From contig JBEWZL010000030.1 of assembly GCA_045837725.1 (NCBI GenBank), positions 310,001 to 374,000 on the forward strand: a DNA stretch of 64,000 bases, in the 5' to 3' direction. The notes below the pieces were generated by a model, which saw only the letters and a program-made list of their open reading frames with translations, searched no databases and had not been told where the DNA came from. Shown in pieces: positions 1 to 64,000 of the stretch. The stretch comes from Vermamoeba vermiformis (lineage: Eukaryota). Position numbers and translations under genes: made by a program. Position 1 is the stretch's first letter. The number at the start of each line of letters is the position of its first letter.

Positions 1-271
1 GATGCAAAAAAAAGAACAGAAAAAAAACGAGAAAGAAAAAAACAGCCAGGAACGCACAGACACAGAAACCCCCGACCGAGGGCCGCAAGGGGGACGCAGC
101 CGAGGAAGCCGCCGAGGGAGCACCCGGGGGAGGGGGGAGGGCGCGGAGAGAAAACGGGAGGGAGAAGGGAAGGCGTGAAGAAAGGCGAAAGGGCTGGGAT
201 GGGAGAACACATGGGCCCCGCTGCCCCAGGAAAAGGGCAGGGGGGAGAGGAGATTTGGCGGGCGGCCCACC

Positions 272-1165
272 AGCCTTGCTAACTATGCCATCGGAAAGAA
301 GAAGACGGACGGCTCTCCCGTTTACCCAGTCGATAAGCTGTTGGCAGAAGCACACTTGGCCCCTCGTGTCATGATTTCGCTGTTGCTCAAGATTGACGGC
401 AAGCCCGTGTTCGAGAAGTACGCTTACCAAGACACCTTTGCCTTCTTCACCGCTGACAGTGACATGTACTACACTGAACAAACACTCGAGTGGGACATTC
501 TTGGAGCACCTAACAAGCCTGCCAACTTGTACACCATCTGGGGCTTGATGCCAAGAATGCTGTACGGTCAACTCCTCCGTGCTGGTGCTGGCACTCACAA
601 GGTCGAGATGTCACTGCACTACAACATTCACGACAACTTTGTCGCTCATCAGAACCGTCGAGACGGTCCCACCAACATTGAAACTTTGACGTCACATCCC
701 TTGGCTGAAGGATCGTTTGAAGTCCTTGTTCCTGAAGGCGCTAAGATCCCTGACACGTTTGGCAAGTCACAAGTTGAAGACGTGCCATTGAAGGACATCA
801 AGTTGTACTACCGCACTCGTGCCCCAATTGGTCCTGAACACGTGCTCTGGTGCCAAGAAGTCGAAGGCTGGCGCATCCACATTGACGCCAAAGAGGTCAT
901 TGAATACGATGAGCACACTAAACAACTCATCAAGATCAAGATCCCTGCCAAGTACGGCAAGACCTATGCTGTCATTACGTACAAGAGCCCCGAAGAAAAA
1001 TGGAGACAAGAAGCAGCGACCTACTCGACAATTGTTGTGGTCTCTGGTCCCTTATCAAATTGGTCACAAGACGTTGAAACCATTCTCGAGATTCGTCAAG
1101 GCGCAACATTTGAAGTTGATTTCTTGCCTGACAACTTGATCGCAGCTATTCCTCAACGAAGCTAA
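272..1165 (+). CDS. Hypothetical protein, 5'-partial
   Basis: ORF 341..1165 extends upstream in frame to at least 272 (SLANYAIGKKK...). Codon usage resembles the host genes, and AATAAA follows at ~1208. Its true start is lost in the low-complexity first 270 nt. Confidence 0.7.
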   Translation, partial: SLANYAIGKKKTDGSPVYPVDKLLAEAHLAPRVMISLLLKIDGKPVFEKYAYQDTFAFFTADSDMYYTEQTLEWDILGAPNKPANLYTIWGLMPRMLYGQLLRAGAGTHKVEMSLHYNIHDNFVAHQNRRDGPTNIETLTSHPLAEGSFEVLVPEGAKIPDTFGKSQVEDVPLKDIKLYYRTRAPIGPEHVLWCQEVEGWRIHIDAKEVIEYDEHTKQLIKIKIPAKYGKTYAVITYKSPEEKWRQEAATYSTIVVVSGPLSNWSQDVETILEIRQGATFEVDFLPDNLIAAIPQRS

Positions 1166-1233
1166 GCCAAGTTCCGCAATGTTTAAATGTTGCTAGAGAC
1201 TTATATCAATAAAGAGACGTATATTACAATCGT

Positions 1234-2745
1234 TTACTTGGATTGTTTCTTACTAATTTTGACGCGTACAATTTGCGGTACATAAACGTCCAACATTGTT
1301 TTGAGGTCGTTGACATCGTAAGTGTTCGACATGTACGTCAATACTAATTCATTGGAGGCACGCTCGAACTCGGCATGACGCTTTAGCGCATAGCAGAACA
1401 CTTTTTTGGTATTGTTGTATGGTGCAGGTACATCGTAGATTGGGTACCATTCGCTCCATGGCCCGGTCAACTGGTCTGCTACAGCGATCAAAACTTTCGT
1501 GCCACCGAACTCCACTGCAGATTGCAATGATTTAGCGAGATGAAGGTGTCAGATAGACTTACTATTTATGGTAATCCAGGCATTCAGGTACGAGTGGTAT
1601 GTTACAGACAGCTCTGAAATGCTCGGTGTGAGTAATGTCACTAACGAGCCCTGCTTGGCTGTTGCATTGAACGAGATCCAATCAATGTGATTGTTACTGT
1701 CACGTGCCCAAAACTGCTGATTGGTCCACTTGTTTTGCAAAAAGTCGTCAATAGTGAGTCGTGACAGGACAGTTCCCTGACTCGTTGAACTGCCGTACAA
1801 ATAAACATGTTTCTGATCCATCACAATGCCCGAGGCCCAATTCAATTGTCCATTTGAATAGGACATGTCGGATACTGTCCAAGACCATTGCTGCAAATAT
1901 CATTAGTTAACGAGGTACTGGATGTTAGTGGTACCTACATCCGGGTCGTCATTTGGATTCGTTACTCGGATCACGGTTGTGCCTTGGAATGCAAAACCAA
2001 AGGGACCTCCTCCATCAGCATAAACATTATATGCCATAATATATAATACATTGTTCACCATGAGGCCTGCAATAAGACATCTGTTAGACACATCCAAACA
2101 AAACGTCAGCTGATTTACCGTTAACTGGCCAATACCAATGCTCGCTTGAATCGGGGCTGAAAAATCCTCCGTTGATGTTTGTCTGATTAACCCGAATATG
2201 GTATTTAAGCTTGTTTAAAGGAGATCCGTTCGCGACTTGGACCTATCAATTTTCGTGTCAAGAGACATCAACAATTAGCAACTTTCATTGCTTTACCGTA
2301 GCTAATGAATTTCTTGGCATTGCTGTAATGACTCGTTGATTATTTTGAAGGGTTCCGACTGTATAAACGGTTAAGGATCGATGCAGCACAACAAGGATAT
2401 CATAGCTAAAAAATTACCTAGTGTATCTCCCCATAACCACACATATTTATTATTGCCGAGGGAAGTACTGGATGCTACATCAGCGCCTAGCCTGATAAAA
2501 GAATCAAAAATTGAAAATTAATCGAATAATGTTTGAGTGACCTGTAAATTTTACGACATCTAGTATATTCATATAATTCATCTATTACATACCATCCTGA
2601 TTTTTCGGCTTGAAAATAATTTTGGAGTTCTGGATCAGGTTGCGCGTCAAAAACAAAATTATCAAGACTTCCAATCGCTTCTACAGATGACTAAATTTGC
2701 TAAAACTATAAAACATAGTACTAACAGTACTCCTTGTTGCTTCAT
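1234..2745 (-). CDS. Secreted DUF4185/DUF5005-like protein (multi-exon; apparent 1-nt frameshift near 2690)
   Basis: Signal peptide MKQQGVLLVLCFIVL. Spliced motif GWLGADVASSTSLGNNKYVWLWGDTL, then YLYG, ELSVTYH, GPWS and YALKRHAEF...YVPQIV. Exons match ORFs 1234..1527, 1549..1896 and 1903..2097. Confidence 0.55.
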
Positions 2746-3037
2746 TTCTGAAGAAATTAAAAAAGATAAGAAGAAAAATACTTTCGCTGTGAAAAAATGT
2801 GACACGTTTATTGTTTCCCAGTCAAATAATGACATGTGGATATGATATTGATGTTGTCAATGAATAATCATGACAAGCTTGAGTGTCACACCACTAGGAC
2901 CGAGTAGTTTATGGCACGCCGTAGAGTTGCGAGTGCGGCCAAACAGGCAGATCTGGATCCCACGAGCAAAATCTCTCGTTCATATTCCGCGAATAGGACA
3001 TCTTGCAGAGATTATTGCGACCAATCACAGTGCTCGT

Positions 3038-4590
<1,553 letters not shown>

Positions 4591-4822
4591 CTTGTCGATT
4601 GTTTTGATAAACAGTCCTCGTGTGTTAATTGTTTGTTGAGAGTATAAAAGTATTCCAACCCTGTTCGTTGTTGGAATTTGTTTGAAAAAAGTGTCAGGAT
4701 CGACATTTCTTCGTTTATTCGCACTCCAAACACAGAAACAGGATTTAGGGGAGGCGAGTTCAATCATCTAGATTTCAAAATTAGTTTTATTATTGTACAG
4801 TTTAAGTAATTCTGTTTGGTGT

Positions 4823-7504
4823 TTAGTTCATCGTGTCTGTTTTGTAGTTCTCTTCATCTACAGGCACTTTGTACCTCCTCTTGAACTCGAACAATTGGTT
4901 CTTCAAGATCATATTCTCGTGGTAGTACTTCTCATACAACGATCTATAATCATCGCTCGTAGTCTCCCTGAGCTTCTTATTCTCAGCCCTAAGTTCTTTG
5001 ATCTGCTCGCTCATCGCTTTAACATTGCTAGCGAGGTTTGCCATTTCATCTTCGAACGAAGATCCAACAGTATTCTTAGTACTATTATTGCCGCCAGTAG
5101 TTGAGGTCTTGTTCGTCGAATTTTTCTTGTCGCTAGATGAGGCAAACTTCTTCGTGTACGAGCGAATAACAGCTTGTAATTGCGCTTCGTTCATTTCTCG
5201 CAGCTCTTCTTCGGTGTAACTGAACAACAAACGAATCTTCGGGATGAAGAGGACGCTCAGCGAGACACCAGTGATGAATAATATGCAGCAACACAATAAC
5301 GCGTAACGGACTGTCAAGTCATTCACTAAGAAGATGACGACGACGAAGATAATAATAAAACCAAAGTTGTACATCTAAAAAACACACGTCGTTAGTTGTG
5401 CATAAAGAAGAGCTGTTATCGCGTGGCACGTACCGCAAGACCAATGTACTTGGCTTCGTTGTAGAGACTCAATCTCAAACGGCTGACCAACACAGAGACA
5501 ATGATACCAAAGACCAACACAACACCCTAAAAGCGGACTCATTAGCATTGGGGAGAGAGGAAAGTGGTGGTTTTGGACTCACATTGAAAGCCAACAAAGT
5601 GGCACCAGTCGGCAAGTGGAACAAACAGAAGGTGAATTCGTGCTCAGCTTCACTCTGGAAAGCATAGTCTGCAGGTTGAAGTCCTGTCATGACAGCCAGC
5701 ACAACACCCTCGAGCAACAAAATGACTCCGACGCACAAACCAACATCTCGGTCCGTATATTTGACGAGTTGAAGTGATTTGTTCGAGAAGAGCAAGTAGA
5801 TACGGCCAGTCTTCGCAAACAAGGAGCTGTTTAGCATAGCATTAGCTTCAGTTTGACAGATGTCACTTTAAAAAATGAATCAGGACTCACCCGAACAACA
5901 AGGCAAAGCCAATAGGCAAGGCCCAAATAAATATGTTGCAGCCAACGTCTGTATTTGACACGAAAGCCACGACAGAGCCAAACATGAGCAAGCCGCCAAC
6001 GCACATTGACATCAAGAACACACCACTGGCGGCGATAATCACCTTGGACTGGCGGCTGTATGATCGTTAGAGACCTGTGTATAGTTGATTTGACTTACTA
6101 TTTGATCGTCACGACTAAATAAAAGATTGTGCCGGCAATGCAAAGTCCACTCAAGATCCACATTGCGATTTGTAGACCCATCGGAATCTCCTGGTAATCA
6201 CCTATGACATAAGCGTTAGCGGAGAAAGTATGACGTGAGAACACATTATTTACTTGGCCTAATCCAATTCTCCCAAGTCTTCTCATTGTCTCGGATCCAG
6301 TTGCAAGTTACGTTGAACACATCGTCGGAATTTAGTTGTAAAAGCAACTTTGTCCATAACAGTGTTGCTAATGGACAGTGCATGAATGAGGTAGCTCGTT
6401 TCAGGACTGTAGTCAGGAAGGCCGGACCAAGTAACTTTGCCCAAGATCTGGCTCGGATAATAAACGGCTGACAAAATTTGTGAGTCGCCAAGTTAGGTAA
6501 TGGAAAAGTCGATTCCTTACTGTCATTGGGAAGTTGAACACGTATGAGCTGTATGTTGGCGGGTAGAAGGTGCGGTGACCAAAAGTAGAATAACAACGGT
6601 TGCTTTCGTGCGTAGGTTGTGGTAAGCAAATCCATCAACTCGTCCTCACCCGGTAATTGCACGACATTTAGCGAGAAATTATTCTGCGTGATGATGTCGT
6701 ATTGAACGCTGAGCCAGTCTTGATCTCCAACGTAGACAGTATTATTGAAAAATGCCGCTACGACCGGATCTGAAAAGTCACCGAACAACGCATCTGGCAT
6801 GTCATTCAATACAAAACGAGGCATGTACCAACCTAAATTTAACAATTAGGTAAAATAACAGATTTCTGGGGCTTATGAGATTCAAATTCACAATCGTCTA
6901 AATTTAGGATCGGATCTCAGCATACCACTTTGGGCAATAATGCCGAGAGGACCTGCGTCTATAATTGTTTCCTCGTCGTAGAAGTACTTCTGCATTTCCG
7001 CCTCTGCGGTTGAAGGCCTGTCAAAATTGCAAAGAAAATTAAATAACGTGAATGTACAATCGACAGCGAATCACGGAATAGTTAAAATTTAATCGTTAAA
7101 AGCCCCTAACTTACCAATACTCGAGCATACCATGAAGTTCACCCGCTGCTATGCGTGACCAAGCGACGTCTTCGTGAGTTTCGACGATCTGAGTTGGAAC
7201 GCCGATCACTTCCGTAAGCAAAATATTTGCAATATTTGTGCTTATGTATGCTGTAGATTGTGGTGGCATTGCAATTTGCACAGGGTTTCTGTAAGAGTAT
7301 CCTAAATTAAAAGATAATATCGCGTGAGTAAAATTATTAATTCCTCCACTGTCGCTTGTTATTACCTGCAGGAAGAGGTTTATTTAAGCAAGGACCAACA
7401 GTCTGTGAGCTCTGAGGGCTGACATCTTGAGCATAAACAATAAGGGCAAACAAAGCTAAGAGAATTGTTTGGTATAAAACAACTGAGCGGATGTGGCACC
7501 TCAT
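4823..7504 (-). CDS. Class C (GABA-B/Grl-like) GPCR with an N-terminal glycine-betaine-binding (OpuAC-like) ectodomain
   Basis: Signal peptide, then ectodomain motifs (GMLEYW, GPLGIIAQSGWYMP, QPLLFYFWSPH), then 7TM class C motifs (SLFAKTGRIYLLF, YNEAKYIG..MYNF, VLFIPKI) and a C-terminal coiled coil. Confidence 0.75.
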
Positions 7505-7825
7505 TGGTGGGACCTTGAAAAGCTTCAGTTGCGGCTTTCTGTTGTAAGTTTTTATCACAAAATAGGAAAAAATATGCCCATAGCGGATTTTAGTGTTCGG
7601 AAGAGATCCATACTCGGAAAGGCAACTTTTTTATCCCGCGCCGGGTAAAGTACTTCAGATCCCGATTTCAAATTGGTATATCGCAATACGATAAGAACAA
7701 TCTTCGTTAAATACCTTATAAATGTAACAAGATCTGATTCAATTTGCGATGCACCGCAACGGTTTTACAACTTTTAAAATTCCAATTTATCCTTAAACGA
7801 CGTACCACGGCCACGACGTATAGTC

Positions 7826-8966
7826 CTATTTAGACAACCACAATTCGTCCAAAAACTTCAAAGTGTCTTTGTAAGACTTAACAGTGTGACCGATGGTTTT
7901 TTCGGAAGTGAAGATCTCGTAGTCATTACCACCAGGCATCGTCTTGTCGCCGAAGAAGTGAATCTCGGTGAAACCATCCAAGTGTTGCAAGCAGTAAGTC
8001 TTATCCCATCCTGTGTTCGGGAAGTTAGCGAGTACATCCAGGGATCGCGGGTTCGTTCCACGATTAAATAATATTGGTGGTTAAATTAAGTAACTGCTTA
8101 CCGATAGGGAAAACGTCAAAACTGATCTGTCCACCAATCGAAAACTTCAAATTGAATCGAGAACCAAACTTCTCTTGCAAGATCTTGACCATCGTCTCTC
8201 GGATCTTGTGCTCCTATTTCATACAAGCCATTAATTCTCTATATTCTCATATTACCACACTATAATCTACTCACGAGGTCGTACTTCTCGAACGCGTCGC
8301 GCTCAGATTGAGAGCAATTTCGACCAATAGGAGACACGTTGATTAGACCGGTTCTAAATTCAATAAAAGTTCCTCTGCACGAGCATTTACATCAGTACAA
8401 GCAGCGTTTATAGAAAATATGCATACCTTTTGATAGGAATATCTAAGTCGGCAATGTAGTGCAAGCAGAAGTTCAAAAACTCCTTCAAATTGTCGTTGCC
8501 CAAGTAATCGCCAATGCTCTACGTACAGATCGAATAAGCCAAGGCAAAACACTCGTAGAATAATATTAACGTACCTTGGAGTGGAAGAGTTTTCCATCTT
8601 TAAAGCTAAGGAGACCGTTTTCAGGGAAGGAATAATCAACCAAGTCCAAAACTGGATGCAGGACAAAATTAATTCGTAAATTAATTAATCGAATTAAACA
8701 TATAGGTTAGTTACTAACGTACTATCGTCTCCAAGTTGCTCTTTTTGCTTAGCTAAGTCGGATCCACCAACCACACCAATAAATATTTTTTGTCTTAATT
8801 TCTTTAAGGCTTCAATCACGTCAGGAGTGACTTTCTATTTAAGTATATATTAATTAAATTATTTGCTATATTATTAGACCGCTTTGGTACAAGTTACCTT
8901 TCGAGGCTCAGTCAACGTGCCATCCACGTCGAACAAAGCAATGATATTCTTCGGTCTGCTGTCCAT
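7826..8966 (-). CDS. PMM: Phosphomannomutase (HAD family)
   Basis: [51 protein letters not shown] and [16 protein letters not shown] across spliced exons. Confidence 0.95.
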
Positions 8967-9337
8967 AGATGTATGTTGTATTGTTAAGTGCTTAAAAGTG
9001 ATTAATAATGCCCCAGTGTTTTAGGATTTAGTAGTTAGTAACACGTGTCCACCAGATTACGTCTGCAGAGAACGGATTTACAAAATATCCAACGTGTTGA
9101 TATCTAGGCGTGCAATAGGTGAGTCATCAAGTTTGATACGTGGCTGTTTGCGTCGCTCACGTTTTACCTCCAGAAATTTCCATCTTTTGTGTTCCCGCCC
9201 TCCAGATTTAAATTTTGGTGACCGTTGCAAAATGGATTTTATTTTATGTCCGACAATCCCGTTTGCTATTCAGTTTTATTTTTTGTTTGACGCGCATACA
9301 CAACGGCTTCCTAAAACTAGTTTTGTTGGATTTTACT

Positions 9338-11863
9338 ATGAGCGAATCTGGCCCAAGAACTCGTGTATTATCGTTAGTTCGATTCTATGAAGATTGGTTG
9401 AATAGTACTCGACCTGTAGAATTTACTCAACGCGCACAATTGCGTCGCGAGCTCTCAGAGCGCATTATGCCAACTCAATCTCACGAGGCACCTCTCCGTG
9501 CTGTCAGCTCCTACCCATTGCTTATTCCTTCTGGTAATAGAACTGGTGGAGTACAAAAACGAAGAAGAAGACCCAGTCAACCATTTATCCCAACGCGCAA
9601 GAGTGATGCTGAAGCTCAAACGGTGATCGAGGTTAAGCAAGCTGTTAAAGAAAAGCGCGAGAAGACCCGTAGAAAAAGAGAGACTAAGAAGAGACGAGTA
9701 TCTGCTCATCCTAAATTAGAGAAGCTTGACCACATTACACCTGAAGAAGTAGAAGCACCTCTTCAATTGAACATTTACCCCGCTCAAGAAATTCTCTCAT
9801 CTGAACGCAGCTACGTGAACTCCTTGCTCATGATGTCTCATGTAAGTATTATTAACCCGTGCACGTGCTATTTAACCTAACGTAATTTATATAGGCTTAC
9901 TTGAAGCCAATCGAGGACGGTCGTCAAACTTTGTCGGTGGATTCTTACCGTATCTTTGCCAACATCAGAAGCATCATTGAATTAAACAAGATCTTCTTGA
10001 CGCACTTGGAAGGTCGTAACATCAATCAATGGAACAAATTGCCCAAAACTGAGCAGCTTCTCGGCGATCTTTTTGTCGATCAGGTAACCGTTGCAAAATT
10101 TTGGTCACTAAATCCATTCAGTGTCTAACAAATGATATAGGCCGACTTGTTCAAGATCTACATCGAATATTGCGTTAACTATCACGAAGCCTACGCTTTA
10201 GTTCAAGAGTTGAAGCACCAATCTGAAAGTTTCAATCGCTTTGCTACCAAGAACAACCAATACGGCTCTGTCTTGGATCTTAATGATCTCTTGATTATGC
10301 CTGTTCAACGTACGTGCATAAGAGCTATTTAGTTGATTTGTTTTTAACGCGATCCGCAGGTGTTCCTCGTTACAAAATGTTGCTCGAGAACTTGCTTAAG
10401 TTCACTCTCGAAAGCCATCCTGACTACGAGAACTTGAAGGCTGCCATCGATAAGATGGGTTCTCTCGCTGATTTGATCAATGCCAAGCTTAAGGAACAAA
10501 AGAGTCAACGTCGCATGGCTTACATTGCGTCGCGTTTGCCCGAAGACTCCGCTGAAGCTGCTGACGTAAGTTAATATGAGACTAGTATGTTAACGAGAGT
10601 ACTCATGTTCTGTAGTTGATTGCTCCTACTCGTCGCTTGATTGCGGAGTTTACCTTCACGATGTACAAAGTCAAAGTGCACTCTGGCGGTGAAGTTCAGA
10701 CTTTGGCCAAGCCTCAACAAGTCTACTTTCTTCTTGTTCAACGACAAGATTCTGTTGGCCAAGGGCTACACCGTACCTACCCTCACTGCCAACTCATCAG
10801 ACTCGTTCTCGTTGCCCTCACTTTCATCACCAGATCTGGGTCTCAACATGATCATCAAGGACACTCATTTGCCCGCTAAGATGGAGCCTATTGCCTTCAT
10901 GGACCTTCAAAGCTCGTTCTTGCGCAAGATTTTGAATCCACCTAACACTCTCACCTTCCAATTGGTCAATCCTAAGGGCTACTACGTGCTTCAAGCCCAC
11001 TTGGAGGCCGACAAGAACCAACTCAAGGAATCATTCCGTGAGGCTCTTACTGGTCTTAACAACGACGCAAGAATCAAGCGCAGTCTGATCCGCGTATTCA
11101 CGGACGAGAAGTCTCACTTTGGCATCTGTGAAGCTATTGAACACGCCCCTGCTTTCTCTGAACGCATTTTGACGCAAGACTTGGCTCTTGAATCGAACAA
11201 AGAGACCATCAGAGCGCTTGAGGACTTGCTCGAGACCAATCGTGTTGTCCTGCAAAGCCGTCCTGTCACTCCTTCACCGATGAAGAAGCGACGCGAGAAG
11301 AAGGTTATCGACAAGCTTAAGAGCGCTATTACTGTCTTCTCGCCTAAGAAGGTCAAGGCAAGAGCTGCTGCCAAGCAAGAGGACAAAGAGAATGCTGAAA
11401 ACTTGGGTACTCAAGCTGAAGCGATCGTGCGACAGATCGACGATCTGAAGAGGCGCCAACAAGAGCTGCGATCAGGTATGTATCGGCTCTAATTAACATA
11501 CGACATCGAATGACTGAGAATCTAATTCTTACGTAATTTTTAGACGGCGCAAAGACTCCTCCATATGCTACTCCTCCAGCCACTCCTCGCACACCTATGG
11601 CTACTCCCAGAATCGATATGACTTCGACTCCTTTCGCTACTCCTCGAGTGCAAGAAGCACCTCGTACTCCGTTCACTGAACGCGAATTGCTTTTTGAAAC
11701 TCCTAAGAGCGAAAGACACTCCCGTCGCAAGTCGATCTTGGGATCCATTAAGAAATCTGGCATCAAAATGAAGAAGGCTGATCGTCATCATAACAATGAC
11801 GCTACTCCTCGCAAGGGTGTTGTGCCTACTTTGGATTTTAAGAAGATGGAACTCGTCAATTAA
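9338..11863 (+). CDS. RhoGEF (DH-PH) protein
   Basis: DH motifs EILSSERSYVNSL, FKIYIEYCVNY and LLIMPVQRVPRYKMLLENLLK. PH-like motif FFLFNDKILLAK. The last exon is Thr-Pro rich. Confidence 0.85.
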
Positions 11864-12540
11864 TTTTTTGTGTGCTGGATCCAAGGTCCACAGTCTTGTT
11901 GTGGCCAAAATTAAGTTTTTGTGTCACGAAGCTGTTGACTGCGTTATACTTGTATTATTGTTTTGTATAGTTTACCGAATGAATAGAGATTTTGTTTCTA
12001 AGCTTGGAGAACACTTTTTCCGCGTAGCACGAATATTGCAACACAATGAATTCCATAGTATGACATACGAGATACAGTTGGTATCACATAGTGTAATGTA
12101 TTTAATTATGTTGGACGAAGGCGAGGAATCAAAATGCTGATCTCAAGATTCGTTCAACAAACCAAGCCAACAATGAAATCAAGCCAATTTATATCAGAAA
12201 ATTACTGCGGTTGCCTAGTAACTTCTGAAGCATATATTGGTAAATATTCATCGGATCCAGACCTGATCTGATTTTATTTTAAAAGTGTACATCGTGAGCC
12301 ACAGATTCTCACCGATGACAATTTAATTCCATTAATTTTACTAATTTTGGAATAAAATTCATGGTGCTATTGCGTTCGCAAGCATTTTTGCACAATGATA
12401 GCCAAAATATCAAACTTTTTTGAATATTCGATTGATTTCTCGAGACTTTAACACTGCTTTTGGGTGTTCTTTTTAATTTACTATGAAATTGCATGCTTGA
12501 TCGCACGAAATTCTGGCAAAGTCTCGTGTTCCTCGTCAAA

Positions 12541-12549
12541 ATATAAATA
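12541..12549 (+). promoter_or_regulatory. TATA box upstream of catalase
   Basis: ATATAAATA about 65 nt upstream of the ATG at 12611. Confidence 0.55.
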
Positions 12550-12610
12550 GCGCATCTGCTGCGCTCATTTACTCTAACAAACTTTCATCAAACAATACCA
12601 CATATAAACA

Positions 12611-14295
12611 ATGGAGACTGTTAAGAAAGCTGCGGCTTCGGTCGTTCATTCGCTCACCGAAAATAGAAACACTATGCCTGGTGTAATGACTATGGCCACC
12701 GGATGTCCCATTGCTCACAACAAGAACTCGCTGACTGCTGGTCCTACTGGTCCTGTGCTCATGCAAGACACCGTTTTGCAAGAGAAGATCGGCCAATTCG
12801 CTCGCGAAAAGATCCCAGCGCGTAATGTCCACGCACTCGGATTTGGCGCTCACGGTACCTTCACTGTGACCAACGATATCAGCAAACATTCATACGCCAA
12901 GCTCTTCTCAGCTGTTGGCAAGAAGACTGAGGTCTTTGTACGCTTTTCAGGCGTGTTCACTGAACAAGGAGATCCTGACACTTTGCGCGATCTTCGAGGC
13001 TTTGCCGTCAAGTTCTACACTGAAGAAGGTAACTGGGACGTGCTCTGCGTCAACACACCCGTCTTTAATGCTCGTGATATGAAGGTAAGGCAGCGATATA
13101 ACTCTTATCAGGCCACGCGTATACTTTGCAGATCAAATACTGACAGATGCTGTCATGATAGGTCGGTCCTGATGCCATTCACGCATTCAAGCGCGATCCT
13201 CGTACCGCTGAATGGAACCCGACTCAAACTTGGGACTTTATTGCTACACATCCCGAGTCCCTTCACAACGTGTTGATGATCTACACTGATCGCGTTGGAA
13301 CTCCTTTGAGTTTCCGTCAACAGAACTGGTTCCCTTGCAACACATTCTCGTTCATCAATTCCGAGAAGAAACGTGTCTGGATCCGCTTCCACTTCGTCTC
13401 TGAACAAGGCTGGAAGGGCATGTCTCAAGATCAGGCATTTTTGCTCGCTGGAGAAGATCCAAACTTCCTTTCTCGCGAGATGCGTCAAGCTATCGAGAAG
13501 GGCATGTACCCTCGCTGGAGATTGTGCTACCAAGTCATGAGCGAGGAAGAAGGCTACGCTAAGCCTCACCTCGCGTTTGACTGCACCAAGGCCTGGCCGC
13601 ACGACCAATACCCCTTGCACGAGATTGGTGTCATTGAAGTCAACAAATTTGCTCAGGACTACTTTGCTGAAGTCGAACAAGTCGCGTTCTCACCTGCTGT
13701 CGTGCCTCCTGGCATCTCATTCTCCCCTGACAAGTTGTTGCAAGGCCGTTTGATGCTCTACGACGTGACTCAACATCACCGCTTGGGACCTAACTTCAAG
13801 CAGATCCCGGTCAACGAGCCTAAAGGCATTGTGCCCAACACCATGTACACTGGCGGTCAACATCGTCACGACCTCAAACCTAATGGTGGCTGGCCTCATT
13901 ACCACCCTTCATTGTTCGGAGGTCTGCAGCCCAACCCTGCATACATTGATCCTCCTATGAGAACTGACGGCCCTGCTGATTTCTACGACGTGCCGGGTGA
14001 AGGATCGGACGCTGATTTCTACGCTCAAGCTCGTGAATTCTTGAAAGTCACTACGGCTGAGGACCGCAAGTCATTGATCGAGAACTTGAGCACTTCATTG
14101 CACCGCGTTGCTGATCGCGTTGTTACTGCTGTTCTGGCTCACTTCAACCAGATCGAGCCTGCGTTTGCTACGGCGGTCAGAGAAGGCATTACGTTGCGCA
14201 AGAGTGGCACTAAAGTAACTCCTGGCAACCCTATTCTCAAAAAATTCAACCAAGAGTTGTTGGGCAACGCAAATATGGACATCAACGCTGCTTAA
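12611..14295 (+). CDS. CAT: Monofunctional heme catalase (one intron, 13085-13161)
   Basis: [13 protein letters not shown] (distal His), [32 protein letters not shown] and [12 protein letters not shown] (proximal Tyr). Confidence 0.93.
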
Positions 14296-14511
14296 ATGAG
14301 AATTTTGAGCGAATTTTGCATTGACATTTGGTGACACTTTCGATGCCCATTGTCATTTTTTTGGCTGTTAATAATAAAGACATTCGCTTTGCGACTTAGA
14401 AAAATCCTGTTGTTGCATCTAACAATTCTTTTATTTCCTTTTTAGATGCACCTAACTAGTTATTAAACTAAATAGATAAAAAGTAAAAGTACAATTTGAC
14501 TGCAACCCATA

Positions 14512-17000
14512 TTAAAAGAGGACTAAGCAGCATAAACCGAGAATAATAGCGCTGAATTGAACGATCGGTGCAGTGCTAGAGGGACCACCGGGGAATTGAG
14601 GTGCATTCGTACCGTCATCGCTCTTGATGGTGAACGATGAGATCTTGTAGCTAGCTCCGTTGCCAGCAATATCACGTTTCTTAGTTGGCAAATTAATTCT
14701 ACTTTCAACTTGAATGAAGAATTTGCCCGTTCTCAGTGTAGCTAGCGGCGCAGCTCTGAACGCGACACCAGCTGTGTTTGGAGCATTGTCTAAACGATAC
14801 TATTAATACCTATGAAGTGATACTATATATATGGTATAGTACTTACTGACGTTAGTATATAGAGTGGTGTCAAATTGGTCTTCAAGTGCACCATTCATAA
14901 CTTGACCGGAGTAAACTAAGCGAGCCACAGGTCTGACCGTCCATGTTTGGGTCTTTAGAATGAACATTAATACTATGACAATACGTTATTAAGAAGGTAT
15001 ACTCACAGCACATCCGTAGAAACCGTTATCAGGCGCATAAACAGGAAGAGATCCATCGACCGTGTAGCAGATCCAAACGTTGTAAATGCTGTTGACGTAG
15101 GTGTTCAAATCTTGATTATTGGCGACATTAACAGTGCTAGTCACGAAAATGACGTCATAAGTAGTAAATTCGGTCTTTGGTGAGCCATCAGGGTTAGTGT
15201 TGCCGAATCCTACTGAACTTGGCAAAACAACCGCAGGAACAGTTTCATTGTTGTTATTAACTTGAGGTACCGTAAGTTGCAAGGAGAACGCAGCAGATAC
15301 GGTTTGTACGATGGTACCGTCAGTACGCGTCCAATTAATTTGGTAGTCTCCTGAGTAGTCGTTGGATGCAACGGATGTAGCAAACTTCCAGAGCTGCGAT
15401 TGAGCATGGGAGGGAATAGGCGATATTACATCGAGGCCAATGCCTGCAGGCTGAGTTACGACTCTAGCAGTTGTCAAGCTAAGAAGGAATTAGAAAACAA
15501 ATCCGTCTCTTCTACGTAAACGCCTTGGATCTTACTAGTAAGAAGCAGAAATGGTGTTCGTTAGCAAAGAGAGCGCTAAAGTACCATCGTCTTGGATATT
15601 AAGAGAAGCAATGGTGAAGTCGAAAACGTTCGATGAAGTTCCGGATGAGATCGAAGTAGACGAGACAGAGAATGATACAAAGAAGGGAGATGAGAACTGA
15701 GTGGCGTAGAATCCCTCGAGGTGGTTAGTAGCGTTCACGGGCTTCACTGCAGTAACATAAACAGTTCCTAGAATTATTCCGGTTTTGTTAGATCCGTTTG
15801 AAAAAATCAATACAGAAAGACTGATTCATACCGTTATATTGAATATCGGTACCAACGATGGATCTAAGAATAGAATTAGTGGTTCCATCGGCCTTCTTGC
15901 AGCTCAACAGATCCTGGAACGAAAAGCTGGATGTGTACTTGACTTTATCGCAACCAACAGCTGATACGGACCATCTATAAAGATAATAACGTTAAGAGAT
16001 CGCACAAATTATTTAAAAGATGCCATTACTATAAAAGGAAATTTGTCTGGTTAAGTCGTGATTCTGAAATTAAGCCGCGGTGAATTGAAATTGAATTCGT
16101 GGATTAACTTACTTTGATCCATGACGGTAACTCAAATAATTCGAGCTGTTAAGACCACCTGCCCAGTTAGCTGCAGGGGCTGCGTTCCAAAATTCAGGAA
16201 ATTGGCGGTTGGTTAGATCGGATGCGGCTCTGTTTTCGCAGTTTGTAACAGCCAATCCTTTAACTCCTAAATAAAGTATTTTAGCATATTGTTATTATGT
16301 AAGAGTAATAAGTATACCTTTTGTGTAATCTGAGGTAAAAGGAGCAAAATCAACAACCCAAGTAAATCCTTGAAGAGCGTAGCTCGTAACAACTTCGAAA
16401 TAAAACTTTTGTTCATCGCCATTGTATACCGTATTGAAAGTAGGTTGTGGAGGAATTCCAGCAGCAACACCAACAGGGTTCCAAATGGCTGGGCAAGAGG
16501 GATCGCTCGAAACGCGATCTCCAACTGAGATTTGGGTAGTATTACAACGATTGCGAAATTTGATTCAAAAAATTGGTTACCTTTAAGAGTGCTACTATAG
16601 TAATAGGTAGTTGTAGAAGTTGAGGAGTCGTGTAAGGCCAAAGTAATGTAGATCGGGAAGTCAGCAGCGATAGGAGAGGACATGACTTGAGTGATCGTTT
16701 GTGTGGCTTGAAGCGAAGAAATTTGAACCCAATTAAGTATTTCGGTACCATTTTCAGTGATGCCAAAGGCATAATAGGCCGTAATTGTTGACAAATCCGG
16801 CAACGAGCTTACATCCACTCTGAATGTTAAGAAGTTCGCTAATGAAATACGTCAGTACCGGTATTATCATTATATTAACACTTACGAGATGTTTGGCGAT
16901 TGATGTTGCTTATGAAGCCATGATTAACTGTTTGAGCTGAAACGATCGACAAAGAGAATAGAACGATTACGGCAGATATAACTATAGCAGAACGTATCAT
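14512..17000 (-). CDS. Secreted, probably GPI-anchored Ser/Thr-rich surface protein of unknown function
   Basis: Signal peptide MIRSAIVISAVIVLFSL. Several spliced exons (ORFs 16267.., 15535.., 14989..). Hydrophobic C-terminus IVQFSAIILGLCCLVLF, stop at 14512. Confidence 0.65.
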
Positions 17001-17559
17001 CGTGGCTTATTGAATGACAATAAGACCACTTATGGTGTATCGTAGGGGATTAGAATTATTTAATAGCACACGCGGCAATTTTAATTAAAAATATAGGCGG
17101 AATAATGTATCATCGAAGCCGAGATGCGGGAGATCGATGACAAATGCTAATTTAGTTATTATTTTCTATTTTTGCCAGGTTGGTGGTTCCACCTGAACCG
17201 CAAACGAATTAATGTTTCATGAACGTAGCAGCGGAAGAAATTTCGAAAGAGGTAATAACGGGTTAATTGGATTATAAATACTTCCAACTTAATAGTCCTA
17301 GTACCAAGTACTACGAGAAAAATTACGCAGCTACTTAAGAGAAAAAACCAAAAAATGTACATTGTGGTTCAATTTAGGCTATAATTTACAAATAAAACGA
17401 AAATATTTCCGTAGTTAATATTCGCTGCTTTCCAAATTAATGCAATTATTGCCGCAGCGGTGATTCGATTAGATTAACGTGTATTAAATTTTCAGCTGGA
17501 TCACAAAAAAAGATCCGTTGTTATTTAATTACACTTACAAGGCCTCGGGACTAAGCAGC

Positions 17560-19294
17560 CTATTGAATCATGCGCAACAGTTCTTGCACTTGTTTTCTCG
17601 TTGGTTCAGGGAGTTCTTGGATCTGTTGTGGTGTCAACATTCTGACCTGATTCAGCAACTGCTGTTGTGCTTCAGGCAATTCATGAATAGGCACGTGCTG
17701 CACTGGCGCGGGAGGTTGATTCATATTCATCATCGGCATCGGGGGCATTGGTCCGCCCATGGGAGGCATGCCCATTGGCATTTGACCGACAGGGAAGTTA
17801 GGCATCGCTAAGTATAGTAAGTTAATAAATATAATTATAATATATTAACCGTATTTATATTGTAACTGGAATTGCATTCTCTACCTCCAGGGAATCCAGC
17901 GGGCATGCCAGGCGGCATATTCATGCCATGAGGTGGGCCTGGCATCATTCCAGGAACGATTGGCGGCATTTGCTGTACACTGAGTAATAATTGCTGCATT
18001 AAGTACAATTAGTATTAAAGTTCATTGTTATAACGAAACGGATGTGGATCCGGATGTACCTTTGCGGTGGCAGGATTAATCATGCCTAATACTATTTGTC
18101 CATGTAATAATGCATATGCTAATTGAGGGTTGTCGAGTAATAATTGTTTGGCTTGATCAGGTGATTGTGTAATAAGACTCTAAAGAAATCAAGTGTTGCA
18201 TGTTAGACCTTTTCGACCATAATTGCCATATTAGGAAATAATAATTTACCTTCATTTGTGTCATAATTTCATATAGCTGGCTCGGTGACATTGATTCAAC
18301 GACTTTGTTGACTTCACCTTGCAATGTAGTCTGTCCACCGGCTCCAAAACCAGGCATCGGCGCAGCTAAAAATAACTCAATTAAAATTTCATCCAACGAC
18401 GGAAAATGAATTCGTGCAAACATACCCATGCCTGGAATCATTTGTGGGGGCTAATAATACGAAAGATAATTAATACTATTACCGTCGGAAGGAATCATAA
18501 AAGTACTTACCGCATTTGGTCGACCAGGTTGATTGCCAAAATTTCCTATAATATTACGTGATTATTAATAAATGCTTAATTCAAGCTACAATTATAATAT
18601 TAAGCTCGTTTCAATTGAAGCGGATCCAGAAAATTAATGAAAATGAATTGAAGACTTGTGACATACCTGTAGCAGGTCCTGCAGGTCCAGGAGGATTATT
18701 TCCGGGTCTACCGGCAGCTTTTCCATCATCTCCACCTTTATCTTGTTCTGAAAAGCCAACACGTAGTTGTCTGCCGTGCATCTCGTAACCGTTTAAATTT
18801 CTGATCGCGCTCATAGCTGTAACTGAGTCTCTATATTCACAAAATCCAAATCCTTTTGGTTTACCAGTATCACGATCAAATACTAATCTATACAAGGGTT
18901 AACATATGAATAATGACGGAAGATGCGATCGAGGAACTTACCTGAAAGATAATACTGGACCAACTTCTTTGAATATATCTATTAATTCTTCTTCTGTAGC
19001 ATCATAGGGAATATTTCCAACTGCATAAGTGCGCGATTAGAAAAGTTACTAATTATTTTGATGGAGGAAAGGTTGCAAAAAGTTCCAAAAATTTTAAATA
19101 AATTTCAACGACTTATAAAATACATAAACCATTATAAGGTGTAATAAGTATATTATTATTCATCAAATTAAAATTTTTGGACGCTCAGTAATTAAATCAT
19201 TTTGGAGATCTGCGGCCTTACCGAATACACTTCGTCGTTCTCTATCACCTCTATCGCCACCACCACCTCTATCACCTCGATCTGATCTGCTCAT
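17560..19294 (-). CDS. CSTF2: Cleavage stimulation factor 64 kDa subunit (CstF-64/Rna15)
   Basis: RRM ([33 protein letters not shown]), hinge ([13 protein letters not shown]...[12 protein letters not shown]) and C-terminal domain ([19 protein letters not shown]). Confidence 0.92.
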
Positions 19295-19789
19295 GGTTGA
19301 TTTGTGTTCAATATATTATACAAAACAAAAATAAGCTCCAATGCCCGAAACAAAAAAGTTCAATGCATCATGAACTGATGTAACCAATCCGAAAACAATT
19401 CAGTCGCTTGTTTGGTATCAGCGATAAAATAGCAGTCTCGGAACGACTGTATAGAGGATTAATGGTTTTTATGAAGAGAGAAGTAAGCCTTTAATATTAC
19501 TTGCGTTATCAATTATTTAAAAGTAATAGTACGCTTTTTTTTGCATTTCGAGTGATTGACAAATGATAGGTTCGTTTATCGCGTCTCACGTCTGTTTACT
19601 GTAGGTTGTGGCACTATGGAATGTAATTTAGAGACTCGAACGAGTGTGAATGGATTTTGTGTCGATTGAATGCTGCGCAAGATTTTGTGGGTCAATTTCA
19701 AATGCGGCAGAAAAAACCCGAGTAAAATTTTTTAGCGGATTAAATCTCAACTTAAAGTTTAGCGTACCACATAACAGTACTCAATAATT

Positions 19790-21713
19790 ATGGGTTGCTC
19801 CACGTCTGCTGCTCGAGATCCACCAACGGTATGTTAACGAGATGATATTAAATATTTTATTCTGAATCAGTAGAAAATTCTTAATGCGATGGATACGTAT
19901 TCATAACCGCATTTTAGTACGAAAAGACTTGCTCGATTTCATTATCAGAATTTAATTTTTGAAATTGAATTGATTGAAGATTTTCTTTTTGTGACGGATC
20001 ATCCCAAACTTTGTTCCTTTCCAATTTATACAATCAATATTAATTTCCAATATACTGCAGGACGATGAGTTGAATAAGAAATTCAATGCCCCCGCTAATC
20101 CCACAGCAAGTTCGCCAGGTAAGCAATCGATGGAAATTTAGCTTGCTATTAATTAAATTTACGCGAATATGTACTCTTAATAATTAAGAAGAGTTATTAA
20201 ACGCGGATAAACTGTAAGAATCGACGAGCTAATTTTTTGACAGCGCCAGGATCTGATCAAAAACCCTACCAAGAAAGACCGCTGTTAGATCCTGTAAGTA
20301 AATTTAAAACCACAGTAAATGATCGTAGCGTAATTATACTGTAATATCCATTCAATTGAATTCAAATTTCGCGTTGACGAGTTGACGCGTCGCACGTGTT
20401 TATGAAAAAAGAATCTTTGGAATTAATCCACGCTATTTTCAGACACAAACATCGGGCAGTGCGGCACCACCAAGTCAAGCGGATCAACAGAAACAACGCG
20501 AAGAGCAAGAACGACTCAAACAAGAGGCCGAGAAGAAGCGACAAGACGAGGAAAACGCACGATTGAAACGTGAAAAGGAAGAGGTTGAAAGGAAGAAACA
20601 AGAAGCCGAGAAAAAGCAACGCGAAGAGCAAGAAAAGCAGAGACTCGAGGCTGAGAAGAAGAAACAAGAAGCCGATAAAAAACAACGCGAAGAACAAGAA
20701 CGCCAAAAGCAGGAGGCCGAGAAGAAGCGAAAGGAAGAAGAAGACCGCAAGCGCCAAGAGGAACTGAAAAAGAAACAAGAGCAAGAAAAGAAACAGCGTG
20801 AGGACCAAGAGCGTCAAAAACAAGAGGCTGAAAAGAAACGAAAAGAAGAAGAGGACCGCAAGCGTCAAGAAGCCGAGAAAAAGAAGCAAGAAGAGGAAGC
20901 TGCTCGTGTGAAGCGCGAGAAGGAAGAAGCTGAGCGAAAGAAGCAAGAAGCCGAGAAAAAACAACGTGAAGAACAAGAACGCCAAAAACAAGAGGCCGAG
21001 AAGAAGCGTCAAGAGGAAGAGAATGCACGACAAAAGCGCGAGAAGGAGGAAGCCGAGAGAAAGAAGCAAGACGCTGAGAAGAAACAACGTGAAGAGCAAG
21101 AGAAACAAAGACAAGAGGCCGAGAAAAAGAAGCAAGAAGCGGAAAAGGCTCGTCTTGCTGCCAAGTCCGAGGCCAGCAAACTCGAAATTTCCCAGTCACA
21201 GAACGAAGAGCCCATTGATTTGAGCCTCTCGCTCGGTGATTCATTGACGTCGCCTCGTTTGCAAACTCCTCAAAAGACCACTCCTCGTGCTTTGAAGAGA
21301 CAACCGACCATCAAGGATCCTTCGCAAGCCCTGGTAGAAGAGCGCGAGAAATTGATTGAAGCTGGTGTTATTCCGCGCAGCGAAGTCAGCGTGTCTGCTG
21401 CCGAAGAGGAAGAAGAGAACAAAAAGGGTAAGTTTGACGCGTGTCAATGAAATCCGCAGATGACACTCTGAACTAACGGCGTGCAGCTCAATATGTACAT
21501 CCTCCTGGTGCTAAGGGTGGCATGAACTTGTTGGCAATGGTGGGACCTCCTAAAGGCGGCATGCCCAAGTTGAAGAAGACCGAGCCGAAGGAGCAGAGCC
21601 CGCGTAAAGAAGAAGAGAACTCAGGACAAGTGGACTTCCGAGCTAGCTTGAAGAAAGCTCCGCCTCAAGGTGCTGTTAAATTGCCCGTCATTCCTGTCTC
21701 GCCTAAGAAGTAG
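19790..21713 (+). CDS. N-acylated (MGC) protein with a long E/K/R/Q charged helical repeat region and C-terminal actin-binding-like motifs
   Basis: Begins MGCSTSAARD, followed by small spliced exons, ORF 20563..21450 (EAEKK repeats) and a last exon with MPKLKKT and QVDFRASLKK. Confidence 0.7.
20484..21150 (+). repeat. Coding tandem repeats (QEAEKK[QR][RK]EE units)
   Basis: Recurrent caagaggccgagaagaagcg / caagaagccgagaaaaa units encoding ER/K-rich repeats. Confidence 0.85.
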
Positions 21714-21916
21714 TTAGCCATCGTGGATCGGAAATGGAATGTTAATATCTTAATTTTAACGTGTAAATAGCTTTACTTATGAAAGGAACAATGAATTTAA
21801 ACCTTTTCGTTCTACCAGTCCATCCCGATCAATCTGCGTCTGGGACGTTTACCAAAAAAGGTTGAATAATTTTCGGTTATTTTATTTCTTAAATTCTGCT
21901 TTAACAACAACAAGAC

Positions 21917-24341
21917 ATGGCGTACTTAACAGCTATGTTGGGCATGTATTGCCCCACAGAAGAAGACTTTGCGAGTCCCACGCCTGAAGAGTTGGCGGCA
22001 ATAGCTAAACAACAACAGGAGCTCGAAGAGCGAAAAAAGCATTCTCTTTTGGGCTCAGACCACTTTAACTTTCTAGCACGACCTGAGAGCTCTGGAGGTG
22101 GAGGTAGAGTGAAGTTAAATTTATTTTGATTTTTTTAAATTTAATTACCCCAATAAGCATCATCATTTGCGGCTCTAGCAATTCGTTGTATTTTAATTAT
22201 TGAACTAACGGTTTCGTCTTTAGCTTCTGGCGTTAAAATCGTACGTGATCAAGCTGGTGTTCTTTACTTTATGAATACTAAATCGTGGCCGTTTCACTAT
22301 CAATTCTGTGTCACGTTTTTGAACGAAAAAAGGTGAGTTCAGCCGATCTGTCTGGAATTCTAAATCTAGAGTTGCCCTAAAAAAAGTACTTTTTTGTTAG
22401 GACTCTAGAAGCCTTTAACGAGCAAGTGTATACTGGAAAAGATCGATCGATGATGTTTGCAACCATTGTTGCTTATCCGAGCGCTGACAGTGGAAAGATT
22501 TACTGTTTGGAACTTAATCCGGCTGATCCAATGGTTCCTGACCTAGCAAAGATCAATGACTTCTTTGGCCAAGTCAAAAAAGAGTTTATGGTCGATCATA
22601 TTGAAAGGCCAGTCTTATACTTCCACCCAACATCAACATCTCAGATCGAGGCCATACAAAACAAAAAACTGCTCCGTTCCCGTAATCCACTCCTCGGAGA
22701 TTTTCGGAAATATTCCGTATAAAGTCGGGCAGCAAGGCCTAGTGACGAACAAATACGTGGCTGTGTTTGACAACAAAAACTACACTCAAGAGGAACTGCA
22801 GGCTTGGCTCAATCTCCGCACCACGGAAGAAATCGTAGTTATTCCGTCGGTCCCGAACGACATTCCAGCCGTCGGTGGTGTCATTTGCAACGATGTTATT
22901 CCGCCTTTATGCCACGTGGCGTTGTTGTGTCAGAACCGAAAGACACCGTATTGCTACTACAAAAATGCAACCGAACAGTTGAAGAAAATACAGAATTTAG
23001 TAGTCAGCGGCGTCATTGCTAATAATGGATTTCATCTTGACGGCAGAAGTAAAGGCTCTAAAGCCGAATCAGATCCGGTACAACCGATATCTATTCCAGC
23101 TGCTGACACGATCACCACGCAATTCATCGAGCTAGATTCGTTCAAGGCGTCTGACACACGCGTTGTAGGCGCCAAAGGTGCACAGCTAGCGAAAGTTGAT
23201 GCGATTTATAGACAACCAATCTTCGCAGGAACGTTCATCATACCGTTCCATCACTACAACAACCACGTGAACAAAAACCAAGCACTTCTAAAAGAACACT
23301 TGCACCCGCTTCTTAGCAAGCTTGGTACTCTTACTAATGTCAATTCGAGATCACCGGAGGCAATCAAGAGCAACGCATTCGACTACAACAAGTTTTCCAC
23401 TCTTGTGGAGAAGATAGTCCAAGCGCCAGTTGACGGCGAGCTAGTGCAGAGTGTGATCGATAGAATAGTGCAAAACAAATGGACTTCAGTCATCTTGCGC
23501 AGCTCAACAAATGCTGAAGATCTAACTGGATTCAACGGCGCTGGCTTGTACGAGTCCGTGCCGTTGAGTGGGGACGACGTGACTAATCCTGAGAAGATTG
23601 CCCATGCTTTGAAGACGGTGTGGGCTAGTGTCTGGAGTCCCAAGTAGGTTACTTCCTCTCAATACTTTGACTTTATCGGCTGACCCTGTATCTTCGTAGG
23701 GCTGTTAAAGAGCGACATTATTACAAAATGGTGCACCTTAAAGTACAAATGGCAGTGATCGTGCAGCCGTATATTAACGACAAACTTTCTGACTTGAAAG
23801 TGCTCATGAACGGAGTTTGCATAACACATGATGTCGCACGACACAAAGTCAAACACGGCTTCGTTGTACACACGTAAGACAGTGCTGTCTAATTGTACGC
23901 CTCTAATATCTTGCTAGTTTCCCTGGAAATGAATACAAAGTGACCAATCATTACAAAGAAGCTACGCCAGAAAGTGTCACGTTGCTTTTGAATCGTCAAA
24001 AATCTTCCGTGGACATGCTCTTGAACTCGCTGTGCAACAAAAGTGCGGGTCCGTTACTGACGCAAGCCGATGCCGTGAATCTTGTGGACGTCTTTGGCAA
24101 ACTTCACAACTTAATGCTGGCCTCGCAGCACTCTATGCACAACACTCAAGCACTGGACATTGAGTTCTTGATCATCGACAACAAGGCGACAAACACCAAT
24201 CGCGAGTTAGTGGTCCTTCAAGCACGTCCTTATCAAGTCAATGTGGCACCAGCGGGCGTTGATTATGATGCCAAACTGGAGCGTGCTTGGTTGAGCTTCT
24301 CAACTTTTCACAGCCTGATCGGTTGCTTTAAGTACCATTAA
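21917..24341 (+). CDS. PEP/pyruvate-binding (PPDK_N, ATP-grasp) domain protein of bacterial type; apparent homopolymer frameshift at ~22665
   Basis: LCHVALLCQNRKTP, VGAKGAQLA, FIIPFHHY, ILRSSTNAEDLTGFNGAGLYES, KTVWASVWS, MAVIVQ, MNGVCIT and LDIEF...VLQARP. Confidence 0.75.
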
Positions 24342-24539
24342 CGTATACTATTGACTAACTAGAATAAAATTATCTAAGCGTAAGTACCTTGATAACCAAA
24401 AATAAATTTGAGCCAAACATGCAAAATCTAATAATTCACAACCGTAAAAAAGAAAAAAAAGTGACAACTTGTCACTCGAGCTTATTTTGAAATTTTATAT
24501 TCAAAGAGTTGCAACTGCACATAATATGATTCTGTTACA

Positions 24540-26604
24540 ATGAATCAAAACCACTTTATTATTTATTTGTTTATTTATTTGGCGATCCTAAGCGTCGTTG
24601 CAGGTTTCAAAGTACTCTTTCCACCTCACTTGGAAGGTGTTTATAACAGTCCATTTCTATCAAGTTACCCTACCAATATGTACGTTTCAAATATCCCATG
24701 CGAAGTAGAATCAGCAGTTTGCAAACTTGAACTAATTTATGCAATTGTTTTAGATCAAGAGACAAGCCCGTAGTTGCAAGGCTAACAGGTAGCTTCGCTG
24801 AAACAGGACCGTATGAAGGCACAATATTATTGGGTTGCATTGAGGATGAGATCGGGACGTAAGTCTACCGGAGTTTCGGTTGCTGAATCAAAAAGCGGCA
24901 TATTTAACAAGTTAACTCTCATAATAGTAAAATAAATGGCAAATTGATATCATTTATAGCAATTTTGAAATAACTAAATAGCACGAGTTGCAAACTTTGA
25001 AGTTTACGGACCAAATCCACGCTCGTCAGTTTTCTAACCGTCTTTATTTAGAATGGAGGATATCATACGTAGAGGAATGCGAAACTATCCTGGAATAATT
25101 GGGTGGCTCAGCTGCTCCGTATTTACGGGTAAGCAGAGCCTTCGTAAATCTAGACGATCTGACATCTGCTTCATAGATGTTCCTGGAGCGATTCAATATT
25201 CATTCGATGGCACCGATCGAACGGATATTGGTATTCCTGTTTGGGACTCGGGGCTTGCAAACATAAGACCTATCAGAGATTTTATGCGGAGTGATGCTCC
25301 GAATCGAACAGTAGTCATTGAAATTGATTTTGATGGTAAGCAAGTGGTTTCGTAGTTTAATGCGCACTGATAATAAGCAGAAACAGGCGTATTGCAACAT
25401 TTTTTTGCTTTTACCCAAAGTGGACATGATCTTGAATTAACGTATTCAACTGTAGACGTGAATGAATGGACAGCAGTCAATGATTTGGGAGTTAAAACGA
25501 TGTTCAGTGTGGTCGTTGGAGGCTTTGCTTTTGCAGTTGCCGGTGTAGCCCTTGCTAAACAAGTGGTAAGATCGGTTAATAACCTAATCGTGTATTATTA
25601 ATTTAACTATACTTAGATGTTCCTACGAGCTCAAGGGCCTACCCGAAACTTACCTCAAATTATTTTGTGGATTGAGTTTTTCGCGAACCTTGGTACGCAA
25701 CATTGTGATACGAAATGTCGAATGCACTATTAATATTATTATTATTATAGAGCGAGGTGTATATTCAGCTGTTGATCCGTTGTTGAGCGGTCGATTCATC
25801 TTTCCTTTCTTCGCAGCGAACATTTTACCAACAATTTCGCTCCCTGCTTATGCCACCACTTCGCTATTGATTACATTATATTGGTGAGTATATTTAAAGC
25901 TCTTAATCGATAATTATAATCCTTTGATTTGAGACAAATGAGTATAGCGCCGATAGTTCGGCCAATTTTTTTTAATCTGATGTTGCCTTTTTAGGAAAGA
26001 AGTGTTGTCCAACAAACAGATGAAAGTCGTTACATTCTTAGACAAGATGAAGGTCTATTTCTTGGTGTTTGTGTCATTGACTTGGGCCATCGAGATCATC
26101 AATGCGTTCTTGCGGTCATTTGGAATTGGTCCGTTCTTCATCCTCTTCGTCATCGTATCGATATTCTACTTCATCGTATCAGTTCTTACTGCCATATTCT
26201 TCCTTTATTATGGTCGCAAACTGCTTGGCACTCTGAACGATCCTGGTGTTGCGAAGGCCGAATCTAGATCCAGCAAATTCAAAGTACGCTGATGAATGAT
26301 AATATATAGAGTTCGTTATTAACAGAGAATATATTATTAGGCGGTTAGAATGTTAGTGACGAGTGCTGTTTTCGAGATCGTGTACAGTACGATCCTCATC
26401 ATGCCTGCAACGCCAGTCTATTTCCAGCCCCTTGGATTCTTTGCAGTTAACTTTGTTGTTTTTTTGCTCATGGTTGCGATCAGTTTGATCAAAGTCTTGG
26501 CGTTTGTTGCTCCCTCTGCTTCACCGAAGCATTCAAACTCGCCGAAAAATTCAGAAGCGATGACGCCTCGCTCTCCTTCTACTTCGCGAAATGTACAAAT
26601 ATAA
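24540..26604 (+). CDS. Signal peptide + PA-like domain + multipass (7TM, THH1/TOM1-like) membrane protein, copy A
   Basis: Spliced exons match ORFs 24540.., 25053.., 25392.., 25672.., 26002.. and 26350... Ectodomain with IGIPVWD, followed by several hydrophobic helices. Confidence 0.65.
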
Positions 26605-27551
26605 ATGATTGTAATATTAACTTTAAAACGTTCTGTAATTCTGTTCTGTTCGAAATTTTTAGTACTTCGATACGATCCAAGATGAGCGCAACAGAAGACA
26701 AAATAACTGCTCAAGAGACGCCCAAATATTGTCCTGTATGCTGTTTGATACGCAGTGGTGCCTTAGGAGGGTGAGTAGAGCCAACATTATTTCGCTCCGA
26801 AGTTTTACTCGGACTGATCTATTTCCAAACAATAATTAAAAATTATTCGTTATCATTATCATACACACTGCATATCATTGGTCAATATTTGTATTTATTC
26901 CGATCAATAGCAATTTTTGTTGATTTTTAACAATTTGTTTTTGTTTCAGCATGGCTGGCACGGCAGCAGGAGGATCGATCATGGCTCTGATGTCCGGTTA
27001 TCGCGTACTAAACAAGTCAATGACAACTTCTAAAGGCATTCAGTCAATACTGATTGCAGCCATTGGAACTGGCATTGGTTTTGCTGCGACATTCACCGGG
27101 TAAGTTCACTATCAGTGACTAATATCGAATAATGATACTCACGTTAATATTAATACTAATATGTACGACCATAGATATGCATTTGGATCACACCGATGGC
27201 AGTCATTGGACGTGAACTCATTTAATGTTCTTGGTGCGACAGCTGCTGCCTCTGGAGGTGAGCCTTTCATTATAACAACGATACATATCTATCAAATACA
27301 TTCATATTAACATAACCGTATGTTTCAGCGATGGCTACCTCACTTTACTGCGGATATTTATGGAGTGATCTGATCAACGATCAACCTCCACGTCACTCCA
27401 AAATACTAAGAACAGGTCTGATTGCATCAAGTGGTGCATTTGTAGTGGGAGGAGTGGCAGTCAAGTCGCTGTATCGCTATCTTGTGTTGAAAAGAAAAGT
27501 CGGTCTGATCTGCATTCCAGGACTGTTGGAGAGCGAGAACATCAAATAATG
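24605..27551 (+). repeat. Left arm of an inverted segmental duplication (partner 45313-48310)
   Basis: Exon-for-exon match on the opposite strand. ORF 27331..27549 is identical in protein sequence to ORF 45315..45533. Confidence 0.95.
26682..27549 (+). CDS. Small Gly-rich multipass membrane protein (Tim17/22/23-like character), copy A, 4 exons
   Basis: Manual splice gives MSATEDKITAQETPKYCPVCCLIRSGALGGMAGTAAGGSIMAL...AIGTGIGFAATFTGYAFG...MATSLYCG...ESENIK. The family assignment is tentative. Confidence 0.6.
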
Positions 27552-27934
27552 AATAATTGTTTTTCGCAAGAATAACATTATATCGGTACATTATATCGTA
27601 AAATTAATATGCACCGTATCGATATCAACTCACAAACCTTCACCTGAGCTCCAGTGAGCCAAGGTAAGTTCGATCGCCAACCGACCTAAAGATCCACCCA
27701 ATTATCTCATCGAATTATTTCTTTTCAGAATAAGATACGGTCAATTTTCGAGCTCAACTCCGAAATTGCAAGGGATTGCAGTCTAATTGCTTGACAAGCT
27801 GACAGGTGATTTGGACCAGCTCAGAAAATAATTGCGGTCCCGTAAGTTTGTCTTTTATAGAGAAGTGAGGAAATTTTATTTTAACATTATTTCTTCTGCA
27901 GTCAATCCGCCAACAATCGAACGAGACTCGTGAG

Positions 27935-30232
27935 ATGCGCCATCCGATCTGCCACCTCGCAGTATTACTGGTCTTAGCTTCGCTAATATCATTAGCGACC
28001 ACTCAATCATATGAAATTGTATACGCGCCAACGCCTCCTCAACCAAGCACCTCAACGGATGTGGTTGGATTCATCTTTCAGAACCCTACCAATCAGTCCT
28101 TGCCCGCTCAACATGTAGTCTTTGGTCACCCATTCAGTGTTGGTCAAATCAAAACTGCTGCTTCATCCGCCGTTGTCCTAGCTACTACCGACTCCGCTAG
28201 TGTGCCCATCCAGCTTAGTGTAAAAGCGACTCACAGTGATGGTTCAGTGAAACACGCAGTGCTCATCGCACAACAACCGTTAATTGCTGCCAACGAGTCC
28301 TTGCCTCTAATGTTGACAACGACAAGTCCCGCCTCCGTTGGTCCGACCGTCGACTTGCACAACTTCCCTTCCAGCTCAGTCACCGTGTCACTTTCAATCA
28401 CTCGCCCTGCCACTCAGTCATTCAGCGTCGATGTGTCTCAAGCACTGAAAGATGCCTTGTCATCCAACAGCGTGTCGTACTTCTTTCAAGGACCCTTGGC
28501 AACGCAAGGAAGAGTCGTTCTGCCCGTCATTGTGAGCTCATTCCGCATGGCATTCGATGTGACGCTGTTCTCAGACAACACGTTCTCCGTCGACATTCAG
28601 TTCTTGAACGACATTGCAATGTCACCTGTTGGAGACACACTCGTGTACGACACAACCATCACCGCCAATGGAGCAACAGTGTACAACGCGTTAAATCTGA
28701 CACACTATCAGTATCAGACATGGCACTACGTGTACTACTCAGATCAAGAGCCACGAGTGAATGTTCAATATGACATCTTGGGCCTTATTCAAGCGAACGT
28801 TATTCAACCTTATAACTACACCAACGGTATCCATCAAAGAATTATCGACGATGCAGTCAATCAGGTCCTCAGCTCACCCACGTGGGGTCAACCCTTCGAC
28901 AAGTACAGCGTAACACGATACATGCCAATGACAGGTGGTCGTCCTGACATTGGTCCCGCTCCTCTTTGGGCAGCAGCTTGGGTCATCTCGCAGAACAACG
29001 TCTTGCGTCAAGTCGTGCTTGGATGGGGTGAAGCAGCTGGTTCGGTGCCTTGGAACTACTTTGCGAAGAACACGTCGCGATGGCTGAACGTGTTTGACTA
29101 CTCGGGTCTGTGGTACGACACTCGCTGTGCTCGGTACTCTGTGTGCCCGACACAATGGACAGAAGAAGACTCTTGGACTCCCGACATCGCACACTTGCCC
29201 AGCTTGGCCTACATCCCCTACTTGATCACAGGCAGAAGATACTATCTCGATCGTATGGAAGCTGTTGCTGCATGGGCTCCTGGCAGTCACTGGGATGCTC
29301 TACGATCATTCTTTGGTCCGACAGAGTTGGGCTTGGTATACGGCGAACAACTTCGTGGGGCAGCGTGGGCTCTTCGCGAGATTGTGTTGGCATCGTACAT
29401 CAGTCCTGACGACTCGTCCCTGCAAGACTACTACGAGAGAATGATGTTCAATCACATGTCTTGGCTCGTCAATCAGACTGCAGGGTGGCAAAGCCAGTCA
29501 GCTGAAATCTACGGCTACATGTTGAACTACAACACGATTGGCTATCCAGGTGGAGCTGTTGGCATCGCAGCGTGGCAGAACGATTTTTCACGAGCACCAT
29601 CTCCATGGTCGCGAGACGAGGCAATGAAATGGCCAAACAGTACCTCAGATGGTCAAGAACCTGGAACGTTGGCAGATTCACGCACGAACCACAGTTCAAG
29701 CGTCACAACGCCATCTCCTCCGGAATGTATTTCGGCAACGGCACTTACTTTGTCCAAACGTGGGCAGAGTTGCAACACGAGCAAGAGATTCGCGGCTGGG
29801 ACAACGTCAACTTTGCGAGCAGCGGTGGATATTACGCACAGGTCGCAGAAATGTCGCTCGTCTTGCATCAAGTTGAAGACCCAACTGACACAGAGGCCGC
29901 GTCTGCTCATGCTTGGCTATTGTCATCTGGTGCCCCGTATTCAAATCTTTGGGACTTAAGAAACGATCCAACATTCGGGTAAGATCCAGATCTGACTCGC
30001 GTTGTCAACACTTTCTAATTATATTATTGATATTAGTATGGCAACATACCCAATGCGCGTCGCTTCTCCAACTGCGGTTGTAACGAATCCACCATCGACG
30101 GGAAGTTCAAATCCAACTTCAGGCTCAAATCCGACTGGAAACATAACACCAACTACTAGTGTGACATCATTGGCAATTCGATGTTGCAATTTGGTTGCAT
30201 TGATGTTCGTTGTCCAATTAATTCTATTTTAA
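27935..30232 (+). CDS. Secreted, probably GPI-anchored protein of a bacterial-type family (RIFT-barrel/PcRGLX-like N-terminus); apparent homopolymer frameshift at ~29585
   Basis: Signal peptide. Motifs VVFGHPFSVG...QLSVKATHSDGSVKHAVL, YMPMTGGRPDIG, DIAHLPSLAYIPYLITGRRYYLD and QLRGAAWALREI. A single intron 29979-30036 is followed by an S/T/P stalk and a hydrophobic tail. Confidence 0.65.
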
Positions 30233-30497
30233 GTAAAGCGGACTTGGTTAATTTTATTATAATTACGCTTGACGTGACACTTTGACAAGTCAAGAAATAA
30301 CATGAACAAGTTACCCTCGTGTTATTCACGATCGCTTATAATCGGACTTTATGGGGTTGTGCCTCCACAGACTCCGAATGCGATGCATCACAATATAAAA
30401 TATTTCCTTTTCAGGTAATTAGTTTTGAATTGTTTTTAAGCACGATAGTTGCCAAACTATTTGAAAATTTCAAACGCCGACGTGATCACGACCACAA

Positions 30498-32708
30498 ATG
30501 AGCATCTCTCTTCAAGCCGTTGCAGTTCTTCTGCTGTTGGTGGTTGTTCAAATTGACAATGCATCGGCAAGCCGAGTAGTTTATCCTCCGGGACCGTAAG
30601 TACTGACATTAGCTCGTTGTAAACATCATTCACACGTATGTGAAAGCTAAAACAACCTCTACTATAGTTACCCTGAATTCAACACTCCTGTCATGACGAA
30701 TGGCTTTGTAGGCGCACCATCCGACTTTTCAGTCACTGCCAACATCACCGTTCAGGTAAAGCATTACATGATTAAACGTGATACATGTCTTCTTGTCGCC
30801 GGTTAATTAAACAAACCTCCTGATTCAATATCAGTCCTTATCGGAACGTCGTTTCTAATTTTCCTTCTTTAGTACCCTGGATGCTCTTCATATGCCGCCC
30901 CCGGCATGCTTGTGATATCAATGACTGGATGGTGCCATATCTCTGACAAGTTTAACTTGGCGAGAGAAGGTAAACTTGAAGCTAACTTAATTGTGCGGCA
31001 ATGCCACGCAATTCAAAACCAAAATAGGAAACGTTATCTACATCGTGATATGTTTAGCGATTAATTATTACATCTCCACATTATTGTGCATAATGGCAAT
31101 ATCATATTTACGCATTGCATTCAACAGCTGGTGCCGTTGGATTCGTCTTTTCTGGATTTGAAGCGTTGGGTGTAGGAAGAATTTCTCGAGTGCCGATTAG
31201 CAATACTCCACTTGACATACCCGCGGTCATAGTAAGTATTTTACTGTAATAGGTTGACGCCTATCAGATCTAATCAGTTTCTGCAGATCTCTTATCCCGA
31301 CTTTGGCATGCTTTACGAAATCGCCAAAACCACTGGGTCGTACATAACGATAGAGATTACTCCAGGTGAGTTTCGACGGAGAAGCCTAAAAATAGCGCCG
31401 CTAATTAATTGTCCAATTTTCATGAACTTGAACGAGATAGTAATCTCGTTGACATTTAGGCGTCAGCGAATGGCATACTAACGTTGGCAATACTGGCTGG
31501 TTCATCGCGTTAAACATTCTGTTTGGTCTTTTCTACATTGCATTGCTTGCTCTCGTGATCTACAAGTTCGTCCGAAAAGTCAAATCTACCGGCTTCACTT
31601 TGAACATTAGCTTCGCATATCTGTTCTTCCAATTCGTATTCTGCGTTAGTGAGTATCATGCTAGTATTACTATCATGACTAACATACCTGCAGTGATGAT
31701 CATTCGATGGATTGATCCAGTCTTGACTTGGGGCATTATCAGCTACGACGCCGATGCGTTTATGGACACGTGGCCTGCTACGTGGTCTTGTATCCTAAAT
31801 TTCTACAATTCCTAAAGTAGACTTTGTGGGGTTACATCCAGGATCTTACCTCCTTAAATTTCCAGAAAATTTTTCCTTAACCGTTTTGATTCAACAGTCG
31901 CTGCATTAGTCCTGATGGCCTTCTTTTGGTTCGAAGTCATTAATCAGTTTGCCAATACTAAAGTACAGCCATTCTTGACAAAGAAGTAAGTGTAACCGAA
32001 TACTTACCAAATTAGGCAATTCAAATTTAACTCGCATTTGTGTAGGATGCAAATACCCTTCTGGATACTCGTTGCTATCATTATATTGTTGCCCGCTATC
32101 AACTCCATTGTCATCGGTTACGCGTCAATTCCTGAACTTTTGACTGCCCTTTTGATCATTCCATTCATTGCTGGCATGATAGTCGCTGTATTCTATATCA
32201 TCGTTGGTATGTATTGATCACATTCAAATCTCACCAAGTTAAATTTAACTTTAAATCGATCTAGCTGTCAAAGCTTTGCAAGTCATTAAGAGATCTGAAC
32301 GATTGAACGTGGACAAGAAATCTCGTGTTAAGGGCCTAATGAGAGTAAGTAACTACTACTATATTAGGCAATTTAGAAATTGATAATACATGCGAATCTT
32401 ACCTGTGCTATATTTAGAGCCGAGTGTCCATCATCGCTTCAACAATCATTGCATGTATTTATCCTCCCTGCAACTTTTTCTTGCGCTACTACATTCTGAC
32501 GGGCAATTTATACCTCGCATTGGCTGCACTCTACGAAGAATCCCTGTTCTTAGGCCTTATCACCTTTGTCCAAATTTGGTTCATGCCTGACAAATCACCG
32601 GGCATGTCTACAACTGCGGCCAGCCGAGGGTCGTACAGCCTGAACTCGCAGAAACCTACCAATGAGGACAAAACGACCACGACCATCAATTCAACGGCCG
32701 AAGTGTAA
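30498..32708 (+). CDS. Signal peptide + PA domain + multipass membrane protein (distant paralog of the 24540 and 46270 genes)
   Basis: MSISLQAVAVLLLLVVVQ signal peptide. PA-like GC...GWCHISDKFNLAREAGAVGFVF...IPAVIIS. Several TM exons (31543.., 32424..). Confidence 0.65.
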
Positions 32709-32820
32709 AGTTAGTAGAACCATTAGTAGTGTAAAAGTATGTGAATAAATCGTTCGTAGTAAAGTTTTTCAAAATGACACGTGTCAACGCGTCAACTTTT
32801 TTACCAATCCGAAACCAACT

Positions 32821-35800
32821 CTAGTACGGCGGGAATAACACGTTCGCAAGCAAATTATCGCTAAATTGTTCTGACTTGGCGGGACTCTTTGACTTTGCAG
32901 TTCCTTTCGGCGTACCGCTCGTCGGCTTGTTCGCGTAGAACTTATCGATCTTGGTCTTTTCCTTTTTAGGCAATGGTGTCGCTTTCAACTTCTGCTGAGG
33001 ATCGCGTTGCATTTCCCACACTCGCGGGTGTTTCTTGTAAATAGCTTGGTAATAAGAGGTCACCAGATCCACGAGCTGTCGGTCAAGGGACACCACGGAT
33101 TGAGTTTCCATTTTTGGCTCGTCTTTCATCAGATTCATGATCGGCGTGTCAAGCGAAATAAGTGTCAACGTGTCACTTTGCAAGAACTTCTTTTCCAAAT
33201 AAGGAAAGTCCACTGAGCCGTCAGCCTTGACGCCAATGTTGCAATAGAACGGCAAATACACGTAAACAAATACGTATAACAGCGCCCTATTCTGCGGCAT
33301 GAGGTAGCAATAATAGTTCAACATGTCTTCGAGATACTGCTGCGGGAACGGGTACTTGACACTAGAGATCTTCTGGTACAGTTCACTGAAGTGCGATAAT
33401 TGTTGCAAAGTCATTTGATCTTTGGATCCGTACTTGAAAACGAGCGAAATTTCGTTAGGCTTAGTTTTGATATCCACCGCCTTCAATCCTTGAGGCAAGA
33501 CTAGGCTACTATTGTTATTGTCTTGAGGCTTCATCACTACCAGCTTGAAATCGTCTTGTGCGAGTGCGGTGAAGATGTGCTTTGACGGCACTAAGTAGCT
33601 CTTTTGCAGGTCTCGAATGAAAATATTCAAAGTTTTGAACTCGTACACGCTGTCAGTGTCCACGGGAACATTCTTCCTCGTTGATTTTTTTGCCGCAGTA
33701 GGTGTTTTAGCACTTTCTTCGGCTAATTCATCAAGGTCTTCATCGCTTTCAAATTTCTTTGCAGAAGTTTTTGCCACTTTGGGCGTTGGCTTTGACGCTT
33801 TTCCTTTTTTGGTTGTCTGTGCCTTGGTGACGGTCGGAGATTTCAGTTTAAGTTGTATTTTTGGCATTTCTTCTTCGTCCGTAGATACATCTTCCTCGTC
33901 CTCTTCGTCTTCTTCGTCTTCAGAGTAAGAATCAAATTTTGATTTTTCCTTCATCGCACTACCAGGGGAGGCTTTTTTCTTCGCGGCCTTTGCGTCAGCA
34001 CGCTTAGCTCGTTTTTCAAGTTGGTCCCAAGTCTCGGCTTCTTCGTCGTCGTCATCCTCTTCCTCGAGCTCCTCGTCAGATCCGCCAAACAAGTTCTCGT
34101 ACCTGCGTGGATCAGCAACTTGAAGTGATGGTTACTATGAACGTACCACTCATATATGATTTCTAATGTCTCTGTTAAGTGCTCCTCGACCATCACAAAA
34201 AATTGAAGAGCGTGATATAAAATGTGGTACTCGGCACTCTTCTTTTCAATGCCGTTTTTCTGGATGTGGTAAGCGATTTCTAATTCTTCACGTTGGAACG
34301 CGTAAGCTCTATAACTAGATTAGTATTGCCTATAAACGCACTTATTATCGTTGAACTTACCGTCGCAGAAACAAATCTTCAACTTCTTGCAGCAAGGCCT
34401 CGAACATGTCTTCCAATGTACTCTGCAAAATGGATTATTATAAGAGCAATATATACAATATGGACGTACTTGATATGACACACAGTCTACAGTATCGTCA
34501 GTACGCGCAGATGTCGCAAAGTGGCGGATGCGGTTGATGTCTTCGGTGAGCCTGTTGAACAGCTTGGCTTGATCAGCCACCGAGTAGAACGCGCCAGTAG
34601 CGTCCGCTAAATAAGGTAATTAGATTTGTGCATGGCAGGACCTTTGTTCTTACCTTCCAGACGTTGGCGTCCTCGGATCTTGAAGATCATCTGTACAACC
34701 CTGATCCGCGTTAGAAAACATCGAGCGAGGCAGAAAATTAGTAGCTACGTACTCTATAACGGCGCTGTAAACATTCTCGTTTTCAATCTGCAAGAGCTCG
34801 TCATCGAGGAGACTGTTCAGAAGGGTCGAATCCTCCAAAAACATATTTTCGCTGATATATTGCACTGCTTGTTCAACGCCCTTAAAATAATCATCCTTTA
34901 CGGACTAAAAAGAAACAGCGTTAGCACTCTGCTGCATACATGCTGTAACGTAGTAAAAAATAAAAAAGGTATTGCATCGGAAGGGATTCGAACCCTTGCA
35001 TCCGAAGATATTGGAGCCTTAATCCAACCCCTTAGACCAACTCGGGCACCGATGCGATCGTTGATTTTGGGTCGCTCGAAAAACAGGGTGTCGTCCCTAA
35101 GACAAAGAACTGCTGCTTACCTGTATGACAAATTGGTTCTTGAACCATTCTATGTCCTTCTCGGCATCTTGCTCTTTCAAAAACTTCTTCACCTTGTCCT
35201 CCACTTCCTTTTGAATGGTAGCTAACTCTTCTTCGGTCAATACAACCTCTTCTATTGGCTTGTCATCTGTAACGCTCACGTTGGATTTCTCTTGTTTTTT
35301 CTTTTGTACGAGCTTATCATGCGTCTTCTTGCGATATAGATTAACTTCTTGTCTAATTTGTTCGAGCGGGTTGTACTTCTGTGGTGTCTTGACTTGTCGT
35401 CGCGTGCCAGTTTCTAAAATCTTGCGTGCCTCTTTGACGACATTGTTGTCCTCGTTCAACAAGTCGCCGACTTCTGTATCTATAATAAGGTTAGCGCTAT
35501 TGAGGCATATATAATAGTAGCTCATACCCGGCACAGTCCCAGTCCTCAAGAACTCTTGTAGTGCGTGCAAGGTATTGGTGCTGAACGATTCCAAATCGAT
35601 TTCAATCTCATCTCCTTGTTGGATCTTCTCGAACTTTGCGACAATTTCAAGAATAGTAGGCAATTTATCAATGTCTATGTTTGAAATCTTCGCAACAAGC
35701 TCCTGCTTGTCCTCGAAACTGAACGCCACTAGCGAAGTGGGGTCAGTCGTCTCGGGTGGCTCAACAGCCTCATCACTATCCTCCTCGTCGTCTGTATCCA

Positions 35801-36239
35801 CGTCATTGAGTGCATCGGCAATCTTGTCTAGATAAGATAGGGTAAGATATTTTTCAGGATCCCGCCAAGGTGAAATTTGAGAAATCAAATTACAAGAATT
35901 TTTTGGTAGTAGAATATAATAATATCCATTTGGTGAGTATTGAGATATTGCATACGACAAATTAATAATATTATTTTTAAAATTAATAAGAAATCAAGAC
36001 TAAGTATTAACTTAATGCTGCTTACCAAGATTAAAATTGTTTTGGTTTTCTTCTAGCTTCGCTTCTTCGATAGGGAGAGGCTGATAAGTAATCACTTGCG
36101 CAACATTTATGGCAGATTTCGAGTTTGGACACGATCCAGTTGGCTTCGCCAGCAAGTCGTCATCCTCAATTACCACTATTTTTTCTCGAACAAATTTAAT
36201 TCGTTCATCTTCAATTTGTTGTGTTGTGGTTTTTTCCAT
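32821..36239 (-). CDS. Large acidic/basic nuclear-type protein with an extra-terminal (ET/NET) domain and a BACK-like segment
   Basis: In-frame splicing links ORFs 36012.., 35097.., 34650.., 34320.. and 32821... ET motif FSFEDKQELVAKISNIDIDKLPTILEIV...EIEIDLESFSTNTLHALQEFL. Confidence 0.7.
34973..35055 (-). tRNA. tRNA-Leu(AAG), intronic, sense to its host gene
   Basis: GCATCGG/CCGATGC acceptor stem, D loop with TGGTCTAAG, TTGGA/TCCAA anticodon stem with loop TTAAGGC, long variable arm, GGTTCGAATCC, and a downstream oligo-T terminator. Confidence 0.97.
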
Positions 36240-36291
36240 TGTTTGAAAAGTAAAAAGCCGATCTGACGTTCGTTATTTTTCTCGTCCTATC

Positions 36292-39200
36292 ATGGCCTCA
36301 ACAAGAAGCGCCCTAAGAGCTCTCAAGCGAGTTAATAATATTACTGCACGAAGGGCAAATAAGACTCCGTCATCCCTCTTTGACAGGAGCTCTATTCTCG
36401 AAGCCAAAACAGCGATCAAGATCTTGTCAGCAAATGGCTTGCTCAACTCCGAAAAAATTCAAAAACAATTTTTGCACACTATAAATATTGGTACGTATTA
36501 TTATACATCAGGTGCTTTGCTAAAAGACTGCAAGTTAATAATTTTAATTTTGAAAACCAAGATCTCGATTATTCTAACATTCTTGCATCATTCCAGAGCA
36601 TGGAAATAATTTCAAAAGCTTTTTGGAATCATACATTTTAAAATCAACATCAAAAGACGAAAACAAAGGTAAGCCGATCGAATGAATTCAGTAATGATTT
36701 TTGGCGCTTTTCAACGTGGCTTTTCCGAAGGATATTGTGCATTATTTTTTCTGCTATATTGTTTATGTCGATCTTATTCTTGGAGCAGATAAAGCACCAG
36801 AACAGCCACAATCCGGATCAGGTGCCAAAACCCAGCAAGAAAGCACAACCAATACACAAAACGAAACTAATACCAACACATCGTCCGAAACCAAGACAAA
36901 TACTGAAAACACGGAAAATAAAGACAAAGCTAATGAAGAGAACAAACAAAACGAAGGTGAAAATAACACGAACACTCAAAACGCCGAACAACCACAAACA
37001 GAGTACAAACCTCCTTTCCCGCCCGTTCAACCTTTATCTCCTTTCTTCTTTGCCCTAACAGCGGTTGTACTGTTTATTTACTTGTACACGTTCTTTGGTA
37101 TCAATGGTAAGTCCTCTCAAGTACTCGTGTCGCAACGGCTCTAACAGATTGGTACAGACGATAATATCAACGAGTTTTTGGAATTATCTCAAACTGCTGG
37201 CCCTGTAGAACGCTCTGAGGCTCTTATGAAGTTCAAGCGATACCTAACTTATGACCGTAAGTCTGAAGTTACCGTTACAACCTCGAAAATTGACACTTGT
37301 CATCGTAGGATTTGGCGTCAAGCTATCTCGTCGTCTCGAGCACACTGACTTTGTTAATGTCGTTCTTGACGCTTGCTGTGCTCGTGAAAAGATTGTCCGC
37401 GATGCTGCTTTCGAAGTGTTGTGCGAATTGACCAAGCACGGTACGTCACTTTGTGGATCTGTTGTTGGCTGTTACTGACATTATTATCAAGATACCCTTC
37501 GTATTAAGGCCGTAGATGCCGATGTGTTGTCGATTATCCGCAAGAATATGGATAGAGACAATTTGTATGCCCTGTTCTCCCTCGCAAACATCGCTAAGGA
37601 CGGTACGGATGTGCTGATCTGTTTCAACACACAGTAAGACTAATCGTGCACGTGTAGTAAAAGGAGCTGACCTCATCGCCCAAGACAAGTACATCGTGCA
37701 AGAGATGTTGATGTTCTTAGAGTACTCGTTCACTCCCAAACTTCCTGCCAGAACTCGATTTTTGCAACGCGCTCTTTTGATTACCCTTGGCCGCATTACT
37801 AAAAAGAGTAAGTAATGTCACCACGTACCATATAGGTTAGTGCTTATTTGTTTATTTGCTTAGAGGAAAATGTCGAACTGTTGATGAAATACCAACTTCG
37901 TCGCGGACAACTGCAAGATATTGTTCTTTCTTCTGGTTACCGTCGAGATCCCGTCATTTTGCACCACTTGACGCTCAAAGTTATGCCTGCCTTCATTAAC
38001 AACGCACCTGATGAATTTCAGAATCTCAAGTAAGTTAAAAATAGATCGGATCTTGTCTGCGGTCAAGAGGATCAGGATTGAGGGACGTGTGGCGGGAAGT
38101 GCTGTTCTTTCTTGCTAGTGGCAAGTAGTGACCCGAACACGATGTTCCAAAACGTCTCGGGCACGACCACACTAACAAGAATGCACCGCTTCCCGTCCGA
38201 TCAGCGAAGTTAAGCTTGTTCAGGCCTTCTTAGTACTGGGGTAGGAGACTACCTGGGAATCGGAGGTGTTGTGCTCTTTACTTTTTGCTTTTTGGGTCGC
38301 TAATTAACGCCTCTTTTTACTGGCCTGTAATATTATTTTCGCTAGATCGACAAATATTTTTTAACTGCGATCCAAATCCGAGCTCGATATGTGTTGCTAT
38401 GTGAGCGAACAGTCTAACTAACGGTCTCCTCTTTTAGACGTGCCCTGGAAGGACAAGGTATTAACTTGAACCGCGAGTCGTTCTTCACCCCGAAGATCGT
38501 CGGCTACATCCACTCCTCAATTCTCATTGGTCTCAGTGGCTACACTTATGCTACTCTAAAGGGCTTCGTACGTAACTTTACTATTCATAGCCTCGTCCCT
38601 AACAAATAGCAATTAGTGGCAAACGAGAAAGCATATGCCGTTGGATGCGGACAAACACGCATGGCTAAGACGCGCTTGGACTCGCTCACCACTCGTTGCG
38701 ATTGGTCTGTTCGCGTACCCTATCGTAATGTCGCATATCCTCGGTAGTATCTCAAATACTGTACGTATCAACTGGCGAGCTGAAATTTTGGATGCGCATC
38801 CACGCCGATTCAAAATATCGTAAACCTTCTCGTATTAATATGCCTATCTTAGCTTGAAATGAAGACGAATAATGAAGTCCGAGCTGTTTCTGCCGGTTAT
38901 TTGACAGCCATCCCGTTGATTTTCTACGCGCTCAAGTTCGGTCCGTACAGCATTGGCCCTAGCTTCTTGCGTCTTGAGTACCACGAAGACTGCCCGCCGT
39001 ATTACTGGAAATACTGGGAACAGCTCAAGTAAGACCTAAGACCTATTAAGCGAATACAATTACCCGTAAAGACTGGGCGAAACACTTTTCCGATCGATCC
39101 GGATGCTCTCCCTATACCTCGTGGATTAAGGAGACTCACATTTAGAAATCATACATCGCGTTATTATTCACATTAGTGAACCAATACTGACCTGTATCTC

Positions 39201-39379
39201 CGATCGGTAGATTCGATACGCGTGTGTTCTGGGGCATTCCCGACAAGGAACGCAGCCTCGAGCCCTTGATGCCTGACGAAGAGCCCGAGCCAGTAGTTGA
39301 AGAAGATAATACTGCAGGTCTTTTTAACTTGATCCAGTCACGCGCAGACCAGTTGAAGCAAGAGAAGAAGAGGTGGTAG
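36292..39379 (+). CDS. Multi-exon protein with a mitochondrial-type presequence, TM segment(s) and an ARM/HEAT-like helical region
   Basis: MASTRSALRALKRVNNITARR start (Arg/Ser rich, no acidic residues). GT-AG exon chain through 36787-37106, 37309-37440, 37864-38029 and 38438 onward, to TAG at 39377-39379. Confidence 0.6.
38159..38277 (+). rRNA. 5S rRNA gene (119 nt), inside intron 38030-38437
   Basis: Helix I GGGCACGAC/GTTGTGCTC; helix II AACAAG/CTTGTT; CCCGTCCGATC loop C; box A AGTTAAGC; TTAGTACT; GGTAG-GAGA-CTACC hairpin; TGGGAAT; oligo-T terminator. Confidence 0.96.
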
Positions 39380-39972
39380 AGTTAGACTTGATCTAAAAAT
39401 AACGACTGGATTGCACTTCAACGCGGAGGTACATAAAAATAATTTTTAACCAATCGGTTTTTGTCGGTAAGTTTGCGTTAATTAACTTGAACGGAATTCG
39501 CACGCGACGGAACAAAGGCTAAATCCGGATGAGAAGCGAACTTTTTGGAGAACGAAGGTGAACGATACGGCGAACTCATTATGACCTGTGATATGTCGAA
39601 CAGCTTCTCCATTACGTAAGTGCTGTACGAATTCTTGTTTCCTTTTATGGAAAATACAATCTCACATTACAGATTTTTTACATGCGAAATGCGGGGTAAT
39701 CGATTGAGATTATCAAATGCAAACTTTCATATGATAGACATATTATGGTATTTACTTATAGCGTATCATTACCGGCAAGAGCCAAACTACGTGATTTATT
39801 TTTAGTTTTTCAGATCCATAAAAGGAAAATAATAATTAAAAATATTTTTTGTAACGGTAACATCTCCGGTTTTAGAGCTCCAGAATAAATTTTATTCGCG
39901 ACAAAAAAATATAAATAACGACGTTACGCCATTTTTAATTCAATCACAAACACTACAACACAACAAACAAGA

Positions 39973-40632
39973 ATGAACAAGCTTGTCTTGATCGCTCTTC
40001 TTGGCTTTGTCGGCCTCATCGCCGCTCAAGGCTTCTCTCAAAACTGGTACCAATTGCCCGAGGGCGTCATCTACAACGGCCCTCTCTTCGTCGGCTATCG
40101 TGGTCGCGTTCAACGTGCTTTCTTCTCATTTGCCGAATCATACACTACTTGCAACAGAAACAAAATGATTGAAGTCTTTGACGAGGATGTGCTCTTCTCT
40201 TACCTCTTTGCTCGCTACAACGGTCTCACTGCTGCTTTGACTGACATCGATGGCTACTGCGTGCCCACTGCTCGCCCCAACAACGTCTCCGTCTTCATTG
40301 AAGCCGACAGCTTTGCTATTGACGCTGCTACCCGCAACGGTGCCGTCAAGGTCCAATTCAGACAAACTACTCAAGCTGGCGTCCGATCTGTCGTCAACGA
40401 TATCTGGTTCGGCAAGACCAACTTCGATGGTACTCAATTCACCGAGTTCACTGAATGGTTGTCCGACTCTGTTCGCTTCTTGCAACAACAAGGTGTTTTG
40501 AACTACGACGAGGGTGCTGATCCTCTCTTGCCCTGGCCCACTTATGTCCCGGGCCGCTCTGGTTGCGCTCGTCGTGTTACTCACACCTGCCCTGACGCTC
40601 CTTGCCAACCTTCTCAATGCGTTCGCCCTTAA
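39973..40632 (+). CDS. Secreted intronless protein, SnoaL/NTF2-like fold likely, with a Cys-rich tail
   Basis: Signal peptide MNKLVLIALLGFVGLIAA. Motifs VFDEDVLFSY, AVKVQFRQT and QFTEFTEWLSD. TATAAATA at 39909 and strong host codon bias. Confidence 0.7.
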   Translation: MNKLVLIALLGFVGLIAAQGFSQNWYQLPEGVIYNGPLFVGYRGRVQRAFFSFAESYTTCNRNKMIEVFDEDVLFSYLFARYNGLTAALTDIDGYCVPTARPNNVSVFIEADSFAIDAATRNGAVKVQFRQTTQAGVRSVVNDIWFGKTNFDGTQFTEFTEWLSDSVRFLQQQGVLNYDEGADPLLPWPTYVPGRSGCARRVTHTCPDAPCQPSQCVRP

Positions 40633-40856
40633 GAACGTATAATCAAGGACAAGGATCTAAAGTGTAAATAACAAAAAAGAATAAAATGTAATTTAGCTCC
40701 AAGAAGAAGGACTCTTTTTTTATTTGTTCGGTTAGTCTTGAGTGTTCATAGTCGGTCTACTCCTTTTTTGAGTCAAATCTATATGAATTCCAAGCGTCCA
40801 TCGAGATGATAGCTGTTTCCTTTCCAACTCTAGTATAGTATAGTCTATAGTATATA

Positions 40857-43800
40857 TTACAATAACTGCTCAGTGTCGTCTTTTCCTTTCTTCTTTTTAT
40901 CATCGGTTGCTCCAATGCGCTTCGGCTCCTCACCATACTTGGCAATAATTGAGTCCAAGATCTGATCCATGCGTGACTTGACTTCATCGTCTTCAATTTC
41001 AGCAATGTTCTCGCGCATTTTGTGATCGTTGCGAATAATAAATTCGTGAAGTTCGGCAAGGGCATTCAAACGCACTTCTTCAGGGACTTCGAGTGCGCGA
41101 TGTGTGCCGGGGGTACCAAGCTTTGACCAGTTCTAAAGCAAGTTAATATGTGCACTTTTGTTACAACGAAAGCCTTACCAATAGCTCGCCATAGAAGCCT
41201 TTCACCTTGGGAATATTTTTGTTGACGAAATCAGTCAATTCGAGCATAAATGACTCCTTTGTCACAGTTGCCATATTAGCTACGTGTTGCAAAACTTTTG
41301 CAATCAATACGAGTTGTCGTTGACACCGTTGATTGGGTGGTGCTGCGATATGAAGCATTAATAACACAGCAGAAATGTTGCTGGAAGTGCGTACCTTGAG
41401 TTAAGCCGTACGCATGAGGCACAGTGATGGACGGACCAATAAAGCGCAAGAATAAGAACCCTCCGACTGCTTTAAACACAGCCTCTTCGCTTCCAAATTT
41501 GGACATAATGGTGGCTTGCATGCGAGTGAAAATTCGTCGGAATTCACTAGGCACACGTCCCTCGGCGTTGATGATGACAGTGATAATGCGCTGACACGTC
41601 AGAGCCAATTGTAGGGCATTGGCATCTTTGTCAGCGAGGCCTTCTTCCATCTTGTTCGGATCCATCTACCACGAGTCGGTTAAACCATCGACCTTGATCG
41701 TTCATATACTACGTACCTCCATGTCTACGTTTAACATCGACACGCCGCTTCGACGTGCGGCCTCTTTGTCTGCCTCGGGCTCTTTAGTAATGGCCTCAAG
41801 TTCGTTGATGACACGAGCTAACATGTCAAAAAGGTACTTGATGCCAACGACCTTCGAGTAAAATTTGAACATTTTGCTCGCCATATTATCCGTACGGAAG
41901 ATCGTATTCTCTGAAGCTATGGATGTGTTATTATATGCGCTTATCATAGGCTATCGGTGTTACTTACAAGCACGCAAAATTTCAACTGAAGCGAAGTACT
42001 CAATCAACTCCGCGGCAGTGTTGTGATGGTGCGCGAGAAAGACCAACGATCGAGCGACCATATCGAGCTCCGTGGACGCAGTGCAGTTGATGAGAATGGA
42101 CACAAACGTTCTATCCCTATTCATCATAATGTCTTCAAGAGTCCTACATCAACCCGTCAATACGGATCCAAGTGTCAAATCGTTTTTCATACCTGTATTT
42201 ATCGTCGTTGTTAATTCGATATTTCATCACGAGCTCTTTGCCGAATGCAACTTCGTTGTAGTCAGGCTCGGTAAGCTCCACTAACAATCCTTTCTTCTTA
42301 TTCTTGTAGCGAGAGAAGAGCACGCCGAAAAGTACCGCTGGAGGAATAGTCAGTTAGATAATGAAATCTTGGGCTTGATTAAGGGACTAGATTTTACCTC
42401 CAATTGCGACAGCACCACCGAGAGCAATGCCCAGCGCTAGTGGCAGAGTGTTATCAGGCTGCGGGGAAGACGGTGAAAGAGGTACCACGCATACATCTGG
42501 CGAGAACTTGATGCAAATTGTGGTGTCGAAACAATTGCAGTCGAGCGAATTTTCAGTGAAATCACACACGGATGGCTTACGCGCGAAGGCCGGGGTGCAG
42601 CCACTAAGTCGTTGTTAGTATCAATATATACTCAAAAACTATTCTTTGGACGTACTTGAATTTGTTTTGGGCCGCTATCAGTGTCTTCAACGTCGCGTTA
42701 GGAAAGTTAGGAATTGCGCCTTCAAACTGATTGTCGCCGAAATTAACGTCCGTCAACGCCTGCAGTTCACTGAACTCGCGCGGGATTGTTCCGGTGAAGT
42801 TATTGTCAGCAAAGCTTACGACAGCAAGTGAGGTCAAGCCACCCAATTCGGGCGGCAATGTGCCACTCAGCTTGTTGCCAGTCAATGTGAAAGTTTGCAG
42901 TAAATTGAGTTTTCCTAGGCTCGGAGGTAGTGTGCCAGTCAAAAGGTTCTTTTCCATAATCAGCACGATCAGTGGCAAGTTGCCAATGTCACTCGGGATG
43001 GTGCCTTCGAATCGATTATTCTCCATAGAGATCTGTTGTAGCTTGGGCAATTGCGTCCATTCGTTGGGAATTGTGCCGCTGAACTCGTTACTGCCGATGA
43101 GCAAGAACTGCAAATTGACCAAGTTGGAAATATCCGGGAATGTCCCCGTGATAAGGTTGCCGGTCAAATACAAATTGTTCAATTGCTTTAAATTGTTGAG
43201 CGGTGGCAATGTGCCTTCGAGCCTGTTGGCAGCCAAGGCCAGCACCGTTAACTTGCTCAAGTTGTTGATCGAAGCCGGGATCGATCCTTCGAGCAAGTTG
43301 TTGGTAAGGTACAACTGTTCTAATATGGCCAAATTGCCGATCGAGTCTGGAATTGAGCCACTAAAGCCATTAAGATGTGCGAAGAAATATCGCAAGGCCG
43401 TCAGTTGACCAATTTCTGCTGGAATAGTTCCATAGAACTGGTTCTGGTACAGCTGAAAGTTTGACATTCGCTGAGCTTGTCCAATGAGCGGCGACAACGT
43501 GCCCGTGAAGCGGTTGTTGGAAAGAGTAAGGGTCGACATCCGCTGAAGACCAAACAGTGATTCGGGGACGGTGCCCGAGAAGAGATTGTTGTGAAAGTAC
43601 GCTATCTCTAGCACTCCCAATTCTCCTATCGTTGCAGGAATGCTGCCTGAGAGCTGATTGTCGAACACTTGAAGAATTCTCAGGCGCGTGAGGTTGCCAA
43701 TACTTTCGGAGATCGTGCCTTCGAGCTTGTTTCCGGAGATAATAAGGTTGATCAAGCTATTCAAGCTCCATAGACTCTCGGGGAAAGTACCGGTCAGCTG

Positions 43801-44818
43801 ATTGGTAAACAACTGAAAATCCGTCAGTTTGGTGAGCTGGCCAATGCACTCCGGGATCGGACCTTCGAGGCGATTGCTGAACAAATAGAGATAGGATAAG
43901 GACTTGACGGAGCATATTGAGTCGGGGATAGTGCCTGATATGTCGTTGTTGCCTATATGAATCAATAGCAAGTTGTTGAGCTGGCCAATGGAATCCGGGA
44001 TCGAGCCAGTCATATAGTTGCTGTAGAGTTGAAGATTGTATAGCGTGGTCATGTTGCCAATGCACGATGGAATACTGCCAGTAAGACTATTACTGAAGGC
44101 CAAGAAGTTCCAAAGCTTGCTCAAGTTGCAGATCGAATCTGGAAGCGATCCGCTCAAGCCGTTTGAAGCAAGATTGATGTCTATCAAGTTCGCTAGTTGT
44201 CCAATAGAAGAAGGAATTGTTCCAGAGAGCGTATTTGAAGAAAAATAGATGCGTTGCAAGGCGGTCATTTGTCCAAAGTCGGGTAGCGAGCCAGTCAAAA
44301 AGTTACTCTCGAAATGTACTTCTATCGCTGTCTTCAAATTTGACACCGTTGAGGGAATCGTTCCAGAAAGCATATTGTTGCCAAAATTAACTAGCGTCAC
44401 AGATGTCAAGTTTCCGATCGAATCTGGAATTGAACCTCGTCCAAGGATATTGGCCATATTCAGCGAATCTATATGCTGGGTATCTGCTGTACAACCAAGC
44501 CCTAAATTGAATCAGTTAGATTATTTACGGATGTCGTTACGAACTATAAATTGATTAAATCAAAAATAGAATAAAAAAAACAAATAATTAATATAAATTA
44601 GATTAGGCTGTAATCCTAAATGTAGATTAATATGGTATACCTTGCCAAGGAGGACATGGATTTGCTCCTAACGTATTTAGCTGCCAACTGACAGGACGGT
44701 CAATTATTGAATTGTATAAGTCCGTCAAAAAGGCTTGTTCTGCTGGGACGAGTACTGCATCTGCGAGCCACAACACTGTCAGGAGTGACAAGCAAAACTT
44801 TAACGAGAAGGCGCGCAT
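40857..44818 (-). CDS. Receptor-like LRR - transmembrane - RasGAP protein
   Basis: Signal peptide, about two dozen 24-aa LxGxIP-type LRRs (42655-44500), TM helix LPLALGIALGGAVAIGAVLFGVLF, and RasGAP motifs IFRTDNMASK, FLFLRFIGPSI and LIAKVLQHVAN. The LRR-to-TM-to-GAP splice junctions were checked and are in frame. Confidence 0.85.
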
Positions 44819-45312
44819 TGATCCAATAGAGTCAAACTATGGATTCGAAGCTGTTGTTGCGCGTCAAGTATAAATATTAATATTTTGCAACGCTTTGATA
44901 ACTTTGGGACAAAATGGTTGTGATGTTGATGTGAATCGAAATTTCGATGGGTGGCTTTTCAACTTTAGTAGATGATGGTGATGCGATCCTGTTCTCATGG
45001 TTTCGATAGTGCGCCGTCCATAAAGTGCTAAGATAGCCGATCAGATTTACATTTGTGAATGCGTAATTTAGGGAAGATGTGAACCATTCTAATTTTATCA
45101 ACCTCTTCACCATAAATCAGAACGAAGTTAAAAGATGATCGTGAAAGTGCGACGAATGAAGTGCCGTAGCAGACCTGCAGCAGCCAAAAACAGGTAGCAC
45201 TAGATCCTCGTTTCGCTCTTGAAGAAACTACGGAATATGCCTTCTTGCAAGATGATGCACAGTGTCATAATATCGACCACTAAGTTTAGTCGGCGTTGCC
45301 TTTTTAGGTGTC

Positions 45313-48310
45313 CATTATTTGATGTTCTCGCTCTCCAACAGTCCTGGAATGCAGATCAGACCCACTTTTCTTTTCAACACAAGATAGCGATACAACGACT
45401 TGACTGCCACTCCTCCCACTACAAATGCACCACTTGATGCAATCAGACCTGTTCTTAGTATTTTGGAGTGACGTGGAGGTTGATCGTTGATCAGATCACT
45501 CCATAAATAACCACAGTAAAGTGAGGTAGCCATCGCTGAAACATATTATTATGTTAATATGAATGCATTTGATAGATATGTATCATTGTTATAATGAAAT
45601 GCTCACCTCCAGAGGCAGCAGCTGTCGCACCAAGAACATTAAATGAGTTCACGTCCAATGACTGCCATCGATGTGATCCAAATGCATATCTATGGTCGTA
45701 CATATTAGTATTAATAGTAACATGAGTATCATTATGTGATATTAGTCACTGATAGTGAACTTACCCAGTGAATGTCGCAGCAAAACCAATGCCAGTTCCA
45801 ATGGCTGCAATCAGTATTGACTGAATGCCTTTAGAAGTTGTCATTGACTTGTTTAGTACGCGATAACCGGACATCAGAGCCATGATCGATCCTCCTGCTG
45901 CCGTGCCAGCCATGCTGAAACAAAAACAAATTGTTAAAAATCAACAAAAATTGCTGCTGATCGGAATAAATACAAATATTGACCTATGGTATGTAGTATG
46001 TATTATAATGATGCTGAATAATTTTTAATTATTGTTTGGAAATAGGTCAGTCCGAGTAAAACTTCGGAGCGGAAATAATGTTGGCTCTACTCACCCTCCT
46101 AAGGCACCACTGCGTATCAAACAGCATACAGGACAATATTTGGGCGTCTCTTGAGCAGTGCTTTTGTCTTCTGTTGTGCTCATCTTGTCTTGTATCGTTT
46201 GAAGTAAAAAATTTCGAACAGAGCAGACGCGTGCATCTAGAATGTTTTTTTAGTTAATATCACAATCGTTTATATTTGTACATTTCGCGAAGTAGGAGTG
46301 CGAGGCGTCATCGCTTCTGAATTTTTCGGCAGGTTTGAATGCTTCTGCGCTCCCGGAGCAACAAACGCCAAGATCTTGATCAAACTGATCGCAATCATGA
46401 GCAAAAAGGCAACAAAGTTAACTGCAAAGAATCCAAGTGGTTGGAAATAGACTGGCGTTGCAGGCATGATGAGAATCGTACTGTACACGAGCTCAAAAAC
46501 AGCACTCGTCACTAACATTCTAACTGGCTTATAATATAATATCTGTTAATAACAAACGCTATATATTATCATTCATGAGCCTACTTTGAATTTGCTGGAT
46601 TTTGATTCGGCCTTTGCAACACCAGGATCGTTCAGAGTGCCAAGCAGTTTGCGACCATAATAAAGGAAGAAGATGGCTGTGAGTACTGATACGATAAAGT
46701 AGAATATCGATACGATGACGAAGAGAATGAAGAACGGACCAATTCCAAATGACCTCAAGAACGCATTGGTGATCTCGATGGCCCAAGTCAATGACACAAA
46801 CACGAAGAAATAGACCTTCATCTTGTCCAAGAATGTAACGACTTTCATCTTTTTGTTGGATAACACTTCTTTCCTAAAAAGGCAACGTAATCAGATTAAA
46901 AACATTGGCACCGAACATCGCCCAAAACTCGTATGGGTCAAATCAAAGGAATGTAACTATTAATTAAGAGCTTTAAATATACTCACCAATATAATGTAAT
47001 CATTAGTGAAGTGGTGGCGTAAGCAGGGATCGAAATAGTTGGGATAATGTTTGCAGCGAAGAATGGAAAGATGAATCGACCGCTAAACAACGGATCAACA
47101 GCTGCATATACTCCTCGGTCTATAGTAACATTAATAGTATATTCGACATATTTATTAATGTTTTGCGTACCAAGGTTCGCAAACAACTCGATCCACAAAA
47201 TAACTTGAGGCAAGTTTCTAGTGGGTCCTTGCGCACGTATGAACAACTATGATTCATGAAATGTTATGTTAAATATAATGATTAATATCTAAGCCAGCTT
47301 ACTGCAAGTTTTGAGATAGCAACAGCGGCAACGGCGAAAGCGAAACCTCCAACAATAACACTAAAGGCTATTTTTGTTCCAGATTCATTTACTACTGTCC
47401 AGTCATTGACATCTGTATACGCGCGTGAGTTATGATCTCCGATATATTAGAAAAAAGAGATCGATTTAAGGTCTCAATAACGCAAGGTAGAAAAAAAACG
47501 TTTAAGGTGATAGAACGGGAATCTTGTAGTATTTGAAAGATGACCCGTTGCTCATGAAACCGCTTGCTTACCATCGAAGTCAATTTCAATGACTACTGTT
47601 CGATTCGGAGCATCACTCCGCAAAAAATCTCGGATCTGTTTGATATTCTCTAGTCCTGAGTCCCAAACTGGAATACCGATATCCGACCGATCTGTACCAT
47701 CGAAGGTATATTCTAGTAATCCAGGAACGGCTGCAAAGTGGATCAGATCGAGCAAACTTCGGCAACGTTATTCTTACTCGTAAACACGGAACAGCTAAGC
47801 CAACCAATTATTCCAGGATAGTTTCGCATTCCTCTTCTTATAATATCCTCTATTCTAGTACCAAGAAATGTTAGCGATAACTTAGTTAGGTTATGTTATC
47901 TTTGAGTTCTTATTTAGGAAAAGTAGTACGAACGAATCGCATCTCTAACTGACCGCTTAATATTTCTTGAATAATTTGCTACTCTAACAGCTGCAAATGC
48001 AGCTTTATTCAGATTCAGGAGTCTTTACGCATCTGAAATTAATAAAAAAAAAATAAACTTACGTTCCAATCTCATCCTCAATACAGCCCAATAAAATAGT
48101 ACCCTCATACGGCCCTGTTTCAGCGAAGCTTCCTGTTAGCCTTGCAACGACTGGCTTGTCTTTGGATCTGCCGGCAAAAAGTAAACAATTATTGGCAAAA
48201 CTTAAAAATGCAAAGGCGCCAATAATACTTACATGTTTGTAGGGAAACTTGGCAAAAATGGACTATTATAAACGCCCTCCAAGTGGGGTGGGAAGAGTAC
48301 TTTGAAACTC
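45313..48310 (-). repeat. Right arm of the inverted segmental duplication (partner 24605-27551)
   Basis: Reverse-complement similarity to 24605-27551. Similarity stops abruptly just after the shared stop codon (AAATAATG). Confidence 0.95.
45315..46183 (-). CDS. Small Gly-rich multipass membrane protein, copy B
   Basis: Near-identical to 26682..27549, including the introns. Confidence 0.6.
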
Positions 48311-48369
48311 TCCACCGTGCATAGGAACGCTAGATAGCTAAGCAAGCAAATAGTAAAAACTCGAGGCAT
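46270..48369 (-). CDS. PA-like domain + multipass membrane protein, copy B
   Basis: Paralog of 24540..26604 (FKVLFPPHLEGVYNSPFL, IGIPVWDSGL, FIFPFFAANI, YYGRKLLGTL). Confidence 0.65.
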
Positions 48370-48629
48370 TATCAACCATTGTTTTTGTAACAAAAAAAAA
48401 ATGAAAACGTTGGAGTTAGAAAAACCGTTGCGCCGGAGAAAAAATCCAAAATCGCACAAAACCTAATAAAGTAATTATATGTGCAAGGCTAAAATTAGTA
48501 TTACTGCTGTATAATAAGTTTCGAAAACTTATAATGAAGCACCTTAATTTTCAGATCTGAAACGTAGCTTACGATTTATGACTTTGTGGCTTAAGAATAC
48601 TCTTACAAAGTCACTCGCATATATCGCTC

Positions 48630-51118
48630 TTATTCTTCGCGGAAAGTCATCCAATCGAAGTTCCAAGTGTCTGGCTGACCTGCGTGAGGAATACCAGCGC
48701 AGTTAGGATTTTGACTCCAAACGAACACGGGCTATTTGCGTATTAGGATTAGTTCCTTGTTATATCGCTATATATAACTGTTCCTTACTTGTTGGTCGTG
48801 AGTAGGACCACTTTGAGCGATGTAAGCAAAGTCTTTGAACATGACTTGATCTGTTACTTTGACGTCAAGAGCACCACCGCAGTACACGCTATAAATAGAA
48901 TCATATTATGACATTGCACAATATTAGTGATTGATTCGCCCTTACTTAGGATTCGAGGGTTGCTCTAAATCGAATCTGCTGGCGATCTGGTTACCAGGGT
49001 CACCCTATCATTTTGCATGAGTAAGGCACGAAAATACGATTCTATCATTGATTATCATACCAATGCGAGAGGGTCGTGTTGCCAGTTGTTGTAGCGCATG
49101 ATCTTCTTCATGGCGCTCAAATCAGCAACTTTGTGTTGGTCTCTTCTGAACACATTGGCACGAGGAGCAGTCTCGTAGAACAAAGTAGGATCTTTCTTAG
49201 CAGCATCAGGATCTACGTTTAACGTTAATACTATGCAATACATCTATGCTAGTGTTACTTACAGCCAGAGATGTCGAAGATCTTGGGGAAGAAAGGAATG
49301 TTGTAGCTGGGCCAGTAACCGAGGGCCAAGTAGCGAGTGACATCAGCTGATTCAGTCATACTACAGTAACGGACATTAGTAACACGTCTTCATATGATTT
49401 GTTGCGTCGACCATACCCAGGGATTTGTTCGAGGATCCACAAAGCACCGTCATGCAAGGGCTTCTTAGGAGTGAACTTCTTGTAGTCAACGACGATCCAT
49501 TGGTTGTTGTAACTAAATAAACATGAGCAACTCATTATAAAGTTGTTACTACTTACGTTCCACTGTTTTCACGAGCATAGATCTCAACCCATTCTTTTCC
49601 GTTCTTGGCCATACGGTTCGCGACCATAACACGGAAAGTAGTGAAGATCGATTGAGGCTTAACCAAGTCCCACAAAGTATCGTTCATAATGTCGTTGGTT
49701 GTTTCCATAACCGTCAGACCACTAAACATAATATTAGATTGCCGTCAAGCGACACTCGTGTTTTGAACTTACCTGTCAGTGATGTAGAAGTCGTCTGAAG
49801 AGCTAAGAGTGGCGGGATAAGACGAGAACGAGACCTTGAAGGAGGTAGTCGAGGGGTCGTTCAAAGGGAAGTCGTACACTTTGAGCATCCGGTTCATAGT
49901 AGCGTAGTCGTACCAAGTGGTGTGAGCTGTCAATGCGTATTAACATTAAGCCCCTTAACATTACACGGGCCATGAATTGACTTACAGGCATAAAGGGAGG
50001 ACAAATCACTGGTAACTTTAACCAAGGAAGAGCAGTGGTCACGCTTGGTGATGTAAGCCTTCAATTCAGCAGGGCTCATGCTGCCAACATTAGGGCGCCA
50101 AGAGGCATCGACGACGTTCACAAGGTCTGTCCAGACTACTATTAGAACGTCCTGACATCGGCAACAAACCGTCCTTACCGCTCACGTCAGGCATGAAACA
50201 CATCAAGTACAATTGGTTCCAGGTGAACACAGGCTTGCCTCCGGCTTGAGTGGTAGCGTAGACATAACCAGCGTAGATACCCTCTAATTGAGTCAAGACG
50301 TAGCCGACCTATTCATTGCCATAGTTAATAAAAATAAAGGCAGAGATCCGTCGTGACACGAAGATTCGTACTTGTCTCCAGTAAGGGTCCTGTCTGTTGT
50401 TCTTGACTTGGTTGCGAATCCACTTCTCTTGAGTATCACAGAAAGCACCAGCCTTCTTCATGAATTCCTAAACAAAGGTTGGATAAGATTTGTTTTTCAA
50501 ATCTGCGTTCGCAGTAGAACGTACTTGGTAGGTAACTCCATCAGGTAATGAAGATTGGAACAAATACTGAATTTGGCTGTAATACACATTGATTTGAGGA
50601 ACGGTCATAGCACCTAAATAATAAATGTCAAAATATAAAATCGGGTAATAAGCGATTATTGATTTTCTCGCTACAAAAATCATATCTATTACCTTCAACA
50701 AATCCTGCAGCGTAAACTTGCTTGGGATCTTCATAAGCAAAAGAGCTGTGGACGTAAAGACGATCCCAACCGGTCAAATTCATCTCATTATGGAAAATAC
50801 CCCATGCAACTACGATTAAAAATTATTATTTACATATTAGTTAATTACGAAGCAAAATTTGGTTGGATCCGCTTATGAAAAATAAAACAACCAGACCGGA
50901 AAATTCTGAACGACTAATCAAAAGAACTTACCACCCTTTTCGGTATCTAGAACTCCAGGAACATAAATGTACTCGCCATCCTTAAGAAAGACGGTCCCCT
51001 GATCGGCCAAGCTTTAAAAGAGTTAGATTTCGTGTTTCGCTCATCCCGCGTTAGATAGCGCATACCTAATGCCAAAGCAAGTGGCTAAGAGGACAAACAA
51101 GGCCAAAGCAGGCTTCAT
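48630..51118 (-). CDS. Phospholipase B-like protein (PLBD/LAMA family)
   Basis: Signal peptide. Motifs [70 protein letters not shown] and SGPTHDQQ. Confidence 0.92.
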
Positions 51119-51605
51119 TTGTGCTCGACTCAATTTATAAAATAAACAAATCATTTTTGGATCATTGTTTCTTTTGCTTGAACCAAACAGGTCACGCAAG
51201 CTTGATCATCCTAAATCTATTACAACCCTTCATTTAAATATGATAATCCTCGATTAACTGAAACAAAAACCTTCTTGAATGAAACGACGTTGGCTTAGAA
51301 GTGGTTTTGGTATTAGAAAAGGGGTGTAATGCGTAGGGAACGTAAATGTAAGCCTTTGGTATGCATGGATAGAGCTTTTCATTGGAACTCAATCGTTCCC
51401 AATGCGCACGTAAGCATCTGGAATTCAGATCAAAAATAAAACTTTCGGAATTCTGCCTTATCCCAAGCTTTTAACAACGTCGGATGGCAAAAATAGACGT
51501 AGCGATTTATAATAGACCAATCGTAAATTACCCGAGCTCAGATGCGCTTGTTTTTTCGTGGCCACGTGATTTTGCACCAATCGAGAAGCTTTTGGTTGGA
51601 GATTT

Positions 51606-51642
51606 TCAGGTCAATTTTTTGGTGACCGGCACCGTGTAAAAA
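51606..51642 (+). repeat. Left bipartite inverted repeat: TCAGGTCAAT-N15-ACCGTGTAAAAA
   Basis: 51606-51615 and 51631-51642 are exact reverse complements of 56106-56115 and 56080-56091. Confidence 0.75.
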
Positions 51643-51829
51643 GCAATTGGTACCGTTCTTTTGAAATTTCGCTCGATAAATTTATCCACTACCGCTGCCT
51701 GGTTATTTCCCGGTTTAATAATTCTAAGAAGTGGGCCTGTTGCCCAATAAATTTTGCTGTTACTACGATACCATCTCACCACCACCAACGGCATTAATTT
51801 ATTTATTATTTATTACATCTAGCAAAAAA

Positions 51830-53923
51830 ATGACACAGATCAACGACACTGATCAGCGTGAGCGCCTAAAGGTTTTATATGACCAATATATGTTTACTCC
51901 AGGTGCCACTTGTAATAGTGAACGAAAAAACGGACCTTCTAAGCACATCGAGTGGATCGTCAATTTCGTGGAAAGGCAACAGCAAACCTATTTACCTAGG
52001 TATGTTTGTTCGCACAATACTGGAAAAATTAAACATTAAAGTTGCCTTGTAGTGCTGAACCAGAGCTGGGTGTCAATGACACGCAAGTTGCAGATGCGCC
52101 TAGCACAGATCCACTGGTGCCTCGCCCAAAGAAAACCCTAAGGACCTTGTGCAATTTGTGTGCAATGGAAAGAGCAAGCAGACGAAAAAAGCGAAATAGA
52201 CGAAATAGAATCCATCCGTGGCCAAAAATTATTTCAAAAAGGCACCGCATCCGTAGAATTGAGAGCATTATGCTAGATATTAATGGAAAGTTGAACAAGC
52301 GATGGAAGACTAACTTGTCGGAATTATTTTCTGTTGCCAGTAAAGAGGATCGCCCACGCATCGAAGCTTTCATCCAGCAAATTAACGATGGAGAATACTG
52401 GAAGGAAGAAAAACAAAAAATTGAAGAACAATTGACAGAAAAATTACGAAAGGACCCTGAACGAGTCTTGATTGCAAAAGATGAAGGCTTAATATCAGAT
52501 CACGTTTATTGGCAATTTATCAAAGAATTAGAATTGCACAATTTAATGCCTTCAATTACAATTATCAAAAATATCAGACAAAAATGGAACAAATACGTAG
52601 TTGATAAATTACATCTAACAAAAATGACAAATTTACCGGAGGGCTATTCTGGCTATCAATTGAACATCAAGGCTGTAGTTGAACTTATCTTATCAATGGT
52701 CATGCTATTTGGTTCAGGCCAGCCTGATGATGAATTAGAGTTCAAAGTTTCCATGGATGGCCATTGGATGAACGGCAAAAAAGAGATCTTGGTTGGTTTA
52801 ATTCCCATGAATATGGGATTTGTGGTAGGTGTGCTTTCTATTGAGTAACTAGTGAGTTGATTATATTTTTTTTGGCCAGGTGCAGAACGAATACACAATT
52901 TTCCCGATCGCTCTTTTCGAGGGCGAGGAAAAGTTTGATTTTTTAAAAACTGTTCTACATGACATAACAACAAGTTTGAATCAATTGCAAATTGAAGGCT
53001 TGGAATGGAAAGACAGAAAATTTGGAGTTAAAACGATTGTTGTTGTTGATCTGGCTGGATTGTGGTCGATAACTCCTTTAGAATGTGACTATAAACAACC
53101 AGAGCTGAACAAGCAATTTTGCCCGCATTGCACAGCAACTTGTGGAACAGCATATGTCTTTGAACCAGATGGCTTGGTAGAGAAACGACAAACACTGGAT
53201 GAGGCTTTGCTTGGATGCGAGCCAAAAAATCGAAGAATTTGTCCACGTTAAACAACTCGTCACAAGGTTTGGCAAGAACTACATTGCAAGATATGGCAGC
53301 AGAAAAGTTACACCGTACATCCACTTAATTTGTGCCCACCTTGTGGATTTATTGCGAGAACATGGCTCTATTGGACGTTATTCATTAGAGGGCTTTGAAG
53401 CCCATCATAAGTTTCACCGCCGCATCTTTCAGCGCTCAACTTCTCATCGTGGATGTCGCTCTAAAATTTCCAGTATTCTGCAGATCCTGCAACGAATTTA
53501 TCGCTTAATGTTGCTTCGAATCGATCTCAATGTCCCACCAGAGCACGGTGTAACGTTTCCAAAACTCTACAAGTTTGCAAAACAAACACCACAGTAAGAA
53601 CACAAATCAACTTTCGATATCGTAAATAATATATTTATTAATAAATATTTATTAGGTTTGGTCCGCGAAAGACTATTACTAGAAAAGACGTTAAGTGGAT
53701 CAATCCAGATGAAAAACAAAATACTGCCGTTAACAATGTGCAAGAGCCATTAAATGGTGAAATTGCTGAGCCTGTAGTCACAGTGATGTTAATGGAAATT
53801 GAGACAATGCCAACCCAACAAATTGATACAAATATGGATGAGGATCAATCGTGGATTCCGGAAGTTTTCGGAACTGTGTGGCCCACTGACCACACCAGCT
53901 ATGAGCCAATCATACCCGAATAA
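51830..53923 (+). pseudogene. RAG1/Transib-like DDE transposase, spliced, with an internal deletion and frameshift at ~53245
   Basis: Introns 52000-52052, 52825-52879 and 53594-53655 all splice in frame. Motifs FKVSMDG, IVVVDLAG, FCPHCTAT and VTPYIHLICAH...HGSIGRYSLEGFEAHHK. Premature TAA at 53249-53251. Confidence 0.8.
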
Positions 53924-53998
53924 GAGGGTGCACAGTGCTTTGTTTTACGTAATAAAATAACTCATTCAAAATTTCAATCGATTTTTTTATTATCAACG

Positions 53999-55058
53999 AT
54001 GGCGAAGCGAAAGAAACGTGTATATCCATTATTGCGATATAACTTGCCACTAGCATTATACAACCTATTATGGGACAAGCAAAAGGCAACTACAAAACGG
54101 CGATCTGCGAAAACAAAAAAACAACAAAGAAGATATTTTAAAATAATAGAAGTGAATTTTGATAGAGCAACTGTTAAAGAATTAGCAACACGCGATAAAG
54201 TAACAGAATGGGTGCAAAAAAATATTTTAGCTGATGACGAATACATTTACTTTAACCAAGATGTAACACTTGTAGACAAACAAATGCGAGCAGATCGCTA
54301 CACCGTTGAACAACGCATGATAGCTAAATTTTTGAAAGACAGAATACCAGATAATTTATTATTGATTTTGGAAGCTGCCGCAATTAAATTTGAGGAGGAG
54401 ATCGCAAAAGAAGAAAAGAATACAAATGAACGAGGAGAGATCACAAAATTTACATTTCACTTAGGTTGTTGGGCTCGTTTTAATGAAAGCGAGTACGCAA
54501 TCACTACATCCGAAACAGTGGCAGGAATTAATTTTCTCACTGCGTGCACAGAGGTTTTTGCAGAGGTAACATGCGTATATGCATTATTTTTAGATTAGTA
54601 AATGTAATTTTATTTTATTTTAAAGGTCGACCGCATCTTACGAGTCAATGCACCCTCCACTTATTCGACTCTAGTCCGCGCAAATCAACAATGGCCGACC
54701 AATTTGAGCCCGTGCAAAAGCTACAAATCAATTGCATTGAATTTGGACGGCAAATCGAAGTTTCATCTGGATCATTTGGACTATTTTGATGGTAGGCGGC
54801 AACAGAACTGCAATCTTAATAACCAAACGGTCATTTATAGGATACTGTCTTGTTATACCATTTGGAAAGTTTACTGGTGGTGATCTTGCCTTTCCACAGA
54901 TCAGCACAGCTCTTCAAGCGAAGCGAGGCGATGTGGTGTTATTCCATTCAGCGCAACTAGTGCATGGTAACTTGGATAATATAGGTGGCAATCGTCGCTC
55001 GATAGTATTTTTTACTCATGATGTATTAGTACGACCGTACATCAAAGTTACCAAATAG
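53999..55058 (+). CDS. TET/JBP-family 2OG-Fe(II) dioxygenase, ~316 aa, 3 exons
   Basis: Introns 54566-54625 and 54792-54840. Spliced core SIALN...KFHLDHLDYFDGYCLVIPFGKFTGGDLAF...RGDVVLFHSAQLVHGN...GNRRSIVFFTH (HxD...H...R). Basic N-terminus. Confidence 0.8.
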
Positions 55059-55433
55059 TTCGATCTGAAAAATTGATCTCCAAAGTTTGCAGCTCGTTCT
55101 TTATTACAAACCATCATCAACCAATAAAAAACACATTAAAATGCTTCGCAAGAACCATATTTTTAACTATGCATAACTAATTGTATTACAGCCACTGTCA
55201 TCAATTTAAATCTGCGGTTGAATCCACAGTAGCACTTTTTCATCACACCACGAGTATGAAATTAAGAATATAATATATACGTGGGTAAGCGTAGTTATTG
55301 TGATATCATTTAGCACGGTGAGACTTTTGAATATTTGTAAGTGTGGTTTTTCATCGCGGATCACCGAAGAAAAGAGCTTGATCTTCGCTTTAACATAAAT
55401 TTATTTATTAAAATACTTTAAATTTGTAATACA

Positions 55434-55982
55434 CTATATTCTATTTCCTTTAAATTGTCCATCGATAATATTTCCTCGCCATTTATCAACTTTGAACTGA
55501 ATCGTGATCTCCTGTGCGTGCCAGTTATATTTGAGAATAAATGGGACCCTCCAGTTCACTGCTGTCATTAATAATGAGAAATCACTATCAAATCCTACAC
55601 AACCGGCTTCAAGAGTTGGTAAAAAGTTTCTGATCGCGGCTGTGTCGAAGCATTTGTATGTGGTAATCAGCATGTAGTCCGTGTTAAAAATTCTTCTGCG
55701 ATTTTTTTGAAGGGTGTAGGTTATGTTGTTCTGTAAGCTCTTACTGAGGGGTACGTGGAGGATGCGTTTGAAGATCGTGGTAAGCAGGCCATCTTTAACT
55801 TTCAGCTGAGAAACAAGTGAATCTGGATGCATAGCCGCAGAAATAAATGCATCGAGACGAATGGAGGCATCCTCTTCCTCGTAGGTTCTCCCCTCAATTT
55901 TGATCACGGGGATTTGGTCAACATATTGTTTTAATTGCGCTAATCGATCTGCCTTTAATCTCCGAAGTTGTCTTGCATCCAT
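55434..55982 (-). CDS. Orphan intronless 182-aa ORF inside the putative transposon
   Basis: ATG-initiated open frame with AAAATG context. CCAAT and TATAAATA lie upstream on the minus strand (~56035-56049), and AATAAA lies downstream (~55403-55408). Confidence 0.65.
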   Translation of the reverse strand: MDARQLRRLKADRLAQLKQYVDQIPVIKIEGRTYEEEDASIRLDAFISAAMHPDSLVSQLKVKDGLLTTIFKRILHVPLSKSLQNNITYTLQKNRRRIFNTDYMLITTYKCFDTAAIRNFLPTLEAGCVGFDSDFSLLMTAVNWRVPFILKYNWHAQEITIQFKVDKWRGNIIDGQFKGNRI

Positions 55983-56079
55983 TTTAAATATATATACGCT
56001 TGAGCTGTGGTATTCATTATGGCTGGTGTGCGTTTATTTATAGGATTGGTCCGCAGAATTTTTTGGCCGGTTTTTTTCG

Positions 56080-56115
56080 TTTTTACACGGTTCTACGGGC
56101 GGACGATTGACCTGA
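56080..56115 (-). repeat. Right bipartite inverted repeat: TCAGGTCAAT-N14-ACCGTGTAAAAA (minus strand)
   Basis: Reverse complement of the two blocks at 51606-51642; the spacer sequence is unrelated. Confidence 0.75.
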
Positions 56116-56216
56116 CCACGTGTTTTTTTGGCTCCCAAGACAGCAGACAAACAAAAAGGGGCTTGTTTTCGATCTCGCAACGAACGAAACACATCCAAGC
56201 TAAGCTTTTTTAAATC

Positions 56217-58369
56217 ATGTCTTTGGTCACTAAATACACCGTTCAATCCCCGAACGTCCAAGTCACCGACGAGGCTATTGTATCCAACTACACCTACAAC
56301 TTTACCAAGGTCCAAACTAACGGTAATGACGTCGTTGCTACTCCCGTCGACAAGAAGTACACCTTCAAGGTTGACCGTAAAGTCCCAAAGCTTGGGTAAG
56401 CCGACATCCGCAGTTCACGTAATAACTTTTGGGACGCTAATCCTCTATTTCCAGCTTGATGATCGTTGGTCTTGGTGGTAACAACGGTTCTACTATCACT
56501 GCTGGTATCATTGCCAACAGAGAGTAAGCCCGAAAAACGAAATATTCGCTTTCGCGTTACGCGATCTGACACTTGGATGATTCAGGGGTATCACTTGGAG
56601 AACCAAGAAGGGTGTTCAAACTCCTAACTACTGGGGCTCTGTTACTCAAGCCTCTACTCTTCGTTTGGGTGAGGATCAAAACGGAGAAGAGATCTTCGTT
56701 CCTTTGAAGAACGTTTTGCCCATGGTACGCACATTTGAACAATTAGGCCACGAATTTAATAATATGACGGGGTTTCTAATGATTACCAATTGAAAAATAT
56801 CTTCGTGTTTTTGGATTTATTATTTGCTTTGCCGGTTCTAGAACCTTTTCCTGGTCTATTTATAACCTAAATATTATTCTATTATGCTCTTATTAACGAT
56901 CTATGGCGTTAGGTTGAACCCAACGATCTTGTCATCGGCGGATGGGACATTAACAACGCTGATTTGGCTGAGGCTATGCAACGCGCTGAAGTCCTCGAAT
57001 GGGACCTTCAACGTCAATTGATCCCCTACATGAAGAAATACAAGCCTCTTCCTTCCATCTACATCCCCGATTTTATTGCTGCCAACCAAGCCGACCGTGC
57101 CAACAACGTTATTGATGCTAAGACTAAGAAGGAGATGGTCGAGCACATCAGACAAGATATCAAGGTAATGTTCCGAAAATAACTCCAACCATTCTTTTAA
57201 TGTTGCAGGACCGGATCTTCGAAACAAAAAAATGACACGTGTCATTGATAAATCAGCGTTATAATATAATTCAATAATAGAACAAATACGAGAAAATATA
57301 GATTATGCCCAGATTAATTTTTAATTACGATTCACTAAAAAATTCGTTTCTTTACTAACCGAAAGTTGCTATTTAGAAATTCAAAGAAGAGAACCAAGTC
57401 GACAAGATTGTTGTTGTCTGGTCCGCCAACACTGAACGCTTTGCTGATGTTCGCGCTGGTTTGAACGACACCGCCGACAACTTGCTCGCTGCTGTTGAGC
57501 GCGACGAGAGCGAAATTAGCCCTTCTACTTTGTTCGCCATTGCTTGCATCTTGGAAGGCGTTCCTTACATCAACGGTTCTCCTCAAAACACCTTTGTTCC
57601 TGGAGCCATCGAATTGGCTGAGCGCCACAATGTTATGATTGGTGGTGATGACTTCAAATCCGGACAAACCAAGGTTAAGTCCGTCATGGTCGACTTCTTG
57701 ATTTCTGCTGGTTTGAAGCCCGTTTCCATTGTTAGCTACAACCACTTGGGTAACAATGACGGCAAGAACTTGTCTGCTGAGAAACAATTCAGATCTAAGG
57801 AGATCAGCAAATCCAACGTTGTCGATGATATGGTTGCTTCCAACCAAATCTTGTACCAACCTGGTGACCACCCCGACCACTGCGTCGTCATCAAGTACAT
57901 TCCTTACGTCGGTGACAGCAAGAGAGCTATGGACGAATACATCAGCAAGATCTTCTTGGGCGGCGAGAACACCGTCGTCATGCACAACACTTGCGAGGAC
58001 TCTCTTTTGGCCTCTCCCCTCATCCTCGACTTGGCTTTGCTCGCTGAGTTGATGACTCGTATTACTTACAAGACTGGTATGTATTGAAGTGTCTCGTGCG
58101 ATCCAGAACTTTTATTAACGTATCTGCAATATATAGAGGGTAGCGAGGAATGGGACACTTTCCACCCTGTTCTCTCCGTGTTGAGCTACTTGTTGAAGGC
58201 TCCCAACACTCCTCCTGGCACTCCCATCGTCAACGCTCTCTTCAAGCAAAAGGCTTGCATCGAAAACATCTTCCGTGCTTGCGTTGGTTTGCCCGCCGAG
58301 AACCACATGACTTTGGAGCACAAGCTCATGAAGGAAGTTCAAGCCCGAAAGACCTTCTTGAGGAATTAA
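56217..58369 (+). CDS. INO1: myo-inositol-1-phosphate synthase
   Basis: [61 protein letters not shown] and [12 protein letters not shown]. Confidence 0.97.
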
Positions 58370-58611
58370 GCCTAGCAACAATCCTTCGAATTGTTGATCT
58401 GTAAATGTTCATTATTAGCACCATATTTTATATCATATCGACAACCAATTTTGTATCTCTTGTGAACCTTGAATAAAGGAATTCCGTACTAACACTGCGG
58501 ATGCGAATTTCTCCACTAAAAATGGCTCAGATCTCGGAACGGTATTATAGAGATAAACTTCAAAGAATTCAGGTCTAAGCGTGCAATGAACTTTATTTAA
58601 ACTAAAAAAGT

Positions 58612-60191
58612 TTACTCGTCCTTCTTCAAACGCTTATAAGGAGCATCACCAGAGATAACACGATCCAGGGTGTTGCTGATGGTCTCCTCGCTGAAGCTGT
58701 CGATCAAAACGAATTTGGATCGCTTAGCATAGTAGACGACAACACTGGGCTTAGAGCTGTCGGCAATTTCGAACTTGTCAAGGAAGCTTTGAGCTTGGTT
58801 GCGATCGACCCAAACGAACTCGAACGGGTCGTTGTGGAACTTGGTCGCGAGGGCCTTGTAGACCTTCATTTGCTCGGCGTCGACGTAGTCGTTACGAGAA
58901 GGTTTGTTTTCTTCGGACAATTGAACATCCAACAAACCAATGACGCAGATTGTCTTGGCGCAGACACTAACGAATCCGGATTAGTACGCCTGAATATGGT
59001 AGAGAATTTAATAGGTACCTTTCGACGTTGTCCTTAGTGACCTCCTCGATGTTTTTGGCCTTCTTAGTGACTTGAATGGCACTAGGGGTTGGCTTGGTTC
59101 CTTCTGAGGCAGTTGATCCAGCGCTCTCGGTGGTAGTTTGTTGAGATTTCTTGGGAGTCTCAGTGGTAGAACTCTTAGAGCTTGTCGGGGTGTATTGACT
59201 CAAGAACTCGATGAGTGCTTCGGGCTTAATCTCTCCTTCGTAACGGACTGGTTCTGCGCCCTTTGACGGCACTACCAACAAAGTGGGGAACGAGTCCACG
59301 TTGTATTGATCAACAACATCTTTGCTCTTTTGATGGACCTCACCGAAGAGGAGCTCCTTGTGGAATCTCATGCCAAGGGACTTGAGTACTGGAGGAGTGG
59401 TCGACTTGGAAGTAAATAACAAGACGTGAGGCAGATCCGCAGACTTCTCCAAGAATGTATTAAGAGCGTCAACGCTGGCTACTTTAGTGATGGCGGCTTG
59501 TAAGTTTTGAATGGCAAAGTCGGCAATAGAGCGTGCGCTTCCTGATCACGAGAAAACTTCGTTAGAGGAGGAGTGCTCCCGTAGCGAAACCTTTTATTCA
59601 TATCCACTTACTATCTCCCTTGTAAGTAGGCACTTCGTGACCTCCGGGCAAGAACAATTTCAAGGTAGGATAACCCTCAACCCTAAATGAGTCCGTTAGA
59701 TTCCAAAGATCCGTATCGTTCTAATTTGAAATTGCACTTACTTATATTTGGCGCACAAAGATTGTTCGACAGTGCAATCTACTTTGCCAATGTTCACGAT
59801 TCCTAAAGGAAGCAGAATCCGTTAGTTGGTACTGGTACCACGTCATCAATAGGAGAATTGCATTGCAATAATACCCAATAATTTGAAAATAATTTGCATA
59901 ATTCGACATTAGATATTAGTTAAAGTGCTGATGGTTTGTGCACTAAAGAGTGGTCGGATAATAAAAAACGGAGATCTTACCCTTCAAGTTCGTTCCAACT
60001 TGGTCCCAGGTGGGTGCAAGTTGTTTGCAATGTCCACACCATGGTGCATAGAATTTAACAAAGTAAGGGACCTTGGTTTTGAGGACCTCCTTGTCGAATG
60101 TTTTGGAGGTCAGTGAAACCACGTCCGCGCTGGCGAGAACTGTAAGCACTAAGCTTACGAGCACAATGGCCTGAAGTATTGATTTGTTCAT
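58612..60191 (-). CDS. Protein disulfide isomerase, PDIA6/P5-like
   Basis: Signal peptide, VKFYAPWCGHCKQLAP, VEGYPTLK and further thioredoxin-like domains. Ends in KKDE. Confidence 0.85.
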
Positions 60192-60624
60192 GGATTATTT
60201 GTTGCGTTTTGAATTGAGTATTTGAAACTATTGAAACAGAGGGAAACAAAAACAAAAAGGACAACGTGACGTCATTACTCAGAACATTATTATCTAAAGT
60301 AGCAAGTACTACAAGATGCTGTAGAATGCAAGAAATAAGCGCTGTACGCATTGCTCTCTTGTGCTGCACTGCTGAGGAAGTCAGATCCTGCATTAATCCC
60401 TCGATCACGTTCAAATGAGATTTTCTTGGGTTATATCATATTTACCTGACGACTAAATTAATAAACTTCACGAACGTGATGTTTCAAATAATAGGGTAAT
60501 TTCTAGTATGTGTTCTAACAGGGCCGTCGACGTTGGAAAAATCTCTCGTGTAAAAGTTTTTCTTTATCATTTTTTTGCTCGACCTTCGGACACAGAAGCT
60601 CATTAAACACCAGGAAACGATAAT

Positions 60625-63600
60625 ATGGAGCCTCCAGTTAAATTACAGTGTCTTGTGGAGGTTGGTGTCGATTATTAACACGGCCGGAAATGTTATTATT
60701 AAATCCGAAGTAGCCGTTTCATCAAAAATATTATGGATAATAGGCTTCGATTTAGCATATTGAAGGGTATATTTTAACGATTTTTTTATAGTTGACCTCG
60801 TTGGGCGTGGACCCAAACAACATCAACTTCCAAAAGGTTACCCTGCAGTCCGATAAGTTCGTCTGCGTCAGGGAGCCTTCCCCTACGGACCCTACTGCCT
60901 CCACCTTGGTAATTGTTGATATGAGCCAGCCTAATCAGCCTAGAAGAACTGGCATCAAGGGAGACAGCGCCATCATGCATCCAAAGGGCAACATCTTGGC
61001 TTTGAAGGGTAATTTATCAATATCCGTCGTGTAATAATTATGAACCGATTATTTTATATCGTGCCTTCATATAATTTCCTTTAATATTTCGTTTTTTCAA
61101 AATATTCAAAAAAACATTTTGAGGGCAATCTGCTCGATCAACCCTTGTGACCAACATCCAAACAATTAATTAACCTCATTATTATAGCCTCCACCGATGC
61201 TCAGAAATTACAAGTTATTAATATTACTGAACGAAAACTTGTCAAAGAACATCAGATGCCGCAACCCGTTTCATTTTGGAAATGGATTTCAGACACTACC
61301 ATTGCTATTGTTTCTCAAACCGCAGTTTTCCACTGGAGCATTGAGGACGGTAAGCGAATTTATACGCTCGATATTTTTTTTTCTGTCTAATTTTCCGATC
61401 CACAAATTTTTTAATTAATTGTAATATTAGATTCTGCCCCCAGAAAGATTTTCGATCGTGCTCCCGAATTGAGCGACCATCAAGTAATTAATTATCACGT
61501 TAATGGTAATGGTCAATGGATGGTTTTGGTTGGCATTGCTCCCAGAGTAAGTTCCGCCCGTATTATTTTCCTTATATAGGCATGAATAACGATATCTTTG
61601 CGTGCAGGACGGTCGTGTCGTCGGTAACATGCAATTGTACTCTGCTGAGCGTAAAGTCAGCCAAACTATTCCTGGTCACGCAGCCGCTTTCACTGAAATG
61701 ACTTTGCCCGGTCAAACTCAACCCTCAACTTTTATTTGCTTCGCTTCTCGCAATGACCCCGCTGCTGCTAAATTCTACGTGTTCGAAGTCGGCAAGAAGG
61801 ATACTGTCAGAAAGGCTACTGACATCTTCTTTGCCCCGAACGATGCCGCTGACTTCCCGCTCGCCATCGTTGTTTCACCCAAGACTCAATTGGCCTACAT
61901 GATCACCAAGCAAGGCACTTTGTACATCTACGAGTTGTCCACTGCCAAGCTCGTGTTCATGACCAAGTTCAGTCAAACTGTCGTCTTCACTGCTTGCTTG
62001 CACGAGGGTACTGACGGTGCCTTGGCTGTCAACCTCAAGGGTCAATTGTTGTCCGTTGCTGTCAACCCTGCCACTATCGTTCCTTACATTGTCAACACTT
62101 TGCAAGACTTCGAGTTGGCAAAGGCTGTCGCTTCTCGCGGCAACTTCCCTGGTGGTGAAGATTTGTTCAGACGTCAATTTGAGGCTTTGTTCAGAGCTGG
62201 CCAATACGATCAAGCCGTCGCTGTTGCCGTCGAAGCTCCCGCCCTCAGAACCAAGCAAACTATTCAAATGTTCCAATCTCTTCCCACCGTCCCTGGCAAA
62301 CAACCCTTCATTATGCAATACTTCCTCATGTTGTTGGAGCGCGGCAAGTTGAACAAGACTGAAGCTGTCGAATTGGCTCGCCCTGTTTTGCAACAAGGCC
62401 GAAAGGATCTCGTCGAGAAGTGGATCAACGAAGACAAGGTAATTTTTAAATTCTTTTGTTATTTGCATCTAATTATCCTAAGTCGTATGATGATACACTT
62501 CTATGATCTCTATGATTATAACTTACCTCCTACTCGAACTGAGACTTGAATATTTGAATTTCACACGATTTGTCAATCACAGAACAATCGACTAATAATT
62601 TGCACTAGTTCGAAGCCAGTGAAGAATTGGGAGATTTGTGCCGCACTGCTGATCCCAAGCTTGCTTTGAGCGTCTACGTTCGCGCTGGAGCTCAAGACAA
62701 GGTTATTCTTTTGTTGGCCGAGACTGGTCAATTCGTTGCCCTCGTCAAGTACGCTCAACAAAAGAACTACACTCCCGACTACATGGCCCTCTTGACTGCT
62801 CTTGTCGTCAGCAACCCTGCCGGTGCTGCTGAATTCGCCAAGGTTTTGATGCTCAATGAGGCTGGCTCTTTGGTCGACAAGTCTGCCGTTCTTGACTTGT
62901 TCATCAACAAGGGCAAGATTCAAGAAATCAGCACTGTCATGTTGGACGTCATGACTGGTGACAAGCCCGAAGATGGTGCTTTGCAAACCAAATTGCTCGA
63001 AGTCAACTTGTCTTACAACCCTGCCGCTGCTGACTTCATTTTGGGCCGCGGAATTTTCACTCGCTTCAACACCAAGCGCATTGCCGAGTTGTGCGAGAGC
63101 AAGGCTCTTTACTTGCGCGCTCTTGAGCTCTTCGATGACGCTCGTGACGCCCGTCGTGTCATTCAACAACACGGTGACACCATTGACAACAGCCAATTCT
63201 GGGTTGATTACTTTGCTCGCTGGGCTACCAACCCCACTGAAATGCTTGACTTGTTGCGCGACTTGTTGAAGAACAACTTGACCAAGAACTTGACCAACGC
63301 CGTCTTGATTGCCCAAAAGTACACTGCTCCTGACAAGCTCAACCCCAACACTGTCATCAAGTTGTTCGAGGAAGTTAACAGCAACGAGGGCAAGTTCATG
63401 TACTTGCAAGGCATCGTCGCTTTCACTCAAGACCCCGAGATTGTTTACAACTACATCGAGTCTGCTGCCAAGTCCGGTCAAATCAAGGAAGTCGAACGTG
63501 TCGTCCACGAGAACAACAGCTACGACGGTGCTCGTGTTCGTGACTTCTTGATGGAAGCCAGATTGCCCGATCAAATGCCTCTCATTATTGTTTGCAACAA

Positions 63601-64000
63601 GTTCAACTTCGTCAACGAGTTGACCAACTACCTCTACCGCAACGGTATGAAACAATACATTGAAGCCTACGTTCAAAACTTCCCCGTCAACACACCCGCT
63701 GTCGTTGGTGCTCTTTTGGACAATGAGGCCAACGAAGACTTCATTCGTGGCTTGCTCCAAACTGTTGGTGGCTTGTGCTCCGTCGAATTGTTGGTTGATG
63801 AAGTCGAGAAGCGCAACAAGTTGAAGATTTTGCAAGGTTGGTTGGAGAAGAGAGTCTCTGAAAGCAACAAGGAACCCGCCACTCACAACGCTTTGGCCAA
63901 GATCTACATCGATACTCAACGTGACGCTGAGGCCTTCTTGACCACCAACATGTTCTACGACAGCAAGGTCGTCGGCAAATACTGCGAGAGCCGCAACCCT
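60625..64000 (+). CDS. CLTC: Clathrin heavy chain, 3'-partial
   Basis: TLQSDKFVCVRE, DSAIMHP, FWKWIS, GNMQLYS, ELARPVLQQGRKDLVEKWI, EELGD, PLIIVCNKFNFV, LVDEVEKRNKLK and VVGKYCESRNP; runs off the end of the window. Confidence 0.97.

Follow-up and report, generated by a model that had tools for sequence, protein, structure and literature searches.

Transib transposons are 3-4 kb long and have bipartite ends made of a heptamer, a variable spacer and an A-rich block; these ends read CACAATG, 23 nt and AAAAAAATC, the first three bases are invariant, and insertion duplicates 5 bp of the target site (target-site duplication, TSD), as described in the accessible part of PMC1131882. RAGL elements also make 5-bp TSDs (10.1101/2023.08.20.553239, accessible part; PMC9435367), and a protist RAGL with TSDs of this length has been described (PMC9435367, the supplement text of which holds no amoebozoan term among those searched). 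For the CMCT clade (Kojima 2025, PMC12730594), TSDs of 2-5 bp are given, with a duplication of TA in ESTA. The same paper reports TET-carrying elements from fungi, describes ESTA-1_PGr as about 12 kb long and starting with CACCAC, and proposes that TET acts as an anti-silencing cargo of the fungal elements, all according to its accessible sections. Spy, a member of the PHIS superfamily that is related to IS5/PIF-Harbinger, is a TIR-bearing DDE transposon that inserts between AAA and TTT and has no TSD (accessible part of PMC4122938).

Delimitation of the element by a terminal motif pair

Within the window, that is, the whole 64,000-nucleotide stretch of DNA analysed here, an earlier note had singled out a motif pair at 51606-51642 (+ strand) and 56080-56115 (- strand) and had read it as a bipartite, RSS-like end architecture. 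Profile comparison, predicted fold and other copies now support the view that the pair forms the terminal inverted repeats, bipartite in layout, of a transposon whose transposase is RAG1-like. Both motifs were found at these positions and account for the 2 matches in the window, compared with 0 in each of 100 shuffles. When the right-end region was shuffled 500 times, the best inner-block match behind an exact 7-mer reached 10/12, against 12/12 observed. The genome-wide search for inverted pairs that the note had recommended was carried out in a 43-Mb assembly of 309 contigs and retrieved the exact end pattern four times, as two inverted pairs located in the window and on contig C227 (controls, 0); relaxed end patterns added three sites, on contigs C126 and C223. 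Across three end patterns, 7/7 distinct matches sit at element ends, those of mini-elements included, and reversed-pattern controls gave 0.

Alignment of flanks, also recommended in the note, placed the termini at 51607 and 56114 and revealed no TSD:

51607 to 56114, + strand: complete transposon (4,508 bp), 5'-CAGG...CCTG-3', without TSD; second copy with other flanks on C227, empty allele on C306, loose ends of reads at 51607 and 56114

The motif therefore marks the ends as claimed, except that the leading T (51606 and 56115) belongs to the flank, because a C stands outside both ends of the C227 copy. Homology between element copies ends exactly at the terminal CA. At 51607 and 56114, read contigs from DNA run X1 pass from the element into the C227 flanks; they also connect 51608 to 56115 via one T, which represents the empty allele. 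X1 is probably the assembly's own sample, so that this confirmation of the junctions is not independent. Filled and empty alleles are both present, and the insertions are heterozygous. The C126 copy is a mini-element of 1,056 bp, and non-autonomous copies end at the same motif. We also considered the C227 copy as a true deletion derivative, which is doubtful, as read contigs cover the element evenly. We regard it as almost certain that the motif pair represents the real ends of a young, polymorphic family of RAG1-like transposons.

Three small contigs begin within a few bases of an element end (L033:1 on C223, L041:2 on C140 and L054:1 on C122), and further heterozygous insertions may therefore hide at contig breaks.

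Joins between element and target

The earlier note had listed the lack of a visible 5-bp TSD as a mere difference from RAG-type elements; it became our main result. Six insertions have both flanks, and 0/6 show an exact repeat of 3-12 bp, with 2-5 mismatches when 5 bp are compared. For three of them an empty allele is available, and none (0/3) displays a TSD: two joins are exact and one differs by 3 extra bases. The C126 insertion and its allele on C46 are colinear for about 3 kb on each side and the join AATAAA|TATGTA is exact, with a 7-nt indel 10 nt away. For the C227 insertion, AGAAAC|GCCGAG is contiguous on C306, again an exact join, with only 9 nt of left flank adjoining a rearrangement junction. 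The window site, GATTTT|ACCACG, shows no repeat when compared with C306, and here the empty allele has an extra CAT in both assembly and reads. Among the sites for which no empty allele was used, C294 has a 1-bp match (C|C), C263 a 2-bp match (GT|GT) and C77 none; empty alleles for the C294 and C263 insertions were not found. The flanks of C77 probably do not derive from one site: its allele on C81 matches one flank only, and the left flank lies within another repeat and has no match to the allele. A tandem-repeat-rich dispersed repeat (L037:3687-4262, also on C84, C202 and C243) adjoins the C77 element end. At C223, the contig stops before the other end is reached, while the contig of the allele begins 3 nt into the flank. 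The six target sites share no AAA|TTT-like target. A palindromic target dinucleotide was considered as well, given T^A, C^G and A^T at three CAGG sites, and fails at the other three.

Could integration simply be sloppy, with a stagger that varies around zero and produces 0-2-bp duplications or small target deletions? Under this reading, which we find rather unlikely, insertion at the window site removed 3 bp (CAT), and duplications of 1-2 bp are made by the C294 family. The C|C and GT|GT matches at the C294-family sites would agree with it, as would the occurrence of CAT in both left-flank copies on C306, which are 2.1% substitutions apart compared with 0.7% for the element copies, so that CAT may predate the insertion. 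However, two of the joins are exact, matches of one or two bases are expected by chance at about 1/4 and 1/16 per site, respectively, and the two lengths disagree. Moreover, CAT is the start of CATG, the joined terminal dinucleotides, as would be expected of an excision footprint. We slightly favour CAT as such a footprint, a remnant of terminal CA and TG. Whether or not this holds, the filled sites carry no duplication, and insertion without a TSD is likely to be the rule for the family, judged by three informative sites.

On C306 (L042:4800-4830; G000 C306 at about 9807-9820), four pieces come together at one junction: the left flank of the window copy, CATA, 9-10 nt from the left flank of C227, and the right arm of C227. 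The C227 left flank was found once, and within the stretches compared there was no match to the 20 kb lying beyond it on the left. Both insertion points thus lie within about 10 nt of one breakpoint, which suggests a rearrangement caused by the transposase and post-excision alleles: the junction is a possible transposase-driven translocation, and both C306 alleles may be post-excision or rearranged.

Composition of the bipartite ends

Each end consists of a heptamer, a spacer and a 12-nt A-rich block:

51607 to 51613, + strand: left terminal heptamer CAGGTCA, invariant in 6/6 aligned ends
51614 to 51630, + strand: left spacer, 17 nt, equal in length in the C126/C223 subfamily
51631 to 51642, + strand: left inner A-rich block ACCGTGTAAAAA
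51649 to 51715, + strand: left subterminal motifs GGTACCG (51649-51655) and GGTTATTTCCCGGTT (51701-51715), common to the C126 and C182 left ends
56080 to 56091, - strand: right inner A-rich block ACCGTGTAAAAA
56092 to 56107, - strand: right spacer, 16 nt, ending in CGTAGA; also 16 nt in C126 and L078, 15 nt in the decayed C96 end
56108 to 56114, - strand: right terminal heptamer CAGGTCA, from copies, reads and aligned ends

The conserved outer block hence comprises 7 nt, with spacers of 17 and 16 nt, rather than the 10 nt with 15- and 14-nt spacers reported before. The left spacer measures 17 nt in the window, C227, C126 and C223, and the right one 16 nt in the window, C227, C126 and L078, which comes from another assembly. 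With its 15-nt spacer, the decayed C96 end is offset by 2 nt, and the inner block has been lost from the left end of C182. Across the 6 aligned ends, the inner block is of the type A(C/A)CG(T/C)G(T/A)AAAAA, and its alignment is optimal at a shift of -1 in 5/5 comparisons of left with right ends and at 0 in 4/4 comparisons of like ends. The spacers do differ between left and right, as the earlier note had it, but they are not unrelated and non-conserved: their length and distal part are conserved per end type. At positions 17-23 of the ends, the three right ends match each other at 7/7, 6/7 and 6/7 positions and the two left ends at 4/7, while left and right ends match at 1-2/7. Nor do the data support giving weight to the inner CACCGTG to which the earlier note had pointed: it lies 23 nt inside the terminus, and its counterparts are AACCGTG at the right end and CACCGCG in the subfamily of C126.

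The genome also contains two more distant sister families, C77, with CATTAC at its ends, and C294, with CAATA; none of the termini starts with CAC, in line with what had been noted for the outer block. In both families the termini are CA..TG, an A-rich block lies further in and the spacers are offset by 1 nt, with the polarity reversed in C294; the C294 termini were predicted first, and a second copy, located on C263, then agreed with them to the base. Spacers range from 16 to 19 nt across the families, and left and right spacers differ by 1 nt in 4/4 end pairs compared, with the polarity reversed in one. The first half of the spacer has drifted, and the heptamer, the inner block and the spacer length are retained. 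Heptamer and spacer lengths are kept while synonymous sites of ORF3 (see below) are saturated, so that the ends have been maintained over a long time, and the 17/16 spacing looks selected.

The preserved 1-nt offset in the window and C126 subfamilies and in C77, along with the end-specific distal spacer, might be taken to mean that cleavage needs one 17-type and one 16-type end, analogous to the 12/23 rule. We regard such a rule as improbable. The asymmetry, which the earlier note had likened to that of RSSs, amounts to one base as opposed to about 11 nt in RSS12/23; it is far from the helical turn by which V(D)J RSS spacers differ, falls within the +/-1 tolerance of RSS spacers (accessible part of PMC1131882) and changes polarity in C294. 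Furthermore, the end-specific subterminal motifs could distinguish left from right without the spacer.

Fidelity of the junctions

A third reading, that an ordinary short TSD is made and was subsequently erased by repair, recombination between copies or assembly error, appears very improbable to us. The assembly is noisy in places, as illustrated by a poly-C run inside the C227 copy, the rearrangement junction on C306 involves both young sites, and the left flank of C77, which lies in another repeat, has no match to the allele; these points could be taken in its favour. Against this stand the exact join of C126 and C46 with colinearity on both sides, the read contigs, which repeat the junction letters of the assembly for both the window and C227, and the youth of the copies, which are 0.7-0.9% apart (0.7% in the 3' 1.5 kb). 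That the motifs are promoter elements or chance matches with no tie to transposition, as their position 130-220 nt upstream of a start codon at both ends and the divergent intergenic location of the site could have implied, is refuted by the empty allele that lacks the whole segment, and the motifs recur at the same ends of other copies rather than at ordinary promoters.

The transposase

As eukaryotic DNA, the window has GT-AG introns, and these are removed in RNA-type runs. The first gene of the element is the following:

51830 to 53923, + strand: RAG1-like DDE transposase gene, predicted GT-AG introns 52000-52052, 52825-52879 and 53594-53655, Pfam RAG1 E 5e-5

Using the intact relative P0009 as reference (46% and 64% identity on either side of the gap), we found that about 137 codons are missing near 53230, the C(2)H motif included, and that the frame shifts and stops at 53249. 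Judged by its sequence, no complete transposase can be produced from this copy, which would have to be mobilised in trans. The read contigs are interrupted at 53230/53232, and in most of them 24 additional bases are present at 51857; other copies may therefore be fuller. A whole transposase of the window's subfamily was not found in the assembly. Reads also show a second small inverted-repeat element at window positions 52523-52528 inside another transposase copy, possibly with a 4-bp duplication, and a similar 30-bp inverted pair is present in the C27 transposase at a contig end (L035:8904-10000).

In the C77 relative, the core is one open frame with D98, D176, C195/C198, C233/H236, H377/H382 and E402. 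The residues of the DDE triad and of the C(2)C, C(2)H and H(4)H motifs are thus present, with C(2)C and H(3-4)H between the second D and E, and the protein scores above the Pfam RAG1 cut-off (29.9 bits vs 25). A structure model of this transposase (pLDDT 89, 51 sequences) matched RAG1 best (Z 22.1, rmsd 3.5, 418 residues aligned), followed by BbRAG1L (21.8), HzTransib (15.4 with the unbound structure, rmsd 8.0), the P element (13.2) and Hermes (7.7). Foldseek returned RAG1 at E 6e-13 and the DNA-bound, hairpin-forming HzTransib complex at E 5e-10 (TM 0.61), and profile comparison gave RAG1 at 2e-17, BbRAG1L at 2.5e-10 and HzTransib at 3.5e-6. Identity in the structure alignments is 12-15% (HzTransib 12-13%, RAG1 13-15%), and the N-terminal match to the RAG1 nonamer-binding region is weak (12 bits). 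A weak search retrieved no longer homologs of the N-terminal part of C107. The nearest sequence relatives are unnamed proteins and not RAG1; among the clusters looked up, those with names are almost all 'hypothetical', and no strong RAG1 score was obtained for the 92 relatives scanned (48 with three genome queries and 44 more) out of 205.

Associated genes

Two further genes lie between the transposase and the right end:

53999 to 55058, + strand: TET/JBP-family 2OG-Fe(II) dioxygenase, 319 aa, with introns predicted at 54575-54625 and 54792-54840, HxD...H...R motifs
55434 to 55982, - strand: ORF3, 182 aa, orphan family, convergent with the transposase, only gene found on 1-kb mini-elements

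The TET/JBP frame is open after predicted splicing and matches Pfam Tet_JBP at E 1.7e-4, under the curated cut-off; the C77 relative is above the cut-off and matches NgTET1 and CcTET. TET genes accompany the C77, C294 and C140 transposases, too. A different repeated element at two loci that are 99.7% identical (L085:4370-10000 and L086:3919-10000; G000 C301 and C152) carries a TET 48% identical to that of C140 together with a DUF7869 protein of transposase-like look, and in this genome, too, TET genes may pass from one type of transposon to another.

ORF3 has 6 homologs with 54-64% identity, a dN of 0.25-0.33 and a pS of 0.76-0.87, meaning that synonymous sites are saturated, and by these values it is under purifying selection. 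A homolog with 58% identity is contained in a Vermamoeba vermiformis transcriptome record, and the family therefore occurs in amoebozoans; the host of the window is presumably an amoeba of similar kind. ORF3 matched no Pfam family; its model is poor (pLDDT 46), with no Foldseek match at E<=0.001 and Atlas matches that are unnamed and low in shared features. The window ORF3 shows modest homology to the C27 ORF (probability 58%), and none was detected with the C77 ORF, so 'ORF3' in C77 and C294 denotes the same position and orientation only. Among 9 element ORFs scanned, none matched RAG2 or a kelch family.

Viral contigs yielded 10 single end-pattern matches, none with a related gene nearby, and no relative was confirmed when viral contigs and prokaryote genomes were scanned at the protein level by narrow, word-based searches. 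A metagenome scan with ORF3 reduced 143 pattern matches to 1 locus, which has a right end only. In RNA run X11 (raw, from a diverged strain), the element ends and most of the interior are uncovered, and in RNA run X5, from another study and with spliced host genes, three short element pieces are covered at depth 3-4, too weakly to count.

A model of transposition and its relation to known systems

The motifs are probably the two transposase-binding ends of a cut-and-paste transposon, related to RAG1/Transib (CMCT-type), that integrates without duplication. By analogy with RAG and Transib, a transposase dimer would hold each end, its heptamer lying in the active site and its A-rich block being gripped by an N-terminal, nonamer-binding-like domain, such that spacer length would fix the phasing. 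Cleavage would take place at the CA termini, corresponding to the heptamer border (as for RAG and Transib; 10.1101/2023.08.20.553239, accessible part). Zero duplication implies that the two strand transfers hit directly opposite phosphates, and both 3' ends would accordingly be joined to the target at directly opposite positions, with zero stagger in place of 5 bp. The TET enzyme would most likely oxidise 5-methylcytosine to escape silencing, and ORF3 would most likely be an accessory factor for transposition or anti-silencing, a role that fits its purifying selection and its status as sole gene found on mini-elements.

With Transib, the element shares a RAG1-core-like DDE transposase with C(2)C and H(3-4)H, seen in the sequence and fold of the C77 relative, and the layout of heptamer, spacer and A-rich block, with 16-17 nt of spacer as against 23. 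Unlike Transib, its families start with CAG, CAT or CAA and have no CAC heptamer, no 5-bp TSD (0/6 two-ended sites), two extra genes and 12-13% identity. RAG1, RAGL and ProtoRAG provide the best structural and profile matches (Z 22, E 2e-17) and also have bipartite ends, and RAGL/ProtoRAG resemble the element in having a second gene convergent to the transposase; identity to RAG1 is only 13-15%, however, and RAGL/ProtoRAG differ by a RAG2-like kelch gene, of which none was detected here, as well as by CAC and the 5-bp TSD. The lack of CAC, 5-bp TSD and RAG2 is why we do not file the element with Transib or RAGL, although it would work like them. The CMCT clade agrees in the 5'-CA..TG-3' termini at all ends compared and in C(2)C and H(3-4)H between the second D and E, whereas its 2-5-bp TSD is seen at 0/3 empty-allele sites, with a 2-bp match at 1/3 of the others. 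TET-carrying ESTA differs by its TA duplication, its length of about 12 kb and its CACCAC start. Spy is alike in lacking a TSD (3 sites here), but the present enzyme is of RAG1 type instead of PHIS type and the six targets are varied, without AAA|TTT.

In the literature consulted, which did not extend to Repbase, subscription journals or the target site of Lanisha, no description of such a family was found. The best reading, drawn from a small sample, is an apparently undescribed RAG1/Transib-related lineage that integrates bluntly. We put forward only tentatively, as something that we doubt more than we believe, that it forms a new superfamily-level lineage among the closest structural kin of RAG1, combining blunt, scarless integration at varied targets, CAC-less RSS-like ends, an accessory ORF3 subunit in the place that RAG2 takes in RAGL, and TET as anti-silencing cargo.

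The 5-bp duplication of RAG, RAGL and Transib reflects how the enzyme bends and attacks its target. If the proposed reading is true, an enzyme that has the RAG1 fold, joins with zero stagger and uses ends without CAC would make it possible to test which parts of the protein determine target geometry and heptamer recognition, and would represent a second route to TSD-less insertion, unrelated to that of Spy, with a possible use in scar-free integration. The element adds to the relatives with which the origin of V(D)J recombination can be traced and extends TET-carrying transposons beyond the fungal cases in the accessible part of PMC12730594, and elements that lack a TSD are missed by annotation that depends on one.

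Neighbourhood of the insertion

The element sits in a divergent intergenic region, between window positions 48600-51100 and 56210-58370, about 100 nt upstream of a myo-inositol-1-phosphate synthase gene and also upstream of a phospholipase B-like gene (weak match), and could alter the expression of both. Window segments 24555-27551 and 45313-48357 form an inverted duplication with 75-89% identity, and on C306 the duplicate reaches the insertion site. Finally, the segment 20477-21152 is purine-rich and internally repeated, probably a low-complexity coding repeat.

Follow-up and report, generated by a model that had tools for sequence, protein, structure and literature searches.

Positions 53999 to 55058 of a 64,000-nucleotide stretch of DNA from Vermamoeba vermiformis (contig JBEWZL010000030.1, positions 310,001 to 374,000 of the forward strand; this whole stretch is termed the window in the following) had been proposed, from the letters alone, to encode an intact TET/JBP dioxygenase resembling NgTet1 of Naegleria. 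The locus raises the questions whether its exons add up to such an enzyme, which base the enzyme would oxidize, and to what kind of genetic unit the gene belongs. We consider it probable that the region is a three-exon gene for an NgTet1-like TET/JBP Fe(II)/2-oxoglutarate dioxygenase and that it is the cargo of a young RAG1-like cut-and-paste transposon with a third protein aboard. That the Tet-like gene is cargo of a 4508-bp transposon is new here and had not been stated explicitly in the sequence-only reading. Here and below, statements on published enzymes and transposons draw on parts of the cited papers.

Structure of the Tet-like gene

The gene model comprises the following parts:

53999 to 54565, plus strand: exon 1, 567 nt, residues 1 to 189, with the ATG at 53999-54001, a K/R-rich N-terminus and a conserved ITKxTFHxGxW block
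54566 to 54625, plus strand: intron 1, 60 nt, GTAACA..AAAG, with three in-frame stops
54626 to 54791, plus strand: exon 2, 166 nt, residues 190 to 245, with H236-x-D238 and D241
54792 to 54840, plus strand: intron 2, 49 nt, GTAGGC..ATAG, which shifts the reading frame
54841 to 55058, plus strand: exon 3, 218 nt including the TAG (55056-55058), residues 245 to 316, with H286, R296, V300, F302 and H304

Joining the three exons via the two GT-AG introns yields a frame of 951 nt that corresponds to 316 amino acids. This agrees with the sequence-only reading, which had located the HxD motif in a 166-nt middle exon (54626-54791) and had expected a spliced product of about 316 residues, and the motifs that it had listed are all present in the same order, i.e., HLDHLD (236-241), FGKF (252-255), RGDVV (273-277), LVHGN (284-288), GGNRR (293-297) and VFFTH (300-304). 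The whole protein becomes visible only after splicing, as had also been pointed out, because intron 1 contains stops and exon 3 is read in another frame. The word "intact" appears to be apt as well, in the sense of an open frame that retains the predicted catalytic residues.

When bare GT..AG introns of 30-150 nt are considered, 162 intron pairs and not one single intron open the Tet-like frame, and an open frame alone is weak evidence for the gene model. We favor the chosen pair because it keeps all motifs, because its introns start with GTA and have host-like sizes, and because the NgTet1 register described below continues across the exon 2/3 junction, where it is free of gaps for the residues compared. 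A GTA start is common to both Tet-like introns and the three clean introns of the neighboring transposase gene (five of the five clean introns of the element, see below) and to all six RNA-verified host introns in the surrounding 8 kb, while the lengths of 60 and 49 nt are near those of the short intron class of the host (57-62 nt). An alternative in-frame donor 9 nt downstream, at 54575, is a possible substitute for the donor of intron 1 at 54566 and would lead to a protein of 319 instead of 316 residues. RNA reads spanning either Tet-like junction were absent from the runs examined.

An exhaustive search with exon 1 retrieved two matches, P0001 and P0002. The true relative is P0001 (166 aa, 30% identity, E 4.4e-7), which comes from a Logan contig of 1726 nt and is the only member of its cluster; its likeness ceases exactly at the end of exon 1, and its next residue is valine, as an unspliced GTN donor reads. 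P0002, a repetitive protein of 882 aa, was set aside as a chance match since only a K/R-rich stretch aligns. No relatives were found for exon 1 among 90% protein clusters or for exon 3 among longer proteins, and metagenome scans with alignment A1 and a relative of the transposase (P0004) retrieved no further locus. The freshwater and soil metagenome runs X7-X9 showed shares of 0.06-0.07, which have no bearing on habitat. Among the other genes, no lineage marker emerged from Rfam, tRNA and Pfam scans.

Family assignment and likely substrate

Profile searches were performed separately for the exon products. The best Pfam match of exon 3 alone is Tet_JBP (PF12851; E 1.9e-4, profile positions 108-163 of 164) with 21.2 bits, i.e., below the Pfam cut-off of 34.9 bits, followed by 2OG-FeII_Oxy_3 (E 3.3e-3, 2.4 bits behind) and PhyH (E 0.1). 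The outcome that the sequence-only reading had named as speaking against its own proposal, namely a best profile match to a 2OG oxygenase that does not act on nucleic acids, was thus not observed, and the first place of Tet_JBP is a sub-threshold one. Exon 1, exon 2 and exons 1-2 combined (query P0003, in which the in-frame intron 1 was retained and its stops were replaced by X) had no matching Pfam family, in the case of P0003 even when E values up to 10 were allowed. When the PDB was searched by phmmer with exon 3 and exons 1-2, no Tet chain appeared at E up to 10; the top matches for exon 3 were a leucine hydroxylase and a putative oxygenase (E 0.4-0.8). For the same exon, PHROGs returned only a general '2OG-Fe(II) oxygenase' family (E 8.7e-4), and NCBIfam gave no match. 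An Atlas feature search with exon 3 found Tet_JBP on 23 of the 30 nearest named clusters (top score 0.92, with 199 of 256 features in common). Basidiomycota make up most of the first cluster, Tet_JBP occurs on 15% and 11% of the members in two of the clusters listed, and one 2OG-FeII_Oxy_3 cluster scored 0.82. We take the Atlas result as a lead, not as a test; exon 1 had no useful neighbor in this search (scores ≤0.78). Structure prediction for the three exon products as separate chains gave a score of 0.01 and carries no weight either way.

The metal triad and the arginine that follows its distal histidine are present as H236, D238, H286 (50 residues past H236) and R296, and the HxD...H triad is described as the conserved core of TET/JBP in the parts of PMC12730594 used here. 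For the base pocket of NgTet1, the relevant parts of PMC4678852 report that F295 stacks, H297 contacts N3 and V293 is in the pocket, and that D234 contacts N4 of cytosine and thereby determines that C5-modified cytosines are preferred; the equivalent residue of mammalian Tets is Asn. The likeness to NgTet1 that had been noticed before extends to these four residues: D234, V293, F295 and H297 correspond to D241, V300, F302 and H304 with a constant offset of +7, in a comparison that is a residue register and not a computed alignment. The same offset puts H236, D238 and H286 on NgTet1 positions 229, 231 and 279, which we take to be its metal ligands. NgTet1 has a length of 321 amino acids, compared with 316 here. 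The position of R224, which in NgTet1 pairs with 2-oxoglutarate and stacks on the base, is occupied by glycine (G231 at +7), with K232 and K234 close by; an indel upstream of the HxD motif could possibly account for this mismatch. NgTet1 (PDB 4LT5, 5CG8/9) is a small single-domain enzyme, just like the protein studied here, but the N-terminal halves are without detectable likeness and overall similarity is too low for phmmer (E up to 10). Unlike NgTet1, the Tet-like gene has two introns and is located in a transposon.

The small difference of 2.4 bits between Tet_JBP and 2OG-FeII_Oxy_3, the PHROGs family and the nature of the best PDB matches would also suit a generic 2OG-Fe(II) oxygenase with a protein or small-molecule substrate, having only the jelly-roll core in common with Tet enzymes. 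We regard this as very unlikely, because D241, V300, F302 and H304 stand in the NgTet1 register, because the 23 Atlas neighbors with Tet_JBP are opposed by a single 2OG-FeII_Oxy_3 cluster, and because the transposon setting is that of TET genes described in the literature drawn on here. The residues and profile matches make it very probable that we are dealing with a small, NgTet1-like TET/JBP enzyme, with a membership score below the curated threshold. The family claim of the sequence-only reading is thus strengthened by the best match of exon 3, the Atlas clusters and the four pocket residues, and weakened by the score of 21.2 as opposed to 34.9 bits, the unmatched exons 1-2, the lack of a Tet chain among the PDB matches and the glycine at the position of R224.

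The following course of events may be envisaged for the enzyme. Both introns would be removed, and the K/R-rich N-terminus would bring the protein to the nucleus; K or R account for 17 of its first 50 residues, a composition that is consistent with nuclear import and in line with what had been suggested for this part. The HxD...H triad would bind Fe(II) and R296 would bind 2-oxoglutarate, whereupon a flipped modified base would stack on F302, be read by H304 and D241 and finally be oxidized. The substrate would most likely be 5-methylcytosine rather than thymine, because an aspartate, D241, is located at the NgTet1 position that confers cytosine preference (D234). The earlier statement that the substrate cannot be read from the sequence is modified by this residue to the extent that it provides a weak hint to cytosine.

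A TET/JBP enzyme acting on thymine (JBP-like formation of 5hmU) or on N6-methyladenine instead of 5mC has to be weighed against this. NgTet1 itself has minor thymine activity (PMC4678852), CcTET oxidizes 6mA (PMC12730594), and the CpG observed/expected ratio is about 1.0 throughout (1.0 in the element, 1.0-1.07 in its flanks), so that there is no trace of heavy CpG methylation that would have to be undone. On the other hand, D241 matches the determinant for C5-modified cytosines as described for NgTet1 (PMC4678852), and the 6mA/5mC positions reported for CcTET, Gly331 and Asp337, are Asp and Cys here, when placed by counting (5 and 11 residues past the first His) and not by a computed alignment. 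We judge action on thymine or 6mA to be unlikely and retain 5mC as the most likely substrate.

The carrier element and its transposase

The Tet-like gene is embedded in an element with the following features:

51607 to 56114, no strand assigned: whole mobile element, 4508 bp, GC 0.383, one copy in the window (self-BLAST)
51607 to 51615, plus strand: left terminal inverted repeat CAGGTCAAT, 9 bp, 5'-CA end, identical to the reverse complement of 56106-56114
51631 to 51642, plus strand: left subterminal 12-mer ACCGTGTAAAAA, 15 nt inside the terminal 9-mer, from an alignment of both ends
51830 to 53923, plus strand: RAG1-like (CMCT-clade) transposase gene, multi-exon, ending 75 bases upstream of the Tet-like gene
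52000-52052, 52825-52879 and 53594-53655, plus strand: clean introns of the transposase gene, 53, 55 and 62 nt
55434 to 55982, minus strand: third ORF of the element, 182 aa, read inward from the right end
56080 to 56091, minus strand: right subterminal copy of the 12-mer ACCGTGTAAAAA, 14 nt inside the terminal 9-mer
56106 to 56114, plus strand: right terminal inverted repeat ATTGACCTG, ..TG-3' end

In DNA run X2, whose contigs were compared with 50300-58300, a contig with a word depth of 233 joins 51608 to 56115, skipping 4506 nt with one T in between, and loose contig ends at 51607 and 56114 continue into unrelated DNA. The depth in this run is about 300-670 in the flanking bins and 723-904 in the element bins, where word depth is not equal to copy number, and the X2 pieces listed over 52168-56114 differ from the window in 17 of 3881 letters. 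These data suggest one empty allele and a few further near-identical copies of the element. The 4508-bp unit, with its transposase gene, Tet-like gene and third ORF, moves, or very recently moved, as a whole, and the element is young because so few letters differ and the insertion is still polymorphic. One could object that the Tet-like gene is a host gene outside any mobile unit that merely happens to neighbor the transposase gene, given the single copy in the window and the missing target-site duplication. This is extremely improbable: the empty allele is devoid of the third ORF and of both the Tet-like and the transposase gene at once, and the gap has its edges at the inverted repeats, where other contigs depart from the element as well.

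The inserted element is flanked by ..GATTTT and ACCACG.., and the empty allele reads GATTTT-CAT-ACCACG, where CAT may be an excision footprint or an allelic difference. For the one insertion seen whole, no target-site duplication of 2-5 bp is visible at the element. The architecture of the ends, consisting of a 9-mer, a 14-15-nt spacer and an A-rich 12-mer, recalls the heptamer-spacer-nonamer arrangement of recombination signals. Transib proper, for which a 5-bp duplication and CACWGTG-like ends are expected, was rejected as the identity of the element, since its ends read CAGGTCA, CACWRTG is present at neither of them and there is no 5-bp duplication; in the window as a whole, CACWRTG sites number 28 versus 31 expected. 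An inverted repeat formed by 50878-50908 and 56054-56084 was dropped since one of its arms is outside the element.

The transposase matches the Pfam family RAG1 with E 5.4e-5 and 21.9 bits (cut-off 25) and, in the PDB, 15 RAG1 sequences with E 2.4e-4 to 1.7e-3 over the SEGNES stretch of RAG1, which reads LEGFEA here. In RAG1 this stretch presumably is the site of the catalytic E962. The transposase ORFs furthermore contain CPHC, a C(2)C motif, and HLICAH, an H(4)H motif. For the CMCT clade, the parts of PMC12730594 considered name C(2)C and H(3-4)H motifs as well as CA..TG ends, and both the motif set (C(2)C, H(3-4)H, RAG1 likeness) and inverted repeats with CA..TG ends are found in the element. 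The large transposase exon has relatives in P0004 and P0005 (44% and 49% identity, E 3.3e-56 and 5.4e-44, respectively), and the likeness of both stops at the same end of this exon. Within 53181-53251 the reading frame of the transposase changes; a clean intron bridging the frames was sought here, and none of the 12 weak candidates has host-like signals. The DNA contigs of X2 break in the same stretch, at 53230/53232. The transposase of this copy may be damaged, or copies may differ at 53181-53251. With one such break that no intron convincingly explains, the copy studied here may be incapable of transposing on its own. The third ORF (182 aa) has no match better than E 0.1 in Pfam, PHROGs or NCBIfam.

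Expression and comparison with known TET-bearing transposons

RNA runs X10 and X12, which share one species name, have a depth above 0 in only three and two, respectively, of the 18 bins covering 51368-56173, and over 53771-55105 the depth in both runs is 0 in four of five bins and ≤0.13 in the fifth. The next gene downstream has depths of 81-1321 in these runs, with spliced joints seen. Most X10 and X12 reads differ from the window by 1-10%, corresponding to a strain that is about 5% different, and the silence over the element is weak evidence because a strain of such divergence may lack the element. Run X5, which bears another species name, is nearly identical to the window and is taken as RNA-like because its contig of the neighboring gene is spliced. 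At a depth of 3-4, it contains pieces of the last transposase exon, of exon 3 of the Tet-like gene (54860-55047, 188 nt, depth 4) and of the third ORF; none of the X5 pieces spans a splice junction of the element. There is no RNA run among the runs listed as containing the sequence.

These observations bear on the idea that the Tet-like gene has an intact frame but is a silent or decaying passenger, neither spliced nor expressed as modelled, in an element copy that is already disabled. The near-zero depth over 53771-55105 in X10 and X12, the frame break of the transposase at 53181-53251 and the 162 alternative open joins, combined with the lack of junction-spanning reads, point in this direction. 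Against it, all catalytic and base-pocket residues are retained, the element is young and its insertion polymorphic, the X10/X12 strain may lack the element altogether, and the RNA-like run X5 contains the exon 3 piece. We therefore assign a low probability to a decaying passenger and maintain that the gene is probably the TET/JBP cargo of a young transposon.

If this is correct, oxidation of the modified base would clear silencing methylation from the element and perhaps from DNA close to it. Such a removal of silencing methylation has been proposed for the TET-bearing transposons of fungi (PMC12730594) and for the CMD1-bearing elements of Chlamydomonas (bioRxiv 10.1101/2022.06.16.496473). 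A large role of CpG methylation is disfavored by the CpG observed/expected ratio of 1.0 in the element and 1.0-1.07 in its flanks. In the parts of the fungal study that we used, transposon-borne TET/JBP genes are described for Agaricomycetes, Pucciniomycetes and Pezizomycetes (Kojima 2025, PMC12730594), among them ESTA, TET-bearing EnSpm-like transposons of Puccinia with RAG1-like transposases and TA target duplications. ESTA resembles the element studied here in its TET/JBP cargo, its CA..TG ends and its RAG1-like transposase, which likewise has C(2)C and H(3-4)H motifs. The TA duplication of ESTA has no counterpart here, where the bases beside the element ends are TT and AC, and the terminus of ESTA-1_PGr begins with CACCACAG, compared with CAGGTCAAT in our element. 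The rust elements have TET domains of the PU type (PMC12730594, Table S1), whose sequences look unlike the Tet-like protein. As far as these sources go, our element is set apart from ESTA by its ends, the missing TA duplication and the type of its TET domain.

A closer counterpart of the domain is the AG-type TET domain of Zisupton-1_AuCo (PMC12730594, Table S1), which the segment from H236 to H304 matches motif by motif when compared by eye, the shared order being H-x-D-x-x-D, G-K-[YF]-T-x-G-x-L, V-[FL], L-x-H, G-G-x-R-x-x-I and a C-terminal F-x-H. The AG-type TET/JBP domains (Kyakuja and Zisupton of Agaricomycetes, close to CcTET) are transposon cargo as well, but their carriers belong to the KDZ superfamily, unlike the RAG1-like carrier found here. 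TET/JBP genes on DNA transposons outside fungi, as in the present case, are known from Chlamydomonas, where CMD1 and other TET/JBP genes reside inside DNA-1_cRei and Helitron2 (bioRxiv 10.1101/2022.06.16.496473). According to the parts of that study used here, DNA-1_cRei differs from our element in its size of 18.4 kb, its 67-bp inverted repeats, its 8-bp duplications and its lack of a recognizable transposase, and CMD1 differs in that it makes 5gmC with vitamin C. The principle of TET-bearing transposons, and even the RAG1-like type of carrier, is already in print, and the overall picture remains unchanged. Our literature search retrieved no case outside fungi in which an NgTet1-type gene is carried by a RAG1- or Transib-like element, with the restriction that the slashed spelling 'TET/JBP' may escape matching.

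That the locus represents a still-active RAG1-like transposon equipped with a 5mC oxidase of the NgTet1 type, in an organism that does not belong to the three fungal classes for which TET-bearing transposons are reported, is an idea that we put forward tentatively and with considerable doubt. If it were true, free-standing small Tet genes of protists, e.g., those of Naegleria, would have begun as transposon cargo or would still be such cargo, and a link between RAG1-like transposases and DNA demethylation would have arisen on more than one occasion. Escape from methylation silencing by means of a transposon's own demethylating enzyme has been proposed, and most of the cases documented so far are from mushrooms, rusts, truffles and Chlamydomonas. 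The element described here is a small, apparently complete and recently mobile case, and its NgTet1-like cargo belongs to one of the structurally best-understood types of Tet enzyme. Because a small NgTet1-like enzyme is combined with a RAG1-like transposase, the idea of escape from silencing can be tested on an element of only 4.5 kb and a short protein, and the element adds a data point on the origin of the small Tet genes of protists.

Other features of the window

Outside the transposon, the following features were recorded in the window:
12608-14292 (+), catalase gene, in two overlapping frames
34973-35055 (-), tRNA-Leu(AAG) gene
38159-38277 (+), lone 5S rRNA gene, 104.7 bits
42607-44511 (-), leucine-rich-repeat open frame of 635 aa, LRR_1 E 1e-45

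The split of the catalase gene is presumably caused by an intron around 13160-13270. The 5S rRNA gene is surrounded by protein genes and lies apart from any rDNA unit. The 635-aa frame consists of leucine-rich repeats nearly throughout and carries SGxIP/TGxIP motifs of the plant type. It was judged unusual and could be a clue to the lineage. Between 20001 and 22000, the strand is strongly A-rich (AT skew 0.338), and the long open frames present there on both strands yielded no Pfam match.

Third open reading frame and source of the RNA

In addition to the genes for the transposase and the Tet-like protein, the element has a third open reading frame:
55434-55982 (-), 182 aa, without family match

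Both RNA-seq runs, X10 and X12, provided a small patch of reads here (55373-55639, depth 1-2), in which three positions, 55577, 55578 and 55584, show fixed differences. The neighbouring gene for myo-inositol-1-phosphate synthase (56174-58300) is highly expressed in both runs. Most of its reads are 90-99% alike to the window and, because they carry many fixed differences from it, the RNA must stem from a clearly distinct strain that bears the same coded species name.

Transposase frame and ends of the element

The frame of the RAG1-like transposase is shifted by one base within 53181-53251, without a convincing intron. The listed contigs from DNA sequencing run X2 break at 53230/53232, directly 3' of an A6 run, and copies of the element may therefore differ around this point.

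Both ends of the element share a two-part layout, given here with the outermost part first:
51607-51642, left end: 9-mer, spacer of 15 nt, A-rich 12-mer
56080-56114, right end: 9-mer, spacer of 14 nt, A-rich 12-mer

The 12-mer is ACCGTGTAAAAA, and the two spacers are unlike each other. This arrangement is reminiscent of Transib ends and recombination signals, in which a heptamer, a spacer and a nonamer follow one another.
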